From: Proteromonas lacertae
Lineage: Eukaryota
Length of the DNA stretch: 64,000 nt
NCBI GenBank assembly: GCA_002245135.1
Contig: NGBS01000585.1
Location: 1-64,000 of the forward strand
Reading direction: 5' to 3'
Part shown: positions 1 to 64,000 of the stretch, piece by piece
Position numbering within the stretch: the first letter of the stretch is position 1
Layout of the letters: every line of letters starts with the position of its first letter
The notes under the pieces: model-generated
The model's input: the letters and a program-made list of their open reading frames with translations, nothing else
Told to the model about the DNA's origin: nothing
The model's database searches: none
Translations under genes and position numbers: made by a program

Positions 1-1115
1 TTGTATCTACTACATTACTTAACTGTTGATGGGAATTCTTCATCTCATCTATTGTCTTTTCTATCATCGCTTGAGCTGCTAAGATATTCGCTAATGATGT
101 TTTTGAATCAGCTGATTGTTGAGCTACCATTTGAGATACTTGATCTCTTAATTTATATATTTCGATATTCAATGCTTCATTGGAGGCTTTATCATCTAGA
201 GTTTTTAAAATTGCACCAGTCTATTAAGAATATAATAATAATTATAACATATATATATATTCATACAACTTTATCTACTGTATCAAACTTTGTTTGATTC
301 TTTTCTATATTAGATTTCACAGTTTTATCTAATTCATCTAAATGATGAGATAAGAAATCTGTTTGTGTGTCAAAATCTGATTTTAATGCACATTTTGATA
401 AAGCATCTTCTAATTCATCCTTCATTCTTGCAATGTCTTTGCCAAAATCTTGAGAAGTATCTTTCATTTCTTTCTTTAAGGATTCTGCTTGTCTTGACAT
501 TTGACTCTTATAAATATATTTATAATGATCATATATATATACTTTCATATCATTTGCTGTTGTATCTAAATGACTTTTTAATGAATTTAAATCATTTACT
601 CTCGCGCAGTCTTTTAAACTACCATCCAATCTCTATATATTATATTATTCACTTATATATATACATCAATATCATCTTTTTGGCTAATGTTCCCATTTCT
701 TCTTGTTGCTTTTTTAGATTCTCATTTAATTCATCAATTATACCATTCAACTATTTAATTACAATATATACATCATACTCGGTCTATTTCTTCAGCTTGT
801 TTGTCAATTACATCTTGCGCAGCTTTTAAATTAGCTGCACTTTCTTTTGCTAATTCTCCTAATTTATCTCCTATATAAACTCTGTTCTCAGCTTTGTATT
901 GATCTAAATCTGAAGGTTTTACTCTATTAGCCATTTCACCAAATAAATTTTCTATATTAGAATCCATCGTCATAACTTTTCCAACCAAATTCTTCATAAC
1001 TTTCTGTAGCTTTGTAATTTCTACTAGATCAGCATCTGAAGGAGCTAGACCTAACGCTTTCCATGACTATATAATATATGTATAATTATGTATTTACTTC
1101 TTTATCTATATCCAT
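1..1115 (-). CDS. Coiled-coil protein of unknown function (multi-exon, 3' end beyond window)
   Basis: ATG at 1115 (MDIDKE) splices via a GT-AG intron into the frame of ORF 773..997 (MKNLVGK...) and then ORF 261..629. The sequence is heptad-rich and charged. Confidence 0.65.
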
Positions 1116-1340
1116 TTTTATTGATTTTTCAATTGAATAACTGAAAAAACGACAAAATCAAACTTTAGGCTTGATATAAATAGTCGTTTCATTTTTTAAT
1201 AATTGATTTTCTTTTTATCTATGATGTATATGAAGAGAATACATATAAATTAGGATACAATTGGAAAGAAAAGGAAGTATGGATATATTTTTATTAATAA
1301 TCACAATCTAAAATTAAAGAAGAAACGACTATATTTCAGA

Positions 1341-4300
1341 AATGTCTTTTCAAATTCATGAAATAGAAGAGATTTTGAAATATAAACTACCGAAATTGAA
1401 TGTATATGTATATAATATATGTATTAGATAAAAGAAAGGATTGAAAGAAGTGTAAATGAATTAGATTGTGTTGTAGAGAATGAAGATACTATTAGGGTTA
1501 TGAAGATAATCGATGTTGGTGGAATGAAAGAGAAAAAGATAATAAACTACTCAGAGAACAACTCTTTGTTGTTAGATTGTTGTTCATTTTACACTTGTCC
1601 ATTTGAAATTCAAATAATCGGGGCTAATTGATGATATTAGAAAGAAGCAATTACATCAGAGATTTTGAGAAGTAATAAAATGTAAGACACTAACTAGAGG
1701 TGATATATGTGATATATTATGTTCAATCTGTGGTATTTTGATGATATTTTGTGAATATGATTTAATAGTTAGTGATTTGAAGAGTAGTAACATTATATAT
1801 GAAGAAAATGATGATGTAAAGTTATGTGATTTATTCTTAAACACATTGAGAAAAGAGGAAGATATGAGATCATATGATATATGCTTCAAAAGCCCAGAAG
1901 AGTTGAATGGGTTAGAATGTAATGAAAGAAGTGTGATTTGGTCAATTGGATGTATTATTATATGAAATGATTTGTAAGAAATTACCATTTTGTGAAGATA
2001 ATAATATGAATAAAACAAAAGAGAATATTCTCAGATGTAAATACATTTTAGATGTAGAATGTGATGATAGAATAAAAAGAGATGATAGAAAGAATGTTAA
2101 AAGTGAATAGTGAAGATAGAATGAGTTTAAAAGAGTTGGAAAAAGAAATGATAAAAATGAATGAATTATTGAAAGAAGATGATTATTTAATGATGTATAA
2201 AGAAGAAAAGAAATATTGTATAGAAATGATAAATGTGCTCTTACACTTCCACTACTATTTCTACCAGAATATTATCTTAAAAGTGATAAATGGGAAGAAA
2301 TTCGTGATGTTTTAATAGAAATCTACAACAGCAAACCAAATGAAAGAATACTATCAATTTTATTGATGATGAAATTATATAAATATGATGAATCAATAAA
2401 AGATAAATTACATTTTCAAATTCATCATAAATGTAAAGGATATGAAGAGTGTTATTTAGATGAAATGATATTTAATATTGAAACTGATAAAGATTATGAC
2501 GTTACAGTAGATTATAGGTGTATATGTTTATGTGAAGAAGGGATTAGTTATTTCTTCAAAATGCTGAAATTAGTAAATCCAGAAATCTATTAATCTGTAT
2601 AATTTCTAATAATCTTGTTCATTTAGATTGTATAATAATTCCATTGGTGTATCAACCGCTGTTTGCATCATATTTAAGCCAATTATCAAATCTACAAGAA
2701 TTATGTCTAATATTTTGTTATCTTACTATTGATTTCATTGAATCATTTGTTAAATCAATTCCATATATGATAAAATTAAAGAATATGAATTTTCCATGTA
2801 TTATTATTCTATTTCAAATGCTATTGTGATATAGATAATCCAATTGGTGTAAAAGGATTTAAATTGTTACTTCCACATTTTCATTTATTAATCAACAAAG
2901 ATAATGAATTGTATTTTAGTGGTTTGAACTTAGATGATGAATTAATGATATTATTATCAGAAGAATTATACAAATATCCAAATCTTAGCATAATAAATAT
3001 CCAAGAAAATAAAAATATTCATTCCAAAGGGTTAAAAGCCTTGTGTTCTATATTTCCTGTTTCAAAAATAGGTCTTGATATTATTGAAAGAAAAGAATTA
3101 CTGATTGACAAAGATATTCCAAAATTCATCGAATGCATGGAGGAAACAGAATATCGCATTGATACATTAAATCTAAGAAATTTAGAAATTGATGATGATT
3201 ATTTGAAATCATTAATTTTATTAAGAGCAAATGAATTAAGAAGAATAGAAAAGTTTGATTTGAGTTGTATAATTTGATATTTTTCTACTATTTAGATAAT
3301 AAACTAACATGCAAAGTATAGAAATACTAATCAACAATCTCTCTTCATTTTCAAGTCTTAAGGTAATTCGATTAAATGGAAATTTGATAGGAATGAAGGA
3401 ATGAAATATTATCTCCACATTTACATTATTTAAAAGATGAATATAACACAATTGATTGTTCTAGTATAATGATTATTGTTTAATATGTAATAGAAATGGG
3501 ATTATCTTCAGATGGATTAACATATTTATTAGATGGTTTAAAAATATTCAAGAAAGAAAAGAATTACTTGATATAAGTGATAATTATATTGATTCATCTG
3601 GAATGAGAATGTTTGATGAATTATATGAAAGAAAATAATAAAATTGAAATTTCTTCATTCATCGTATATTAAATTAAATATAATGTTATAATATTGTTTA
3701 ATAGACAACTCAATTGGTAATCTTGGATTTAAATTGCTATTTGACAAATTAATAATGTTAAATGATGATGATGTAATAAACTTGAGTGATATATCTATAG
3801 ATGGTGAAAGTGTGATATTATTAACAGAAAGAATAGATTCAATTAGTGGAGCTGAAGTAATAAATCTAAGTGGAAATAATATCAAAAAGATCAGTTAAAG
3901 TCAATTTGTTCAAAATCATTAGAAAGTGGACTATATCCTTTCATACAAATGAATAATCCTTCTTGGACTAATGAAGAATTGGAATTATATTTGAAGTATT
4001 GTATAAAAAAGAAAGGAAGTGGATTATGATGTAGATTTTAATTTATCAAGTATATATGTTATTAGTATATGATGAATAGATTTAAATTTCAATGATTCTC
4101 ATATTTCATTGATTAAACAATTCACTTTATAAGAATTAGATTTATCAAACAACAGAATAAGTTCAAAAGGATTGAAGGAATTAATTGATGCTTTGCCAAA
4201 GAATGCAGACATTCACTATATATAATTATGAAAGAGAAGATATATACATATTTCAATATATAATAATCCAATTGGAGATGAAGGGATAGAAATGATTTGT

Positions 4301-4666
4301 AATAATATAGATAAATTTGTTGGAAGAGATGAAAAAAAGATCCATCATCATTGAATGTGTCGAATTGTGGGATGAGTGAAAAAGGATTAAGAGTATTAAC
4401 AGAAGATTTAAAGATTATTACCTATTTTTAGGAGAAATAAACCTATTAGGAAATGAATTAGATGAAAAAGAATTGAGAATTATGATAGAAAATAAAGTAG
4501 TGTTTGATTATCTGAATGCATTATCAATAACAGTAAAAGAAAATATTGATAAATATGAATTAAAAACATTTTTAGAAACATTTTCTTCAATTGGGAGATA
4601 GTATTAGATGGAATATTAAAAGAAGAAAAGAAAGAATTATCAAAACAATTTCTCAATATTAAATAA
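1341..4666 (+). pseudogene. Degenerate (pseudo)kinase + RNI-like LRR gene, multiple frameshifts/stops
   Basis: Kinase remnants VSDLKSSNII, VKLCDLF, FKSPEEL, SVIWSIGCI, IERMLKVNSEDR are followed by LRR segments (LNGNLIG, NPIGDEG, LSNNRISSKGL). Frameshift near 1958 plus several further breaks. Paralog of 56699-59950. Start approximate. Confidence 0.7.
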
Positions 4667-4682
4667 TTCATTATTTTTATTA

Positions 4683-7356
4683 TTAAAATTCAGTTAATTC
4701 TTCAACTTTCTTATCTGATACATCATCCAATATCCTATGCAATTCTTTCACAATTTCAGAAAAACTAGTTATATCATAATTAAATAAACTAAAATATAAA
4801 AATCACAAAATAAAAAAAAGATATGTCTAGAATTTGGATCATAAGATAACATTCTTTCATATAATTGAGTATACAGTTTTGGAGAATAATCAATTGAATC
4901 TGGCTTAATTTTATTCTCACATACTAAATTCATTACAGTAAATGGATCTTGATTTGGATATGGTTCACTCCAAGCCATTATTTCCCACAATATAATGCCA
5001 TAACTATAAACATCACATTTTTCATTATATCTTAAACCTTTCAATATCTCTGGAGCAACCCATAAAGGACTTCCACATTGGGATAATATTCTTTTATTAT
5101 CATAAAAACAAGATAAACCAAAATCAGCTATTTTAGCTTGCCAATATATATTTACATAAACATTAGTAGATTTCAAATCTCTGTGTAATAGAGGAGGATC
5201 TAATGAATGTAAATATTCCATTCCCTTTGCTCCATCTAAAGCAAGTTTTACAGCTAATTTTATATGTTCTTTTATTACTTCATCTCTCTGTAAATTACTA
5301 TATATTTGATTAATACTACCTCTTGGCATTAATTCAGTAACAATATATAGTTTTTGTGGATTTGCAGTACTTCCAATAAACAAAACAATATTTGGATGTC
5401 TTAATTGTTTCATTATAGAAGATTCTTTTATAAATTGTGATAAAGCAACAGAAGATAAATGACAAAATATTACTTTCACTGACACATGTGTTCCACTATA
5501 CACACCTTCATATACTTTAGAATAAGAAGTAGAAGCAATAGGTGGACCAATGGACAATTCATCAATATTCAAATTCAATCCAGGAATAGACAATTTAGTC
5601 TGTGGATAGGTAATGAATTCACTCCAATCTTGATTAGAGTCAATTTCAAATTCATCTTGAATAAACTGTTTGATTCTATCTAATACTTCATCAAATGGTA
5701 ATCTTGTGTGAGGTTTAACTTTCCAACAATCTCTCATTATATAAACCAATGGAACTAATGGTTCAACAACTTCAGTCTCTTTATCACCATCTGGTCTAAC
5801 ACCTTTTAACACCATTTCTGTAATCTCATTGGGAGTTGAATGACAAAATGGAATTTTACGATATACCAATTCATATAACAATATTCCATAACTATAAGAA
5901 TCTGAGTTTAACGTTTCTTGCATTCCCATTATTAATTCAGGAGCCATCCACGCTGTTAAATTGTCTCTATGAGTGAAACGACCTATTGCTACTTCTTCAT
6001 TGTTATTAATAGAAGACCAACCAATATCGCCAATCTATAAAATAATAATAAAAATAATAAATATTGATACTTTAACATGGTAGTCATTAGTAAGAAATAT
6101 ATTAGAGGATGCTAATGAACCATGTACAATTGGTGGATTTTGTTCATGTAAATACAACATACCTTCTGCTATTTCTTGTGCTATTTTAACTATTAATGTC
6201 CAATCAAAATCAATCTTGTCAGAATATAATGCTTTAAACAATGTTCCTTTTTCAATGAATTCATATACTAATGAAGGTGGATAGATAGTAAACCCCATGA
6301 AATAGACGAGATTCGGATGTCTTAATTGAGCAATTCTAGCAGCTTGATCATGTAAAGTACCTAATACTTCTTGGCCATTGGTTGTAGTTAAATTCTAAAC
6401 AAAATAAAAACACATTTTAAAAAATACTTTAATACAAACTGGAGTTCTTCTCCATTCTGCTCTAGACATTGTTTCATTGATTTTCTCTGTATTTAATAAG
6501 TCTTTTGGATCAATAATACATCCTAATGTTGCATCTTTTACTGTTCCATCATTGGCTGCTACTCTTAACAGAAATGGTAAACTTTCTAATTCAACATTTA
6601 ATAATATTTTCTTTTGCTGTAATTCTTTGAAAAATAGATATTGTCCTTTATAATATTTAAGTGAAACATAACTCAATATTAAAGAAAACACTGTAAATAA
6701 TACAAATTCAACTATTTGATTCACTTGTTCAGTGTCAGTTGTATCAAATTTCTGATCGATTATTCTAAAGAATAAATGCATCACAAACACCAATGCATGT
6801 AAAAGTATAATTTGTATATAACTGGTACATAGTACAATACCTATTCCTATGTCAGCGATTAGTAAGAAAGCTGCATCACTCGTTTTACGACTTGGATATG
6901 AAACTCTGATGAAGAAATATACTATCAAAGTTATAATAATGACTATTGTTGATTTATATTTGTTATTAAAACATAGGAGGTAATATTTGTCTTTTCTCAT
7001 AAACAATAGTGAAATCAGCAGGTATAAAATACAAAATACAAGGATTATAATAACTATGACTGATAGACTTTCTCTTACAACTATAAAATTACAAAATACA
7101 AACATAATACTTTTCACAATAGAGAGAACTATGTAATACATTGTTAATAAATAGTAATATATTTTTGCTACAGTCATTCTATCCTTTACCCACTCCTCTC
7201 TATACTTTTGATCATGTCTAATGATATATAATGTGTTAATAATAGAGAATACTGTATTGGATTTAAACATAATGAAAATTTACTTATCCACATTTTATCA
7301 ATCGTGTCATTGTCATCATCTGCAACATTCTTACTATTAGCAACTTTCGTTGACAT
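4683..7356 (-). CDS. Multi-pass membrane TKL-type protein with tandem kinase domains (pseudokinase + kinase)
   Basis: The N-terminal ORF 6395..7270 has about 6-7 hydrophobic segments. Kinase 1 has LRHPN, HGSLASSN, DIG, WMAPE. Kinase 2 has LRHPNIVLF, HRDLKSTN, DFG, GSPLWVAPE, DVYSYG. Last exon reads SFSEIVKELHR with the stop at 4683. Confidence 0.85.
4769..4824 (-). other. U12-like intron (ATATCTTT...AA/AC)
   Basis: Removing 4769-4824 restores the kinase subdomain XI motif DPNSR-PSFSEI. The 5' end reads ATATCTTT, and I saw no GT donor that gives this join. Confidence 0.6.
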
Positions 7357-7419
7357 TATAAAACAAGAATTAAAAAACTGAATAATTCAAGCTTATTATC
7401 AAGCCAATATCATATTTTT

Positions 7420-10275
7420 ATGGAGTATTTTAGAGTGTTTAATATATTTTTATAGAAGCATAACTTGTTCAGATTGGATACCATTAGGAGAAGAACCGAA
7501 CCAAGTGCAATATAGAGCTTGGAAGCTGTATGATACAGAATGGCCAAGAGATTTGACAGATTATATAGCAGTAGCTGCAGATTTTGGAGGTATGATTGGA
7601 TATGATATAAAAAATGAATAGGTCCAATTGCTCTTATTCAGAATTATGATAAATTGTTAGGTTATGGTAGATCTAACGAATTTGATCCAACAATATTCGT
7701 CACAAATAATGCAGCATATATGGTATATTATTTTTTATATCAAATCAAATAGATTTGCAGATTTAATCGAGCTAATTTTGCTCATTGTACAATATTAGCA
7801 GCAGGATGGAACAACCGTGAACAATTAATAATAGTCCATTCAGATGGATCTGTCCTATGCTTCTCTCTATTAAACAAAGAACCACAAATTGTTAACATAT
7901 TTGAAGGATTAACTGATGAAGAAGTATTAGCAGCAGCAGTTGGTAAGACAGGTACAGCCTGTGTAACATCCAATAGAAGAGTATTCTTTATAGATACAAT
8001 GGGAGAAGAAATGTCAGTAGAATCGTATGGAATATTAAGAGCAGGTTCAGGAATAAAAGCAACTTCATTAGCAATAATAGAACCAGAATATACACCATCC
8101 CAAGAAATAGAATTATTAATAGGTACTTCCGATTGTAGTATATTCATACACGATAAAGTTGAATCAATCGATCAGAATTTACAACAGCAATTAATGACAC
8201 CAGTCATGAAAATGGCTGTTGCACCAAAAGGTAATTTTGTAGCTTGTTATATGGAGAATGGTTTTGTGAATGTGTTTTCTACTGATTTCACTAATCAAAT
8301 ATTAGATTATAGTACACAAGGAGAAGGAGCTGATGAGATCTGTTGGTGTGGTGAAGATGCTGTTGTTATATATAAAGAAGGGAAGGATGTAACATTAATT
8401 GGACCATCTGGAGATTGGCATAAGTATAAATAGATAAATATATATATATAATTATTATTTTAATAGAATACCTTATAATCCAGAAGATAGAGTATTTTTA
8501 AAACAAGAAATTGATTCAGTTCGTATTATATCAAGTGAATCGGTGGAGTTGTTATTACGTGTTCCAGAGTCTGTGGTTTCAATCAAATCAATTGGTTCAA
8601 CATCACCTGGTGCTTTGTTGTTTGATGCTATTGAAGCATATAATAGTGGAAATGCTAAAGCTGATGATAATATAAGATGTGTAATAGAAAGTAATGGTTT
8701 GAATAAAGCTATTGAAGATTGTTTAGATGCAGCAAGCCATGAGTTTGATCAAAATGAGCAGAAACAATATTTAAGAGCTGCTTCGTATGGTAAATGTTTT
8801 GATAGTGATGAAAATGTATGTTATGATCATGCAGATTTGTTTGTTACAACTGCAAAGACATTGAGAGTATTACATTCATTATGTGAACCAAAAGTATGTT
8901 TATATAATAATAATTATTATTGAAATAGATTGGAATGCCATTAACATTGAATCAGTTTGATACTTTAACACCAACTGTAGTAATTTCAAGATTGATCAGA
9001 AGACATCAACACTTTTTAGCATTAAAAGTATGTATTATATTTTATTTGATTGTTTTGAATAGATATGTGATTATTTACATATGAATAAATACAGTATTCT
9101 CTCTGATTGGGCTTGTGAATTAGTAAGATTAAATAAAAAGGAAATATCTGATGAACAATATAGAGATAAGATCAGAGATAGATTAAAGTGTTGTGAAGAT
9201 ATGTCTTACAGAGAAATCGCCTTAACAGCAGTAAAAGTTGGAAGAAGAAACTTGGCTTCTATGTTATTAGAATTTGAACCAAAAGCAAAAGATCAAATTC
9301 CATTGTTATTAGATATGGAAGAGGATCAATTAGCTTTAAGAAAAGCTGTACAAAGTGGTGATAGCGATTTGATATTACAAGTTGTATTGGAATTAAAAGA
9401 TAGAATGTTAGGAACAGGTGAAAGTGAGAATGAATTCTTTAGATTGTTATACGCATTTCCTAAAGCGATGTAATTTGTTGTTGAAATATTGTCAAACACA
9501 GCCAGAATTACAAACACAGATATTATTTGGAATGCATAAGTATATATATATATTAATATTTCATTAATATTTTATTTATAGAGAATTTGATGCAGCAAAA
9601 TTATTAATTGCCAATTCCTATAAGAATGATGAATCATTAGAAGAAAGATTAAACTCATTAAAGAAAGTAAAAGAAGTAATAACTGCTGGTTTTAACTCAG
9701 GAAATAGAGATTTACAATTTCAAATCAGTTTGGTTGATGATGCAATGAAATTGTTACAATATCAAAATGAATTAGAGAAACAAGTTCATACTGATATATT
9801 CTTAGATACTTCATTAGTTGATACTGTTTATAATATGGTATTTATGGGAAATGTGAAAGCTGTGAAAGTAAAGAATGATTTTAAAATGACTGATGCAACG
9901 TATATAGATTAATATTTAATTGTAAATAGGTTTTGGCATACTAAAGTTAGGGCTTTAAGAGATATAAAGGATTGGAGTAATTTGTTGGCTTTCGCTAATG
10001 AGAAGAAAAGTCCAATTGGGTATTTACCATTTGCTAATGCATGTATTAAACAGGGAGCTTATGATCAAGCTGCTATATATATACAGAAATTAACAGATGT
10101 GAAAGAAAAGACTGCTTTGTTGATTCAGATAAGAAGATGGAGAGAAGCTGCAGAATTGGCGTTGAAATCAGGTGACCTTGATTCAATAAATACAATTTAT
10201 CGTTTATGTAATGATCCTGAGCTAAAGAGTAGTATTGAAAAAGCAGATGGCTTAATTACTAATTATATTTTATGA
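7420..10275 (+). CDS. VPS16: Vacuolar protein sorting 16 (HOPS/CORVET)
   Basis: FGGPIAL, IGSTSPGALLFDA, YLRAASYGK, EPKAKDQIPLLL, ALRKAVQSGDSDL and KKSPIGYLPF motifs across many small introns. One apparent frameshift near 9467. Confidence 0.92.
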
Positions 10276-10384
10276 ATGTGGATTATTTTGTTTATTTTTG
10301 TGACTGAATAATGAGATAAATGAAAATGAAAAAATATGAAACGAATATATTTTTGAAATTCAAATTTAAATTGAAAAAATTGAA

Positions 10385-13349
10385 ATGGATGATCCAGATG
10401 ACTTCCGTTCATGGTTACAAAACATTGAACAAACAGTACTAAATAAATGCGTTAATGAAAGTAAATTAGATACACCCTCTTCAATAAATCAATCTCAATA
10501 CAGCTACAAGTATAGAATACATTCATTAAAATTCATAGTTCTCCTGATCATTATGAATTTCACTTTGACACACCTTCTTACCTCCCTCCTTCTTCATCAG
10601 TATTTATAGACTGTTTATCTTGTAGTTATCAGATGATATAAATGAAGCTTCAAAATTATTACATGCATGGGATAAAGTATTTTTTTATCTGATTTTATAT
10701 ATAGGTTGAAGAAGATGCAAAATTGATCAAAAAAGGAATTATGCCAAAAACAAAAGTTCCTCAGCCAAAGAAAGAGCCACTACCATCATCATTAGTAATA
10801 AATAATAAACCAAGACCACTTCCAATTCCAAAGAAAAAACCAACTTCCACTCATAACACACCTTTGTATTAATAAAATAGTAAATATATTGAATAGAACA
10901 AAAAGAATACTTGATAAAAGATCAGTTAATCAAGTACAAACTAAGCCAAATAATACAACAAGGAGAGTATTAACAGTACCATCAGTAGAAACAAAAATAT
11001 CATCACCTTATCAACAACAACAACATTCTCCACCACCTCAATCAGAATCATACTTTAATAATGATAGAGAGATGTTATTCCGTCCAATTAAATATGATGT
11101 AGATGAAGAGATAGGTGAACAAGTGGTGAATAATCTATTTGGAGATGATTTTAATGATTTAGAAGACTTTAGTTCAGATGATGATGATGATGATGATGTT
11201 TTGATTATTCCACCAGAAGTGTTTATTTTATACACCAAAAATAAACAGAAGAAATACTTTTTGAAGTGGAAAATGTATCATAATAGAATAAAAGCTATAA
11301 GAATGAAGAAACAGAAGGAAATAGAGAAAATTGAAGAAATGAAAATGGGTAAAGCATTTCAATTTTATTCTAAAAGAGAATCAAAGAAATTATTTAGACT
11401 ATGGAGAAAATTAGTATTTTTATTGTGATTATTATTATATTTATTAGACAAAACAAAACAAAACAATTAGAGAAGAATACTATAAAAGATTTATATACAA
11501 AAAACGAGAATTAATTCTAACTATGAAATTCAGAAAATGGTTAAATCTAACAAGAAAAATACTAAAAGAAAAAGAAGTTGTATATGAACAGAAAGATCTT
11601 GAGAATTATATGAGAAATAACAATAAAGCAATTGGATTTAGAAAATATTGGACTAAATTAAACTATTTCCATTTGTGGAGGAATAATGTTAAAGTTATAT
11701 TAAGACAAAAACATATGGCATATGAGAAGTTTCAAGCTGAACAAAAAGCGATGAATTATTTAAATAACATAAAAAAGAAACAATTAGATTTGAAGAGTAA
11801 GAAAATAATGAATAAAGCTAAAGAAGATATTAATTCAAATCCATTATCTACACCAAATAATAATCCTAGAAGATCATCATCTACATCTGTATCAAGACCA
11901 ACTACAGCATCTTCAACAAGAACAACAGCAACTGCAAGCAACCTCAAGAACAGTGAAAAGATCTAATTCAAATGTAAAAGCTAAAGTTGACACTGGACTT
12001 AGAAATAATAATAATAATAATAATACTTCAAGTAAAAGATCAACCAGTGTAATACAACCAAGATCAGTACCAAAACCAAATATTAATATAAATACAAATA
12101 GAAGACCCAGTAATGGTGTTTCAAATAATGCAAAGTATTTAAATGATAGAATTCAACAGTCACCTCCACATCCACCAGTTAATCCAAAGACAATTGTTAT
12201 TGAATCAAAACAACAAGATTATCATGGAATAAAAAGTCCAACCAATAATGAATCAAAATATCAAGAGTATAAAAGAAATAAAGAAGCAATATATAAACAT
12301 TCAAAAGAACCAAATCCAAGTGAAGAAGAAGAAGAATGATGATGATGAGCCACCACCTCCTATTGATGTTTTACTTGGATCACCAACTCGTGAAAATGAT
12401 AATCATATAATAGAACCAATTTCACCAATCATTTCACCAAGAAGAAGTAATAGTATAGTTAATAATCTGAATAATAATTTAACAATGGAACAAAGAAGAA
12501 TTGAAAGACAGAAAAGATGGGAGAAATTACAATTGGATTATCAAAAGAAAGAAGAATTAAGAAAACAACAAGAAGAAATTGAAAGACAAAAGGAAAAAGA
12601 AGAAAAAATGAGAAAACAGAAAGAAATATTAAAAGAAAGACAAAGAAAACAAGAAGTAGAAGAAAAGAGAAGATATCAGAATGAATTACAGAGACAAAAA
12701 GAACATTTAGCTGATATGCATTCAACGAGGAGAATTATTGTATATATATTTTGTTATTATTGTTGTTATTTATTTATAGTTATATCATGGATGGATTCCT
12801 TGGAGAAAAGTGATTGGAGTGTTAAGAAGAATTGAAAGAAAAGCAAACAATCATTATGGATCAGTGTTATTAGAAAAATACTTCAAAAATTGGATAAAGT
12901 ATCATCAATTCTGTAGACAGCAACATGCTATTATTGAAGCAAATAACAGTATAAAAGCAGATAGATTTTATCAAAGACAATTAAAGAAAAGAGTGATGAA
13001 AAGATGGAAGAATTTATACGGAATATTTCAAACAAGATATCAGAAAGTATACTATATATATATATATATATATACTATAATGTAATAGTTATGTGGAATT
13101 CACAATTATTTTGTTGGTAAATCTTTTCTTAATAAGTGGAGATTGCAGAGGAATAGAAGATTAAAACAAAAAGAAGATGAATGGATTAGAAAACAACAGA
13201 AAGCTGAAATAATGGGATACAGATGTTTAAAATATCGATACTTTTTGTTTTGGCAACAATTTATTGAAGATTGTCACCATAAAAAGCAAATTCAACAGTA
13301 TGAGGAAGAATTGAAGAGAAAAGTGAGAGGGTGGTTAGATCCTTTATAA
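10385..13349 (+). CDS. Sfi1-repeat/CCDC191-like centrosomal coiled-coil protein
   Basis: Repeated K-x-F-x-x-W units (KKYFLKW, KKLFRLW, LNYFHLW, EKYFKNW, YRYFLFW), spacing typical of centrin-binding Sfi1-like repeats. Multi-exon, with two apparent frameshifts (~11945, ~12335). Confidence 0.6.
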
Positions 13350-13471
13350 TTAATAACTTCCAAATCAACAAAAATGACAAGTAGAAATACGACTACAATA
13401 TATAACTATGATAAGAAAATTGTTTATTTTATTTAGATTTTACAGTTTTTTAAATATGATAGTTTTTATTT

Positions 13472-14141
13472 TTATTTTGTATATTTGTTTTCATGTGGTA
13501 TTCTTTTGATTTCCATAGTACCACTCAATTGCAACATTTTTCTCATTTGATCTTCCAAATTATTGATTTTTTCATCATCTTGAGTGTTATACCATATTTC
13601 AATACGAAATACCAATTCATTCTTACTGCCTTTCTGCTTGGTCTTATCTACAATTCTTGCACCTGTGATTAAACATTCATTGTTTAATGTTTCACCGATT
13701 AAAGCAAAAACTATATGTTCCCACATCTCCTGTATTTGGTCAACGTTTCTTCGTACTATGATATGTATAATTTTCATATATACTTCTAACTTGTAACTCT
13801 CCACCTTTACTATTTGCAGGATCTTCCCATTCTGGTCTTATTCCACCTCTAAACAACCCTAAAGCTTCAACACTGTGTGGCCTTAAATACTTTTCAGCAC
13901 CTTTATCCATTTCTACTTTCACTTTGTAATTATTTATATATTGAAAAACATCTCTATCATAATATACATTTTAATAATACCTAGGTTGTAATATAGAAGG
14001 CCAACTTTGCCAAAAACTCTCAACAGTTTCAAACTCACTCATAATAGCCATTCCTTCTTTATATTTTCTCACATCTTTATCATTGGATGGAACTTGTTCC
14101 CATATACACCATTTCGTTTGCAATTTGTGATGGACACTCAT
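13472..14141 (-). CDS. EIF4E: Eukaryotic translation initiation factor 4E family member
   Basis: HKLQTKWCIW, FETVESFW, LFRGGIRPEWEDPANSKGG, WEHIVFALIGE, RIEIW. Confidence 0.92.
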
Positions 14142-14328
14142 TTAAAACAAAGAAATTGAAAATGTAAAATGAAAAATGTAAATTACATAATTACATGAGA
14201 ATATTACATTCTTTAATAACTTTTCAAAAGCCCTTTAATATAAAATATAAATATATGCAATAATAAGACAATAATAATAAGAAAAATATATCAAAATTAT
14301 TTATTCCTAGAAATAACAAACGAAGAGA

Positions 14329-15556
14329 TTATACTGATTTCAATTTGTCTTCTGGAGTTTTATTATCTTTCTCTTTTTCCTCATCTTCTTTCTTCCTATT
14401 CTTTTCTTCAATCAATTTCTCTTCATCATAACTCCATAATAAACTATGTTCATGTCTAATTGTTGCTAATATTAATGAAGATCCTAGACAAGCTGGAACA
14501 AGATATAGCAATGCAGGCTAATAAATATATAATAATAAACAATAAAACAGTATACTTGTGCATGATGAAAACCATACATAATCAAAACACATACAAATAA
14601 TCCAATACAATAAAACAATAAAGTTACACTGAAATATATCCTATCTTTATATGTTTTCACTGCGTTATTCAATCTGTGATAGTCAAATCTTAATAATAAT
14701 GCAATAAAGACACCAGGAATAACAATATCACCTAAACCTAACATAGAGTATTTAATTTCTTCACCTTCTAAATATGGAAACATCAATTTGATTGGAGCAT
14801 CGAATTTTTTAGCTACAGTCACCATAACATCAGTTTTGAACACCCAAAATATATCATAGAAGAATAAACCGCCTAATAAACAAGCGCCAACATAATAACT
14901 ACCAACTGATAACTCAGCTATACCTTCAGTGCAAAAGATTAAACCGAATAAATTACTGATTGTCCAATGCTTTGTAGTAAGATATACATACATTAAGAAT
15001 AAACCAATTGTACAAGATGTTAAGTATGATGAGGATAATGTGATTTCTATAGTGAAATATTATTATTATTGTAATTATTATACTAATTGGTTCTGGTTCT
15101 GGATCTCCATCCTCTACTTTTGGCTTTGGATTGATTAATGGAATGAATGGAATTATGATTGTCTTTTCCCATTCATTTTTTGGGAAAAATGGCTTAATAA
15201 ATCTTTGAATTGTTAATCCAGAAGATATTGTTCCCAATAGAATGATATAACATTTTATTAAAAAGTCGATGTATTTTTCATTTATATATTTAAATACAAC
15301 ATATAAACCCATCAAAACACAGGAAGCTGTGATTGGAAACATATAAGCATCTTTGCTTGTCATAGTTTCAACCTAATATGTAATAAATACTCTATTTCTA
15401 TATACATTTTCTCTTTCTAGCGAATGGAAGCTTCCAATGTAGATACAAGTAACAGCATCAATCAATAAATGCAAAGAAACTGGTAAAGTGAAAAAAGTGG
15501 GCAATTAATGCAGTGGTTGCAAGAATTACATAGCAAATGAATACATCGGTTCTCAT
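14329..15556 (-). CDS. SPP: Signal peptide peptidase (GxGD aspartyl protease)
   Basis: LFFYDIFWVF, MLGLGDIVIPG and the spliced QPALLYLVP motif. One homopolymer frameshift near 15495. Confidence 0.93.
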
Positions 15557-15656
15557 TTATTTCTTAATTTTAAAAATGCAGAATTCTCAAGCCAAATAAA
15601 TTCAAACAGTCAAATCAAGCAAAAAAAGCGTTTTCTAATTTTTGAATGTTTAGAAT

Positions 15657-18600
15657 ATGAATAAGTACCAAAAAATCAAGAAATTAGGTCAGGGAGGCTT
15701 TGGTATAATGAAATAGCACCTTATTTTCATATAGGAGCTGCATGGCTTGTTCAAGATCCAAAATCAAAGAAAAAATTGGTTATAAAGATGGTCAACTGTC
15801 GAAATATATCCCAAGTAGATCTGGCATTTGCGAAAAAAGAAGCGGAAGTATTTAGGTTTATTTATCAGAATTTAGGTTTTACAAAGATTAAGACATCCCA
15901 ATATTGTTGCTTATTATGATTCTTTTATGGAGAATCAACAATTTCATATAGTCATGGAATATGCAGATGGAGGAGATCTACAACAAATTATTGATCAAAA
16001 GCAGAAGTATTATATTTGTTATTTATATTAACAATAGACAACGCCAACAGCTTTCAGAACAAGAAATATTAAACTATATGGTTCAAATACTTTTAGCAAT
16101 GAAACATATTCATTCAAAGAATATACTACATCGTGATTTAAAGCCACAGGTATTATACATTAAATTTACTTTCATAGAATGTGTTTATGACATCAGATGG
16201 AGTAGTAAAGTTAGGAGATTTAGGTATTGCCAAATCACTCAACAATTCCAAGGGTTTAGCAAAAACTCAAATCGGTACACCATTTTATTTGTATATTCAA
16301 ACATAATAATAATAATAATAATAAATAGTTCACCAGAATTATGTAAAAATCAAGCATATGGAAAGAAGAGTGATATTTGGGCATTAGGAGTGATATTATA
16401 CCAATTAGTTACATTACAAGTTCCATTCAATGCAGGATCCATGCCACAATTAATCAATAAGATATTATATGGCCAATGTCCACCATTACCAACTCGTACA
16501 CCAAGATATATCAAAGATATGATTGACAAAATGTTGAATAAAAGTGCAAATAGTCGTCCAAGTATAGATGATTTATTAGCTGTTAAAGAAATTCAAAATC
16601 ATATTAGAAAACTATTAGATCAACAGAATATAGCTGCTCAATTAATGCATCCTAAAGATATCAATCAACCAGGTTTAACAATGGTAAGAGAGAAGATTAA
16701 ACATGATGGTGGAGGTGGTAAAGGTAATGGAGGTATAGGTGGTGGTGGTGGCGGTGGAGCTGCTGTTGTTCAAGATGCTGAGAAAGCGAAAGGAATGACA
16801 TTATTAGCTTTAGCAAAAGGTAAAGAAGAATATGAGAAACAATTGGCAAAAGAAAGAGCAATTTATGATCAACAACAGTTGTTATTGAAGAAAGAATTAC
16901 AAAAACAGAAAGATGAGATTGAAAGATTAAAACAGGAGAATGTAATGGAACAGAATAGAATAGCTTATGAAAAACAATTAGCAGATCAAAAGAGATTATT
17001 TATTCAACAACAAGAAGCATTAAAGAATCAATTAGCTATTCAACAGAAACAAATTGATGATTTGAGGAAACAGAAACTTGATTTAAGGCAACAAAATGCA
17101 TATGAACAAATGAAGCAACATGATTTAGAATATCAAAAAGAAAAAGAAAAGTATAAAAAGATATTGAAAAGTCAACAAGAAGAAATTGAATTATTGAAAA
17201 GAGAGAAAGAAAGAATATTGAAAGAAGCAAAGAATAAACCATCACCACCACAACCACCAAGAGGAGGAGGAGGTGGTGGTGCAGTTGATAGATATAATAA
17301 TAACAGAGATGATGATAGATATAGAAGACCTAGTCAAGATGATAATAATTATAGAAGACAATCGTATAGATATAATATATTATTTATAGTGATGGTTATG
17401 ATAATAGAAAGAATATAAGATCTCCACCAAGACAACCACCACCAGCTCCAGCACAAAGACCAATTTACAAACCACAACAAGCTCCAATGCCAAAAGAAAA
17501 AATGACAGCAGCACAACAACAGTGGTATGAAAATAGAGCAATAGCTGAAAGAGCCAGAATGAGAAATAAATCATATGTTTCACCATTAGATCCAGATTAT
17601 GAACAAAAACAAGATATATATTATAGAAATGAGAATGATCCTGGAAGAGAAGATAGAAGAAGAGATGAAGAAAGAAGAGGTGGAGGTGGAGGATATGGTG
17701 GACCTCCAATGAATAAAAAACAACAACAAGAACAAGCATATTTAGAACAATTGAAAAGAGCAAGAGAAGAAGCAGCAAGAGAAAGACAAAGAATAGCTAA
17801 TAAGATGAATGGTATTAATCAAGATGAAAGAAGAGGATTATTTGATGATGATAATGGAAGAGGAGGAGCAGGAGGTGATGTTAATAATAATAATAGAAGA
17901 AATGATGATAGAAGAGATGATAGGAGAGACTATGATAGAAGGGATGATAGAAGAGATGATCGAAGGGATTATGATAGAAGAGACGAAGATAGAAGGGATT
18001 ATAGAAGAAACGATGATAGAAGAGATTATAATAAAAGAGATGATGATGATTATGATAATTATCCAAAACCTAAACCCAAACCACCAAATACAGCTGAGAG
18101 AAGATGGCTATATGGAGATGGTGATGAAGAATTTACTGAAGATGATGATAATAACAATAAGAATAATGGTGGAAATGGTTATGGCGGAGGAGAAGGAGGT
18201 GGAGGTGATAATGATGATCATCCTTCAGCAAGAAATAATGAAGATCATTACTTAGGTAAAAAAGAGAAAGAAAGATTGAGATTAGAACATGAAGAAGCCT
18301 TAAAGAGAGCAAGAGAAGAACAAATCCAAGAAGCAAAGAGATTGAGAGAGAAGATGAAGAAAATTCAAGAAGCTGAAAGAGAGAATTCAGAAGTATTATG
18401 TAGTACACATAATGAGATTAATATTCATGCAAAAGAAGTTCCACTTAACAATAATAGAGATGATACACAAAGTGAACCACCACCAATGGGAGGAGATAAT
18501 GATGTAGATTTCGCAGAACAAGTGAAAAATAATGCACAAAAGAAGAGATTGGAGGAAATAGAAAGGAGAGAAAGGGAATTAAGAGAAGCAAGAGAACAAG

Positions 18601-19652
18601 CTCAAAAAGAAAAGAAAGCATTAAAGCTAAAATTCCAACAACAAGCACAACAGCAAATGGAGAATATAATTGAAGATCAGCATAAGAAAATAAATGAAAA
18701 TATTGAAGTAGATGATGATAATAGTAATTTTGGTAGTGTAATTGATGATGAAGTTGAAGAAGAAATGGATCCTGCAGAAGTATTAAGACAAGCTTTAATT
18801 GAGAATATGCAAGAAAAGAAGAAGTTACAAAAACATAAAGCAGAAGTGTTTGATGTAGATGTAGGTGGTTTTAAGAAAGGTGGAAATGGTAATGTTGTTA
18901 ATAATAATCGTCCAATCATTGATATTCATGGAAATACACCTGTAAAATCACCACAACATATTGCTCCGCTGATAGACATACAAAAACCAGTTCCAATTAT
19001 TGATATTCATAGTAACAACAGTACAAACAGTGCAAATATAACAGTAATAAAGAAATCTCCACCAAATTCTCCACCTAAAGCCACCTCCACATTTGGATAT
19101 TCATAACCCATTCCCAGAATCAAATTCACCAATATCTTCTCCAATTAATGTTAATAGACCTCCAGTAATAAAGGCTAAAACACCCTGTAAGAAAGTAGAA
19201 TCAAAAGTTAAAGCAAGATTAGATGAAATTGCATTGAATAATTCACAGAGATTTACTTCACCAATCAAATCACCAGAATCTAAGAAAAGTCCTTTGATTG
19301 ATATTCATGGACCATCTACACCATCACCACCTTCAAATAATAATAATAAACCACCATCACCAAGTGTATAATTCATATAATTAATATTATTGTATAGTTA
19401 CCAATGAAATCTCCAGCCACATTTACCAAGTATGCAACAACAACAACAACAACAACCAAAAGGATCTTCCAGTAAACAGAATTCTAGTTTAAAACAAGCA
19501 GGACATGTATATAATAAAGTATTATCTTAATTAAATATATATAGAATGTACTTGGAAATATACCATCACAAAACAAGTTAAAGAATGACAAGTTAGACAC
19601 AGTTCCTGGAACTATTCTGAATGATGCTTTTAAAGAGTTGAATAATTGGTAA
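15657..19652 (+). CDS. NIMA-related kinase (NEK1-like) with long coiled-coil/low-complexity tail
   Basis: [67 protein letters not shown]. Long Q/E/R/G-rich C-terminus. Confidence 0.88.
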
Positions 19653-19750
19653 TTAATGATTAATTTATTGTTTAATTTTTTATATGTAATGCTATTTGAA
19701 TAATAGAAGTCGGAAGAAAAAACAAAAAATGATAAGAATAGATAATTAAT

Positions 19751-20192
19751 TTATAATGCTTTTAAAACCTCAGTCATTCTTGATTTGAAGTTTTCACATA
19801 CAATAGTTTCTCTTGGATTGATTAATGGGTTCTTTACAATTAGTGGAACATAAATATTGGAGTAAATATCTTTTAATTCTTGACTAAGTGGTGCTGTATC
19901 AAGATCCGATGTAACAACAAATTTTAGTCCTGTATTTGTTTCAAAGTGATGTAGAGCATATTTGTTTGTTCTTAATACTTTTAAAGAATCAAGATCTCTA
20001 TTCAATTTATAAATACTCAAATTAATACGGATCTGTAGACAATTTCTGAACAAAACCACGAAGAGAATAAAGCAAACCAAACACTAATTTCTGTTCTTCT
20101 GCATTATTCTGGAATGTATTATATGGTCTGTTTAATTCTTGATAATATAAGCATTTGCCTTGTTTATCGAAAATGTAGAAGCAAAATATCAT
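19751..20192 (-). CDS. BET5: TRAPP complex subunit 1 (Bet5)
   Basis: MIFCFYIFDKQGKCLYY, EEQKLVFGLLYSLR, TNKYALHHFETNTGLKFV, IYVPLIVKNPL. One intron. Confidence 0.9.
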
Positions 20193-20253
20193 TAGATATC
20201 CAACAAATAAAAAATGAGTTTCTCAAATTTAATCCGTTTTATACAAATTAATC

Positions 20254-21197
20254 ATGAAAATTTCTCAATCTGAAAAGGACTTTATACTTAGTGGTATAAC
20301 TAAAAATGTTAGATCAGATGGTAGGAAGAGAATGGATTATAGGTATTAATAAACTCTGAGTGTATATAGATTTATCACAATTGAAACAGGTGTTCTACCC
20401 AATGCTAATGGATCAGCTAAAATAAAGTTATGGTTTCCTCATTCAACAGTCATCGTATCAGTAAAAGCAGAAGTTGTAGCTCCATCGCCAGATACTCCAA
20501 GAGAAGGTCTAATCAATGCGAATGTTAGTTACTCACCTTCAGCAAAACCAGATTATGGGGAAAGAATAGAAAATTTAAATGCATATTATACTCAAAAATT
20601 ATTAAGATATTTAAAATCATCATCAACTCTTGATTTAAAGAAACTGTGTATAATTCCATTTAAATTCGTGTGGTTACTGAACATTGACGTAATAATAATA
20701 GAAAGTAGCGGTAATGTATTTGATATAATAACAATGGGAACTTATTGTGCTTTAAATGACACAAGATTACCAAAAACAATAGAATTCACAGCATCAACAG
20801 ATGATGTAAAAGATATGAGTTTTGACATTGATCAAGATCCAACACATTGTTTAGTATTAGATGCATTAGATATGCCAATATGTGCAACATTACAGATGAT
20901 TGGTAATTACTTAGTTGCTGATTGTACTACTGCTGAAGAACAAGTGGGAGGTGCTACTATCTCTGTGTTTGTTAATAGAAAAAATCAAATTTGTGGTGTT
21001 CAAAAGACTGGTGCTGAAAGTGTGGAAGCATCTGCTTTATTATCGGTTTTGGAAGTATTTTTATATTTTAATTTTGTTTTCTATAGTCATCTCGTAAAGT
21101 TGCTACACATTTGTTTGAGCAACTGTCTGCATTTTTACAAAAATCAGATCATAGTACAGCTATCTTGAATGCTGATAAAATTGGTTTGTTAGAATAA
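20254..21197 (+). CDS. RRP42: Exosome RNase PH-like subunit Rrp42
   Basis: SEKDFILSGI, VRSDGRKRMDYR, IETGVLPNANGSA, WLLNIDV, SGNVFD, ALNDTRLP. Two introns. Confidence 0.88.
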
Positions 21198-21332
21198 TTT
21201 TGTTTTATTTTATGTATTATTAATTGGTGCTTGTTTGTATTTAAAGAATTTCAATTTTGACAGTTTTTTTATCATTCAAACCATAGTCAAGTTTTTTTGA
21301 ACTGTTTTTTTGAATTTTATACGAAATAGAAT

Positions 21333-23330
21333 ATGGAGGAAGAAGATGAAGATGTATAACCACTTATTTAATTTTTAAAAGGTCGTTTTTGATATTAATG
21401 CTAATAGCAAAAGACTATCGATGTATAGTAAGTGTCAACCAGATGAATTGGAAGGTGCAGATTTTCCAGGTTTGAAACCAAGTATTAATACAGCTGATCA
21501 GATAAGAAATTTATCAGTATATAACATTATTTGTAATTCTTTAGGATTGGGAAGTTTCTTATACTAAAAAAGTTGAAGAAGTGAAGCAAAGATATACACA
21601 ATTAGATAAAGTTTTATCACAGTTGAGGAAAACTGTATTGAATTATAAATTGACAAATATAAACCCATCTGATACAGCAAGTATTCATCTAATTATATAT
21701 AATGAAATAGCAACACATCAAGCCAAATCAAGAACAGTAGGAACAAGAGAAGGAAGGCTAAAAAGAATAACAATGAAATTAAACACTGCATTGAAAGACA
21801 ATGACGAAATAAAACACCAAATAGATGATTTAAGAAGAGATAAAATACGTCGAACTAAAGTAGTAAAAAGATTAGAAAAGAAATATAGAAATAAACAAAA
21901 TGATAATGATGAACTTCAAAGACAATTGGATGAAGCAAATGAAGCAACAAATCAGTATATATAATAATTATTATTTAAATAGAGCTAAATTAGAAGCAGT
22001 ACAAATCCACGAAACAATAAAAGAAGAATTAGCAGAATTTGATGAATTCTGGATGGAAGGAATCAAAGCATTAGACAGACAAAAACAAAAGATGGAACAA
22101 GAAGAACAACGATTAATAGCAACAAGAACAGCGATGGCTGTAGCAGAAGAATGGCATGAAGATCCAAAGATAACAAAATTAAAAAATTACAATACGTTAA
22201 TGTTTTGGGATTGTGCTAAGAAAGGAATTGACTTGAAGGCTCAAGATGAGCAAGCTAGAGAATATGAACGAGCATTTGAAACAATGGCTGACTCATCTGG
22301 AATTAATGATTATCAACAGATTATTGATACAATTGCTGAATTTGAAGATGCTAATTTTTCATCTGTTCAAAGAATATCTGCTTTAAATGATGAATTGACG
22401 AAATTAGAAACAGAATGTTCAGCATTGAAAGAGAAATTGTCAGAAGCTAAATTATCACAAGGAGGAACAAATCATGAAAATAGAATCAAAATATTAAATA
22501 ATTTGAATAATGAAATTCAACAGTCAGAACAAAAAACAGAAGAATATCATCAATCATTAACAAAATCACAATTATTGCTACAACAACTAAAAAGATCAAT
22601 TTCAACAATATTTAAACGTGTAGGTTGTGAAGATGAGATTTTATTAAAGGAATTTTCTATTCAAGGAGTAACTGAAACAAATGTATTAAATATAATGGGA
22701 GTAATTGAACAAAGAGTGATGGAAATAGCTCAAATGTATTATTTACAACAAAAAGGTATTTTACCTGAATTAATTGAACAATGCAATTCACTATCTAGTA
22801 ATTCACCTCCACCAAAATTGAATATTGATGAAAATACAACAGCTTTTAAAGGAAGACAATCTTTAATTAATGCAGTACAACCATTACATCCTCCTCAAGT
22901 ACCATCTGTTACTGAAATACCTGATGAAACTGAAGATGACAATTACAATAATACAAATAATAATACAGGAACAATTGGTAGTTTAAGAAATAATGATAAT
23001 AATGATGCAGTTCCATTGTCGTTAGAAGAAATAAAAAAATCTGCAATTCAAACAGTTAATAAATTATATATAACCAATAATAATAATACATTAGTAAGAG
23101 CTCCACCTCCAGCAATGAGTAGAATTGGTAGTAGAGTAAGTATAGTTTCACAAACACGAAGTCATGTTACTACACCTTCAGGATTAAGACCTCACTTGTT
23201 AAGAAATGCACCAAGTCTTGCCGCTGCTAGAAGAAAGTTGAGTATGAATAGTAATGAGTCTGGAACACCCAATACTGGAGGTGGTAATACTCCAATTAGT
23301 AATAGTCCAAGTCAACAGGAATTAAATTAA
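21333..23330 (+). CDS. Outer dynein arm docking complex coiled-coil subunit (DC2/ODAD1/CCDC63-like)
   Basis: Long coiled coil with FEDANFSSVQRISALNDE and GVTETNVLNIMGVIEQRVMEI motifs. Confidence 0.75.
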
Positions 23331-23414
23331 TTATTTTGCTATTTTATATGTTGTATATTTGTCTTAAGAATTAAAGTAAAAAGAATGATATAAATACTTA
23401 TAAATAATCAAAAA

Positions 23415-23855
23415 TTATTCTTTCTCTTCCTTATTCTCTTCTTTATGCTCTTCATTTGGTTTATCGTCTTTTATATTTTTGTTATCTCCAGTCTTTTCTT
23501 CTACTTTAACTGATGCTTTTTTCTTTTCTTCCAATTTTTGCTTTTTAAGTGCTTGTTTTCTCTCTTTCTGGCGTTTTCTTTTAGCTGCATTCTTTTTAGT
23601 CTTTTCTTCGCACTCCTTCTGCAATTTCTCTCTGATCTCATTGAATTCTTTCAAATTTTTGTCCCTCTCCCTCTCCCTTTCCATTTCAGCCAATCTAGCT
23701 ATTTCTCTTTTTCTAGCACTAAGGAATTTAGTGTAATCGCCGTTTTTTGTGGTTATTATATCTATTTCTTCTGTGCCTGGGACATATTCTTCCTCATCAT
23801 CTATTAAAAATCAAATCATGTAAAATTTACTGATGTTTGAAAAACGAAAAGACAT
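23415..23855 (-). CDS. PRKRIP1-like protein
   Basis: Spliced product has GDYTKFLSARKREIARLAEME...EEKTKKNAAKRKRQKERK, the PRKRIP1-family pattern. Confidence 0.7.
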
Positions 23856-23955
23856 TTTAAAAAATATCCGTTTTATTCAATACTCAAAAAATAAGAAAGA
23901 TTTTTTGGGTTTTTATTGTATTTTTCTCGATTATTAAACCGTTCTAAAATATATA

Positions 23956-24710
<755 letters not shown>

Positions 24711-24844
24711 ATCATTTTCATTATATTATTACAATTTATGTTATAAACAATTTATATGTTAGTTTTGTTTAAAAAATAAATAAAAAAACAACAGACTTTC
24801 ATAGCAAAGAAAGCATTATTACTTTTAATTCCTGTTCATTCTTC

Positions 24845-27196
24845 TTACATCAACAAGAACATAGCAAATACAGCTACAAACAATGCCATCTTGACTGATG
24901 CTGTAAATGCACCTTTAGGAATAGGACAAGTAAAATCACTCTCCTTACACTTATCAAGAGGTGGTTTTGTTGGTATAACACTGGTATAAGAAGTAGCAGA
25001 TAGTTGATAAGGTGAACGACCAACATTAACACATGGACCACAGTTGCAGACATCTGTGCAATGGTCATCGGGAGTGCACCAACCAAATACACCAACATAA
25101 TAATGACCTGGACGAAATAATGAACTATTGGTGAATATATCAATATATCTGATTTCTACTTGAGCTAGTTTGTAAGTATAATCATATATTGTTGGTTTTT
25201 GAAAACTACGTGATACTAGTAATTCAGGCCAAGAATAGTAAGCAGGACACTATTAATAAAATAATCTTTAAATTATACTTCTTCAGCATCTAAATAACTA
25301 TTAAGTTCTACACGAATATTCTCAGTGTTATCTTGTACACAGAATTGATAATATTTATATCCATTTGCTGCAACAGTATCTTGTGGTGGATTTACATTCA
25401 ATATGTTATTACTCTCATCTTCATATTTCAATGTTAATGTGAACTTTCCTCTTTCAGTTTCTCCTTCACATTCTGCTTTTGCAGCAACATAATATACACA
25501 AGCTTCATTTTCATTATATCCACAGTAATTGCTAGTACGATAAACTCTATCATATGCATTGATAAGTCTTGTCATTGTATTTTCATTGTCTTTTCTATTC
25601 AAATACCATCCTTTCATGTTGTAATGTGGATATGGTGAATATAAATTGGAAATCATTAATTTATAAACATTTGTCATTTGATCAACTGTTACTCGGACAT
25701 TCTTACAAGCTTGAGTTGGACTGAATCTGAAATATCGATAATGACCACACTATTCATATAAAATTATTATAAATATAATTTATTATTTATTACCTTCAAA
25801 TCTGATATTTGATATGGACTATTTTCTCTTATATCAGTATAGTCTTTATCTTCAATAAATTCTGGTGGATAGGTAACTTGATTATTACATAAATCTTCAG
25901 CAACTAATGAATTAAAATAAGTATATATGATTATTAAATAAATAATAATATAAAATAGAAATATAAAATCTCTCTTTATTTCCTTCTCTCAATTAATTCT
26001 AAATGTAGGTGAATTCAATGTAATTATTATTATTATTATTATATATTCATTGCAAGCTGTTATTATTTTACTTAATTTACATTATTATTACTATATATTA
26101 TATATTAGTATGTATTAATAACGGCTTTCCTACGCTGGTTCTGACCAGATCAGGTTCAAAGGGTATAATCTCAGTGATATATATACATATATATACATGT
26201 TTATTTAACATTTATGAATAAGAGAGATATAGATAGAGTAAGTAATATTCTTTTAAATGTAAATATATGTATATATCACACCCCTAGCCTTTTTTATTTG
26301 GAAGAGAAGAAATAGAAAATAAAAGAAAATAAAAGATAGAAAGTAATGATGCTATACCCTCAGTAACTGTGACTTTCAATGTAAATTTAGCTGAATCACT
26401 TAATGCACAGCTGGCTGTATCAGTACATCTGTCTTTAATAACCAAATAATAATGACCAATCTTTTGACCTTTCTCATTGGCTGGAATTGTTAATAATTTG
26501 TTGTTCTTTAATCTTGTATCTAATGAATACACATAGTCTTCTTCTGTAGCATCACGTGTATAATGGGATAATAATCCAACTGGAGTTACTTTTGAATTAT
26601 CTGTTGTTAATGAAACTGTAACATTCGAACATTTTTCAACACAGAAATGGTATTTGTGTGTGCTATTTGATCCTAATACTTTTGGATCTAAGTTCTTATT
26701 GGAAATATCAGTGTCTCTGTCAGGAGCTATTTCATAATATATAGTATTACAGAAATATATACAATCAATTAAGGAAACCTTAAGAGTAAATTTTGATTTC
26801 TCATCCTTTGTTGGTACATCACTTCCACAATAACCTAAAATGCCAATATATAAAGGCCCTGGTTCAAATTCTGGATCCCAATGAGAAATAGTGAAATCTT
26901 CATCTCCCCACTCATAAGATGTCCATGTTAAATCATGAAGAGTGGGATTTTTCACATGACGACTTACATATAAATCTGGTTGACCTTCAACGGTATGAAC
27001 CTTTATATTCACATCTTTGCAATATGTTGGAACGTTGACAAAGAAATAACCATAGGTGTTACACTATAAATAAGGTAATTTTCAACAATTATACTTCAAG
27101 CGAAATAACGCTGGTCTCTTGGTCAAAGCCTATTTCAGTAGGTTCCTGTATGGCATTGACAGCAAGAAATAAGCAGATTAACAATAACTTGTTCAT
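24845..27196 (-). CDS. Secreted, probably GPI-anchored surface protein with ~4 Cys-containing PPC-like beta-sandwich repeats; host of TPP riboswitch intron
   Basis: Signal peptide MNKLLLICLFLAVNA. Repeats of Y-x-Y-x-F...PDLYVS...PT..D.TW...G.YY.G..G.C...FTL.V. C-terminal hydrophobic tail KGAFTASVKMALFVAVFAMFLLM*. The exons join in frame across the 25904-26357 intron. Confidence 0.8.
25904..26357 (-). other. Unusually long (454 nt) GT-AG intron
   Basis: Donor G|GTATAG at 26357 and acceptor TTCATTAG|TT at 25904. Splicing gives ...VTVTE-VAEDLCNNQ... in frame. Other introns in the window are mostly ~25-60 nt. Confidence 0.85.
26123..26289 (-). ncRNA. TPP (THI-box) riboswitch aptamer with extended P3
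   Basis: Minus strand reads GGCU-AGGGGUG-[UGAUAUAUACAUAUAU...AUAUAUGUAUAUAUAUCA]-CUGAGAUUAUACCCUUUGAACCUGAUCUGGUCAGAACCAGCGUAGGAAAGCC. Elements: P1 GGCU/AGCC, P2 GGGGUG/UACCCU, J3/2 UGAGA, J2/4 UGAA, P4 CCU/AGG with the GCG bulge, P5 CUGGU/ACCAG. Confidence 0.93.
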
Positions 27197-27347
27197 TTAT
27201 TCCAAAAATGCAACAATTCAAAGAAATTCAAATTTTGTTCTTCAACTTTCTCAAAAAATCCTAAGAAATGTAGATATTCAAAATTTAAACCCATAATTCA
27301 TATAATAAAACAATTTTCATAATAATAATAATTACTCATAAAAATAT

Positions 27348-28312
27348 CTAAGTTGATCTATATTGAGGTAATTGCGCTTTTCTTTCTTCCATAGAAGTCA
27401 TATAATCAGAATAAATAAGTATCTCACCTTGTTTCATTGAATCCAATGCTGCTTTTGGATGATTCTCAGTCTGCTAATATTGGATTGTATCTTATTTCAT
27501 TTGGATTTATTGGCATTTTAGCATTGTATACTGGTGGAACTGGAATTCCAGGATATGTGGTGTATTGCTGATTAACTATTGGTGGTTGAATTGTTGATAT
27601 TGATGTTACTGGTGGTTGTGCTGGTGCATATGGGTTATACATCATTGGATATGTTGAAACATTACTCTGTGGCTGTGTTGGTAGAGGTGGTGGTGGTGGA
27701 GGTTGATTGGTTGAAGGTGGTAAAGCAGGATTATTAGTTGGTGGAGGAGGTTGTGGTGGAAGTGGTGCTGTTACTGATGCAGATGATGGAGACACTGGAG
27801 GTGGAGGTGGTTGTGGTGGTAATGGTGCAGAAGATGAAGAAGGAACTGGTGGATTTGATGAAGGTGTTGTTCCACTTGGTAATGGAGGTTGTGATGGTGT
27901 TGGAACAGTATTACCACCACCTGAACTATATGAATATTGAATTTCTCCTGTGTTTACATTTATAAATTTCGTCATATGTTCTATAAAGTGATATAATCAA
28001 AAAATACCTTGACGAATATCTTCAGGAATACCTTTCATTCCTACTACTTTCACTGAAAGAGAATCTCTACCAGGAATTGCATTTGGAACTCTAATTTACT
28101 ATATTTATACAAAAATACGATGTTAATTTTTCATGATGCAGTTGATCAAGATGTGTCAGCAATGATGGTAATGTTAGAAGCTTCTTTTCACAAACATGGC
28201 ATTTAAAATGCTTAGATTGTTGATGCATAGTGAGAATTTTCTCTTCTTCAAATTCTTTATCACAATAATAGCACCATAATTGATCTGCTAACTTTCTTTT
28301 CTTCCTTCCCAT
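27348..28312 (-). CDS. ZNF207: BuGZ/ZNF207-like zinc finger protein
   Basis: MGRKKRK..WCYYCDKEFEEEKILTMHQQSKHFKCHVCEKKL, VPNAIPGR, GMKGIP, a Pro-rich middle and C-terminal SMEERKAQLPQY. Apparent frameshift near 27470. Confidence 0.88.
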
Positions 28313-28363
28313 TTTTTCAAAGTTTGACAGAATTCAAGCTTTTCTTACATTCTTTTCTTTATT

Positions 28364-29988
28364 ATGAATGAAGCTGTTAAGAGAGTGGTTTCAAATGAAA
28401 TTGTAAGAGATGAAAATGGTAAAAGGCGTTTTCATGGAGCTTTTACAGGTGGTTTTGCAGCTGGTTACTTTAATACAGTAGGAAGTGCAGAAGGATGGAA
28501 ACCATCAGAATTTAAATCATCAAGAACTAATAGGGGTCAAATTAAGCAAAGAACAGCACAGGATTATATGGATGAAGAAGATGATCCAATGTTATCCAGT
28601 AAGTTACAAACCAAGAAAGAATATGACACATTTGGTAGAAATACCTCAACATCAACAGGAGCAGATGATGAAAATTCAATTACTACCTAATTCTTTACTT
28701 GCCGATCTTTTAATACCGTCAACCAATTCAGTAGGTAAAAAATTATTACAAACAATGGGATGGAAAGAAGGTCAAGGTATTGGTCCAAGATTAACAGCCG
28801 AAGAAAAAGGGTATGAAGAAGAAGAATACAAAAATCATACATATGCTCCAGAGAATGTAAAAATTGCACCAATAAAAGTAAAGAATGATCAATACGGTAT
28901 TGGATATGTGCCATTACTACGTACACAAATGACTAAACAACAACAACAGCAACAACAATTACAGTCACAAAGAACAACACAAAGTAATCAATCAAAGAAT
29001 AAAATAATGAAAATGAGTGATATATTTTCAAATCACAGTAGTGGTGTAGCAACTGGTTTTGGCATTGGTGCATTAGAAGTAGATGATGATTTAGATGTAT
29101 ATGAAGATAATAATTTAGATGATTATGATAAAGAATTATTTGATCCAAAAGATATTGATAAAAAAATGAAAAAGAATAAAAATCACAAACATAAAAAGAA
29201 ACATCATCATTATCATAGTAGTAGTAATAAAAAGAATAAAAATTCATCAGATAGTGATAACAGCAATAGTGGTTCAGATAATAGTGGATAGTAATGATGA
29301 GGATAGTATAAGAGATCGATGTATAATAGAAGGTTTTGTTAAATCGCATAAGAAAGATCATCGTTATCATCGATATAAACCAGTTCCAGCTCCAGTTGGA
29401 TGGTTACCACATCACGAATTCCCTTGTCCGTTGATATTGTCGCCGTTTGTGAAGAAATTGTCTATGATTGTACCTGAACAATTAAATGAAGGTGTTTCTA
29501 ATAAGAATATAAATGAACAATATTCAAGTAATAATAATAAACAACATAATTTAACTATAAATATAGCAGATATGCAACTAAACTTTGTTCCTGCTAAAAC
29601 TAAAGATGAAGATGTTATATTAGGTAAAGATAAAATAAAAGAAGAAAATGAAGAAAATGATGAATTATCTAATATGGATAAAGATATACCAAAACGAGAA
29701 GAAAGAATTTGGAAACCATCAAAATTATTATGTTTAAGGTTTAATATACCTGATCCATATGAATCTCAACCTTTATTAGGTGATAATAATAACAGTAATA
29801 ACAATAATATGGGATTATTAGAATTAGTAGGTGGTGGAAGTATAGAAGATGAAATTAATGTGAATCAAAGACCAGCTAATTTGTTGGATCTATTGGATCA
29901 TGCTGAAGATACTACTATTGTTGATCCATTGTTACAGACTAGTGAAAGGCCTTCAGTTGATTTATTTAAAGATATTTTTGGTAGTTAA
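28364..29988 (+). CDS. GPATCH1: G-patch domain protein 1 (GPATCH1/TOUGH)
   Basis: [42 protein letters not shown]-patch [45 protein letters not shown]. Two apparent frameshifts (~28688, ~29289). Confidence 0.9.
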
Positions 29989-30083
29989 TTGTCATTTAAT
30001 TGTATTAATTATTATTTTTTGGGGAGTACTAAATTATCAAATTATAAAAATTATTTAATAATTATAAATTGTTTAAATTAATA

Positions 30084-30750
30084 TTATGCATTTTCAAAAT
30101 GATTCAATAATCTATCTAATTCATTCAGTTTTTCTTCTTTTCTTTTCTCATATTCACATAATATAGAGTTTAACTGTTCTTGTAACAACGATTTTTGCTA
30201 TTATTATTAATAAGATAAACATATACCAACATTTTTCTGGCATAACTTTTTTGTTTCTCAAAATATGCTTTTTCTAATGCTTCTAACTCTTTTCCTTCTA
30301 CACTGAGTTCTCTATCACATTGTTCTATCTGTTTTCTTATTAAAAATACATCTGTACGCATTGGACCTTCTAAATCTTTCAACTGTTTTTGAACTTTTTC
30401 AAGTCTTTTTTCTTCTTCTATCATTTTTAGTTTTCTTGATTCTAAAGTCTGTTTTAGCATTTGTTCCTTCTGCTTTACTCTTTCTTCTATTACTGTATGC
30501 TCTGCTTTTACTAGAATATTTTGAACTGGCTTAGTTGTGGTATTTGTTTGAGTTTTCTTTGGTAAATCAGGATTTATGTTTGAATGCGAAGATGATGATT
30601 TGTTTGACTAAAATGTTGTTAACTAAATATACTTTTATCGGTTGAAAGTAATCTACAGGTTTATTATTAGTTTTAGGAACATCATCAAGCATCTGAAATG
30701 ACTATATTTTATAAATATACTTTATTTATATCCTTTGTCAAATAATCCAT
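30084..30750 (-). CDS. RAB6-interacting golgin (GORAB)-like coiled-coil protein
   Basis: EEKRLEKVQKQLKDLEGPMRTDVFLIRKQIEQCDREL...LQEQLNSILCEYEKRKEEKLNEL. Exact start uncertain. Confidence 0.7.
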
Positions 30751-30811
30751 TCAGAAGAAGAATTTTTAAAATAAACCAAAATTTTATCCGTTTCTGAAAT
30801 ACATAAAACAA

Positions 30812-31973
30812 ATGCCAAAGAGAAAAAGGGTAGAAAATGATGCATCTGATGCAGATTACTTCGATTTATACGATTTTCTAAACTATATAAAAGAAACTAA
30901 AGAATCAGAAGAGATGGCAGAGTATTTTTTAAAATTTCATTTCGATAGCATAATGGCAATGTTCTACAACTATAAAGAATCAAAAGGAGAATATAAACAT
31001 CCTGCTAAATTCATTAAGAGATATTGTAGTGATTATATTCACGATTTAGGGTTTATTGATATATTCACAGAAAAGTGTACTCTTTCTGTATTACTTTCAG
31101 ATGTTATTTATAGGGTAAAGATGCATTAAAAATACTAAAAAAGAATAATAAGGATCCTGCCAAGTTTATTCAGTTTCTAGATGCATTAGGTGATTCAATA
31201 TCTTTGGCTAATCCTAAACATTCCAAAAAGTATTTTTAAACTGTTAAATAATATATAGATTTGGTAAAATTGTTAAAGATTTTGAATATGAAGATATTGT
31301 GAATTGTTTTAGATCTTTTCACAATGAATTTTCTTTAGCTGTTAGTTTTATTGATGCAGTTAATGAATTTCTTAGATGTTTTCCTGAATGGAAAGATGAA
31401 AATAAAACAAAATTCTTTGAAATACTATTTTTATATCCAGAACATAGTTATTTTTTATCTCACAACAAAAGTCAATTATTTGAAGCATTCCCACTACTGG
31501 AAACAATACCAAAATTGGGTAAAATTGATGATGATGTTGTTATAGAAAGTGATGCAGATGAAAATGGCGATTTAAAAGGATTTATATCTAGTGAAGATGA
31601 ATTGTTGTCAGATAGTGATAAAGATAATAATAATGATAATAAAAGTGTAGATAAACATAAAAATATCCGTAAATATAGTGGTGACAGTGATCTTTTTGAA
31701 TCACTTGAAGAGGATAACAATGAAAGTGATGATGATGATGATGATGATTTAGAATCAGTTGTAGTACCAGAAGAAGAGGAAGATTTGAGTGATTCAAATA
31801 AACAAGAAGAAGAGGAAGAAGAGGAGGATGAAAAAGAAGAGGATGAAGATGAAGATGGAATGCATCGTAATCCTTATATTGAATTTTCAGCTAGTGAAAG
31901 TGAAGGGAGTGAAGATGAAAAGAATAGTGATATTAGAGAAAAGTCTGAAACTGAAGAAATAACGTTTCTATGA
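30812..31973 (+). CDS. Unknown protein with N-terminal NLS-like motif and acidic tail
   Basis: MPKRKRV start, a helical domain and a D/E-rich C-terminus. One intron and an apparent frameshift near 31114. Confidence 0.6.
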
Positions 31974-32098
31974 GATATATAGTAATTTATTTGTTATAAT
32001 ATGTAATGGATTTGTTTTTTTTTAATAGACAAACATTATAAATAATAATTGGAGTATATAAGGTAATGAATTTAGAATCACTGAATCAAATCTTCATT

Positions 32099-33610
32099 TT
32101 ATCTGATTATTATATATCTTCTGTACGTTCTAAGTGAAGCACAATAAGTACATTGTGCATGATCTTGATTGAAATGAGTTTGTTGTTTTTTCTTATGGCA
32201 TGAAGTGCATTCTGTAATTCCATTACCATCTGTATCTATTACATCCCAATCATGTATTTGTTTTTTTATATTTACTATTTTTCTGTTATGTAAAACTGCA
32301 CAAAGTAAACATATGATTCTTCCATTCGATAAACTCTCATAATAATATTTGTTAGTACTTCTTAACTTTCTTCTACAATTTCCATCTTTATAAGAAAACA
32401 TTTCAAATGGATTTTTATATGGATGAGGATTTTCTATATCATACCAGCATTTATATCCCAATTCTTTATTATTAGGATCAAAATATTCAGGTTGAGGAGG
32501 CATACAATTATACGTTAATCTTTCTTCTATTTCTTTTTTATTAATATCTTTAGGAACAGAATAACTCCAACCTTTTGGTTCTTGATAAAGATGTTTTTCA
32601 AATAAATGTCTTAGTCCTTCAGGAATATCATTATTTCTTAAATAAACATCAATTAAACGTTTGTATACAGAATCTACATCTTCAACTATATTACTACTTT
32701 GAATCATTTTAATAGCATTAGTTGTTACATCATTTCTAACATTTTCATCAACATTAGATGACATTATACTATACGAATCAGATGGTGGTGGTTGAGTTAA
32801 TGGTTTAGGTGGAGTTAATGGTGGTTGAATTATTGTTTCAGGTATAGTTACTGAAGGTGAATAAGTATTAAGTATGCCAGGATTATTAATTGCATTATTT
32901 TTAACTTTACTTTTATTAATAACCAGATGTTTTGAACGTTGAACAGCAACTACATTTGAATTTTGTTCAATATTCAATTCTTTCTTTTCATGCTTTACAC
33001 CATTTGATTGTGATATTATTGTTTCATCAAGTGTTGATGGAAGTAAATAACCAGAATTAATCACTTCTGCAGTATTAGACATTAGTTCATCAGTTATATT
33101 ATGGTTCATGTTATTAGTATCATGCGATCTATCTACTTCCATTTCATTGATAGGAAATATTGTTCCTATTGCTGTAACTAACCTTTCATTATCTATACTT
33201 ATGTTTTCATCAATTGGTAGTGAAATATCTACACGATTGTTGGTTCTTCTATTCTCTAAATTGTCATTGTCAACACTTATAAGAGATGGTTGCATTAACG
33301 GCTGCAACGTGCTATGATCGTCTTTTATCAACACTTTAGCACCACTCTTGTTATATATAACGGTATTTGACTGATTTTTACATTCTTTTACAGCTTCATT
33401 ACCTTCATTAATTTCATCTCCATCGTCTTTATTTATGCAATCTTTTGTGAGTTTAACTCTTGTAAATAAATCATCTACCTTGTTTATCTCATCTGATAGT
33501 TCATCACAACCTACATCTAAGCAAAATGATAAAGTAAATAAAAACTTTATCCAAGAATATGTATGTCTATCTGAAATATCATCAAATGTATCGTAATAAG
33601 TGTTATTCAT
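32099..33610 (-). CDS. Intronless orphan family copy 1 (C-terminal Cys-rich domain)
   Basis: 503-aa uninterrupted ORF with EIEERLTYNCMPP...NGRIICLLC...DWDVID...CxxC...CxxC. Confidence 0.75.
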   Translation of the reverse strand: MNNTYYDTFDDISDRHTYSWIKFLFTLSFCLDVGCDELSDEINKVDDLFTRVKLTKDCINKDDGDEINEGNEAVKECKNQSNTVIYNKSGAKVLIKDDHSTLQPLMQPSLISVDNDNLENRRTNNRVDISLPIDENISIDNERLVTAIGTIFPINEMEVDRSHDTNNMNHNITDELMSNTAEVINSGYLLPSTLDETIISQSNGVKHEKKELNIEQNSNVVAVQRSKHLVINKSKVKNNAINNPGILNTYSPSVTIPETIIQPPLTPPKPLTQPPPSDSYSIMSSNVDENVRNDVTTNAIKMIQSSNIVEDVDSVYKRLIDVYLRNNDIPEGLRHLFEKHLYQEPKGWSYSVPKDINKKEIEERLTYNCMPPQPEYFDPNNKELGYKCWYDIENPHPYKNPFEMFSYKDGNCRRKLRSTNKYYYESLSNGRIICLLCAVLHNRKIVNIKKQIHDWDVIDTDGNGITECTSCHKKKQQTHFNQDHAQCTYCASLRTYRRYIIIR

Positions 33611-34094
33611 TAAGTGCTAATGATATGAAAGGATTTTTAAAATTTTGGAATAAAAAATAGAGTCGTTTTAGTGGAATTTTACATGAAAATTTGAAGCAAT
33701 AAATGATTTGTATATATAGTTAACTATGAATAACAGAAAGTTAACATGTAGTATATATAGTTATTTAAGAAAATAATCATGCTCTGTAGAATGTAGTTAT
33801 TAATAACATGTATAAGAGTATTTTTAAATCTGTTATAAACAATTGGTGAAAATATCAAACATGATGAATTCTTTGAGTGATTTAGATTACACCATCACTT
33901 ACAATGGAAGATATTATTTTGAAAATATTTAGCTGTATTCATCTGACATATATACAGCTAAATAGCGTAGTGTTGTTATTATTCTCAATATTTTAAATAT
34001 CTGATTGTAAAACAAAAATAAATACAATTAATAGTTGTAGTATATATTCTATGGATATAATATTAAGTATATAATAATAGAGAATGAATCTCAT

Positions 34095-35423
34095 CTAGTT
34101 TTTTTCTTTTTCCTTTTTTCTTTTTTCTTTTTCATTGAAATATTTTTGAAATTTAACTATTCTTGAACAGAGACTACATCTTCCTTTTCGCAAACCACTT
34201 TTCAATCCAAAATGTAATAGTTTTTTATATTTATTACATGTATGACAAAAATCTGTATCATCACTATCTTTATCTAATACATCCCAATCTTGAAGAAGAT
34301 CATTATCTTTTAATTGTATATTATTCAGAACAGCACATGGAATACAAATAATTCTTCCATTTGATAGATTTATACATGAAAATTTGTGTAGTTTTTCTAA
34401 TTTTTTTTTGACACATTCATCAACAAATACCAACATCTGTAATGGATTTTTATATGGATGAGGATTATCTTCATCATAGCAACATTTATAACCCAATTCT
34501 ATATTATTAGGATCAAAATATTCAGGCAGAGGAGGCATACAATTGTACGTTAATCTTTCTTCTATTTCCTGTTGATCAATATTTATAGGAATATAATAAA
34601 CTGATCCGTCAGGTTGTTGATATAAACAATCCATAATCATTTTCTTCAGTTTTTCGTCTTTCATACCAACTATATTATATTTTTTGATATATTCTGCCAT
34701 ATGTTCTTCATAACTTAAATCTGTATTTCCAAAAAATTGGCTTTTACTTCCATTTAATAGCGGATACTCTGAATTAACAGAACCTGATGGTGATAATGGT
34801 GAAGAAGGTAATGGTGATGAAAGTAAAGTATTATTACAAAATGAATATTCTCCTTTAGCTTGATAATTATCACTGATTATAATACTGGGAGGTTGATCTT
34901 TTGTTGCAGGTGTATTCCAAGTAAATACCTGAGCAGTATTGGATATTTGTTTATCATATATGTCACTGTCACTGTCGTTATCATTTGGCTCATGTTCTTC
35001 CATTTCATTTCTTTGAATTGGTAGATTAACGCTACATTGAGTTTGTTCATTTTTGTGTTGAATTAACACTTTAGCTGCTGCTCTACATTTTATTGTTAAG
35101 TTGTTACTGCTACTTAAAGATGTAGATGATTTGATAAAATCATAATTAATTCGAGAATCAATAGGAGAGAGAGGATCTGTGTCAGATAATAATTGACTTT
35201 CTTCAAAAACAATTTTTGGAGAAGATGAAAGAGAGTGTTTCCATATGTTCATATTTAATACTTTTATTCCATTATTAGTTTTTATAAACTTTTGAAATTC
35301 TCTTTCATCTTGATTTTCGAATTTTCTACGAGGTAATTGTAAACTCAGTTCTTCAGAATTTGTATCACTTGAATAGTTAGCAAATCCAAAATTGTAATAA
35401 TAGTTTACTACAGAACTTGCCAT
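34095..35423 (-). CDS. Intronless orphan family copy 2
   Basis: Same C-terminal domain as copies 1 and 3. First ATG at 35423 (MASSVV). Confidence 0.75.
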   Translation of the reverse strand: MASSVVNYYYNFGFANYSSDTNSEELSLQLPRRKFENQDEREFQKFIKTNNGIKVLNMNIWKHSLSSSPKIVFEESQLLSDTDPLSPIDSRINYDFIKSSTSLSSSNNLTIKCRAAAKVLIQHKNEQTQCSVNLPIQRNEMEEHEPNDNDSDSDIYDKQISNTAQVFTWNTPATKDQPPSIIISDNYQAKGEYSFCNNTLLSSPLPSSPLSPSGSVNSEYPLLNGSKSQFFGNTDLSYEEHMAEYIKKYNIVGMKDEKLKKMIMDCLYQQPDGSVYYIPINIDQQEIEERLTYNCMPPLPEYFDPNNIELGYKCCYDEDNPHPYKNPLQMLVFVDECVKKKLEKLHKFSCINLSNGRIICIPCAVLNNIQLKDNDLLQDWDVLDKDSDDTDFCHTCNKYKKLLHFGLKSGLRKGRCSLCSRIVKFQKYFNEKEKRKKEKEKN

Positions 35424-35614
35424 ACTTATGTAATGAAACGAAAAAACAAAATTTTTGTTTCTAAAAATAGTGCCGTTATAGAAAAAAATTAGGTAGAGGA
35501 ACAACTCTACTAATATCGCATTTTGTTAAAGATACTTATTACTAATGTATGTAGCATACAATCCAAAAACTTATTCTATACAATAAATCAAGGTTTTTGA
35601 CTTTTTAATTTCAT

Positions 35615-35735
35615 TTAAAATACTAATCAAATGTAAGTTACACAGCATATATTACTATATTTTTAACATAAGTTCGTTTATCTAATACTATAACGGTTTT
35701 GGCAGTCAGATTGCGACTCTAATCGCTAACTGACA
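35615..35735. repeat. 121-bp dispersed direct repeat, copy A (ends in GTCAG...CTGAC hairpin)
   Basis: Nearly identical to 37913-38033. Confidence 0.9.
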
Positions 35736-36176
35736 AACTCTAACATAATTAATTATAGTATTTGAAACACTGATCAGTTGTTGGAAATATCAAACAATGG
35801 AAGATATTATATTAAAAATATTTATGGATGTAGATATGATAATGATAATGTATCTAGAGTTTATTTATACTTTAGAATATTCCTTATAATGTTTTTATAA
35901 CTATATCTGGCATATCTTCTATATTTTCTTCAGCTGGCTTAATATTGTATAATCAACGTATGCAAGTTGGTAATAGTTATTTAAAGATGGTATACTGCTG
36001 TTCTAATAAATAGGGAAAAGCTTTAGAATATTAAAAAATATCAAATAATCTAGCCTTCAATATAATATGACTATTTATATAAATACAAACACAAACACAT
36101 AATTTATATTTACTATATATGGCGATAAGAATATGATTAATGAGTGAAATATTGTATGCGTTTAATTATGTATCTT

Positions 36177-37304
36177 TTAAACATCTAAAATGCATCTTGT
36201 ATATGTTCTACGTGAAGCACAAAAAGTACATTGTTTACTATGCTTGATTTGATTGTAATGCATGTCTTTTTTTAATTTGCTACATCCTTTACATCTTCTA
36301 GTATGACTATAAGTATCTATTACATCCCAATCTTGTAATTGATCTATATGTAATATGTTGCTATGATTCAAAATAGCACAAACAAGACAAATAATTCTTC
36401 CATTTGATAGATTTTTGCATGAATATTTTTGTAGTTTTTCTAATTTTATTCTTTCATATTTATCAACAAATATAAACATTTCAAATGGATTTTTATATGG
36501 ATGAGGATTTTCTATATCATACCAGCATTTATATCCCAATTCTTTATTATTAGGATCAAAATATTCAGGTTGAGGAGGCATACAATTATACGTTAATCTT
36601 TCTTCTATTTCTTTTTTATTAATATTTTTATGAATTTTATAAACTGCTCCATTTGGTTCTCTGTAGAGAAGTTTCTTAAACAGAGTTGTTATTTTATCAT
36701 TTAAATCATTGAAGTTATTTCTTTTGATAAAATTATTCATAAGTTCCACAAAACTTAAATTATTTGGAGGAGGTATAAATGGTCTTGGAGGTGGAACAGT
36801 TAATCTACCATCACTAGCAATTACTAATAAATCACATACACTATTATTCAAAAGTGAATTTCCTTCCGTGTTTGTCTGTATTTCATTATTTTCAACAAAA
36901 TCTAATTCTAATTCTTTTAATTCAGTTAATGGAATGGATGGTGATGAAGAATTACCTAAAACATCATAAAAAGAGTCAATCTCAGAAAGGCTTCTTTCAT
37001 AATCACTATCAACATATTCATTTTCTTCACCCATATTATTTCCATTATCTTCGATAAACATTGCTTTATTAGCCTGAGTTTCTCTTAAATCATAATTTGG
37101 ATATGGAGAACTAATTTCTTCGATTCTGTCACTTTTTTTTGCTCTCTCTCCATTATTGCATTTTAAAACTTTATTCATAACCTGTTCAAAACCCAAATAA
37201 TCTCTTTTCTTGCTTTTCAACAAGTTATTTTCAGTAGTCTCTTCTATTGAATTACCGAAGATTAAGTCATGATTATATACATTTAAATGTGAATTATATG
37301 CCAT
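36177..37304 (-). CDS. Intronless orphan family copy 3
   Basis: 375-aa ORF with the same C-terminal domain. Confidence 0.75.
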   Translation of the reverse strand: MAYNSHLNVYNHDLIFGNSIEETTENNLLKSKKRDYLGFEQVMNKVLKCNNGERAKKSDRIEEISSPYPNYDLRETQANKAMFIEDNGNNMGEENEYVDSDYERSLSEIDSFYDVLGNSSSPSIPLTELKELELDFVENNEIQTNTEGNSLLNNSVCDLLVIASDGRLTVPPPRPFIPPPNNLSFVELMNNFIKRNNFNDLNDKITTLFKKLLYREPNGAVYKIHKNINKKEIEERLTYNCMPPQPEYFDPNNKELGYKCWYDIENPHPYKNPFEMFIFVDKYERIKLEKLQKYSCKNLSNGRIICLVCAILNHSNILHIDQLQDWDVIDTYSHTRRCKGCSKLKKDMHYNQIKHSKQCTFCASRRTYTRCILDV

Positions 37305-37912
37305 TTTTATGATTTTATAAAAATATATTCGTTTTATAAAAATTACAGTAGAAAATAAACCACAACAACGAAAATATTTAACATGTTATTAAATATATTT
37401 TATCTGGTTATTAGAATATATGCTGCTAAAAGAATAAATTTAAATATACTACAACAGTAAATTGTATATAGTGTATTTAGAATATAATATAGTGTTTCTG
37501 AGTAGAATAATTATCTATAATAAATATTAAATGATGTTATAATAGTTGTAATGTACTTGTGGTTAATTATAACTTTACGTAGTAATCCATACACAAATAC
37601 ATAATCATAGTATGAAATGTAGTTGATAATGAATATCAAATATGCGATTCAAAGCTTCTACTCTATTAATTCTATCTTCTTCTTTAATTTACACTCACTC
37701 TATATCTTTTATGTACTTTATATGCATATCAGAAAGTGTATTGTTCATAATATCTATTATATTTGTAGTGGATTTATAATTGTTGATTATCTCTCTTTTT
37801 CATCTCAAACTTGTAATTGCTTGGTTATATCATCTTCATACATCAGGAAATGAAACATATCACAAATACTAGGTATAACAGCTAATATTTTCTTTACATT
37901 TTTTAAATTCAA

Positions 37913-38033
37913 TTAAAATACTAATCAAATGTAAGTTACACAGCATATATTACTATATTTTTAACATAAACTCGTTTATCTAATACTATAACGGTTTTGG
38001 CAGTCAGATTTCGACTCTAACCTCTAACTGACA
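37913..38033. repeat. 121-bp dispersed direct repeat, copy B
   Basis: Nearly identical to 35615-35735. Confidence 0.9.
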
Positions 38034-38177
38034 GAGTCTTTCTTTTATTCTATTCCATTCACCCAACAATGACCATTATTAAGTTAAACTGAAGTAAACA
38101 CTGTTTGTTCTTGATGATGAGTCATTTCTCAAAAATAAAAGCTTGTCAAACTTTTAATTTATTTTTTGTCTATTACG

Positions 38178-40250
38178 ATGGAATCAACTCAAGTATGACT
38201 TTCGAACATTATTTTATTTTTAGGAGTGCATAAGATCTGGCTCATTGGAAGTGCAATCACCCGTATATCTTTTTTTTGTTAAAAATAGGAAACTAACGAT
38301 TGGAACACCTACTTTTTTCGATTAATAGGACACAGTAAAGAGTATTAATTAGTTAATATATTTGTAGTGACGTTATTCTTGAATATTATGAAAATAACAC
38401 TTCAGAAACCCCGATAGACTCTATAAAACTACAAGGTTGTACAATTTATTCGGCTAAAGAAATGCTACAAATCCAATCTCCAAAGACAATTTTATTTTTA
38501 TGTTCAGAAAATGAAAGAATCGCTTTATCATGGGAACATATTCTAAGAGATGTAATAGATGGATCATATTTTGTAGAAGAAGGATCAGCAGATAGTGATT
38601 TAGAAGGAGAAAGAAGTGATGATGATGAAAGTGACGAAGAACTAATATATTGCCCAATCAATAGTGCTTTAGCATATAATAAATATAATATATTCAATAA
38701 AGTGAAAGATTTTTCACGATATTTCATAGATAAAGGGATATTATACTTGAATAAGAAAGCATTACATGTATTTTTTTTTTATCAAAATTATATTTGTAAA
38801 TAGAAAGGTTTAGATAATTGTTCAGTAAGGAGTATTTATTGGAAAGTAATGTTGGGTATTTTACCTCAAGACAGTCCTCCTAGTTCATGGCCAGCTGTAT
38901 TGAGTATGTTACGTGTAAAATATAATGAATTGAAAAAAGAATATTTATTAAATCCAGAAGATATAACAAGATCTTCATCTAGTAAACACATATCAAATCC
39001 AGAAGATGATGAAGAGATAGGAAATTATTTATTTGAAACTCAACAATTAGAATTAACAATAAGAAAAGATATAACAAGAACATTTAGTTCTTTTACATTT
39101 TTCCAAGAACCAAATGTTCAAGATTTATTTGTAAGAGTGTTGATGGTAACAAGTAAAATGAGAAAAGATATTGGTTATCAACAAGGTTTAAGTGAAATAC
39201 TAGCTGTTATATTCTTTTTATTATATATTGAAAGAATTGAAGGTTCGAATCTTGGTAGATTGGATGTGATGGGTGATGAATATGGTGCAACTAGTGGAAT
39301 ATCATGTAATAGTTATTTAAGTAGAGCTGAAAAGGAAGAAATCGATCAAGAAATACTGGGAATAAGATATGCTACTTTACCATCCTCTAAAAATATAAAG
39401 AATAAAATTCCTGAAGATCAGAAAGATACTTTGGAATTATTATATGTATTAATGAATGGTGATTTTATTGAACATGATGCATTTATATCTTTTTTTATAT
39501 ATGTTTTTGTTAATATATTTACTATTCTTTAATTTATATTTACTTATTATTAAATTCAATGATTGATAGAATGGCAAATATATATGCACCAGTAAATGAA
39601 CAGTATAATATATGTATTATTATTATTATTTATATAGAGCAAAAAGTGCATTATTCTTAGCTAATAAACTAGCAGATTTACAAAGTCGTTTATTACGAAC
39701 AATCGATCCAGATGTAACAGATGCATTAGAAGAGAATGATATAACAGGTCATATGTATTTGTTAAAATGGATAAGAATATTATTTGCAAGAGAATTTAGA
39801 ATGCCATGTGTATGGACATTATGGGATGCAATATTTACGTTAACACCTGATGACTTTAGTTTGGATAATTATATATGTTTAGCAATGTTAGAAGAAGTAA
39901 GAGATGATATTTGTGTTGAAGATACAGCTGGTATTCTAAAATTATTGAAGAATTCGTTTGAAGAATATCCTATAAGAGATGTGATAGATAAAGCCTTAGA
40001 ATATGAAGAACAATTAGGTCAAATAACTCCAACAATCGATATGGATGATGAAGTTAGTTCATATGACAGTAATGATGATTATGATGAAGATGGAGTTAGA
40101 AAATGGAAAGATGGCGATGAAGATAATGATGTAGATGATAATAATGATGAAGATGAAAGAGAAATAATGACATCTGAACAGCATAGGACAATGAGAAGTT
40201 CATTTTCTTTTTCATTTCAAGAAGTGGATGATATAGAAGAAAATGTATAA
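38178..40250 (+). CDS. PH-like domain + TBC RabGAP (TBC1D5-like)
   Basis: N-terminal IRSGSL..WNTYFFRL..FLCSENERIALSW. TBC motifs RSIYWKVMLG, IRKDITRT, GYQQGLSEI, EHDAF, LKWIRILFAREF, LWDAIF. Confidence 0.85.
39485..39543 (+). other. U12-like AT-AC intron (59 nt)
   Basis: ATATCTTT donor, TTCTTTAAT branch-like sequence about 10 nt before the TAC acceptor. Removal joins EHDAF to LLLNSMIDRMA in frame; the unspliced frame stops at 39532. Confidence 0.8.
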
Positions 40251-40393
40251 TCGTGTTGTTGTTTTTATAAAATATTTTTAATTACTTGTTTTTTTATATT
40301 TTTATTTTTAAAACCTAAATATACAATAAATTTAAATCAAAAATAAATCAAAAAATAATTTAGTGACTAAATATTTGCATATATTTACTACTA

Positions 40394-43300
40394 CTATATA
40401 GGTATTGTTTGAATACTTTCTGCTGCTGTTTTTGTTTTATTAAATAAACCACCATTTCTATTCTTGTTTATTAAAAATTGATGATTGAAATGCAAAATAA
40501 CAACTATTCCCCATATCCACAGTCCAAATACTATTACAACAAAGAAATTTGCTTTCACTAAGGTAAAATATAATATAAACATTATCCATTCAGAATAGAT
40601 TTGGATGTAGGTTTTATAAGAGGATAATCTTGCTTTTAATTGTTGTATTCCTTTATTAGTTACATTCTCATTAATATGGCGAAAGGAGGGAAATGGTGAA
40701 GCTATTTTTAAACTTACATGTGATAAAGAATCTCTATTTACTGAAGAAAGTAAAGATCTTAATGAGGTTGTGGGAGATGTAATGGATGAAGATAATGAAT
40801 AATTATTTGCACTATGTTTAAGTGAAGATGAGAGAAGTGGAATATTTCGATTCTTTCGACTATATACTTTTTCATTATTATCGACATTATTGTCACAATT
40901 ATTAAACTCAGATATGGTTGGTAATGGATTAATATCATCAGGATTTAGACCATTAATATTATCATTTTCTTCATTCTTTTCTTCATTCTTTTGATTCTCT
41001 TTTTCTTTTTCCATTTCTTCTTCAGTTACTATTTGTATTGGAATTGTTGATATAGGAATTATAGTTCTTTCTATTTTAGGAACTACAACCAAATTTCTGG
41101 AGGAATCATTCTGTCTATTTGAACTATTTCTTAATACACCATTTCTACTTTGATTTCTTGAAAATGTTGTTAAAGATATTCCATCATCAAAATCACTATC
41201 ACTATCATCATTATTGAAATAAATATCTTCATAGTCATCAACATTAAAATCATATTCTTCTTCATCTTCTTCTAATTTAGAGTATCTATAAGAATATTTC
41301 ATCATTGACAATTTATATAACCAAAAGAATAATATTCCAATTGGAATTTCTACTGCTAAACTATAAAAGTATATTCCCATTTCAGACCAATCAAATTTAC
41401 CAGGAGGGGAATATAGAAATACATTCTCTTCAGTATAGATAGACATCTGCTCAAAGAATAAAGCTAATCGAACAGCTGCAGAGAGTGTTAAAACACAATC
41501 CAAATTACCACAAACTTCAAAACGACAAGCAATTAAACATAATATTTCAAAACATACTATACATCTTTTCAGAAATACTATCAATAATTTTAATATATCA
41601 TTTATTTTATATAATCCAATTAAACAGGTTGGATAGTATATTATTATATCAAACATTGTTAATACACTTGTTATTATAAATATTTCATATACTCGATAAG
41701 ATATTGGATTTCGATTGAAAAATTGACGAATATACAGAAATATATTATAAAATACACTTCCAATCAATAATAACACATAACAAACCATATATTCAGCTGT
41801 TATAAACGAAATTCCTCCAGTATATAAGATTAATATAGAAAATATGTTTGGAGCTGCTGTTATTCCTACTCCTGTTAACATCCATTTTATAGTTTGAAAT
41901 ATTGTTGTTATAACAATCACATATTTAAATACAAAAGTACTTTTTATTGATTTATAATGTAATACTGGATTTATATAATAACAAAATGACCATTCACTAC
42001 TTTTAGAGTTTTTCACCAACAATGTATAATATGTAATTATCAAATACACCATTACAGCAGAGGCATTGGAAGATGGAGTATAATTTAATGAAATCCTAGC
42101 CAAATAGAACAAAAATGATAGTTTTTCTTGAACAACTGTAGTAAAGCCTTCTAACATATCATGATATAGTTTGTTATATTCATTTTCAGGTGGAAGAAGT
42201 ATATCAGCTAATCTATCAACATTCTCGTATCGATCATCATATAAACTATGACTTTCATTATCATAGATAGTAAATAATGCTTCTCTTAGTTTATCAATCC
42301 ATTTGTTACAATATACTATTCCATGATGATCGATTGTTCGATCTACACCAGGAATATAAGATGTCATTACAGAAAAACCATTTTTAGGTGGTAATATTCC
42401 ATCGATTATTTCAGTTGGAGGATCTACTACTAAATCAGTTTGACCACCTGTTATGGCAATTAAAGTGATATTTCCAACTTTCTCATATTCTTTCATGTAA
42501 TTCTTTGGAAAATAATCTGCAAATGTATCTAATCTCAATTTCGCATATTTGTTATAATAAAAGGTATGTCTCTTCATTAACTGAATAGAGTTGTTTGGAT
42601 GAGTTGGGGTATAATATATATTATTCAATCTGGCATATAACTGTATTTGAGCATAATCCCATGTTACTGGAGATTGATAATGAGGTGAAGCTAAAGTAAA
42701 GATCAAAGGAATCACTGTATCATTCTATTACATAGACAATTATTATTTATTATATATATATATACACAATATTCAGATATTGAAGCAACTCTTGCAACTA
42801 CTCCACCCATAGAATGAGCTAAAATCAAAACAGATTTGGCTTTGCCATATACTTCTAATAGATTTATTACTACATCACAAACATATTTTCCTTGTTTTTC
42901 TAATCTTAATCCTGAAAATGCTGTTAATTCTTCACCTAAATCAGTTGTATATACATCATAGAAATAATCATTACTTTCATTCTGATATTTTTGTATCTAT
43001 TAATTATATTATATAATACTTTAATATATATTATACAACTGTTCCTATTGATTGAACATTTTCATACCACCCTTGACTGCCTGGGATAAATAAAACAGGT
43101 TGAATCAATCGAGTGTGATTAACTGATATGTAATTCTTATCAAAATATCTGTAAAGTTTGTATTTAAAACTCCATTTATGTAAATGACTAAAATAAAAAT
43201 CATCTTAGAATAAATATACTTTGTACTATGTCCGTCCTTTACATTGTAAACATTTTGAAGTGTGTAAACAGCGTGTCTATGAAATTATCAAAATATGGTG

Positions 43301-43495
43301 TATATGGTTTATTTATACGTTTCTACCCTTGGACATAAATTACTGTCATGTTGTACATCTACTAATAGATATTCATATCCCCTTAGTAGAACGAAGCATG
43401 TTAATGAAGCTAGAAGAAGAAAAAAACACCTTGCACATAACCTATAATATGAATGTAATGAATGAAATATTATACTCACACGAACAGAAAGCCAT
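40394..43495 (-). CDS. PGAP1/Bst1-like GPI inositol deacylase
   Basis: N-terminal TM, PVLFIPGSQG, DLGEELTAFSG, lipase motif AHSMGG, FTLASPH, IDHHGIVYC and a multi-TM C-terminus. Confidence 0.85.
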
Positions 43496-43764
43496 TTAGT
43501 ATCTAAAAAGCTTTTTGAAATTTTAGAAAACACATTTAAAAAACACTTGATAAATAATCATTAACCGCTAAGAAACACATATGTGTTTATGTTTACTATT
43601 GCATTATACTTTAAATTTTGAATATGATATAAATAAGAAAGTTTCTATTCAAATAAACATGATTCATAAAAAACTAAGAGAAAAGAGATTTATGGTGTTG
43701 TTTAATCATTAAAAGTACATGTGAATCAAATAAATTATTAATTTACTTTCTACAAAAGGATCCT

Positions 43765-44861
43765 TCACTTTGAATTACTAATTTTCGATGAATTTGAATT
43801 CTTTTGTTGACTTTGAGATAAATTTATTGGTGTACTTGGGACACTGGGTGGAACACTAGGTGGTTCATGAACTAATAACTTCGTCCTGGCTATACCACAA
43901 TTACTTCCATTTACTCCCAGATTATTTGTTCCACTAGATTGAACTAAAGGTATTTTTCTAGACATTGAATTGATTAATAATCCTGGATTATTATTATTAT
44001 TATTATTACCTCCTTGACTTGATTTATTTTGTTTAAATCGATCTTCATCATTGTTATTCGAATTGAAGGAATTATAACTACTTCTCACTCCATTTCTAGC
44101 TTTCTCATTATCATAAATAGATGGATAATATCTATTTCTGTAATAGAATAATATTTGATATAACAAATAATATCTATCATCATTATCTATTGGATATATC
44201 TCAGAACGGTGAAAACAGGGGAATAATGAGAATGTTGGGATAGTATCTGTCCTTCTGGTTTGTATTTTTCTCCACCACTTATATCCTTTTATTTTTTTCC
44301 AGATTCTTATTTGAATTTGTAATAATGTGCTATAAAACTCCTGATGTTCTTTCAATAGATCTATAAACTCAGCAAATGTCATTTGGTCTTTTAATAACGA
44401 ATAATTCCCACATCCTATAAATTCTAAGAAATACACTAGAGTATCCTTGTTGAATGAATCTTGTATATCTATATTAAGAGCCATCATGATATATTGAATT
44501 AACATTTCATATTTTAATGCACCAAATAACACTACAAAACAATAAAAATCATCCCATGTGATTATATCTATATATTTAATTATGATATTTATCAATACCA
44601 TATGGCTTAAGCAAAACAGTTAAAAGATTAGAATCTGAGAATGAAAAATACTTGATTAAACTATCTCTATTCATATCTCCCCTATTTTTCTAAAATAATA
44701 ATAGCATACACTTTTGAAAATGATTCATAATATTTTTTAATCACTGATATATCGGTATTTGAGACTAAAGACAATAAAGAGTATTAAGGAATACAAAGAC
44801 AAATCTTCGTTATATAAGTTGATGTAAACTCTTTTGAATCATTATTATCTTCCATTTTCAT
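43765..44861 (-). CDS. Unknown protein, possibly degenerate EF-hand
   Basis: Multi-exon. ITWDDF, MTFAEFIDLL, IKGYKWWRKIQTRR; low-complexity tail. Start uncertain. Confidence 0.5.
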
Positions 44862-44983
44862 ATATTGTTAGCTCCTGTACATTTTTAAATGAATAACGAA
44901 AAATGTGGTGTTCCAAAAATTTGGAATAACTTGAATCATCACCAAACGATTATTTTGTTTTTTGTTTGTTTTGTAGTGAAGAG

Positions 44984-46495
44984 ATGACTCAGAACAAGCA
45001 GCTGAATGTATACTTCTTGGATGAAATATCTCTGAAACTGGCTGAAATATGTTTCTGTATTGCTTCTGTTGTTTTACTCAAACTAGTGAACCATACTGAT
45101 GTGCTTGAAATTGAACAGAAATTTATTGTTTTGAAGCAGTATAATAATGGATGTATATTTTTTTAGCGGTGAGATGCTTGTGGATCCCAATGATTTTATT
45201 AGTTTTATAGATTGTACTAAAAATCACTTTGTAGAAAAAATAATGTCATGTTTTAGTATATATTGGAAATATACCTTCATTGTCTAGAAATAGTAAATTT
45301 CAATGATTTTTTTCATCTTGTTGTCCTTTATTGTGGTTGCAGTTCAGATTTTATAATTAAATGTATATTATAAAGTAATTATACTATAGTAATATGCTTG
45401 TCAGTTTTAAATCAAGAAAAAGTAAATGAAATAAAAATGGAAGATATAGACGAATTAGTAGAAACAATAGGTCATGTTAAACAAATAGAAATATACGAAA
45501 CACAAAAACAAAATATATTAAAACCATCTCCAAACGGTTCATTTACCTTCACAAACCTTCTTCAACTAATAACTTCAGATGTTCACAATTTTAGAAGTTT
45601 AATTTCATTTCAAAAACATTTAGCACAAGTCACATTTGGTTATGATAAATGGAGAGATATAAAGCGAAGAAAGCAACAAATGATTGAAGTATGGAAATAC
45701 AGAGAAACACATTGTGGAGAATCGCCCAAAGAAAGTATATTTCATCGAATTAGTAGAATTGTAAGTGGTGAAGCAAAACCTTATCAATATGATTATGAAA
45801 TTATTCCATCAAATATTAATAAATATATGCAAGATATAATAGACTATTTTCATTCACTTTATTATCCTTTTAATATTAATGATATACCACCAGAAGATAG
45901 GAGAATCTCTCAATTAAAGAAGATAGGAAGTACTTATACAATGGAAAGACCATTAGAATCAATGGATTATACTAGTCTCAATAATGTATATTCATCATCA
46001 ACTAGTACAAGTTTAAATGCAAGTAATCTTGGTCCAAATATATCACCAATATGTGTAAAGAGATATTTATGTGCTGGAATCCAAGAAGATGTTGCTGATG
46101 ATGAAGAAGAAGGTGCAGGTGGAAATAAGAATGAATATGAAAATGATAATAATAATAATGCAACTTGTCCATCACCACCTATCAATATAGAAAGTGATAA
46201 TTTTAATGAACCAATATTTATACCTCCTATAGATATATCCACTCCCATTAGTAGATCACCAGGTACTAGATCAAGGAGATTATCTGGTGATACACCTTTT
46301 TCTGTAGTATCTTCACCAATTCAACCATCATCATCTCCAAGTAGGTCATTATCTCCATTAGTGCCTGTAGATGAGCTTAATAAGTCTACTAGAGCGTCAT
46401 TAAGAAGATTATCAGGTAATACAAAGTCACAATTAGCATCTTGTCCTCATTCTATGAGAGGGAAGCAATCAATTCCTGGTATGGTGGATGAGTAA
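44984..46495 (+). CDS. Unknown protein, possibly degenerate EF-hand; divergent paralog of 43765-44861
   Basis: VNFNDF, FTFTNLLQLI, TFGYDKWRDIKRRK; Ser/Pro-rich tail. Start uncertain. Confidence 0.5.
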
Positions 46496-46619
46496 ATTTT
46501 TGTTATGATTAATAGTAGTAATTAATTTATTTAAATCATTTATGAATTTATCCTCATTTATGTTTTCAATAAGGATTCAACATATGTATATTTATTTCAA
46601 TGATTTAATTGTGTTTATT

Positions 46620-47839
46620 TTATATTGATACATCATACAATGAGGTTATTTTCAAACCTTTTTGCCATTCATTTACATCAATCTTTGAATAGGTTTTATA
46701 CTTCATTAAATATTCCTTGCCTGGAACAACTACCATACCATTATCACTAAAAATACCTTTAACAGGATGTTCTAATAATGTATAAGGAGCTGGCTTATCT
46801 GTTGTTAAAACAAACTCTAATTCATTTTCATTGATTAATTTAACATCTTTTACAGATATAGTTGGCTTTTCTAATTTGATTGATTTAAATCCACCATAAT
46901 TTTGGTTTGGATAGAACCAATTTGTTGATAATATTTCTTTTGTATTAGCATCAGTTAAAATCAAATTAACAAATACTTCTTCTTTATTCTTTCCTTTCAA
47001 TGTTTCGCTGAATGATTTCTTCCATACTTCAGTTGAGTTATGTAAAGGATTATCAACTGTTAATGATTCACTACTGATTAAATTGCCACTCCAACTCCAT
47101 ATTTCGACTGTTAAATTGGATTGACTCTTTACAACTCTATCACTTATTACATAAATAACAATATTATCATTCTTATCATCAAATGCACTAACCAAAACAG
47201 TAGAATAGAATCTTTTAACTGCATAATGTAATAGTTTCCATCTACCATCATACTCTAAACTAGCCCATGTTACACCTGCCCAAATATCATTCAATTGCCA
47301 ATATAATGATCCCATTGTATATGCTTCAGGATTGCTCATTTCACGACGATAGTACTCTGCTCTGGATGACATACAGATGGATTGAGTTACTTGACTTATA
47401 TAAATATATTTCTTGAAATAATCTTCAGCTGATACTTTCTTTGGCATATTAAAAAATGATTTTATTTCACCATCTAAATATCCAAAACCACCTCCCCAGA
47501 TATGTTGTCTATGATAAATAATTTGACTATCCATATCAAAATATTCAGGTGAAATTTCTTGCTGCCATGTATAGATAGATGGTAATGATTGAAAACCATA
47601 TTCACTAACAAATCTTGAATGAGGGAAGGTAGAAATATCAGTACATTTAGATACATAATCATAATGATGAATATCACCCATTGCTCCATTCTTCTTTTGG
47701 AAATATATTCTTAACAGTCCTAATTCTTTATCATCTAACACATTTCCGTAACTTGGACTTCCTGATAAATAATCTCTATATTTATCATTTCTTCTCATTT
47801 CATCATAGATTGTATCAGTATACATTTTACTATTTAAAT

Positions 47840-47871
<32 letters not shown>

Positions 47872-49381
47872 CTTATAATCATCCCATCTTTGAATATCAA
47901 CAGAATTAGGGAAATTTTCATTATTTCCACTCCACATTACAATCGAAGTATGATGTGATAATCTTCTAACTTGATGTCTGATTTCTAATCTCACACTATC
48001 AATAAATGGTTGATGTACTGGCACAGCTGTACAAGCAAACATAAATTCACCCCATAACATCAATCCCATTTCATCTGCCATATCATATACAGAATCTCTT
48101 TGATATAAACCACCTCCCCATATTCTCAACATATTTTGATTTGTATCTATTGCACTTTGGAACAATTCTCTAAGATGTTCATCGGTTACTCTACTATCAA
48201 ATGCATCAAAGGGAATTACATTACTTCCTTTAATAAAGATTGGAATATCATTCATTGTGAAATACATTAAATGACCTTCATCATGAGGTGATTTTTCTTG
48301 ATGTAATTCTACTGTTCTATAACCAATATTCTTTGTTATATTTTGTTTATCTCCATTGGTTGATGTTAATGTTACTGTTAATGGATATAATTGTTGTTTT
48401 CCATAACCAAAAGGCCACCATAATTCTACTGATTTTCTTTCAACTGTAAAATGCATTTTTACTTCAATTTCTTTTACACCATTTGAAGTGAAAGTTGCTT
48501 TTTGTGATATTCCATTTACATTAGCAATCATTGCACCTTCTGCATTCTCTGTTGTTTGTAAATAAACGGACATATCATACTCAAAATCTCTTTTTTCATT
48601 TTCATGAATATTTGGCACAACATATGTAATAAATGCATCATTAACAGTTATTATTTTTATATCTTTATAAATACCACATGGCACAAATACTGGACCCCAG
48701 TCCCATCCAAAATCACTTTGTGTTTTTCTAATAAAAGCTCTATGTGCATCAGGAATACCATAATCATTTACTTCATCATTAATTGAATATGGATGTCTTT
48801 TAGATTCTTTTCTGGTATAAGTAACAGCATTTTGGAATTGAACTGTAATATTGTTTGTACCAACTATTAATTTATCGGTAATATCTTGGATATATCTCAC
48901 AAACATGTTGTTTGTATCTAATATCACTTGATTGTTTAATCTATATTAAAATAAATAAATAAAAATGTGTTTTATACAAAACAGTAGCAATTGTATCAAT
49001 ACCTTCTGCAACTAAAAACTGACGACGAGCTATAATTTTGAATAACAAAACAATTATACATTTTTTTACATCTGCAGATATATCAAATGATCTAAAATAC
49101 TTCCAATCTTCAAATGCAACCCATGTTTGTCTATAACATTAAAACACGACTTATACTCTAAAACATGATCGTTAAAATATGGGTCATTTATTATTTTAGA
49201 ATTTAATAAATCCATGTGAACTTGGCCAGGAACTTTGGCAGGTATAATAATTGATCCATTAACATTTCTAACATTCCATTCCCCATTCAATGAGATTTCC
49301 CTACATCATATTATTAAATAATAATAAATACGAGTATGCACAAGCACACGACAATAAAATGGCAAGATATACTATTTTCAT
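46620..49381 (-). CDS. MANBA: Beta-mannosidase, glycoside hydrolase family 2
   Basis: Signal peptide; VPGQVHMDL, IRKTQSDFGWDWGP, NMLRIWGGG, WSGNNE, RFVSEYGFQS, YWQLNDIW, GRWKLLHY. Confidence 0.93.
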
Positions 49382-49465
49382 TTTAAATTGTCAAGCCAGA
49401 ACACAAATCATGTATTTTTTACTCAAAATGACAGTTAATAATTCTTGTAACGAATCTTTTTCACA

Positions 49466-50773
49466 ATGTCAATAAACCCAATTTCAATCTTATCCGAAGC
49501 CCTTGTCAGAGAATTTTTAAAACGAAACGGTTTTAAAAAGACTTATGAAGCATTTAATAAAGAATGTCCAGCTACAGATCTTCATCCAGGATCTACAACT
49601 GAGTTAGTGAAATCTTTACGTCTAGGAAAGTTGTTTGTTCAAAACAAGCAGAAACCGAGAGAAAATAGACTAAATACAACCTTAGATCTTATGACTGATT
49701 TTTTTATTCTTCCAGAATTGAAAGAAATGGAAATAGAAGCAGATAATGCCAATCAACAACAAAACATCCCACAGCCACCAACTGCAGCTAGTGAAAGTAC
49801 AATTCCAAAAGCAGAATCTAAACCTGCTACAGGAACAACAGCAAGTGCATTAGCTAGTGCTGCTGCTACTGGTGAAGGATTCAAAACTCCAGATGGTAAA
49901 GTGTTTGCCAACAAGAGACGAATGGAGAAAATACATGTTCAAAACCTTTTATTCATACAATGATAGAACAAACGAAACTTTGACACATTATAATGGAGAA
50001 ATAGATGGTCAAGCGTTTGATATATGCAATATCCATGATTGTACAATACAATTGTTAGATTGGTCTGCAACAATTAATGTATAAATATATTTTTTAAATT
50101 TAATATTTTTTTGTATAGTGTGATGATGTTTTTAACAGTACTTTAGTGATTGGTCCAGTTTCAGATTCAATATTTATTAGAAACGTTCATGATTCTACAA
50201 TTTATGTAAATTGTCGTCAATTGAGAACAAGAGACTGTAGTAATTGTAATATTTATTTATACTGTCAAACTGATCCTATTATTGAATTATCTAATAATAT
50301 GAATTTTGCACCATTCTTATGTGCATATCCTCATTTAACTGAAGTATATATATATATATATATATATATCTTAATATTATTTATTTAGCAAATGAAAAAA
50401 GCAAGTTTGGATATAAGAGATAATCATTGGCAAAGAGTATTTGATTTTAATAAAGAAGATACTACACTTCCAGAACCACATTGGCAAGTTATGCGTATTA
50501 TTAATAATATATTATTATTATTATTAAATAGCAACATCAGATCATAAACCTAAAGAGATTAAACTTGATAATGATCCTTCACCTCCAGAAAATCCTTGTT
50601 CAACCATAGCTATGTATATATTATATATTGTTTTGTTATATAATATCTTTATGTATATAGAACTGGTTTAGATGGTGCTCCACTTGATGGTGATGGTGAT
50701 CCGAATATGAAATCATATTCTATCAAAGGTTAGTCAAGCTGATGCAGAGATGTTAGCAGGAGATAATATTTAG
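49466..50773 (+). CDS. LisH-like + TBCC-domain protein (RP2/XRP2-like)
   Basis: LVREFLKRNGFKKTYEAF (LisH-like); GEIDGQAFDI, IGPVSDSIFIRN, CRQLRTRDC, TDPIIELS, DNHWQRVFDFN. Confidence 0.8.
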
Positions 50774-50934
50774 ACAATAATTGATAATTAGTTAAAAATA
50801 TTGTTTATTTTTGTTAAAAGATTAAGGAGGAAATATAGTTTTTATTTTATTTGATTGTTTGATTCTGGTTTGTTTCTTTTTAAATCCGTTTTTGTTTTTT
50901 CTTGTATAAGAACAAGAAAATTTAAAATTAAGAG

Positions 50935-53900
50935 ATGATTTCGAGTTTAGGTAGACGTATACATTATTTGTTTAATCACTGAAATAGTTCCACCAGAAAT
51001 TACAAGATTAGAACCTTCTTGTGGACCAAAGGATGGTGATACAGAAATTCATATACATGGTGAACATTTTCCAAAAGTTAAAAAAGCTAAAGTGATATTC
51101 AAATATAATAGAGACACAAGAACAGCACTTGGTTCTGTGTTGAGTACAACAGAAATTGTATGTAAAACACCAGGATTTCCTTTTTGTTGTGATGCTACAG
51201 TAGAAGTTTTAATTGACAAAATACTTACTAGAAGTGGTAAAAGATTCCATTTCTATGATGAATTGTATATAACTAAAGTAGTACCAGAAGTAGTAGCTCA
51301 AGAATGTCCATCTAAATTAAGTGTTTATGTAATGTGTGAAAGTTGGTCTATTTCCAACGATTGGACTAAAATTCCAAATTTAATACCAAATTATTCACCA
51401 GATGACACAAAATCTCCTCATTTCACTCCCTTTATTCGATTCATTTATGGAGATGGGAGACATGTTGAAGTAGAAGGTGTAGAAACAAGAGATTCAGAAC
51501 ATCGAATATTATTTACTTGTGAGCCGCCAATAGAGAGAACTGGTAAGATAATCACAGCAATTACACTGAATGGTATAGATTGGTCAACTAGACATAGAAG
51601 TATATTGTTTATACATTATTATATTAATAAAATAGATTGTAGTGATCTCTTAGAAATCTATGCTGAACCAAAATACGATAGAATTGTACCAGCGTGTAAA
51701 CCAATCCATGGAACAAAACATTTTGAAATAATTGGCTCGTCTATAGTTCAAACTAAAGATATAAAGATCACATTCTACAGATCTGACAATGATCAAAAAT
51801 TAGTTACAGTTACAGGTGATTGGGTAGATGACGGTCATATAGTATTTACATTAGGTGAATCAGTATATGAAGGTGAAAGTTATGCAAAAATATCAGTAAA
51901 TAATATGTTTGCAAATGTGAAATTACCATTTTATTTCTATCGATTTCCTAAGTATAAATCATGTAGTCCTGAATATGGATCATCAAATGGTGGTACTCCA
52001 GTGAGATTAGAATGTTTTCTAGAAGTTGTATATATTTATTTATTTATTTATTTATTTATTTATTATATGAATAGTTTGATAGAGATGGTGAGACTACACA
52101 TAGAAAAGATCTCAAAGATACTTATATAAAAGACACTAATGATATTACAGTAAGATTAATGCACAGTGGTCCATCAGTGAAAAACAATGTAATTGGTGTA
52201 GTTAAAGGTGAATTAGATATCAATGGTGATTTGCTATTTGAAACTCCTCCAAATATTAACTCTTTAGCTTATTATTATAGTAATGTCGAAGATGTGGATA
52301 TTGAAGTGGCTTTTGATGGTAAAACATATAATGGTGATTTGATATTTAGATATTATCAGTATAGATATTATATTATATTATATTTGTATATAGAGCTCCT
52401 ACTATTTTAGTTGTATCTGAAAATCCAATCTCTTGTGTTGGTGGAACTCCATTTACAGTATTATTGGCTGAACCAGTTCCAAATACAAAGACTTATTCAA
52501 TTAGATTCAAAGTTGGTGATGAATATTATATTCAACAAGCCGATACTGTTATTGAAAATGATCCTGATGCTAAACAGAAATTGGAATGTATGTTACCACA
52601 AGTGAAGAATGTTCCAGAAAGAGGATGTGAATGTGTAATTGATGTATCCTTTAATGATTTGGATTATTCAAAGTGTTATGCTGAAACTTATACTGTTCAT
52701 ATGTTTTTAACTCCAATACTGGTGAAGATAATACCAAATTTTGCACTTTCCAGTGGTGGTGATAAAATTGAACTACAATTTGATGGAATGGATACATATT
52801 TATCAGAATATGAACAATATAAAAACAAAAGTAAAAACTTCAGTAATTCACCAATAACTAATAATGACAATATCAAATCATTTAAATTAATTAAAGTGAA
52901 ATGGTCATGGCAGTCAAAGAGATATCAAGATCTATATACAGTTGATACTGTTGTTATTGAAAATGGTAAAGTATATGCATTTGTACCACAATGTTTAGCT
53001 GATACTCCTTTAGTAAGAGTGGATGTGGCATTAGGTGATTCCCCATTTGCACCATCTTCATGTATATTGACTTATTTTGAATTGCCTGAATTAACATCAT
53101 TATCTCCATCATCTGGACCAATTAGTGGTGGTTCTACTTTGAGTATTAAAGGAAATGGATTTGTTGATACTAATTATATAACTGTTAGATTTTTTAATTT
53201 AAATTTTAATTGTACAGTTGATGGTACTTATGTGAATGAGAATGAAATATTATGTGTTACTCCTGTTGCAAATATTGTTGGTTTTACTACGATTGAAGTA
53301 TCATTAAATGGTCAACAATTTAATCTTCAAAAACCATTGTTATTCTTATTTGTTCAATTACCTTTTTCTATTACATTACAACCGAGATATACTATGTATA
53401 ATACGGCTGCTCGTATTTCGTTATTAGCAAAAGATATCTTCTATCCAGGTGAATTATATGTAAAAATGACAAATGATTCAAATAAGCTTGAATATATTGT
53501 ACAAACTAAATACGATCCTGTTTTAGAATGGACTAAATATTTCAATATGTTTGAAAAGGCAGTAAATGGTGTATTTTCAGATGCTGTAGTTGGTGTTGGA
53601 TTAAAAAGATTGACAGATGTAATAGCTAAAAGAATGACAACTGCATTAAATACAAATACAGCCTATTTTATCACTCCAGACAACATACCGCCAGGTAAAA
53701 TTACATTTCATTTAAGTAGTGATGGTCAACAATTCAAATTAGCTGATGGTTATTTTGATGTGATTGATAATCCAGCAGTAAAGAAAATTACACCTACTGC
53801 CTTACATTGGAGTGGTGGTGAAAATATTAGAATAGTAGGAGGTAATCTACAAGATCTAGGTTGTATTAAAGTAAGGTTTACTTATCCAGAAACAAATGAA

Positions 53901-56657
53901 ACAATATTAGTAGAAGGAAGATCAATAAAAGGAGGTATTGAGTGTATAAGTCCTGAATTCTCAAAGTGTGGTGATTGGTATTATTCTGTTACTTTAGATG
54001 GAATAAAATTCATTACATCTTTACCAATACCAATATATGGCAAGATAGTAATTGAAGAAATATATCCAAATCTTGGTACAATTCGTGGTGACACAATGGT
54101 GACTGTTACTGGAAGTGGATTTGCTGATTCAGGTGTAGCAAAGGCAAGATTAACAGTAATAGATAATGAAAATAATGTATATGAACCATTAGTAGTATCA
54201 GGTAAATATATTGATAATAAAATAGTATTTACTACTCCTCGATTTCCTTCATCAGGTAAAGCAAAAGTGGAAGTAAGTATGAATAATAGAGATTGGAATT
54301 GTGTCTATCAAAATAGAAACGGTGATACAGATATTATATACTTTTTAGTATATCCTCAACCTGTTATAACAAATATTCAAATTAGTGGTAATTATAGAGA
54401 TATAGTTCATATTGAAGGAAACAATTTCTATTCTTACGGACCTGTTATTGTAAGATTTAAACCATTAGATGGTGAAAAGAAAGGTGAAAAATTAGATGTA
54501 AATGGACAAATATGGAGTTCTTCTGTAATTGAATGTAAATCACCATCATTATATACAAAATGTTGTATAATAGAAATAAGTCTAGATGATAAACATTATA
54601 CGAGACAGAAAATAGGAATTGAATTTAAAGTAATACCAATTATAACAGCGATTAGCCCAAGTTGGGGACCTCTTTGTGGAGGAACAACTTTAACACTAAC
54701 AGGAGAGAATTTTGAGAATACTGGTAAAATCGTTGTGTCATTCTCCTGTGAATGGGGTGGAGATAGAAGAGTATTAGGATTATTCACTGAAGATGGTACA
54801 ATACAGTGTCAAGCACCATCATTTTTAGATTGTCAAAGAATGAGAAGGCATAAGAATTTGAATGTGAAAGTGGATGTATGTTTGTTAGGTGGTAGAACTA
54901 TTAGAACATTGCCACTACTAATTCCATTGAAGATATTTAGATACTACGATAAAGATCCATTGATATGGGCAGTTAAACCAAAAGATGGACCAGTTTATGG
55001 AAATTTTGCAATGTTTCTTGAAACTCAACAAGTTCATAACACAAAAGATTTGATAGTGAGATTAAGACATGAAGCAACAGGTGAAACATTTTATATTAAA
55101 CCAAAGTATAAGAAAGGAGGACAATTATCATTAATGGCTCCAGCTTGGGAATATTCCTCAGATGGTACTGTTGCTGTGAATGTTACTTATAATGGACAAG
55201 ATTATTCAAATGATCATAAAAGAGCTAAATTAGGTATTTGGTCTACATGGCAGAATAGACCAGGAGCTGCAAAGAATCAATCACAACAACAAACCAAAAG
55301 TTTTGATAATCCAATGGATATAACAGGAGGTACAGCTGAGAAGTATGTTAGTTTGAAAGTTATTAAAGAGAATACTGAAACTGATTATTCTCTTAGACCA
55401 ACTAGTAGAGTATGGAAGATTAAAGATTCTCCATTTGCACTACCTTCACCAGAGACTGTTCATAATGATTTATTCTTAAATGATAAAAAACTTCAAGAAA
55501 CAGCTAAGAAAACAGAAGCATTAGCTCCAAAAGATGATAAAAATCCAATATGGTTGAATAAAGGTGCATATTTCACTGAATATGATACACCATTTACTGT
55601 TGAAGATCCGCCAGTAAATGAACAAGTATATCATCCACCATTTACAGAATTTACAGAAATGGATGATGAATTATTAAAGCAATTAGATGCTATGGAATCA
55701 GAAGGTGATTTATACTCAATCCCACAAACTGCCAAAAGTAAATCAAGAGCATCTTTAGTATTATCACCATATCCAATGACAAGAGATCATGAAAGTTTAA
55801 GAGAATCATTTCATCGATCATTATTAGATGCACCAAATATGGCACTTCTTAATGAGCAATTACAGGAGCAACAGAAACCATCTTCGCCTTCTAAGAGCAA
55901 TAGACCAAAAAGTGCATTATTAATAAGACCGAGTACAACAATGACTTCAACAGCAAATAATACATTAAGATCAACTTTAAGAAGTGAAAGTGCTGCATCA
56001 TTGTTATTACCTCCTACAATTCCAAGAGCACAAACAGTTCCTCCTAATCAATCATTATTATCATCAACTACATCATACAATAGATGTATATCACCAAAAA
56101 CACCATCATTCGATAATAACAAAGGAAGATCAAGATCAGTAATGGATAATAATATGTTTAATAATAACAGAACATCTCCAACATCTTCTCTAAGACCACA
56201 ATCAGAATTAGCAATGAATAATTCTTTATGTAATACCAAATTTGATTCAACCACAAAATCAACATTTTATGAAACAGGCAATAGTGTTTATAAACCAACT
56301 CCATTCAATAATACTAATTCTCCAGTAAGGAAAAGAAGAGAAATTACTCCAGCAAGGACAATCAAAAAACCAGAATCTAGATGTCCTTATCACTCTGAAT
56401 TATCAATATATTTAAGAGATTTATTTTTAAATCCATCTGATGGGCATGATACTCAAATATGTTTTATGAGAGTATTACAAACATTTGATAAGAATTGGGA
56501 TAATACCTTAGATTATCGATCATTTTGTATGGGTATTAGAAAATTATTACCTGATATTTCTGAAGAAAGATTAAGTGAATGTTGGAGAGAAGTAGTTCCA
56601 AAAGAAAAAACTCATATCTATTATTCTGAATATATAAATAGTTTAGGTCGTATATAA
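50935..56657 (+). CDS. Large IPT/TIG-repeat protein with C-terminal EF-hand-like motif
   Basis: Repeated (L/I)xPxxGPxxGGTx(L/V)xIxGxxF...VSLNG units; C-terminal DKNWDNTLDYRSF. Confidence 0.8.
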
Positions 56658-56698
56658 AATAAAATAAAAATATATATATGAATTATTTTTTCCTTTAA

Positions 56699-59600
56699 TT
56701 ATTTTATATTCCAAAATTCTTTAGACAATTCTCTCTTCACTTCTTCTGAAATTCCATTTAGCTCAATTATTCCAATTGATGAAAATGTTTTTAAAAATGA
56801 TTGTAATTGTGATATTTCAATATTCTCTTTTACAGTTATTAAGAATGTTTCTAAACTGTCAAATATTTCTTTATTTTCTATTAGCAATTTTAATCTTTCT
56901 TCATTTAATTCATACTCCTAACATTGTTATCTTATTTAATCTTTTATAGTTTTTTAATCTATCTATAAGCATTTTTAATCCTTCATCACTCATTCCAATA
57001 TCTATTAATTTAAAAACTAATATGTTCATAAGATACTTGATATATTTATTGATGAATAATCGTTATACTTATACACAATTTTACCTATATTTTCACATAT
57101 TATTTTTATCCCTTCATCTCCAATTGGATTATGATGAATTGGAATGTATTCTGAATCTTTTGGTAAGTTTTCCATTAATTCCTTTAATCCTTTACTACTA
57201 ATGTTATTGTAAGCTAAATAAAGACTTTGATAATCAATTTGCTTGATTAATGAAATATGAGAATCATGAATTTTTAAATCTATTTCCATTAGAATTATAT
57301 AGTCTTTATACGTGCAAAATCATTTTCTCCATAATCTTTTCTCTTCTTTTTAATACAATAATTCAAATAATATTCTACTTCTTCATTATTCCATAATAGA
57401 TTTTTAATGTCTATAAATGGATATTCTTCATCTGCTAATGATTTTGAACAAACAGATTTTAATCCATCAATTCTGATGTTATTTCCTTTTAAATTTATAT
57501 TTTTACATTTACCTAAAGAATCTATTATATCTGATAATAAAATCACACTTTCATCATCTATTGATATATTACTCAAATTAATTTCACCATCCTCTATCAT
57601 CAATAGATTCGGGTAGTATAATAATAGGTTAAATCCATCATTACCAATTGGATTATCTATTGAAGAAATGATAAATAGTAAAACAAATATACTATGAATT
57701 AATAATTTTACAAAAGAGTATCTGTCATTATTCACCAAACATTTAATTAAATAATCTATTCCATCTGAATCTATTTTATTATCACTAACATCAAGCACAA
57801 TATTGTCATCATATTTTTCTAGAGATAAATATTGTAATCCATGTGAAGATAATCCCAACTCTATTTTATATTAACAAACAAATAATACTAGAAAAATAAC
57901 AAAAGAAGAAACTACTGAAACAATCACCTGTATTTTTCATAAAATAATGGTGATATGGTGATAATAATTTCATTCCTTCATCTCCAATTTCATTTCCATT
58001 TAAATGAAGTTTATAAAGTTTTGGAATTGATGATAGATTATTAATCAATATTTCTATACTTTTATAAGTCAGTTTATTATCTAAGAGGTATTAACATATT
58101 AAGTTATACTTCTCAAATTTAACTCTGTGATTTCTCTTAATTCATTTAATCTTAATGAAATGAATGATTTGAAGAAATCATCATCAATCCCCATATCACT
58201 CAAATCTAATTGACGCATAGTATTAATTAATTGCGGAATGTCTTTATCTATTAACAACTCTTTACATGGATCGCAATATGTATCTGGAAATTTGGAGAAT
58301 AAGGCTTTTAATGCAAATGAATGAATATTATCATTCCATTGAATATCTATTTTCTTAAGATTTGGATATTTATATAATTTTTCTGATAATAATATCATAG
58401 ATTCATCATTTAAATTCATTTCATAAAGATTTAATTCATTTTTACTATTAATTAATAAATGTAAATATGGAAGCAATAATCTAAAGCCTTTTGAACGACT
58501 GGATTAACTACAACAAAATTAGATCAAAAATAAAATAATATATACATGTAAGATTCATATATTTCATCATGAATGGAATTGATTTTATAAATGATTTAAT
58601 GAAATCAGAAGTAACACCACATGATGATATATTCAATTCTTGTAGATTAGATAATTGAGATAAATATGACCCAAAGAGTGATTGATACTGAAATGGAATT
58701 CTAATATTATCTAAACAAACAAATTAATAATATACTAAAATTCAGTTTTGTTGGATTTATTAATTTCATTATCCAAAAGAAATAATACATTCCTTTTTTG
58801 CAGGCACAAATATGATCTTTATCAATTCTAATTTCTTCATAATGACTAGAAACATTAAATATTATTCTATCTAATTTACATTTATTTCCTTCTTCACATT
58901 GGTGATTAACTTGAAATTTCAATTTCACGTTCTATTGATCTATCAAATTTGTATATTTTCATCATCAATAGCATAGCTAATATTCTTTCATTGGGTTTAT
59001 TATTGTATGATTCTATCAAATCATCTCGAACCTCTTCCCATTTATCACTTTCAAGATTGTATTTTAATGAATTAGTAATTGGTAGAGGAACAATCAAATA
59101 ATCATTATTGAATAACGTTTCTTTTCTTTCATTACACATCATTACATTATCTTCTTCATCTCTCAATATTTCACTCATCTTTATCATCTCTTTTTTCAAC
59201 TCTTTTAAACTCATTCTATTCTCATTGTTCACTTTCAACATTCTTTCTATTATTTCTTTCATTTTATCATCACATTCTATATCAAAACTATATTTACATC
59301 TCACAATATTCTCTTTCGTTTTTCTCATATTATTATCTTCATTGAATGGTAATTTATTGTTATCATCTCATATAAAATACATCCAATTGACCAAATCACA
59401 CTTTTCTCATTACATTCTAATCCATTTAATTCTTCAGGGCTTTTGAAGCATATATCATATAATCTCATATCTTCCTCTTTTCTCAATGTGTTTAACCATA
59501 CATCACAGATCTTTATTTTATCTTCTTCATATATCACATTACTACTCTTCACATTATCAGCTTCTACATCATATTCATTCAACATCATCATAAGATTGGA

Positions 59601-59950
59601 TATTGAACATATCACATCATAAATTTCCCAATTGCATATGGATTTATTCTTAATAATCTCTTCTAAATCTCTGTCATAGTATTTTCTTTCCAATACAACA
59701 TATGCACTGTTTTTATCGAATTGATTCATTTTATATGGAAGAATAAATGATAAACACCATCCAGAATAAGTTGCTTGATTTTCATAGAATTTTAATATTT
59801 TATTTTCTTTTATATCAGCAACATTCAAAATCTTCACCATATGTATATCATTATGTGTGTTGAACTGTCACATCTATTTCATTACCACTCTTTTTTACCT
59901 TGTTTTTTATCTACAATTGTATATAAGCCATAATACTTTAGCATGACATG
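56699..59950 (-). pseudogene. Degenerate (pseudo)kinase + RNI-like LRR gene, paralog of 1341-4666
   Basis: EADNVKSSNVIY, IKICDVW, FKSPEELNGLECNE, WSIGCILYEM with a frameshift near 59358. LRRs LNGNEIGDEG, NPIGNDG, YNNISSKGL. Start approximate. Confidence 0.7.
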
Positions 59951-60064
59951 AAAATGCAGCGTATAACTCAACGTCCATGGATGAATATATGCAAAATGAC
60001 TTTTTCATTTTTACATTTTTTTGTTTATTTTTACATACATAATCTGCAACATTATGAGAATTGG

Positions 60065-60170
60065 ATAATCATCTTCAATGAATGGTAATTTATTGTTTAT
60101 CATTTCATATAACTATATTCTTTAAAATACTAATCCATTCAGGAATATTAAATCTTCATTCTCTAGTACA
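60065..60170 (-). pseudogene. Small remnant of another kinase-LRR family copy
   Basis: Minus strand reads LYEMINNKLPFIEDD, matching the family segment at ~59335-59375. Confidence 0.45.
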
Positions 60171-60575
60171 ATGTTACTAATGAATTATATTCACTCAATA
60201 TTATTTATACATTATATAATCTATATACCACACTGTAAACATCACTTTATGATGAATGTATGTATTAAACTGTTTTCATTGAATTTTAATTTGTTATTTC
60301 TTTTTATTCCATTTATATTCAAAGTATAACCATTTTCATATCTCCTTCATCTTTCACAACCAAAACAACTTAATTTTCACTCTTTGTCAACTCTTTTTTA
60401 AATCTAGTCATGATAATAACGTGATTTTACCACAAATTTTTATAAAATACTATCAATACAATGCATATAAATGAAAAAGAAAAGTGGCTCAAAAATTGGT
60501 CTGAAAGTCACTTTTTATCAAGCCAAGACATTCGTTTTTAAAAACGTTTTTTATTTCTTTTGAATTTAATACAAG

Positions 60576-63500
60576 ATGGATGCAATTATGTATACTAAAA
60601 AGAGGAACGAATTTGGGTTCCATTGCTACTTTGATGATGTAAAAGGTCAAATACTTCATACTGTTGAACCAACGTATAATTTATAGTAATGTAATATAAT
60701 AGAGGTGAATTTGATGATAAATATATATTTAGAAATCCTACAAGTGTTGAATTAGATACAACTCCTGATATATGTTATCATGCTGTATTGTTTGGATTTT
60801 ATATAAAAATTATAGGTTGGAACAGAAAGAGTCATTTTATGTAATAAAGGTATGCATCATACAGAAGGAGGCTGGCCAAAAGAAGTCGATGTTGATGATA
60901 ATGATGCAAAGAATCGTTTTAGAAAGAAGACAGAGAAGGGTATCGCTGATAAAGATGGATCTGGAGGTACTGCACCTATAGCAGAATCAATAAAACGTTT
61001 AGGACCAGTAATTGTAGAAAGTGTTCGTCAAAATAGTACAATAGATTTATACGAAGAATATTTTGATGGTGAAATGGAAGATCATTCAAGTGAACCACCA
61101 TCCGCTAAAGGTTTAGCCAAATTCAGAGATCCTAACGATGTAAAAAGATCAGCTACCAGTATCAATTGGAATCCAGAAGCTCCTAATAAATTAGCTATAT
61201 CCTATTCAATATTAAATTTTCAAGATCAAAGATTTTTAAATGAAAGAATGCCAGTACAATCCTATGTTTGGGATATTAACAATCCAAACGCTCCAGAACA
61301 AGAACTTGTACCAGCATCACCACTCTGCTGTTTGAAATTCAATAAATCTCCAGATACACTAGTAGGTGGATCATATAATGGTTTAATCACTTTCTTTGAT
61401 ATAAGAAAGTCTGGTGGTAATCCCTGTGAAGTATCTGTAATAGAAAACTCACATCATGATCCAGTATATGATATTCACTGGGTACAAAGTAAGACAGGTA
61501 ATCAATGTGCTTCAGTATCAACAGATGGAAGAGTGTTATGGTGGGATACTCGTAGATTGAATGAACCAACTGATGTAGTTGAATTATTAGATGAATCAAC
61601 AGGACAATTGTTAGGAGGTAGTTCAATGGCATATTTACAAGAAGCAGGTCCAACTAAGTACTTAGTAGGTTCAGAACAAGGTTTAGTTATAAATATCAAT
61701 ATGAGAAACAAGAAACAAGGAGGTGCTTTGACTGTATATGATCCAATAGGTAGACATCATGCACCAATCACAGCAATAGAAAGAAATCCAGCACATCCTA
61801 AATACTTCTTAACAGTAGGTGATTGGACAGCTAGATTATGGGTAGAAGACCTCAGAACTCCGATTATGACTACACAATATCATCCATCTTACTTAACATC
61901 AGGATGTTGGAGTCCAACCAGACCAGGTGTATTCTATGTAACAAGAATGGATGGTGTTGTAGATGTTTGGGATTATTTCCATACACAAAGTGAAGTTGCT
62001 TATTCACATAAGGTTGGTGATTTACCATTATCATCTATTGCAATTCAAGGTGCTACTAGAAATGGAGGTGGTAAATTAGTTGCTATTGGTGATGTTAGTG
62101 GTACAGTAACTTTATTAGAAGTATGTGATAGTTTATCAGTTCCAAGGTCGAATGAGAAAGTAGCGATAGGCAATATGTTGGAAAGAGAAACAAAAAGAGA
62201 AAAGAATCTAAGTGCAAGAATAAAGGAAATAAAGAAGAGACAACAACAGCAAGCATTAGAAAAGAAAGCTGAACAAGATATAGCAAGAGAAGCAAATTCT
62301 GATTCAATGATAGCTTTGTTGAAGAAAGTGGAAGAAGATTTTGATAATTTAATTAATGAAGAAGAAGAGGAGGAGAAGAAAGAAGAAAAGCCAGTTGCTG
62401 AAGCTGTTGCTAAAGAAGGTGATGATAGTAAACCAAAGAATCAAGAGAGTAAAGCAGAATTAGAAGGAGAAGCTAAACCAGCAGAAGGAGAAGTTAAACC
62501 AACAGAAGAAGGTGAAGCTAAACCAGCAGAAGGTGAAGAAAAGCCTGCTGAAGGAGAAGCTAAAGCAGAAGGAGAAGAAGTTAAACCAACAGAAGGAGAA
62601 GAAAAGCCTGCTGAAGGAGAAGCTAAAGCAGAAGGCGAAGAAGCTAAACCAGAAGGAGAAGAAACTAAACCAGTAGAAGGAGAAGAAGTTAAACCAACAG
62701 AAGGTGAAGAAAAGCCTGCTGAAGGAGAAGCTAAAGCAGAAGGCGAAGAAGCTAAACCAGAAGGAGAAGAAACTAAACCAGTAGAAGGTGAAGAAAAGCC
62801 TGCTGAAGATGAAGCAAAACCAGCAGAAGGTGAAGAAGGAAAACCTGTTGAAGGAGAAGCTAAACCAGAAGGAGAAGAAACTAAACCAACAGAAGGAGAA
62901 GAAAAGCCTGCTGAAGGAGAAGCTAAAGCAGAAGGCGAAGAAGCTAAACCAGAAGGTGAAGAAGGAAAACCTGTTGAAGGAGAAGAAAGTAAGGTTACAG
63001 AAGGAGAAAGCACATTTACTGATGATTTCAAAGAATCAGAAAGTAAAGTAGAAGAAGGAGAAGGAAAACCAGTTGAAGGAGAAGAAAGTAAAGTTACAGA
63101 AGGAGAATCACAATTAGTTGATGATTTTGAAGAATCAAAAGCTGAAGGAGAAGAAAAGCCAGAAGGTGAAGAAGAAGCAAAAACTGAAGAAACAAAACTT
63201 CCTGAAGGTGAAGCACAGGCTGAAGGAGAAGATAAGCCAGTAGAAGGAGAAGAAGAAAAACCTGCTGAAGAAGAAGAAAGCAATACAGACGATGCAACAA
63301 AACGAAAATTATCGCCTGGAAGAGAAATGGCAATTGGTCAATATGGTAATATACAAGATGTTCAATTAGAACAATCAACTGAAGAAGCACCAGCAGAAGA
63401 AGCAGCTCCAGTTGAAGAAGAACAACCAGCTGAAGAACAACCAGCAACAGAAGAAGCTCCAACTGAAGAGGAAAAACCAGCTGAAGAAGCACCAGCAGAA

Positions 63501-63797
63501 GAAGAAGCACCAGCTGAAGAAAAACCAGCAGAAGAACAACCAGCAACAGAAGAAGTTCCAACTGAAGAGGAAAAACCAGCTGAAGAGGAAAAACCAGCAG
63601 AAGAAGCACCAGCTGAAGAAGAAACACCAGCTGAAGAACAACCAGCTGAGGGAGAAACACCAGCTGAAGAACAACCAGCTGAAGAAGAAACACCAGCAAC
63701 AGAAGAAGCTCCAGAAGAAGATACAACCGATAAAGTTGAAGAAAGTGGTTTTGATGATGATTTTGCAGATAGTAAAGCAGAAGAATCAACAGAATAA
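60576..63797 (+). CDS. DNAI2: Axonemal outer-arm dynein intermediate chain 2 (IC2/IC69) with long acidic repeat tail
   Basis: YTKKRNEFG, GMHHTEGGWPKEVD, QNSTIDLYEEYF, FRDPNDVKRSA, SHHDPVY, FLTVGDWTARLW, WSPTRPGVF, MLERETKREKNL; WD40 core. Confidence 0.93.
62460..63780 (+). repeat. Coding tandem repeats (EGEAKPAEGEEKP; then EEAPA/EEQPA/EEKPA)
   Basis: Directly visible near-identical blocks such as gaaaagcctgctgaaggagaagctaaagcagaagg, repeated four times. Confidence 0.9.
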
Positions 63798-64000
63798 ACA
63801 GAGAGAAGTTTTTCCCTTCCATCTTCTTTCTGATAATATAAATAATCTCTTATACACATTCCTTCTTAATTAATGATTATTATTTACTTTTTGTATTATA
63901 TTAAGTAACAAAAACAAATAAAAATAACTATAAATAATAAATAACTAAAAACAATATTCTTTCTCTATAAATTCTGCTTGAACTTTTGTATATCTTGACC

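Follow-up and report, generated by a model that had tools for sequence, protein, structure and literature searches.

Validated eukaryotic TPP riboswitches are described as OFF switches acting on splicing, including from introns within coding regions, where they give truncated alternative products (PMC3597705, PMC5882874, PMC10226581). In the plant THIC 3' UTR switch, the ligand-free aptamer is reported to mask an upstream 5' splice site (PMC10226581). Fungal and oomycete TPP switches are reported on biosynthesis genes and transporters (PMC5882874), and an account of eight TPP-switch host genes includes ATS1, which is folate-receptor-like, and UNK1, described as having no known domain (PMC4260697). 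TPP riboswitches on genes of unknown function are thus not unprecedented, ATS1 and UNK1 being reported cases (PMC4260697), and riboswitch-bearing unknown genes of Micromonas are described as rising more than 10-fold without thiamine (PMC4260697). Diatom FOLR genes carry TPP aptamers as well, with the qualification in that report that such aptamers need not regulate (PMC9544697).

The 64-kb stretch of DNA analysed here (the window) holds a single copy of the TPP-aptamer core motif. Judged from covariance match, fold and helices, the RNA at 26289-26123 on the minus strand is a real TPP aptamer of the known class and is predicted to bind TPP. It lies in the third intron of a gene for a predicted surface protein. 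In our reading the aptamer is probably a splicing OFF switch and the protein a surface receptor that captures thiamine or a precursor.

The TPP aptamer

26123..26289, minus strand: TPP riboswitch aptamer (P1-P5, long P3, no P3a), from the RF00059 match, fold and helix check
26174..26279, minus strand: P3 stem, about 106-107 nt, AU-rich (GC about 0.18), from the RF00059 alignment, helix check and composition

All helices and conserved junctions of the Rfam TPP riboswitch family (RF00059) are present. On the minus strand the 5' strand of P1 (26289-26286) and GGGUG (26283-26279) are followed, beyond P3, by CUGAGA (from 26174), the 3' strand of P2, P4, P5 and the 3' strand of P1, which ends at 26123; the hallmark elements claimed by an earlier, sequence-only reading of this DNA are therefore all in place, ordered and sense to the host pre-mRNA. 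The pyrimidine-sensing arm (GGGUG, P3, CUGAGA, ACCC) and the pyrophosphate-sensing arm (UGAA, P4, P5, CG-AGG) are both complete, and the L5 loop deviates from the consensus at some positions. P1 has 4 bp (-6.3 kcal/mol), P2 is paired at 6/6 positions, and free MFE folding of the 167-nt RNA yields P1-P5 without constraints (z -2.55), a result equalled by 3 of 200 shuffles.

A cmscan of 601 nt (25900-26500) matched RF00059 over the full model (1-105) at 50.0 bits and E 7.8e-9, so that the covariance model recovers the aptamer, though below the Rfam gathering score of 54.3. The alignment places a 94-nt insertion in P3, which accounts for the lowered score, and because the score falls short of the cut-off, the whole 64-kb window gave 0 matches at Rfam gathering scores. 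Besides score and insertion, the window aptamer differs from the family in that its host is not a known thiamine gene. P3 is long in other eukaryotic TPP aptamers too, with 7-115 nt reported (PMC4260697). The GC of the whole aptamer is 0.30 against 0.21 and 0.15 in the flanking intron; its earlier description as a GC-richer island fits the conserved cores (0.73 and 0.47) and fails for the P3 region (0.18).

Host gene and intron 3

The aptamer is enclosed by a six-exon minus-strand gene running from 27196 to 24845, with an open frame of 585 aa and five GT-AG introns of 31, 36, 454, 44 and 29 nt, of which the 454-nt intron 3 carries the aptamer. The features are as follows, all on the minus strand.

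27095..27196, minus strand: exon 1, start codon and signal peptide (gene model)
26763..27063, minus strand: exon 2, domain A1, signature intact (6/6) (gene model, signature scoring)
26358..26726, minus strand: exon 3, domain B1, signature degenerate (3/11) (gene model, signature scoring)
26348..26363, minus strand: intron 3 5' splice site context, a candidate anti-P2 mask through pairing with the 3' strand of J3/2-P2
25904..26357, minus strand: intron 3, 454 nt, phase 1, GT-AG, aptamer-bearing (gene model; homologues with the same position and phase)
26284..26286, minus strand: TAG at the aptamer P1/P2 junction, in-frame stop and candidate proximal 3' splice site
26057..26091, minus strand: candidate nested 35-nt GT-AG mini-intron behind the aptamer, speculative (sequence only)
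25794..25903, minus strand: exon 4, linker and start of A2 (gene model)
25279..25749, minus strand: exon 5, domain A2 (degenerate, 2/6) and start of B2 (gene model, signature scoring)
24845..25249, minus strand: exon 6, B2 signature (11/11), hydrophobic C-terminal tail and stop (gene model, signature scoring)

Intron 3 divides module A1-B1 from module A2-B2. In the close relatives in public assemblies, P0001 (87% identical) and the members of its 90% cluster, the reading frame departs from that of the window gene and terminates immediately behind the donors of introns 2 and 3, which supports both introns. Together with the open 585-codon model and its five GT-AG introns, this upholds the intronic location that had been proposed. 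When intron 3 is retained, the frame stops at the P1/P2-junction TAG and gives 282 aa. The AG of the same triplet is the first usable acceptor after the intron 3 donor (74-nt intron, 259-aa product), and its possible use as an acceptor is suggested by the homologue L001, described below.

We regard it as very improbable that two genes are present here, or that the main product is an A1-B1 protein of 282 aa, ending in a hydrophobic tail of its own, with the aptamer in its 3' UTR. The frame does stay open for 25 codons into the intron, through a hydrophobic stretch, and stops at the first bases of the aptamer, but in close relatives the sequence departs immediately behind the donor and the frame ends at other lengths. 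The hydrophobic stretch is a pyrimidine tract, the downstream half has no signal peptide, and both P0007 and P0016 have all four domains in a single A-B-A-B chain, with the same pattern of degeneration.

An aptamer in an internal intron between coding exons is also found in Neurospora NCU01977 (Type II), in fungal Type III switches and in Chlamydomonas THIC (PMC3597705, PMC5882874, PMC10226581). Unlike these, the window intron has no upstream second donor, apart from weak GT sites in P2, and no significant long-range helix; its candidate alternative acceptor lies at the P1/P2 junction, and its host encodes a surface protein and not a transporter or enzyme. A candidate long-range helix between the 5' pyrimidine tract and a distal purine stretch was rejected, as equally good pairing occurs in 27 of 500 shuffles and in 147 of 426 real windows.

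The encoded protein

The 585-aa host protein consists of a signal peptide, four jelly-roll domains (A-B-A-B) and a hydrophobic tail, which from its sequence is predicted to be GPI-signal-like or transmembrane. Hydrophobic segments are confined to residues 1-19 and 564-585, and the multi-pass topology of the known TPP-switch transporters is absent. The gene model and its hydrophobic ends thus predict a secreted, membrane-anchored repeat protein, in agreement with the cell-surface repeat protein first suggested.

Pfam searches with pieces of the host gene gave nothing above cut-off, and in 5 gene pieces and 12 homologues none of the Pfam domains of THIC, THI4, NMT1/THI5, THIM, SSSP/SSSF/DUR31 or ATS1/FOLR was found. 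The sequence-only reading had called the gene unrelated to known thiamine genes. This stands in so far as the gene is not THIC, THI4, NMT1/THI5, a symporter or a folate receptor; the gene is more aptly described as a probable new thiamine gene. The nearest precedents are ATS1/FOLR and UNK1 of prasinophytes and diatoms, where the aptamer likewise sits on a gene that is neither enzyme nor transporter, some with signal peptides (PMC4260697, PMC9544697). ATS1 differs in being folate-receptor-like (PF03024, a domain without a match in the window gene).

The model of the single-module homologue P0010 (pLDDT 87) shows two jelly-roll sandwiches. Its nearest folds are PliG and the collagenase collagen-binding/PPC domains (Z 10.7-11.8; 10.7-11.0 for PPC/collagen-binding domains alone), and the domain matches superpose with an rmsd of 2.4-2.7 over about 100 residues, with Z up to 11.8. 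As a unit, the A-B pair matches SIDT ectodomains. The domain fold is thus that of the PPC/collagen-binding/CUB-like jelly-rolls (PF04151, PF17065; PliG, ColG CBD, SIDT1/2, cubilin), including tandem pairs as in SIDT. The window sequence differs in lying below the Pfam cut-offs (15.4 bits against a cut-off of 27 for PF17065, UPF0669, with the window piece), and whole-chain TM-scores are at most 0.32. The A-B family has its own invariant motifs and cysteines and no solved relative by sequence (best E 0.59 in a search of solved structures); among A-B-type homologues P0016 alone passes the PF17065/PF04151 cut-off, at 28.5. The AlphaFold model of the four-domain homologue P0007 has a pTM of 0.79 and reports no contacts. 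Nothing in the domain fold, with PliG, collagen-binding/PPC and SIDT as nearest neighbours, points to thiamine, and no thiamine-binding protein is among the fold matches listed. Cubilin, a top fold match considered as a sign of vitamin binding, was rejected as a CUB-fold match with a TM of 0.15.

The residues invariant in 16 single-module proteins were taken as a signature, aromatic and acidic in character, and scored in 16 tandem proteins. Six of these 16 retain just one complete B (11/11) and one A (at least 4/6), and in all six the two lie in different modules: A1 and B2 in the window protein, P0007 and P0016, and B1 and A2 in P0017, L002 and L004. P0002, P0162 and P0163 keep most of the signatures of both modules, P0163 leaning toward retention in one module (B2 8/11), and the other seven tandem proteins are degenerate throughout. 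None of the 16 keeps solely A1 and B1 or A2 and B2. Since the signatures survive in different modules, we infer a ligand site formed between modules, by A of one and B of the other, with single-module members acting as dimers; truncation after module 1 would then destroy the site.

Family and distribution

A word-index search with the first half of the protein returned nothing, and an exhaustive protein search recovered 204 relatives with E no higher than 0.001. Domains A and B together make up the family unit. This A-B module occurs once, with a signal peptide and a hydrophobic tail, in most animal members and twice in the window protein. Named relatives come from Corallochytrium (which we take to be the source of one relative from its 'Clim' prefix), Holothuria, Acanthaster, Diadema, Strongylocentrotus, Ptychodera, Trichoplax, Chara braunii and Mallomonas annulata. 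None of them bears a functional name and the family is uncharacterised; clusters in the ESM Atlas are hypothetical or PPC-like only. Pattern scans for prokaryotic or viral homologues confirmed 0 of 3, 0 of 4 and 0 of 11 candidates, a weak sign of absence for scans of this kind.

The Chara braunii protein P0009 carries two A-B modules joined to a preceding choice-of-anchor-I domain. This domain often accompanies phosphatases, and the fusion could suit uptake of phosphorylated thiamine. Eukaryotic proteins of 2000-3000 aa with 9-16 PPC/UPF0669-like repeats (P0003, P0004, P0006 and similar) match domain A weakly and are a separate large family.

A working switch on a protein with another task, a prey- or particle-binding adhesin or lectin raised in thiamine starvation so that the cell feeds more, is unlikely but deserves mention. 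The domains share the collagen-binding/PPC and PliG fold at the Z scores given above, the named protist relatives include a chrysophyte, and marine animals also carry the family; many chrysophytes are bacterivores. The set of invariant Trp, Tyr, Glu, Lys and Arg residues common to the window stramenopile, Trichoplax and echinoderms, however, fits a small-ligand pocket, and the TPP switches described in the papers considered sit on genes of B1 synthesis or uptake or on thiamine-responsive unknowns (PMC4260697, PMC5882874).

It is also quite unlikely that the family is the already reported UNK1 of Micromonas, in which case only the intron location and the lineage would be new. UNK1 (JGI id 56895, given in PMC9870897) is described with a TPP switch, no known domains and no multiple transmembrane helices (PMC4260697), and the A-B family has a green-lineage member in Chara. 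Against this, there is no Micromonas name among 31 proteins or 30 clusters, a weak point as most records are nameless, and the switches of that Micromonas strain are reported to lie in 3' UTRs (PMC4260697). Among the papers listed in literature searches, there is no report of the A-B family with a TPP switch.

The gene-switch link in metagenome homologues

Scanning metagenome contigs for the family gave 11 pattern matches, which resolve into nine loci (L001-L009). RF00059 matches 5 of the 9 with E between 5e-9 and 8e-4, all on the strand of the gene, at 57.6 (L006), 50.7 (L001), 39.8 (L009, cut at its 5' end), 37.9 (L004) and 36.4 bits (L007). Only L006 exceeds the gathering score; as the other four homologue matches and that of the window fall below it, long-P3 eukaryotic aptamers are missed at the Rfam cut-off. 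In L004 (938-1256) and L007 (1632-1953) the P3 hairpin is roughly 245 nt long (-93 kcal/mol), and the RF00059 alignment took the 3' half of this hairpin only, missing the true 5' strand.

All five homologue aptamers sit in the inter-module intron equivalent to the phase-1 intron 3 of the window, and the donor is in phase 1 in the window and in the five loci where it was checked, including L003, whose 128-nt intron at this position has no aptamer. L008 breaks off after 15 nt that match the first bases of the L006 aptamer exactly, L005 stops short of the inter-module intron, and L002 is fully spliced there. Since L004 and L007 represent a single gene, to which L009 is close, there are about four independent cases besides the window.

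A module tree of 43 rows unites the first modules of the loci with an aptamer in a single clade (support 98/93), which also includes P0017, P0029 and L002 and adjoins a clade with Mallomonas and L003. The modules of the window lie outside it, on long branches of unsure place, and are at most 40% identical to anything in the tree. The aptamer core is nearly invariant (33 of 61 columns in 6 sequences) even though the proteins are at most 40% identical. Double changes separate the P5 of the window from that of the homologues at 2 of 8 P4/P5 pairs, a level reached by 19 of 500 shuffles with 6 related sequences. The claim of a new host-gene class gains from this conserved link of gene and aptamer at the same intron in distant homologues: the family appears to be new for TPP switches, and the switch appears to have been kept across distant branches, the aptamer-bearing metagenome loci being few, non-independent and all in one clade.

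L003, P0026, P0037 and P0054 form a sister paralogue clade that has lost most signature residues, L003 also being without an aptamer; signature site and switch may have been lost together there.

Isoforms in homologues

Compared with L007, six coding introns are gone from L004. L004 also lacks a nested 74-nt GT-AG piece (L007 2150-2223), and the rest of the aptamer intron is kept. Being spliced elsewhere and retaining the aptamer intron, L004 is taken as processed, non-productive RNA; the kept intron could instead reflect slow splicing of a long intron. The nested piece removed in L004 may be compared with the speculative mini-intron at 26057..26091 of the window.

In L001, module 1 is free of the several introns seen there in genomic homologues, and its exon leads directly into GGGUG without the 5' strand of P1. 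This junction probably arose by splicing to an AG just before GGGUG, as we propose. L001 also has phase-1 GT sites inside P3, which makes its reading ambiguous. An AG right before GGGUG is present in the window and in L004/L007 and absent in L006 and L008, so a proximal-acceptor step would not be universal. When 189 proteins were examined for aptamer read-through peptides, the ORF of L001 itself was the only find; four further pattern matches, inside long repeat proteins, were taken as chance.

These isoforms bear on a further alternative, that the aptamer is intact but no longer regulates in response to thiamine. Diatom aptamers are reported not to confer thiamine regulation (PMC9544697), and the window aptamer has a sub-threshold score and an L5 loop off consensus. 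We nevertheless judge this distinctly improbable, given a 454-nt intron maintained where the other introns are 29-44 nt, the near-invariant core, the candidate compensatory changes in P5 and the probable non-productive isoforms in homologues.

Proposed mechanism

We consider it very likely that the aptamer is a working splicing switch, with a predicted response to thiamine. That the protein itself binds a B1 compound is predicted with less assurance, though we lean toward it. The scheme for low and high TPP follows from repression via splicing in validated eukaryotic TPP switches. At low TPP, intron 3 would be excised whole (26357 to 25904) to give the anchored protein of 585 aa. When TPP binds, the intron would be kept, or the donor would join the first usable AG at the P1/P2 junction; either product would end after module 1 (259-282 aa), without B2 and the true anchor.

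How the donor might be controlled is suggested by its pairing with the 3' strand of P2 (-13.0 kcal/mol), which is equalled at 6 of 1374 GTAW sites and 4 of 96 G/GTAT sites. The donor pairing prevails in the nascent RNA of 301 nt (P2 probability 0.011); once the intron is complete, the two folds are energetically even (0.73). Such a mask could keep the donor out of reach until the distal acceptor has been transcribed, and TPP would free the donor early for the near acceptor. The predicted mask would block the productive donor without ligand. As the pairing is not seen in folded L004 or L006, we treat it as a lead only. Masking of an upstream 5' splice site would resemble plant THIC, where the 3' splice site lies inside P2. 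It would differ from plant THIC in that the window intron is in coding sequence and the masking strand would be J3/2-P2 and not P4-P5.

More tentatively, and with slightly less than even confidence, we picture an old eukaryotic family of anchored B1 receptors that bind thiamine or a precursor between two-domain jelly-roll modules and are shut off by TPP in two distant stramenopile branches. The family would be common to stramenopiles, Corallochytrium, Chara, Trichoplax, hemichordates and echinoderms, and mis-splicing by the TPP switch would remove half of the binding site.

Riboswitch context is among the most reliable guides to the function of unknown genes, and here the switch connects vitamin B1 with a eukaryotic surface-protein family that is conserved and unannotated. 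With this locus and its homologues, the range of splicing TPP switches would take in a stramenopile that is neither ochrophyte nor oomycete, and chrysophyte-like protists as well. Many marine and freshwater protists are reported to depend on B1 from outside, and their means of scavenging it at very low concentration are described as poorly known (PMC4260697). If the receptor reading is true, a dedicated anchored B1 receptor would be a new uptake route, for which the animal members offer tractable proteins.

Other features of the window

The window has 28% GC and carries axonemal dynein genes. Among the 120 matches listed for its dynein intermediate chain, those with a taxon name are stramenopiles and no match exceeds 69% identity, and in a one-gene FastTree (41 rows, midpoint root) the window sequence falls outside ochrophytes and oomycetes. 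We read the lineage as a probable flagellated basal stramenopile, perhaps of an Opalinata-like kind. The same axonemal dynein intermediate chain gene (60816-63797, plus strand) has a Glu/Ala/Pro-rich repeat tail of about 490 aa.

Three paralogous ORFs of 505, 476 and 402 aa at 32099-37385 (minus strand) have a common C-terminal Cys-rich block and no Pfam match; they are an unannotated tandem family. A GH2 beta-mannosidase-like gene lies at 46620-48945 (minus strand). Related kinase/leucine-rich-repeat-like gene pieces at 2201-3277 (plus strand) and 57295-59867 (minus strand) have short motifs in common and probably belong to a repeated family.

Follow-up and report, generated by a model that had tools for sequence, protein, structure and literature searches.

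A TPP aptamer lies in the third intron of a minus-strand gene for a predicted surface protein in the 64,000-nucleotide stretch of Proteromonas lacertae DNA analyzed here (hereafter the window), and TPP aptamer matches also occur at the same intron in distant homologues. The host family is unnamed, has no Pfam assignment, and extends into animals. We consider it very probable that this is a thiamine-related gene family and, with less assurance, probable that the window protein is a noncatalytic capture or binding protein, as predicted. The fuller reading, in which it is a capture receptor for thiamine or a vitamer and splicing of its full-length form is repressed by TPP, is a prediction that we give about an even chance.

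Gene model and domain organization of the host protein

The original prediction had given this gene the range 24845-27196, and these coordinates proved exact, with the start codon at 27196 and the stop codon at 24847-24845 on the minus strand. Between them, six minus-strand exons separated by five GT-AG introns form an open 585-aa model, predicted from the DNA sequence, with the following features (window positions).

27095..27196, minus strand: exon 1, aa 1-34, with a predicted signal peptide at about aa 1-15 (gene model and hydropathy)
26763..27063, minus strand: exon 2, domain 1, A-type PPC-like, aromatic motif W81-G87 intact
26358..26726, minus strand: exon 3, domain 2, D-type, motifs lost
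25904..26357, minus strand: intron 3, the riboswitch intron, 454 nt
25794..25903, minus strand: exon 4, linker joining the two units (gene model)
25279..25749, minus strand: exon 5, domain 3 (A-type, motif lost) and the start of domain 4
24845..25249, minus strand: exon 6, domain 4, D-type, with intact P459-S464, K478-R485, and G507-P511 motifs
aa 564-585, minus strand: C-terminal end of exon 6, hydrophobic, GPI-signal-like

Introns 1, 2, 4, and 5 are 29 to 44 nt long, compared with 454 nt for intron 3; nine short spliceosomal introns examined in the window measured 27 to 44 nt. The window is AT-rich, with 23 to 32% GC in every 2-kb bin but the last. In unnamed relatives with 80 to 88% identity, the exons match and divergence sets in inside intron 2 and directly past the intron 3 donor; some of these relatives stop inside intron 2.

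The hydropathy peaks of the protein are confined to residues 1-17 and 564-585. This pattern is in line with the signal peptide and GPI-like hydrophobic tail that had been proposed and with the claimed lack of a multi-TM transporter region, and no match to PF00474 was found. Pfam showed no enzyme family match either, consistent with the earlier statement that no enzyme motif is recognizable. By hydropathy, the protein has an N-terminal signal and a C-terminal hydrophobic end without a cytosolic tail, as expected for a GPI-anchored protein, and G564 or A565 is a plausible candidate omega site by eye. Homologues also have hydrophobic N-terminal leaders. The same hydrophobic C-terminal end is present in the close relative P0198 and in animal members, and several homologues have a TM helix and a cytosolic tail in its place.

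Profiles resolved four domains in the window protein, alternating in type as A-D-A-D. Introns 1 (27064-27094) and 4 (25750-25793), both on the minus strand, fall at matching points ahead of the first cysteine in domains 1 and 3, respectively, which indicates that a two-domain unit was tandemly duplicated. The four repeats described originally were thus recovered as four domains, but they are two copies of a two-domain unit rather than four equivalent repeats. The PDLYVS and PELLVS motifs occur in domains 1 and 4 only; domains 2 and 3 are degenerate, with profile scores of 32 and 35 bits versus 146 and 181 bits for domains 1 and 4, which were among the seeds.

Twelve other ORFs of the window, flanking the gene, were scanned with Pfam; none of the 12 matched a thiamine-related family, so the neighborhood adds nothing. 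At 32099-37385 (minus strand), three tandem ORFs (505, 476, and 402 aa) have a common C-terminal cysteine-rich region and divergent low-complexity N-termini. A very large protein with repeated IPT/TIG domains is encoded at 52365-56657 and 50951-52129 (plus strand). The WD40 protein at 60816-63797 (plus strand), which continues into about 450 aa of Glu/Ala/Pro repeats, presumably resembles dynein intermediate chain; together with an ODAD1 match at 21876-22799, it suggests, at the sequence level, a flagellated organism. At 57126-57192 (plus strand), a SNORD45-like C/D snoRNA match scored 34.1 bits, below its gathering score of 42 (E = 0.007). TGTTGTT stands shortly past the stop codons of the window gene (24793, minus strand) and of a convergent Rab gene (24702, plus strand) and occurs 50 times in the whole window, too often to point to a lineage; a TGTTGTT core is named near Blastocystis transcript ends in the available part of PMC10690189.

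The TPP aptamer and its counterparts in homologous loci

An Rfam scan of the window at the gathering score returned zero matches, and the aptamer appeared in E-value mode.

26110..26295, minus strand: TPP aptamer RF00059, with P1 formed by 26289-26286 and 26126-26123, a long AU-rich P3 insert, and a deviating L5

The alignment to RF00059 spans the full model (1-105) with 50.0 bits and an E-value of 1.3e-8, and the P1, P2, P4, and P5 pairs are formed. The score is below the Rfam gathering score of 54.3 bits because of the long P3 insert; similar eukaryotic switches with long P3 inserts may escape standard Rfam scans. The window contains the aptamer core pattern a single time and none of 100 shuffles contains it, and the region folds better than all of 200 shuffles (z = -2.8). 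In the L5 loop, whose consensus serves the P3-L5 contact, the third-position A is kept and other positions are off consensus. These results indicate that the intron 3 aptamer is real in sequence and is predicted to bind TPP.

The key test of the original prediction was whether homologues carry the aptamer. With a tight alignment as the query, we obtained five homologous metagenome loci (L001-L005), whose proteins show about 35% identity to the window protein (37% for P0046, the L001 ORF). Rfam TPP matches lie directly past domain 2 in two of the five, L003 (57.6 bits, which passes the gathering score) and L001 (50.7 bits), and these are the only two TPP matches with an E-value up to 1 among the five loci. 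In a tree, the locus proteins form supported groups that exclude the window's, with the window rows on long branches and the deep nodes open. The aptamer is therefore found at the same intron in distant homologues, the outcome that the prediction called for, and this makes the thiamine link family-wide.

The genomic locus L003 has a 370-nt intron following domain 2; a complete aptamer lies within it, and its removal joins domain 3 in frame. The L005 contig breaks off 109 nt inside the corresponding intron, at the same 13 nt with which, by eye, the L003 aptamer opens (no Rfam match). Two loci are uninformative, L002 being without an intron at the aptamer site and L004 ending upstream of it. The intron 3 donor has the same position and phase in the window, in L005, and at the L001 junction, and lies two codons away in L003. 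Introns present in L003 are missing from L001 and L002, which hence look like cDNA. In L001, the AG and the P1 5′ strand are missing and the exon is joined directly to the P2 5′ strand; linking that junction point to the downstream acceptor restores the frame. We read L001 as a probable transcript in which splicing used an acceptor within the aptamer and led to a premature stop; alternatively, it may be an assembly artefact. A branch-point-like CTAAC was seen just upstream of the aptamer in L003 (5850-5856) and L005 (~1445-1455).

Predicted elements of a splicing switch

Only the donor at 26357 joined to the acceptor at 25904 gives the 585-aa form. Intron retention or the use of downstream donors leads to 281 aa and internal acceptors lead to 258 to 281 aa; the exceptions to truncation are two weak GAG acceptor sites that are in frame. 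The following elements surround these sites.

26349..26361, minus strand: productive donor (GT at 26357), predicted to pair in ligand-free nascent RNA with J2/3 and the P2 3′ strand at 26159-26171
26284..26286, minus strand: in-frame TAG where P1 meets P2, which ends the 281-aa retained form, weak possible acceptor, and equivalent of the L001 junction
26054..26127, minus strand: predicted anti-P1 helix, 26127-26116 with 26054-26065
25968..26340, minus strand: predicted intron-bridging helix, pyrimidine tract at ~26340-26300 with purine tract at ~25990-25968

In nascent ligand-free RNA, the pairing that masks the donor has a probability (P) of 0.64 to 1.0, equalled at 3 of 1821 GTA sites in the window. 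The mask is the top pairing site for the aptamer strand in the pre-mRNA and the best of the 95 GGTAT sites of the window, and it is displaced by the long-range helix that bridges the intron once the purine tract has been transcribed (P 0.00-0.22). The anti-P1 helix, which then engages the P1 3′ strand, encloses the competing donors at 26091, 26080, and 26071 and the candidate acceptors at 26091 and 26057; it has P 0.98-0.99 in all nine folds reaching 25960 or beyond, and its pairing is equalled at 20 of 6581 AG sites. The intron-bridging helix is weakly significant, with 93 of 2781 control windows pairing equally well. At six transcript lengths, the aptamer-competent fold lies 3.4 to 6.4 kcal/mol above the free ensemble, which is a switchable gap. 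In the full intron, the accessibility of the competing donors and acceptors hardly differs between the two states. The competing downstream donors score 5.3 to 6.0 versus 3.2 for the productive donor, and the P2 acceptor scores -2.1 versus 6.0 for the distal acceptor on a scale trained on nine introns.

Two candidate roles were considered and set aside. The P2 acceptor as the main decoy in the window is weakened by its low score, and the 281-aa retained form as a functional membrane-anchored isoform is disfavored by a tail that is not conserved and by the missing intact D-type motifs.

In L003, of 10147 windows, the one that pairs best with the P1/P2 5′ strand is an element 240 nt downstream, and this pairing bridges the intron; intron retention leads to an immediate stop, and there is no clean donor mask. 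Forming the aptamer in the full L003 intron costs 25 kcal/mol, and the L003 switch would therefore have to be kinetic. Together, the calculations reveal predicted switch elements, and the folding results are compatible with either direction of the switch.

Taken alone, the donor mask would mean that TPP turns the window gene on. The same thiamine-binding surface protein would then be under an ON switch: without TPP, the donor would be masked and truncated forms produced, and with TPP, the 585-aa form would be made for storage, sequestration, or uptake. The rank of the mask in the pre-mRNA and among the GGTAT sites and the higher scores of the competing downstream donors are consistent with such a switch. 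However, the mask is displaced after transcription of the purine tract, L003 has no clean donor mask and has an architecture like that of the repressed NCU01977 gene, and the eukaryotic TPP switches described in the available parts of PMC5997356, PMC5882874, and PMC10226581 repress. We regard an ON switch as unlikely; on precedent and the L003 fold, repression of the full-length form by TPP appears considerably more probable than activation.

If TPP represses, low TPP would allow anti-aptamer pairing and the long-range helix to favor the weak donor at 26357 with the acceptor at 25904, giving the 585-aa protein. At high TPP, the folded aptamer would favor retention or competing sites and thus products of 258 to 281 aa without domain 4, and the spliced form of L001, with its exon joined to P2, would be a dead-end product.

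Family members and their distribution

A full phmmer search retrieved 213 proteins at E-values up to 0.001. The named members are all "uncharacterized" or "hypothetical" and come from echinoderms, hemichordates, Trichoplax, the annelid Dimorphilus, the chrysophyte Mallomonas, and the EukProt entry Clim_evm, which we take to be Corallochytrium. No homologue with a known unrelated function, which would have spoken against the original prediction, was found among the named matches, and none has a known ligand. Animal members have one A+D unit and a hydrophobic C-terminal end, and protist members mostly have two units and end in a hydrophobic stretch or in a TM helix with a tail.

For the window protein, Pfam gave zero matches above the cut-off; on 21 aligned members, it gave two stray matches, one of them to PF17065 (UPF0669; E = 1.6e-6), against which the window protein scored 15.8 bits, below the cut-off of 27. 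PF03024 (folate receptor) was absent from the window exons and the 21 aligned members, and the PDB contains no sequence homologue of the family at E-values up to 1. A word-indexed protein search with domains 1-2 as the query returned zero matches among longer proteins, and no relatives appeared in prokaryote genomes and viral contigs when narrow patterns, which constitute weak evidence, were used. The literature searched, which was largely open-access, yielded no description of a tandem-PPC riboswitch host.

The proteins P0003-P0150 include many unnamed proteins of 1200 to 3200 aa with up to 16 domain-1 matches. P0162 consists of two complete two-domain proteins joined together, with an internal hydrophobic tail and leader, and probably represents fused tandem genes. 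In P0190, a PF01234 domain precedes the family member.

Predicted fold and a composite binding site

The AF2 model of the sea cucumber member P0010 (pLDDT 86) consists of two β-sandwiches. It matched collagenase PPC and collagen-binding domains with Z of 11.3 to 11.4 and rmsd of 2.1 to 2.6 (95 aligned in the match with Z of 11.4 and rmsd of 2.1) and also matched CUB and SID-1 outer domains; the matched sandwiches are noncatalytic. The anticipated PPC-like fold is thereby supported by the predicted model of a homologue. A single-sequence model of window domains 1-2 was poor (pLDDT 51), and atlas language-model features led to the same clan with recognition values under the reliable range. Prediction of a P0010 homodimer, in which the alignment was not used, scored 0.02, which bears neither way on dimerization. 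The window family resembles PPC (PF04151), UPF0669/C6orf120 (PF17065), ColG collagen-binding, CUB, and SID-1 outer domains in its β-sandwich fold and language-model features; unlike them, it has its own aromatic and cysteine loops and no attached protease or channel.

A-type domains carry an aromatic W-x-x-Y-x-W-G loop, and D-type domains carry P-E-L-L, K-L-A...R, and G-W-C-T-P motifs, whose E, K, and R are invariant in a six-sequence alignment. For the motif count, a script selected 14 four-domain proteins after exclusion of three probable fusions of gene pairs (P0162, where the fusion was seen, and P0170 and P0172, where it was assumed); P0049, in which the units are permuted, was dropped, which left 13. 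The motifs are kept in domains 1 and 4 in three of these (the window protein, P0007, and P0016) and in domains 2 and 3 in six. All four domains keep them in one protein and none in two, and in L003 (1/13) the domain 2 motif is kept and that of domain 3 is partial. Domains 1 and 2 alone or 3 and 4 alone were kept in 0 of 13; 12 of the 13 are consistent with a crosswise pattern. Both motifs are kept in 23 of 27 two-domain-length proteins, seven of them from one sea cucumber cluster, and the truncated product of L001 is among the four exceptions.

The crosswise pattern suggests a composite binding site, in which the A domain of each unit would work together with the D domain of its partner unit. 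The motifs were chosen post hoc and the sequences are related; the pattern may therefore represent only two or three independent events. A pocket between repeats had been anticipated, and the crosswise conservation of the aromatic motif lends it partial support, fitting a predicted interdomain ligand pocket. In such a structure, the two A+D units would fold back on each other to form a single site, with the aromatic loop of domain 1 (W81, Y84, and W86) meeting a domain 4 surface composed of E460, K478, R485, and W508, and two-domain animal members would dimerize to form an equivalent site. The thiamine-binding proteins TbpA and ThiT use aromatics together with an acidic and basic pair. Since the predicted site is composite, products cut at the riboswitch intron would be without a complete site in either subgroup.

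The D-type Glu, Lys, and Arg, invariant as they are, could instead serve catalysis in a thiamine-salvage ectoenzyme, either a TMP/TPP phosphatase or a thiaminase-like hydrolase, and yeasts do possess a thiamine-repressed surface phosphatase. However, the fold matches are noncatalytic sandwiches, the conserved cysteine patterns would be compatible with disulfides, and no enzyme family was matched in Pfam. An enzyme is thus improbable, to about the same degree as an ON switch.

Discussion

A capture receptor remains our preferred reading. The predicted secreted, likely GPI-anchored four-domain protein would capture thiamine or a vitamer at the cell surface, and the captured vitamin would be passed to a transporter or endocytosed; folate receptors likewise have their captured vitamin handed to a transporter or endocytosed. 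The original proposal of a thiamine-capture receptor is strengthened in part, by the aptamer at the same intron of distant homologues and by the lack of a contrary known function among the named homologues.

As far as they are described in the available parts of the papers, known aptamer hosts are THIC, THI4, THI5/NMT1, THIM, symporters, FOLR-domain genes, and UNK1 (PMC4260697, PMC5882874, PMC5997356, PMC9544697, PMC10226581). As in N. crassa NCU01977, Candida DUR31, and the fungal types II and III, so far as these are portrayed in the excerpts of PMC5997356 and PMC5882874, the window aptamer lies in a long internal coding intron whose retained part has an in-frame stop, with competing splice sites and predicted anti-aptamer pairing. 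Unlike in those cases, the host is neither a transporter nor a biosynthetic enzyme, 70 nt separate the aptamer from the donor, the competing donors lie downstream of the aptamer, the predicted donor mask uses the P2 3′ strand, and the P3 insert is long. The intron bridging and immediate stop of L003 resemble the repressed NCU01977 switch as presented there (PMC5997356). With the plant THIC riboswitch, the window gene shares the predicted pairing of the ligand-free aptamer with the 5′ splice site, but, by the available account, it differs in having the aptamer in a coding intron rather than the 3′ UTR and in a predicted outcome of truncation rather than 3′ end choice (PMC10226581).

Among proteins, the closest parallels are algal. 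ATS1/FOLR are, like the window protein, aptamer-linked, signal-peptide-bearing nontransporters, and the accessible text of PMC4260697 and PMC9544697 proposes them for receptor-mediated thiamine uptake; by contrast, the window family has an all-β tandem sandwich fold and no PF03024. By analogy, the window protein most likely works like a folate-receptor-type vitamin capture protein without being a member of that family. Micromonas UNK1 is, by description only, also riboswitch-linked, without a multi-TM region and without a known domain; it is reported to be thiamine-responsive, with its riboswitch in the 3′ UTR, unlike that of the window gene (PMC4260697, in part). Algal UNK1 may belong to the family of the window protein; none of the homologue matches is named as prasinophyte, most matches being unnamed. 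The symporter thiamine transporters SSSP and DUR31 (PF00474) differ in having the 13 to 15 TM helices that the window protein lacks.

Another reading keeps the gene thiamine-related and either makes the aptamer inactive, as in diatoms, or makes the protein a sensor or accessory subunit of a transporter. Thiamine elicited no response from diatom TPP aptamers, whose linked genes are nonetheless true thiamine genes, according to the available part of PMC9544697, which supports the link to function and cautions about regulation. The deviant L5 loop and the small differences between states at the full-intron splice sites are in line with inactivity, and the sandwich fold forms outer domains of the SID-1 transporter, as an accessory subunit might. 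Against an inactive aptamer stand the retention of all core pairing elements, anti-aptamer elements in two distant lineages, and the L001 junction inside the aptamer, and we rate this reading no higher than the ectoenzyme. Finally, two tandem genes, one for a 281-aa protein with a hydrophobic tail and an aptamer in its 3′ UTR and a separate one for domains 3-4, would suit a retained frame whose last residues are hydrophobic and whose stop codon falls within the aptamer, as well as the two-domain members and tandem pairs of animals, but this is highly improbable given that the second gene has no in-frame ATG, relatives with 88% identity do not conserve the tail, the corresponding intron of L003 is spliced out in frame, and four-domain homologues without introns exist (L002, P0002, P0007, and P0016).

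With capture of the vitamin as the preferred function, the broader proposal is that an ancient eukaryotic surface family of tandem PPC domains comprises dedicated thiamine capture receptors with a composite site, under a splicing riboswitch in several protist lineages, with surviving members in echinoderms, hemichordates, placozoans, and annelids; we consider this as apt to hold as to fail. A hypothetical animal member still carrying the aptamer is scarcely to be expected. What is new is the host, a different and undescribed family for a riboswitch class already known in eukaryotes from biosynthesis genes, solute symporters, and a few unexplained algal genes. The proposal provides a testable ligand for "uncharacterized" genes of sea urchins, sea cucumbers, starfish, acorn worms, and Trichoplax, and a single 32-kDa protein would be amenable to assay. 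It bears on how auxotrophic protists and marine invertebrates may gather scarce vitamin B1.

What the first reader, a model, noticed from the sequence alone, without database searches (positions are those of the whole stretch)
25968..26228. Possible long-range expression platform: P3 insert complementary to a purine tract near the 3' splice site
Seen: in the pre-mRNA, the interior of the ~105-nt P3 carries AUCUCUCUUAUUC (26228-26216). A purine tract GAGAGAAGGAAAUAAAGAGAGAU (25990-25968) lies about 65-85 nt upstream of the acceptor, and the two are near-complementary. A pyrimidine tract just after the donor (26343-26300) could compete for the same purine tract. Established: the Neurospora NCU01977 riboswitch controls splicing by long-distance pairing. 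Inference: alternative pairings may bring splice sites together or hide them, depending on TPP.
Basis: partly seen in the sequence, partly recalled or inferred. Interest (0 to 1): 0.7.

Follow-up and report, generated by a model that had tools for sequence, protein, structure and literature searches.

The report
Vitamin B1 switch on surface protein
A predicted vitamin-B1-sensing RNA switch sits in a long intron of an unstudied cell-surface protein gene, and in the matching intron of distant relatives; it likely shuts the gene off by diverting splicing to a site followed by a stop, which would link a protein family found from protists to sea urchins to vitamin B1.

Summary
Significance is marginal (p 0.02 to 0.33 by null). 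The helix would be a pseudoknot costing the same with or without TPP, and one relative has no P3 insert. The purine tract is predicted to pair with the pyrimidine tract behind the donor instead. The Neurospora alpha/alpha' pairing is absent.

The likelier switch is the green-algal/plant type: an AG acceptor inside aptamer stem P2 (26285-26284). Splicing to it gives a stop two codons on; the distal acceptor gives an intact 585-aa protein.

The main finding is the host gene. It encodes an uncharacterised, signal-peptide-bearing, probably membrane-anchored PPC-fold protein with relatives in protists and animals. Four of 6 metagenome loci of the family (two organisms, about 30% identical to the window protein) carry a TPP aptamer in the matching phase-1 intron. 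One looks spliced into that P2 acceptor; another retains this intron while its other introns are gone. The mechanism is a known kind. I did not find the host family among reported riboswitch hosts, though it could be the algal UNK1. No RNA or ligand data exist here for the window gene.

The parts
27095..27196 (-). Exon 1 of host gene; start codon and predicted signal peptide
   Evidence: Six-exon model, 585 aa, no internal stop; hydrophobic N-terminus
26763..27063 (-). Exon 2; conserved domain A1 (PPC-like beta-sandwich)
   Evidence: Family HMM A score 154; Atlas PPC lead, 20% of cluster members
26358..26726 (-). Exon 3; degenerate domain B1
   Evidence: Family HMM B score 18
25904..26357 (-). 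Intron 3, 454 nt, phase 1, carrying the riboswitch; the gene's other four introns are 29-44 nt
   Evidence: two introns of the neighbouring gene are 27 and 28 nt (read by eye)
26352..26361 (-). 5' splice site region; complementary to J3/2 and the P2 3' strand
   Evidence: Duplex -12.6 kcal/mol; reached by 10 of 5555 GU sites in the window; other four donors -2.9 to -7.2
26298..26343 (-). U/C tract after the donor; lies just before the proximal acceptor; predicted partner of the P1/P2 5' strand (nascent RNA) and of the purine tract (full intron)
   Evidence: relatives P0001 and P0152 read through the same donor into an F/L/S-rich (U-rich) stretch
26123..26289 (-). TPP aptamer, P1 to P5, with CUGAGA and GCG motifs
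   Evidence: RF00059, 50.0 bits, E 1.7e-8, below gathering 54.3; all stem pairs canonical
26284..26286 (-). UAG at the P1/P2 boundary: predicted alternative 3' splice site (74-nt intron, stop two codons later); also the in-frame stop of the unspliced RNA
   Evidence: the same AG before GGGUG in L004-L006, with a branch-point-like word 12-18 nt upstream; L002 joins exon to GGGUG
26174..26279 (-). Long P3 hairpin (106 nt)
26216..26228 (-).
   Evidence: unpaired 0.79 in both states
26159..26168 (-). J3/2 and P2 3' strand; predicted to capture the donor in ligand-free nascent RNA
   Evidence: the effect depends on the 5' boundary chosen
25968..25990 (-). Purine tract, 64-86 nt before the distal acceptor
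25794..25903 (-). Exon 4, after the distal (productive) acceptor
   Evidence: In frame with exon 3
25279..25749 (-). Exon 5; degenerate A2 and start of B2
24845..25249 (-). Exon 6; conserved domain B2 and hydrophobic C-terminus (GPI-type or membrane anchor, inferred)
   Evidence: HMM B score 168; hydropathy up to 2.15; family alignment

Best explanation
The tracts lie in a 454-nt intron that holds a predicted TPP riboswitch, which likely turns the gene off by choosing between two 3' splice sites rather than through its P3 insert. With TPP bound, P2 would be fixed and the donor freed early. The spliceosome would then join exon 3 to the AG inside P2 (26285-26284), giving a stop two codons later and a protein without the conserved B2 domain or anchor. 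Without TPP, the nascent RNA is predicted to hide the donor on the P2 3' strand and the P2 acceptor strand on the U/C tract. The purine tract, made about 130 nt after the aptamer, is predicted to capture the U/C tract, loop out the aptamer and let the donor splice to the distal acceptor, giving the 585-aa protein. Shown: the sequences, frames, aptamer match, and the same layout in relatives. Inferred: ligand binding, direction of the switch, the folding order, and that the protein serves thiamine or precursor capture at the cell surface.
For: AG directly before GGGUG in the window and in L004-L006. PMC9544697 states that green-algal and plant aptamers use the AG in the P2 'AGGG' as alternative acceptor (passage). 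[quoted passage not shown] L002 has an intron-free first unit joined in phase 1 straight to GGGUG, lacks a P1 5' strand, and runs into a stop; the distal join is in frame. L004 lacks six coding introns and one 74-nt GT-AG piece present in L005 but keeps the 941-nt riboswitch intron. 4 of 6 family loci carry a TPP aptamer there (E 1.4e-7 to 4.5e-4). They are two organisms, 30-31% identical to the window protein, in a 100/99-supported clade that excludes it. Prefix folding: donor G26357 pairs with C26163 at 0.86-0.99 until the purine tract appears, then 0.0-0.44. Replacing the purine tract by AU-rich intron sequence keeps the donor locked in 12 of 12 trials (0.94-1.0, against 0.08 in the natural sequence).
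Against: No RNA or ligand data for the window's own gene. All five aptamer matches are below Rfam's gathering score. The donor lock is fragile: the free-versus-bound difference in donor opening cost is 0.9-4.8 kcal/mol with 5' boundaries 26420 or 26380 and vanishes (0.1) with 26500. Much of the complementarity follows from this organism's usual GUAUA donor (6 of 1374 GUAW sites reach it). L004's donor shows no such pairing. In the full-length fold the donor is about equally accessible in both states. The P2 acceptor is base-paired in the bound fold. 8 of 12 shuffles of the purine tract also release the donor, so composition, not exact sequence, drives that result. L002 could instead be unspliced with a donor inside P3; that join also fits relative L003 at the junction (compared by eye). 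Diatom aptamers of good sequence did not respond to thiamine (PMC9544697).
Confidence: 0.6

Rival explanations
1. One reading: the P3-loop tract and the 5' U/C tract compete for the purine tract, and TPP shifts the balance, hiding or joining splice sites.
For: The 9-bp helix is better than 98% of region shuffles and than 423 of 426 genomic windows. The P3 tract is predicted unpaired (0.79). L004 also has a P3 pyrimidine tract that can pair with a downstream purine tract (-13.5).
Against: p=0.33 within tract composition and p=0.069 as overall duplex. Opening cost differs by only 0.6 kcal/mol between states. The two pyrimidine tracts prefer different halves of the purine tract, so they need not compete. 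L002 has no insert. L004's tract is mostly paired inside P3. The P3 interior was dispensable in NCU01977 and NMT1 (PMC3597705).
Confidence: 0.12
2. Regulation by plain intron retention or 3'-end processing, as in plant THIC. The unspliced RNA stops at the UAG in P1/P2 and gives a 281-aa form with a hydrophobic tail, so TPP would switch between a short and a long surface protein.
For: Read-through gives a hydrophobic C-terminus (hydropathy up to 1.95). An AAUAAA word lies at 26298-26293. The donor is predicted blocked without ligand. L004 retains the intron.
Against: The short form lacks the conserved B motifs (HMM B 18 against 168). U-rich RNA encodes F/L/S/I in any case. Read-through in L004 stops after five codons with no hydrophobic tail (read). 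AAUAAA is common at 28% GC.
Confidence: 0.15
3. The aptamer acts, but both tracts are low-complexity filler with no role; splice choice depends on local signals or proteins.
For: Neither tract pair beats dinucleotide shuffles of itself. The 5'-intron helix is matched by 17% of shuffles and 25% of genomic windows. No tract conservation could be tested at DNA level.
Against: The purine tract holds 8 G in 23 nt against 8 G in the 129 nt before it, and the U/C tract has 10 C and no G. The 454-nt intron is ten times the usual length here, so a bridging helix would be useful (inference).
Confidence: 0.25
4. The aptamer is a non-switching relic and the protein has no link to thiamine.
For: Scores are below gathering. 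Diatom aptamers are unresponsive. No thiamine-related Pfam family is found in 18 family members.
Against: Core motifs and stems are kept in organisms 30% identical in protein, with double changes in P5. The P2 acceptor is kept, and apparently used in L002.
Confidence: 0.08

Closest known systems
Chlamydomonas THIC intron TPP riboswitch and plant THIC 3'-UTR riboswitch (P2-acceptor type)
   Same: AG acceptor in the P2 'AGGG' (PMC9544697 passage); aptamer in a coding-region intron whose alternative splicing brings in a stop (PMC3597705 passage; PMC10226581 passage); predicted masking of the donor by aptamer bases without ligand, as in plants.
   Different: The host is not THIC or THI4. The predicted donor-masking strand is J3/2 plus P2 3' (-12.6), not P4/P5 (-6.1). 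A distal purine tract may act as release and bridge. The organism is not known to be in the green lineage (taxon not determined). The two primary papers (Croft 2007, Wachter 2007) were not held; I saw them only as cited.
Neurospora NCU01977 riboswitch (long-distance alpha/alpha' type)
   Same: TPP aptamer in a long coding-region intron; long-range pairing may shorten the effective intron; a long P3.
   Different: No alpha partner for the P1 3' shoulder; no alternative donors between the donor and the aptamer; P1 ends 219 nt before the acceptor, against under 60 nt; host is not a multi-pass transporter.
Riboswitch-linked algal genes ATS1/FOLR and UNK1 (PMC4260697, PMC9544697)
   Same: Non-transporter genes of unknown function under TPP aptamers. 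FOLR proteins carry signal peptides and were proposed to take up thiamine by receptor-mediated endocytosis.
   Different: No PF03024 match in the window exons or in 18 family members, so not ATS1/FOLR. UNK1 could not be compared because the supplement was unreadable. None of the named homologs seen was a prasinophyte, but names were looked up for only 20 of the 150 listed representatives, plus those named.
PPC / collagenase collagen-binding domain fold (PF04151); SIDT1/2 ectodomain
   Same: The first domain of the model of family member P0010 aligns to ColG CBD 1nqd at Z 12.0, rmsd 2.0, 95 residues; tandem sandwiches resemble SIDT ectodomains, Z 9.5-9.8, rmsd 13-14.
   Different: Identity 12-20%; Foldseek TM-scores at most 0.30; a shared fold shows no function. 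The family's conserved Trp/Cys motifs match no Pfam model.

Membership tests
TPP riboswitch aptamer (RF00059) | CUGAGA pyrimidine-sensing motif after P3 | tested here: met
   26174-26169
TPP riboswitch aptamer (RF00059) | P4/P5 arm with GCG pyrophosphate motif | tested here: met
   P4 and P5 pairs canonical, GCG at 26135-26133; the L5 loop differs from the Rfam consensus
TPP riboswitch aptamer (RF00059) | P1 and P2 close the junction | tested here: met
   4-bp P1, 5-bp P2
TPP riboswitch aptamer (RF00059) | Rfam gathering score 54.3 | tested here: inconclusive
   50.0 bits, E 1.7e-8, with a 94-nt P3 insertion
TPP riboswitch aptamer (RF00059) | Binds TPP and changes expression | not testable with these tools
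   Needs probing and culture
P2-acceptor splicing riboswitch (green alga/plant type) | AG acceptor within P2 AGGG | tested here: met
   26285-26284; also L004-L006
P2-acceptor splicing riboswitch (green alga/plant type) | The P2 acceptor is used in RNA | tested here: inconclusive
   L002 fits such a junction but has a second reading; no RNA for the window gene
P2-acceptor splicing riboswitch (green alga/plant type) | Alternative product carries a premature stop | tested here: met
   Stops follow the junction in window, L002, L004-L006
P2-acceptor splicing riboswitch (green alga/plant type) | P4/P5 strand masks the 5' splice site without TPP (plant THIC, NMT1) | tested here: not met
   Best duplex -6.1; the J3/2-P2 strand pairs instead at -12.6
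NCU01977 long-distance type | alpha near the donor pairs with the P1 3' shoulder, 11 bp or more | tested here: not met
   Best 6 bp, -5.9; -7.6 with the exon end included
NCU01977 long-distance type | Alternative 5' splice sites upstream of the aptamer | tested here: not met
   No GU between 26357 and 26281
NCU01977 long-distance type | Under 60 nt from alpha' to the 3' splice site | tested here: not met
   219 nt
ATS1/FOLR riboswitch genes | Folate-receptor domain PF03024 | tested here: not met
   No match in 4 exons or 18 family members
UNK1 riboswitch gene of Micromonas | Homology to UNK1 | not testable with these tools
   Accession lies in an unreadable supplement

The most novel reading that the evidence does not exclude
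The host founds an unrecognised, eukaryote-wide family of anchored cell-surface receptors that capture vitamin B1 or its precursors, kept in echinoderms, hemichordates and Trichoplax. Its ancient intronic TPP switch uses a co-transcriptional timer: a distal purine tract unlocks the donor only once the productive acceptor is about to be made.
Probability: 0.3. Interest if true: 0.85.

Novelty: new variant of a known kind. Interest (0 to 1): 0.68.

Why it matters
Riboswitches usually sense a ligand tied to the host gene's function (stated in PMC9544697). A TPP aptamer in the matching intron of genes only 30% identical therefore gives a first functional lead for a conserved family with no Pfam model. 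The animal members are about 50% identical to the window protein over the conserved domains, so a thiamine-capture role becomes directly testable in sea urchin or sea cucumber proteins. It would also extend the P2-acceptor splicing mechanism beyond green algae and plants, where the papers I read place it.

Tried and rejected
No whole genome is held. No RNA holder was listed, so splicing of the window gene could not be read. Rfam at gathering threshold found nothing in the window; at E 0.01 only this aptamer and a weak snoRNA match. Homolog search with exons 2-3 among longer proteins: 0 of 1435 candidates. Related-locus scans that gave no relative: A-domain patterns in metagenomes, 0 of 59 stretches; viral contigs, 0 of 21; prokaryote genomes, 0 of 12. 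No DNA of the 86-88% identical relatives (P0001, P0151-P0155) was obtained, so covariation of the tracts is untested. Exact look-up of 10 window ORFs found none; the taxon stays undetermined. A Blastocystis guess from intron size was not supported or tested; a search for Blastocystis plus riboswitch listed 1 unrelated paper. A scan of 185 proteins for aptamer-coded peptides found only P0046, which is L002's product. Whole-intron folding is not better than shuffles (z -0.95). Shuffling the P3 tract did not change the fold, but this is uninformative because pseudoknots are not modelled. Earlier scan notes: nothing for this genome or protein; two notes on other genomes did not bear on the reading. 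Searches for a report of this host family listed none, judged from titles and abstract starts; subscription papers and the supplement of PMC4260697 were not visible.

Full report
Setting. The window is 28% GC eukaryotic DNA with short GT-AG introns; the organism was not determined. The finding lies in intron 3 of a six-exon minus-strand gene (27196-24845) whose joined frame gives 585 aa with no internal stop; the introns are 31, 36, 454, 44 and 29 nt. The long intron holds a TPP aptamer (RF00059, 50.0 bits, E 1.7e-8, under the gathering score, with a 94-nt P3 insertion). All P1-P5 pairs are canonical.

The observation. Both tracts are at the stated places. The perfect helix is 9 bp, -11.4 kcal/mol. 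It beats 98% of 500 region shuffles and 423 of 426 genomic windows of the same geometry. It does not beat shuffles within the tracts (p 0.07 and 0.33) or as overall duplex (p 0.069), and 35% of shuffles give a helix as long. It would be a pseudoknot across P3; opening its strands costs 5.1 kcal/mol free and 5.7 with the aptamer fixed, so it is not state-specific. In nested folding the purine tract pairs with the U/C tract behind the donor at about 0.6 in both states. That pair is also no better than its own shuffles.

The Neurospora analogy. I read parts 2 and 3 of 5 of PMC3597705 and further passages. Its switch pairs the P1 3' shoulder with an element near the donor, uses alternative donors, and tolerates deletion of the P3 interior. 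Here the P1 3' strand has no partner better than -5.9 or -7.6, there is no GU between donor and aptamer, and P1 ends 219 nt before the acceptor. The locus is not of that type.

A better-fitting switch. The aptamer's P2 begins with AG followed by GGGUG (26285-26284). PMC9544697 (passages) says this AG is the alternative acceptor in green algae and plants. Splicing exon 3 to it removes 74 nt and gives Gly-Val-stop; the distal acceptor is in frame. The same UAG stops the unspliced frame at 281 aa. Either short product loses domain B2, the only intact B domain (HMM score 168 against 18 for B1), and the natural anchor.

Evidence from relatives. A metagenome scan with B-domain patterns gave 6 loci from 113 matched stretches. 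Four carry a TPP aptamer, all below gathering. L004-L006 are 99% identical, so they and L002 are two organisms. L001 and L003 are open frames of 711 and 654 codons without introns and say nothing about the intron. In the aptamer-bearing loci the intron is phase 1 and follows the last strand of the first B domain, as in the window; the linker is poorly conserved, so the position matches to within a few codons only. L004-L006 have AG before GGGUG, 104-113 nt after the donor, with a branch-point-like word just upstream, and a full P1/P2 around a P3 of about 245 nt. L002 joins the exon in phase 1 straight to GGGUG and lacks a P1 5' strand, as expected of an RNA spliced at that acceptor; a donor inside P3 is a rival reading. 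L004 lacks seven GT-AG pieces present in L005 but keeps the riboswitch intron. These proteins are 30-31% identical to the window's and fall in a 100/99 clade that excludes it; the window protein's own place is unresolved (30 rows chosen from 185 proteins and the loci).

How the window's tracts may work (inference from equilibrium folding of prefixes; kinetics not modelled). The donor region pairs with J3/2 and the P2 3' strand at -12.6 kcal/mol, reached by 10 of 5555 GU sites and none of the gene's other four donors. From completion of P2 until the purine tract is made, this pair has probability 0.86-0.99 and the P2 acceptor strand pairs with the U/C tract at 0.64-0.74. Once the purine tract appears it takes the U/C tract and the donor pair drops to 0.0-0.44. 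Replacing the purine tract keeps the lock in 12 of 12 trials; 8 of 12 shuffles of it release the lock. Against this, the free-versus-bound difference disappears when the fold starts at 26500, full-length donor access is similar in both states, and L004 shows no such donor pairing. This part is a hypothesis.

The host family. A search of 1.84 billion representatives gave 213 proteins at E 0.001 or better; 49 of the 179 proteins then held have a strong B domain (its count of 50 includes the window protein). Named members come from echinoderms, a hemichordate, Trichoplax, Mallomonas, Chara and a record labelled Clim, which I recall as Corallochytrium. They have an N-terminal hydrophobic stretch, one or two A-B units with conserved Trp/Cys motifs and a hydrophobic C-terminus. 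Pfam gives one weak hit (UPF0669, E 0.008) in 18 members. The AlphaFold model of the sea-cucumber member P0010 (pLDDT 82.6) is two beta-sandwiches; the first aligns to a collagenase PPC domain at Z 12.0. A thiamine role rests on the riboswitch link alone.

Novelty. Hosts reported in the papers I saw are biosynthesis genes, transporters, NMT1-like genes, FOLR/ATS1 and UNK1: PMC4260697 (sections 12 and 15 and passages), PMC9544697 (passages), PMC5882874 (passages), PMC10226581 (passage), PMC9870897 (passage). This family is not FOLR and not a multi-pass transporter. UNK1 cannot be excluded, because the supplement was unreadable. Nine searches listed no report of this family as a riboswitch host.

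Verdict. The locus is a likely P2-acceptor TPP riboswitch on a conserved, uncharacterised surface-protein family: a new variant of a known kind, interest 0.68.

Noticed in passing
L005:2148-2221 and L006:1213-1286: A 74-nt GT-AG piece inside the riboswitch intron is absent from L004, suggesting the stretch after the aptamer is processed as exon in the stop-containing isoform.
   Followed up: partly
Proteins P0083, P0120, P0183-P0185, P0005, P0176: These predicted proteins end a few residues after the last strand of the B domain, as if read into an intron at the same linker; their DNA might hold more aptamers.
   Followed up: no
Proteins P0003-P0031 (up to about 2700 aa): Many long proteins with up to 16 copies of the A-type domain; a large unannotated repeat family related to the host.
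   Followed up: no
window 57126-57192 (+): Weak match to box C/D snoRNA SNORD45 (34.1 bits, gathering 42, E 0.007).
   Followed up: no
window 27430-28312 (-) and 24000-24700 (+): Neighbours read by eye as a C2H2 zinc-finger, proline-rich gene with 27- and 28-nt introns and a Rab-type GTPase gene (labels recalled); neither suggests thiamine metabolism.
   Followed up: no
window 21876-23330 (+), 50951-56657 (+), 40394-42724 (-): Pfam matches to an ODAD1 coiled coil (possible flagellar gene), IPT/TIG repeats and a PGAP1-like GPI deacylase, the last consistent with GPI anchoring in this organism.
   Followed up: no
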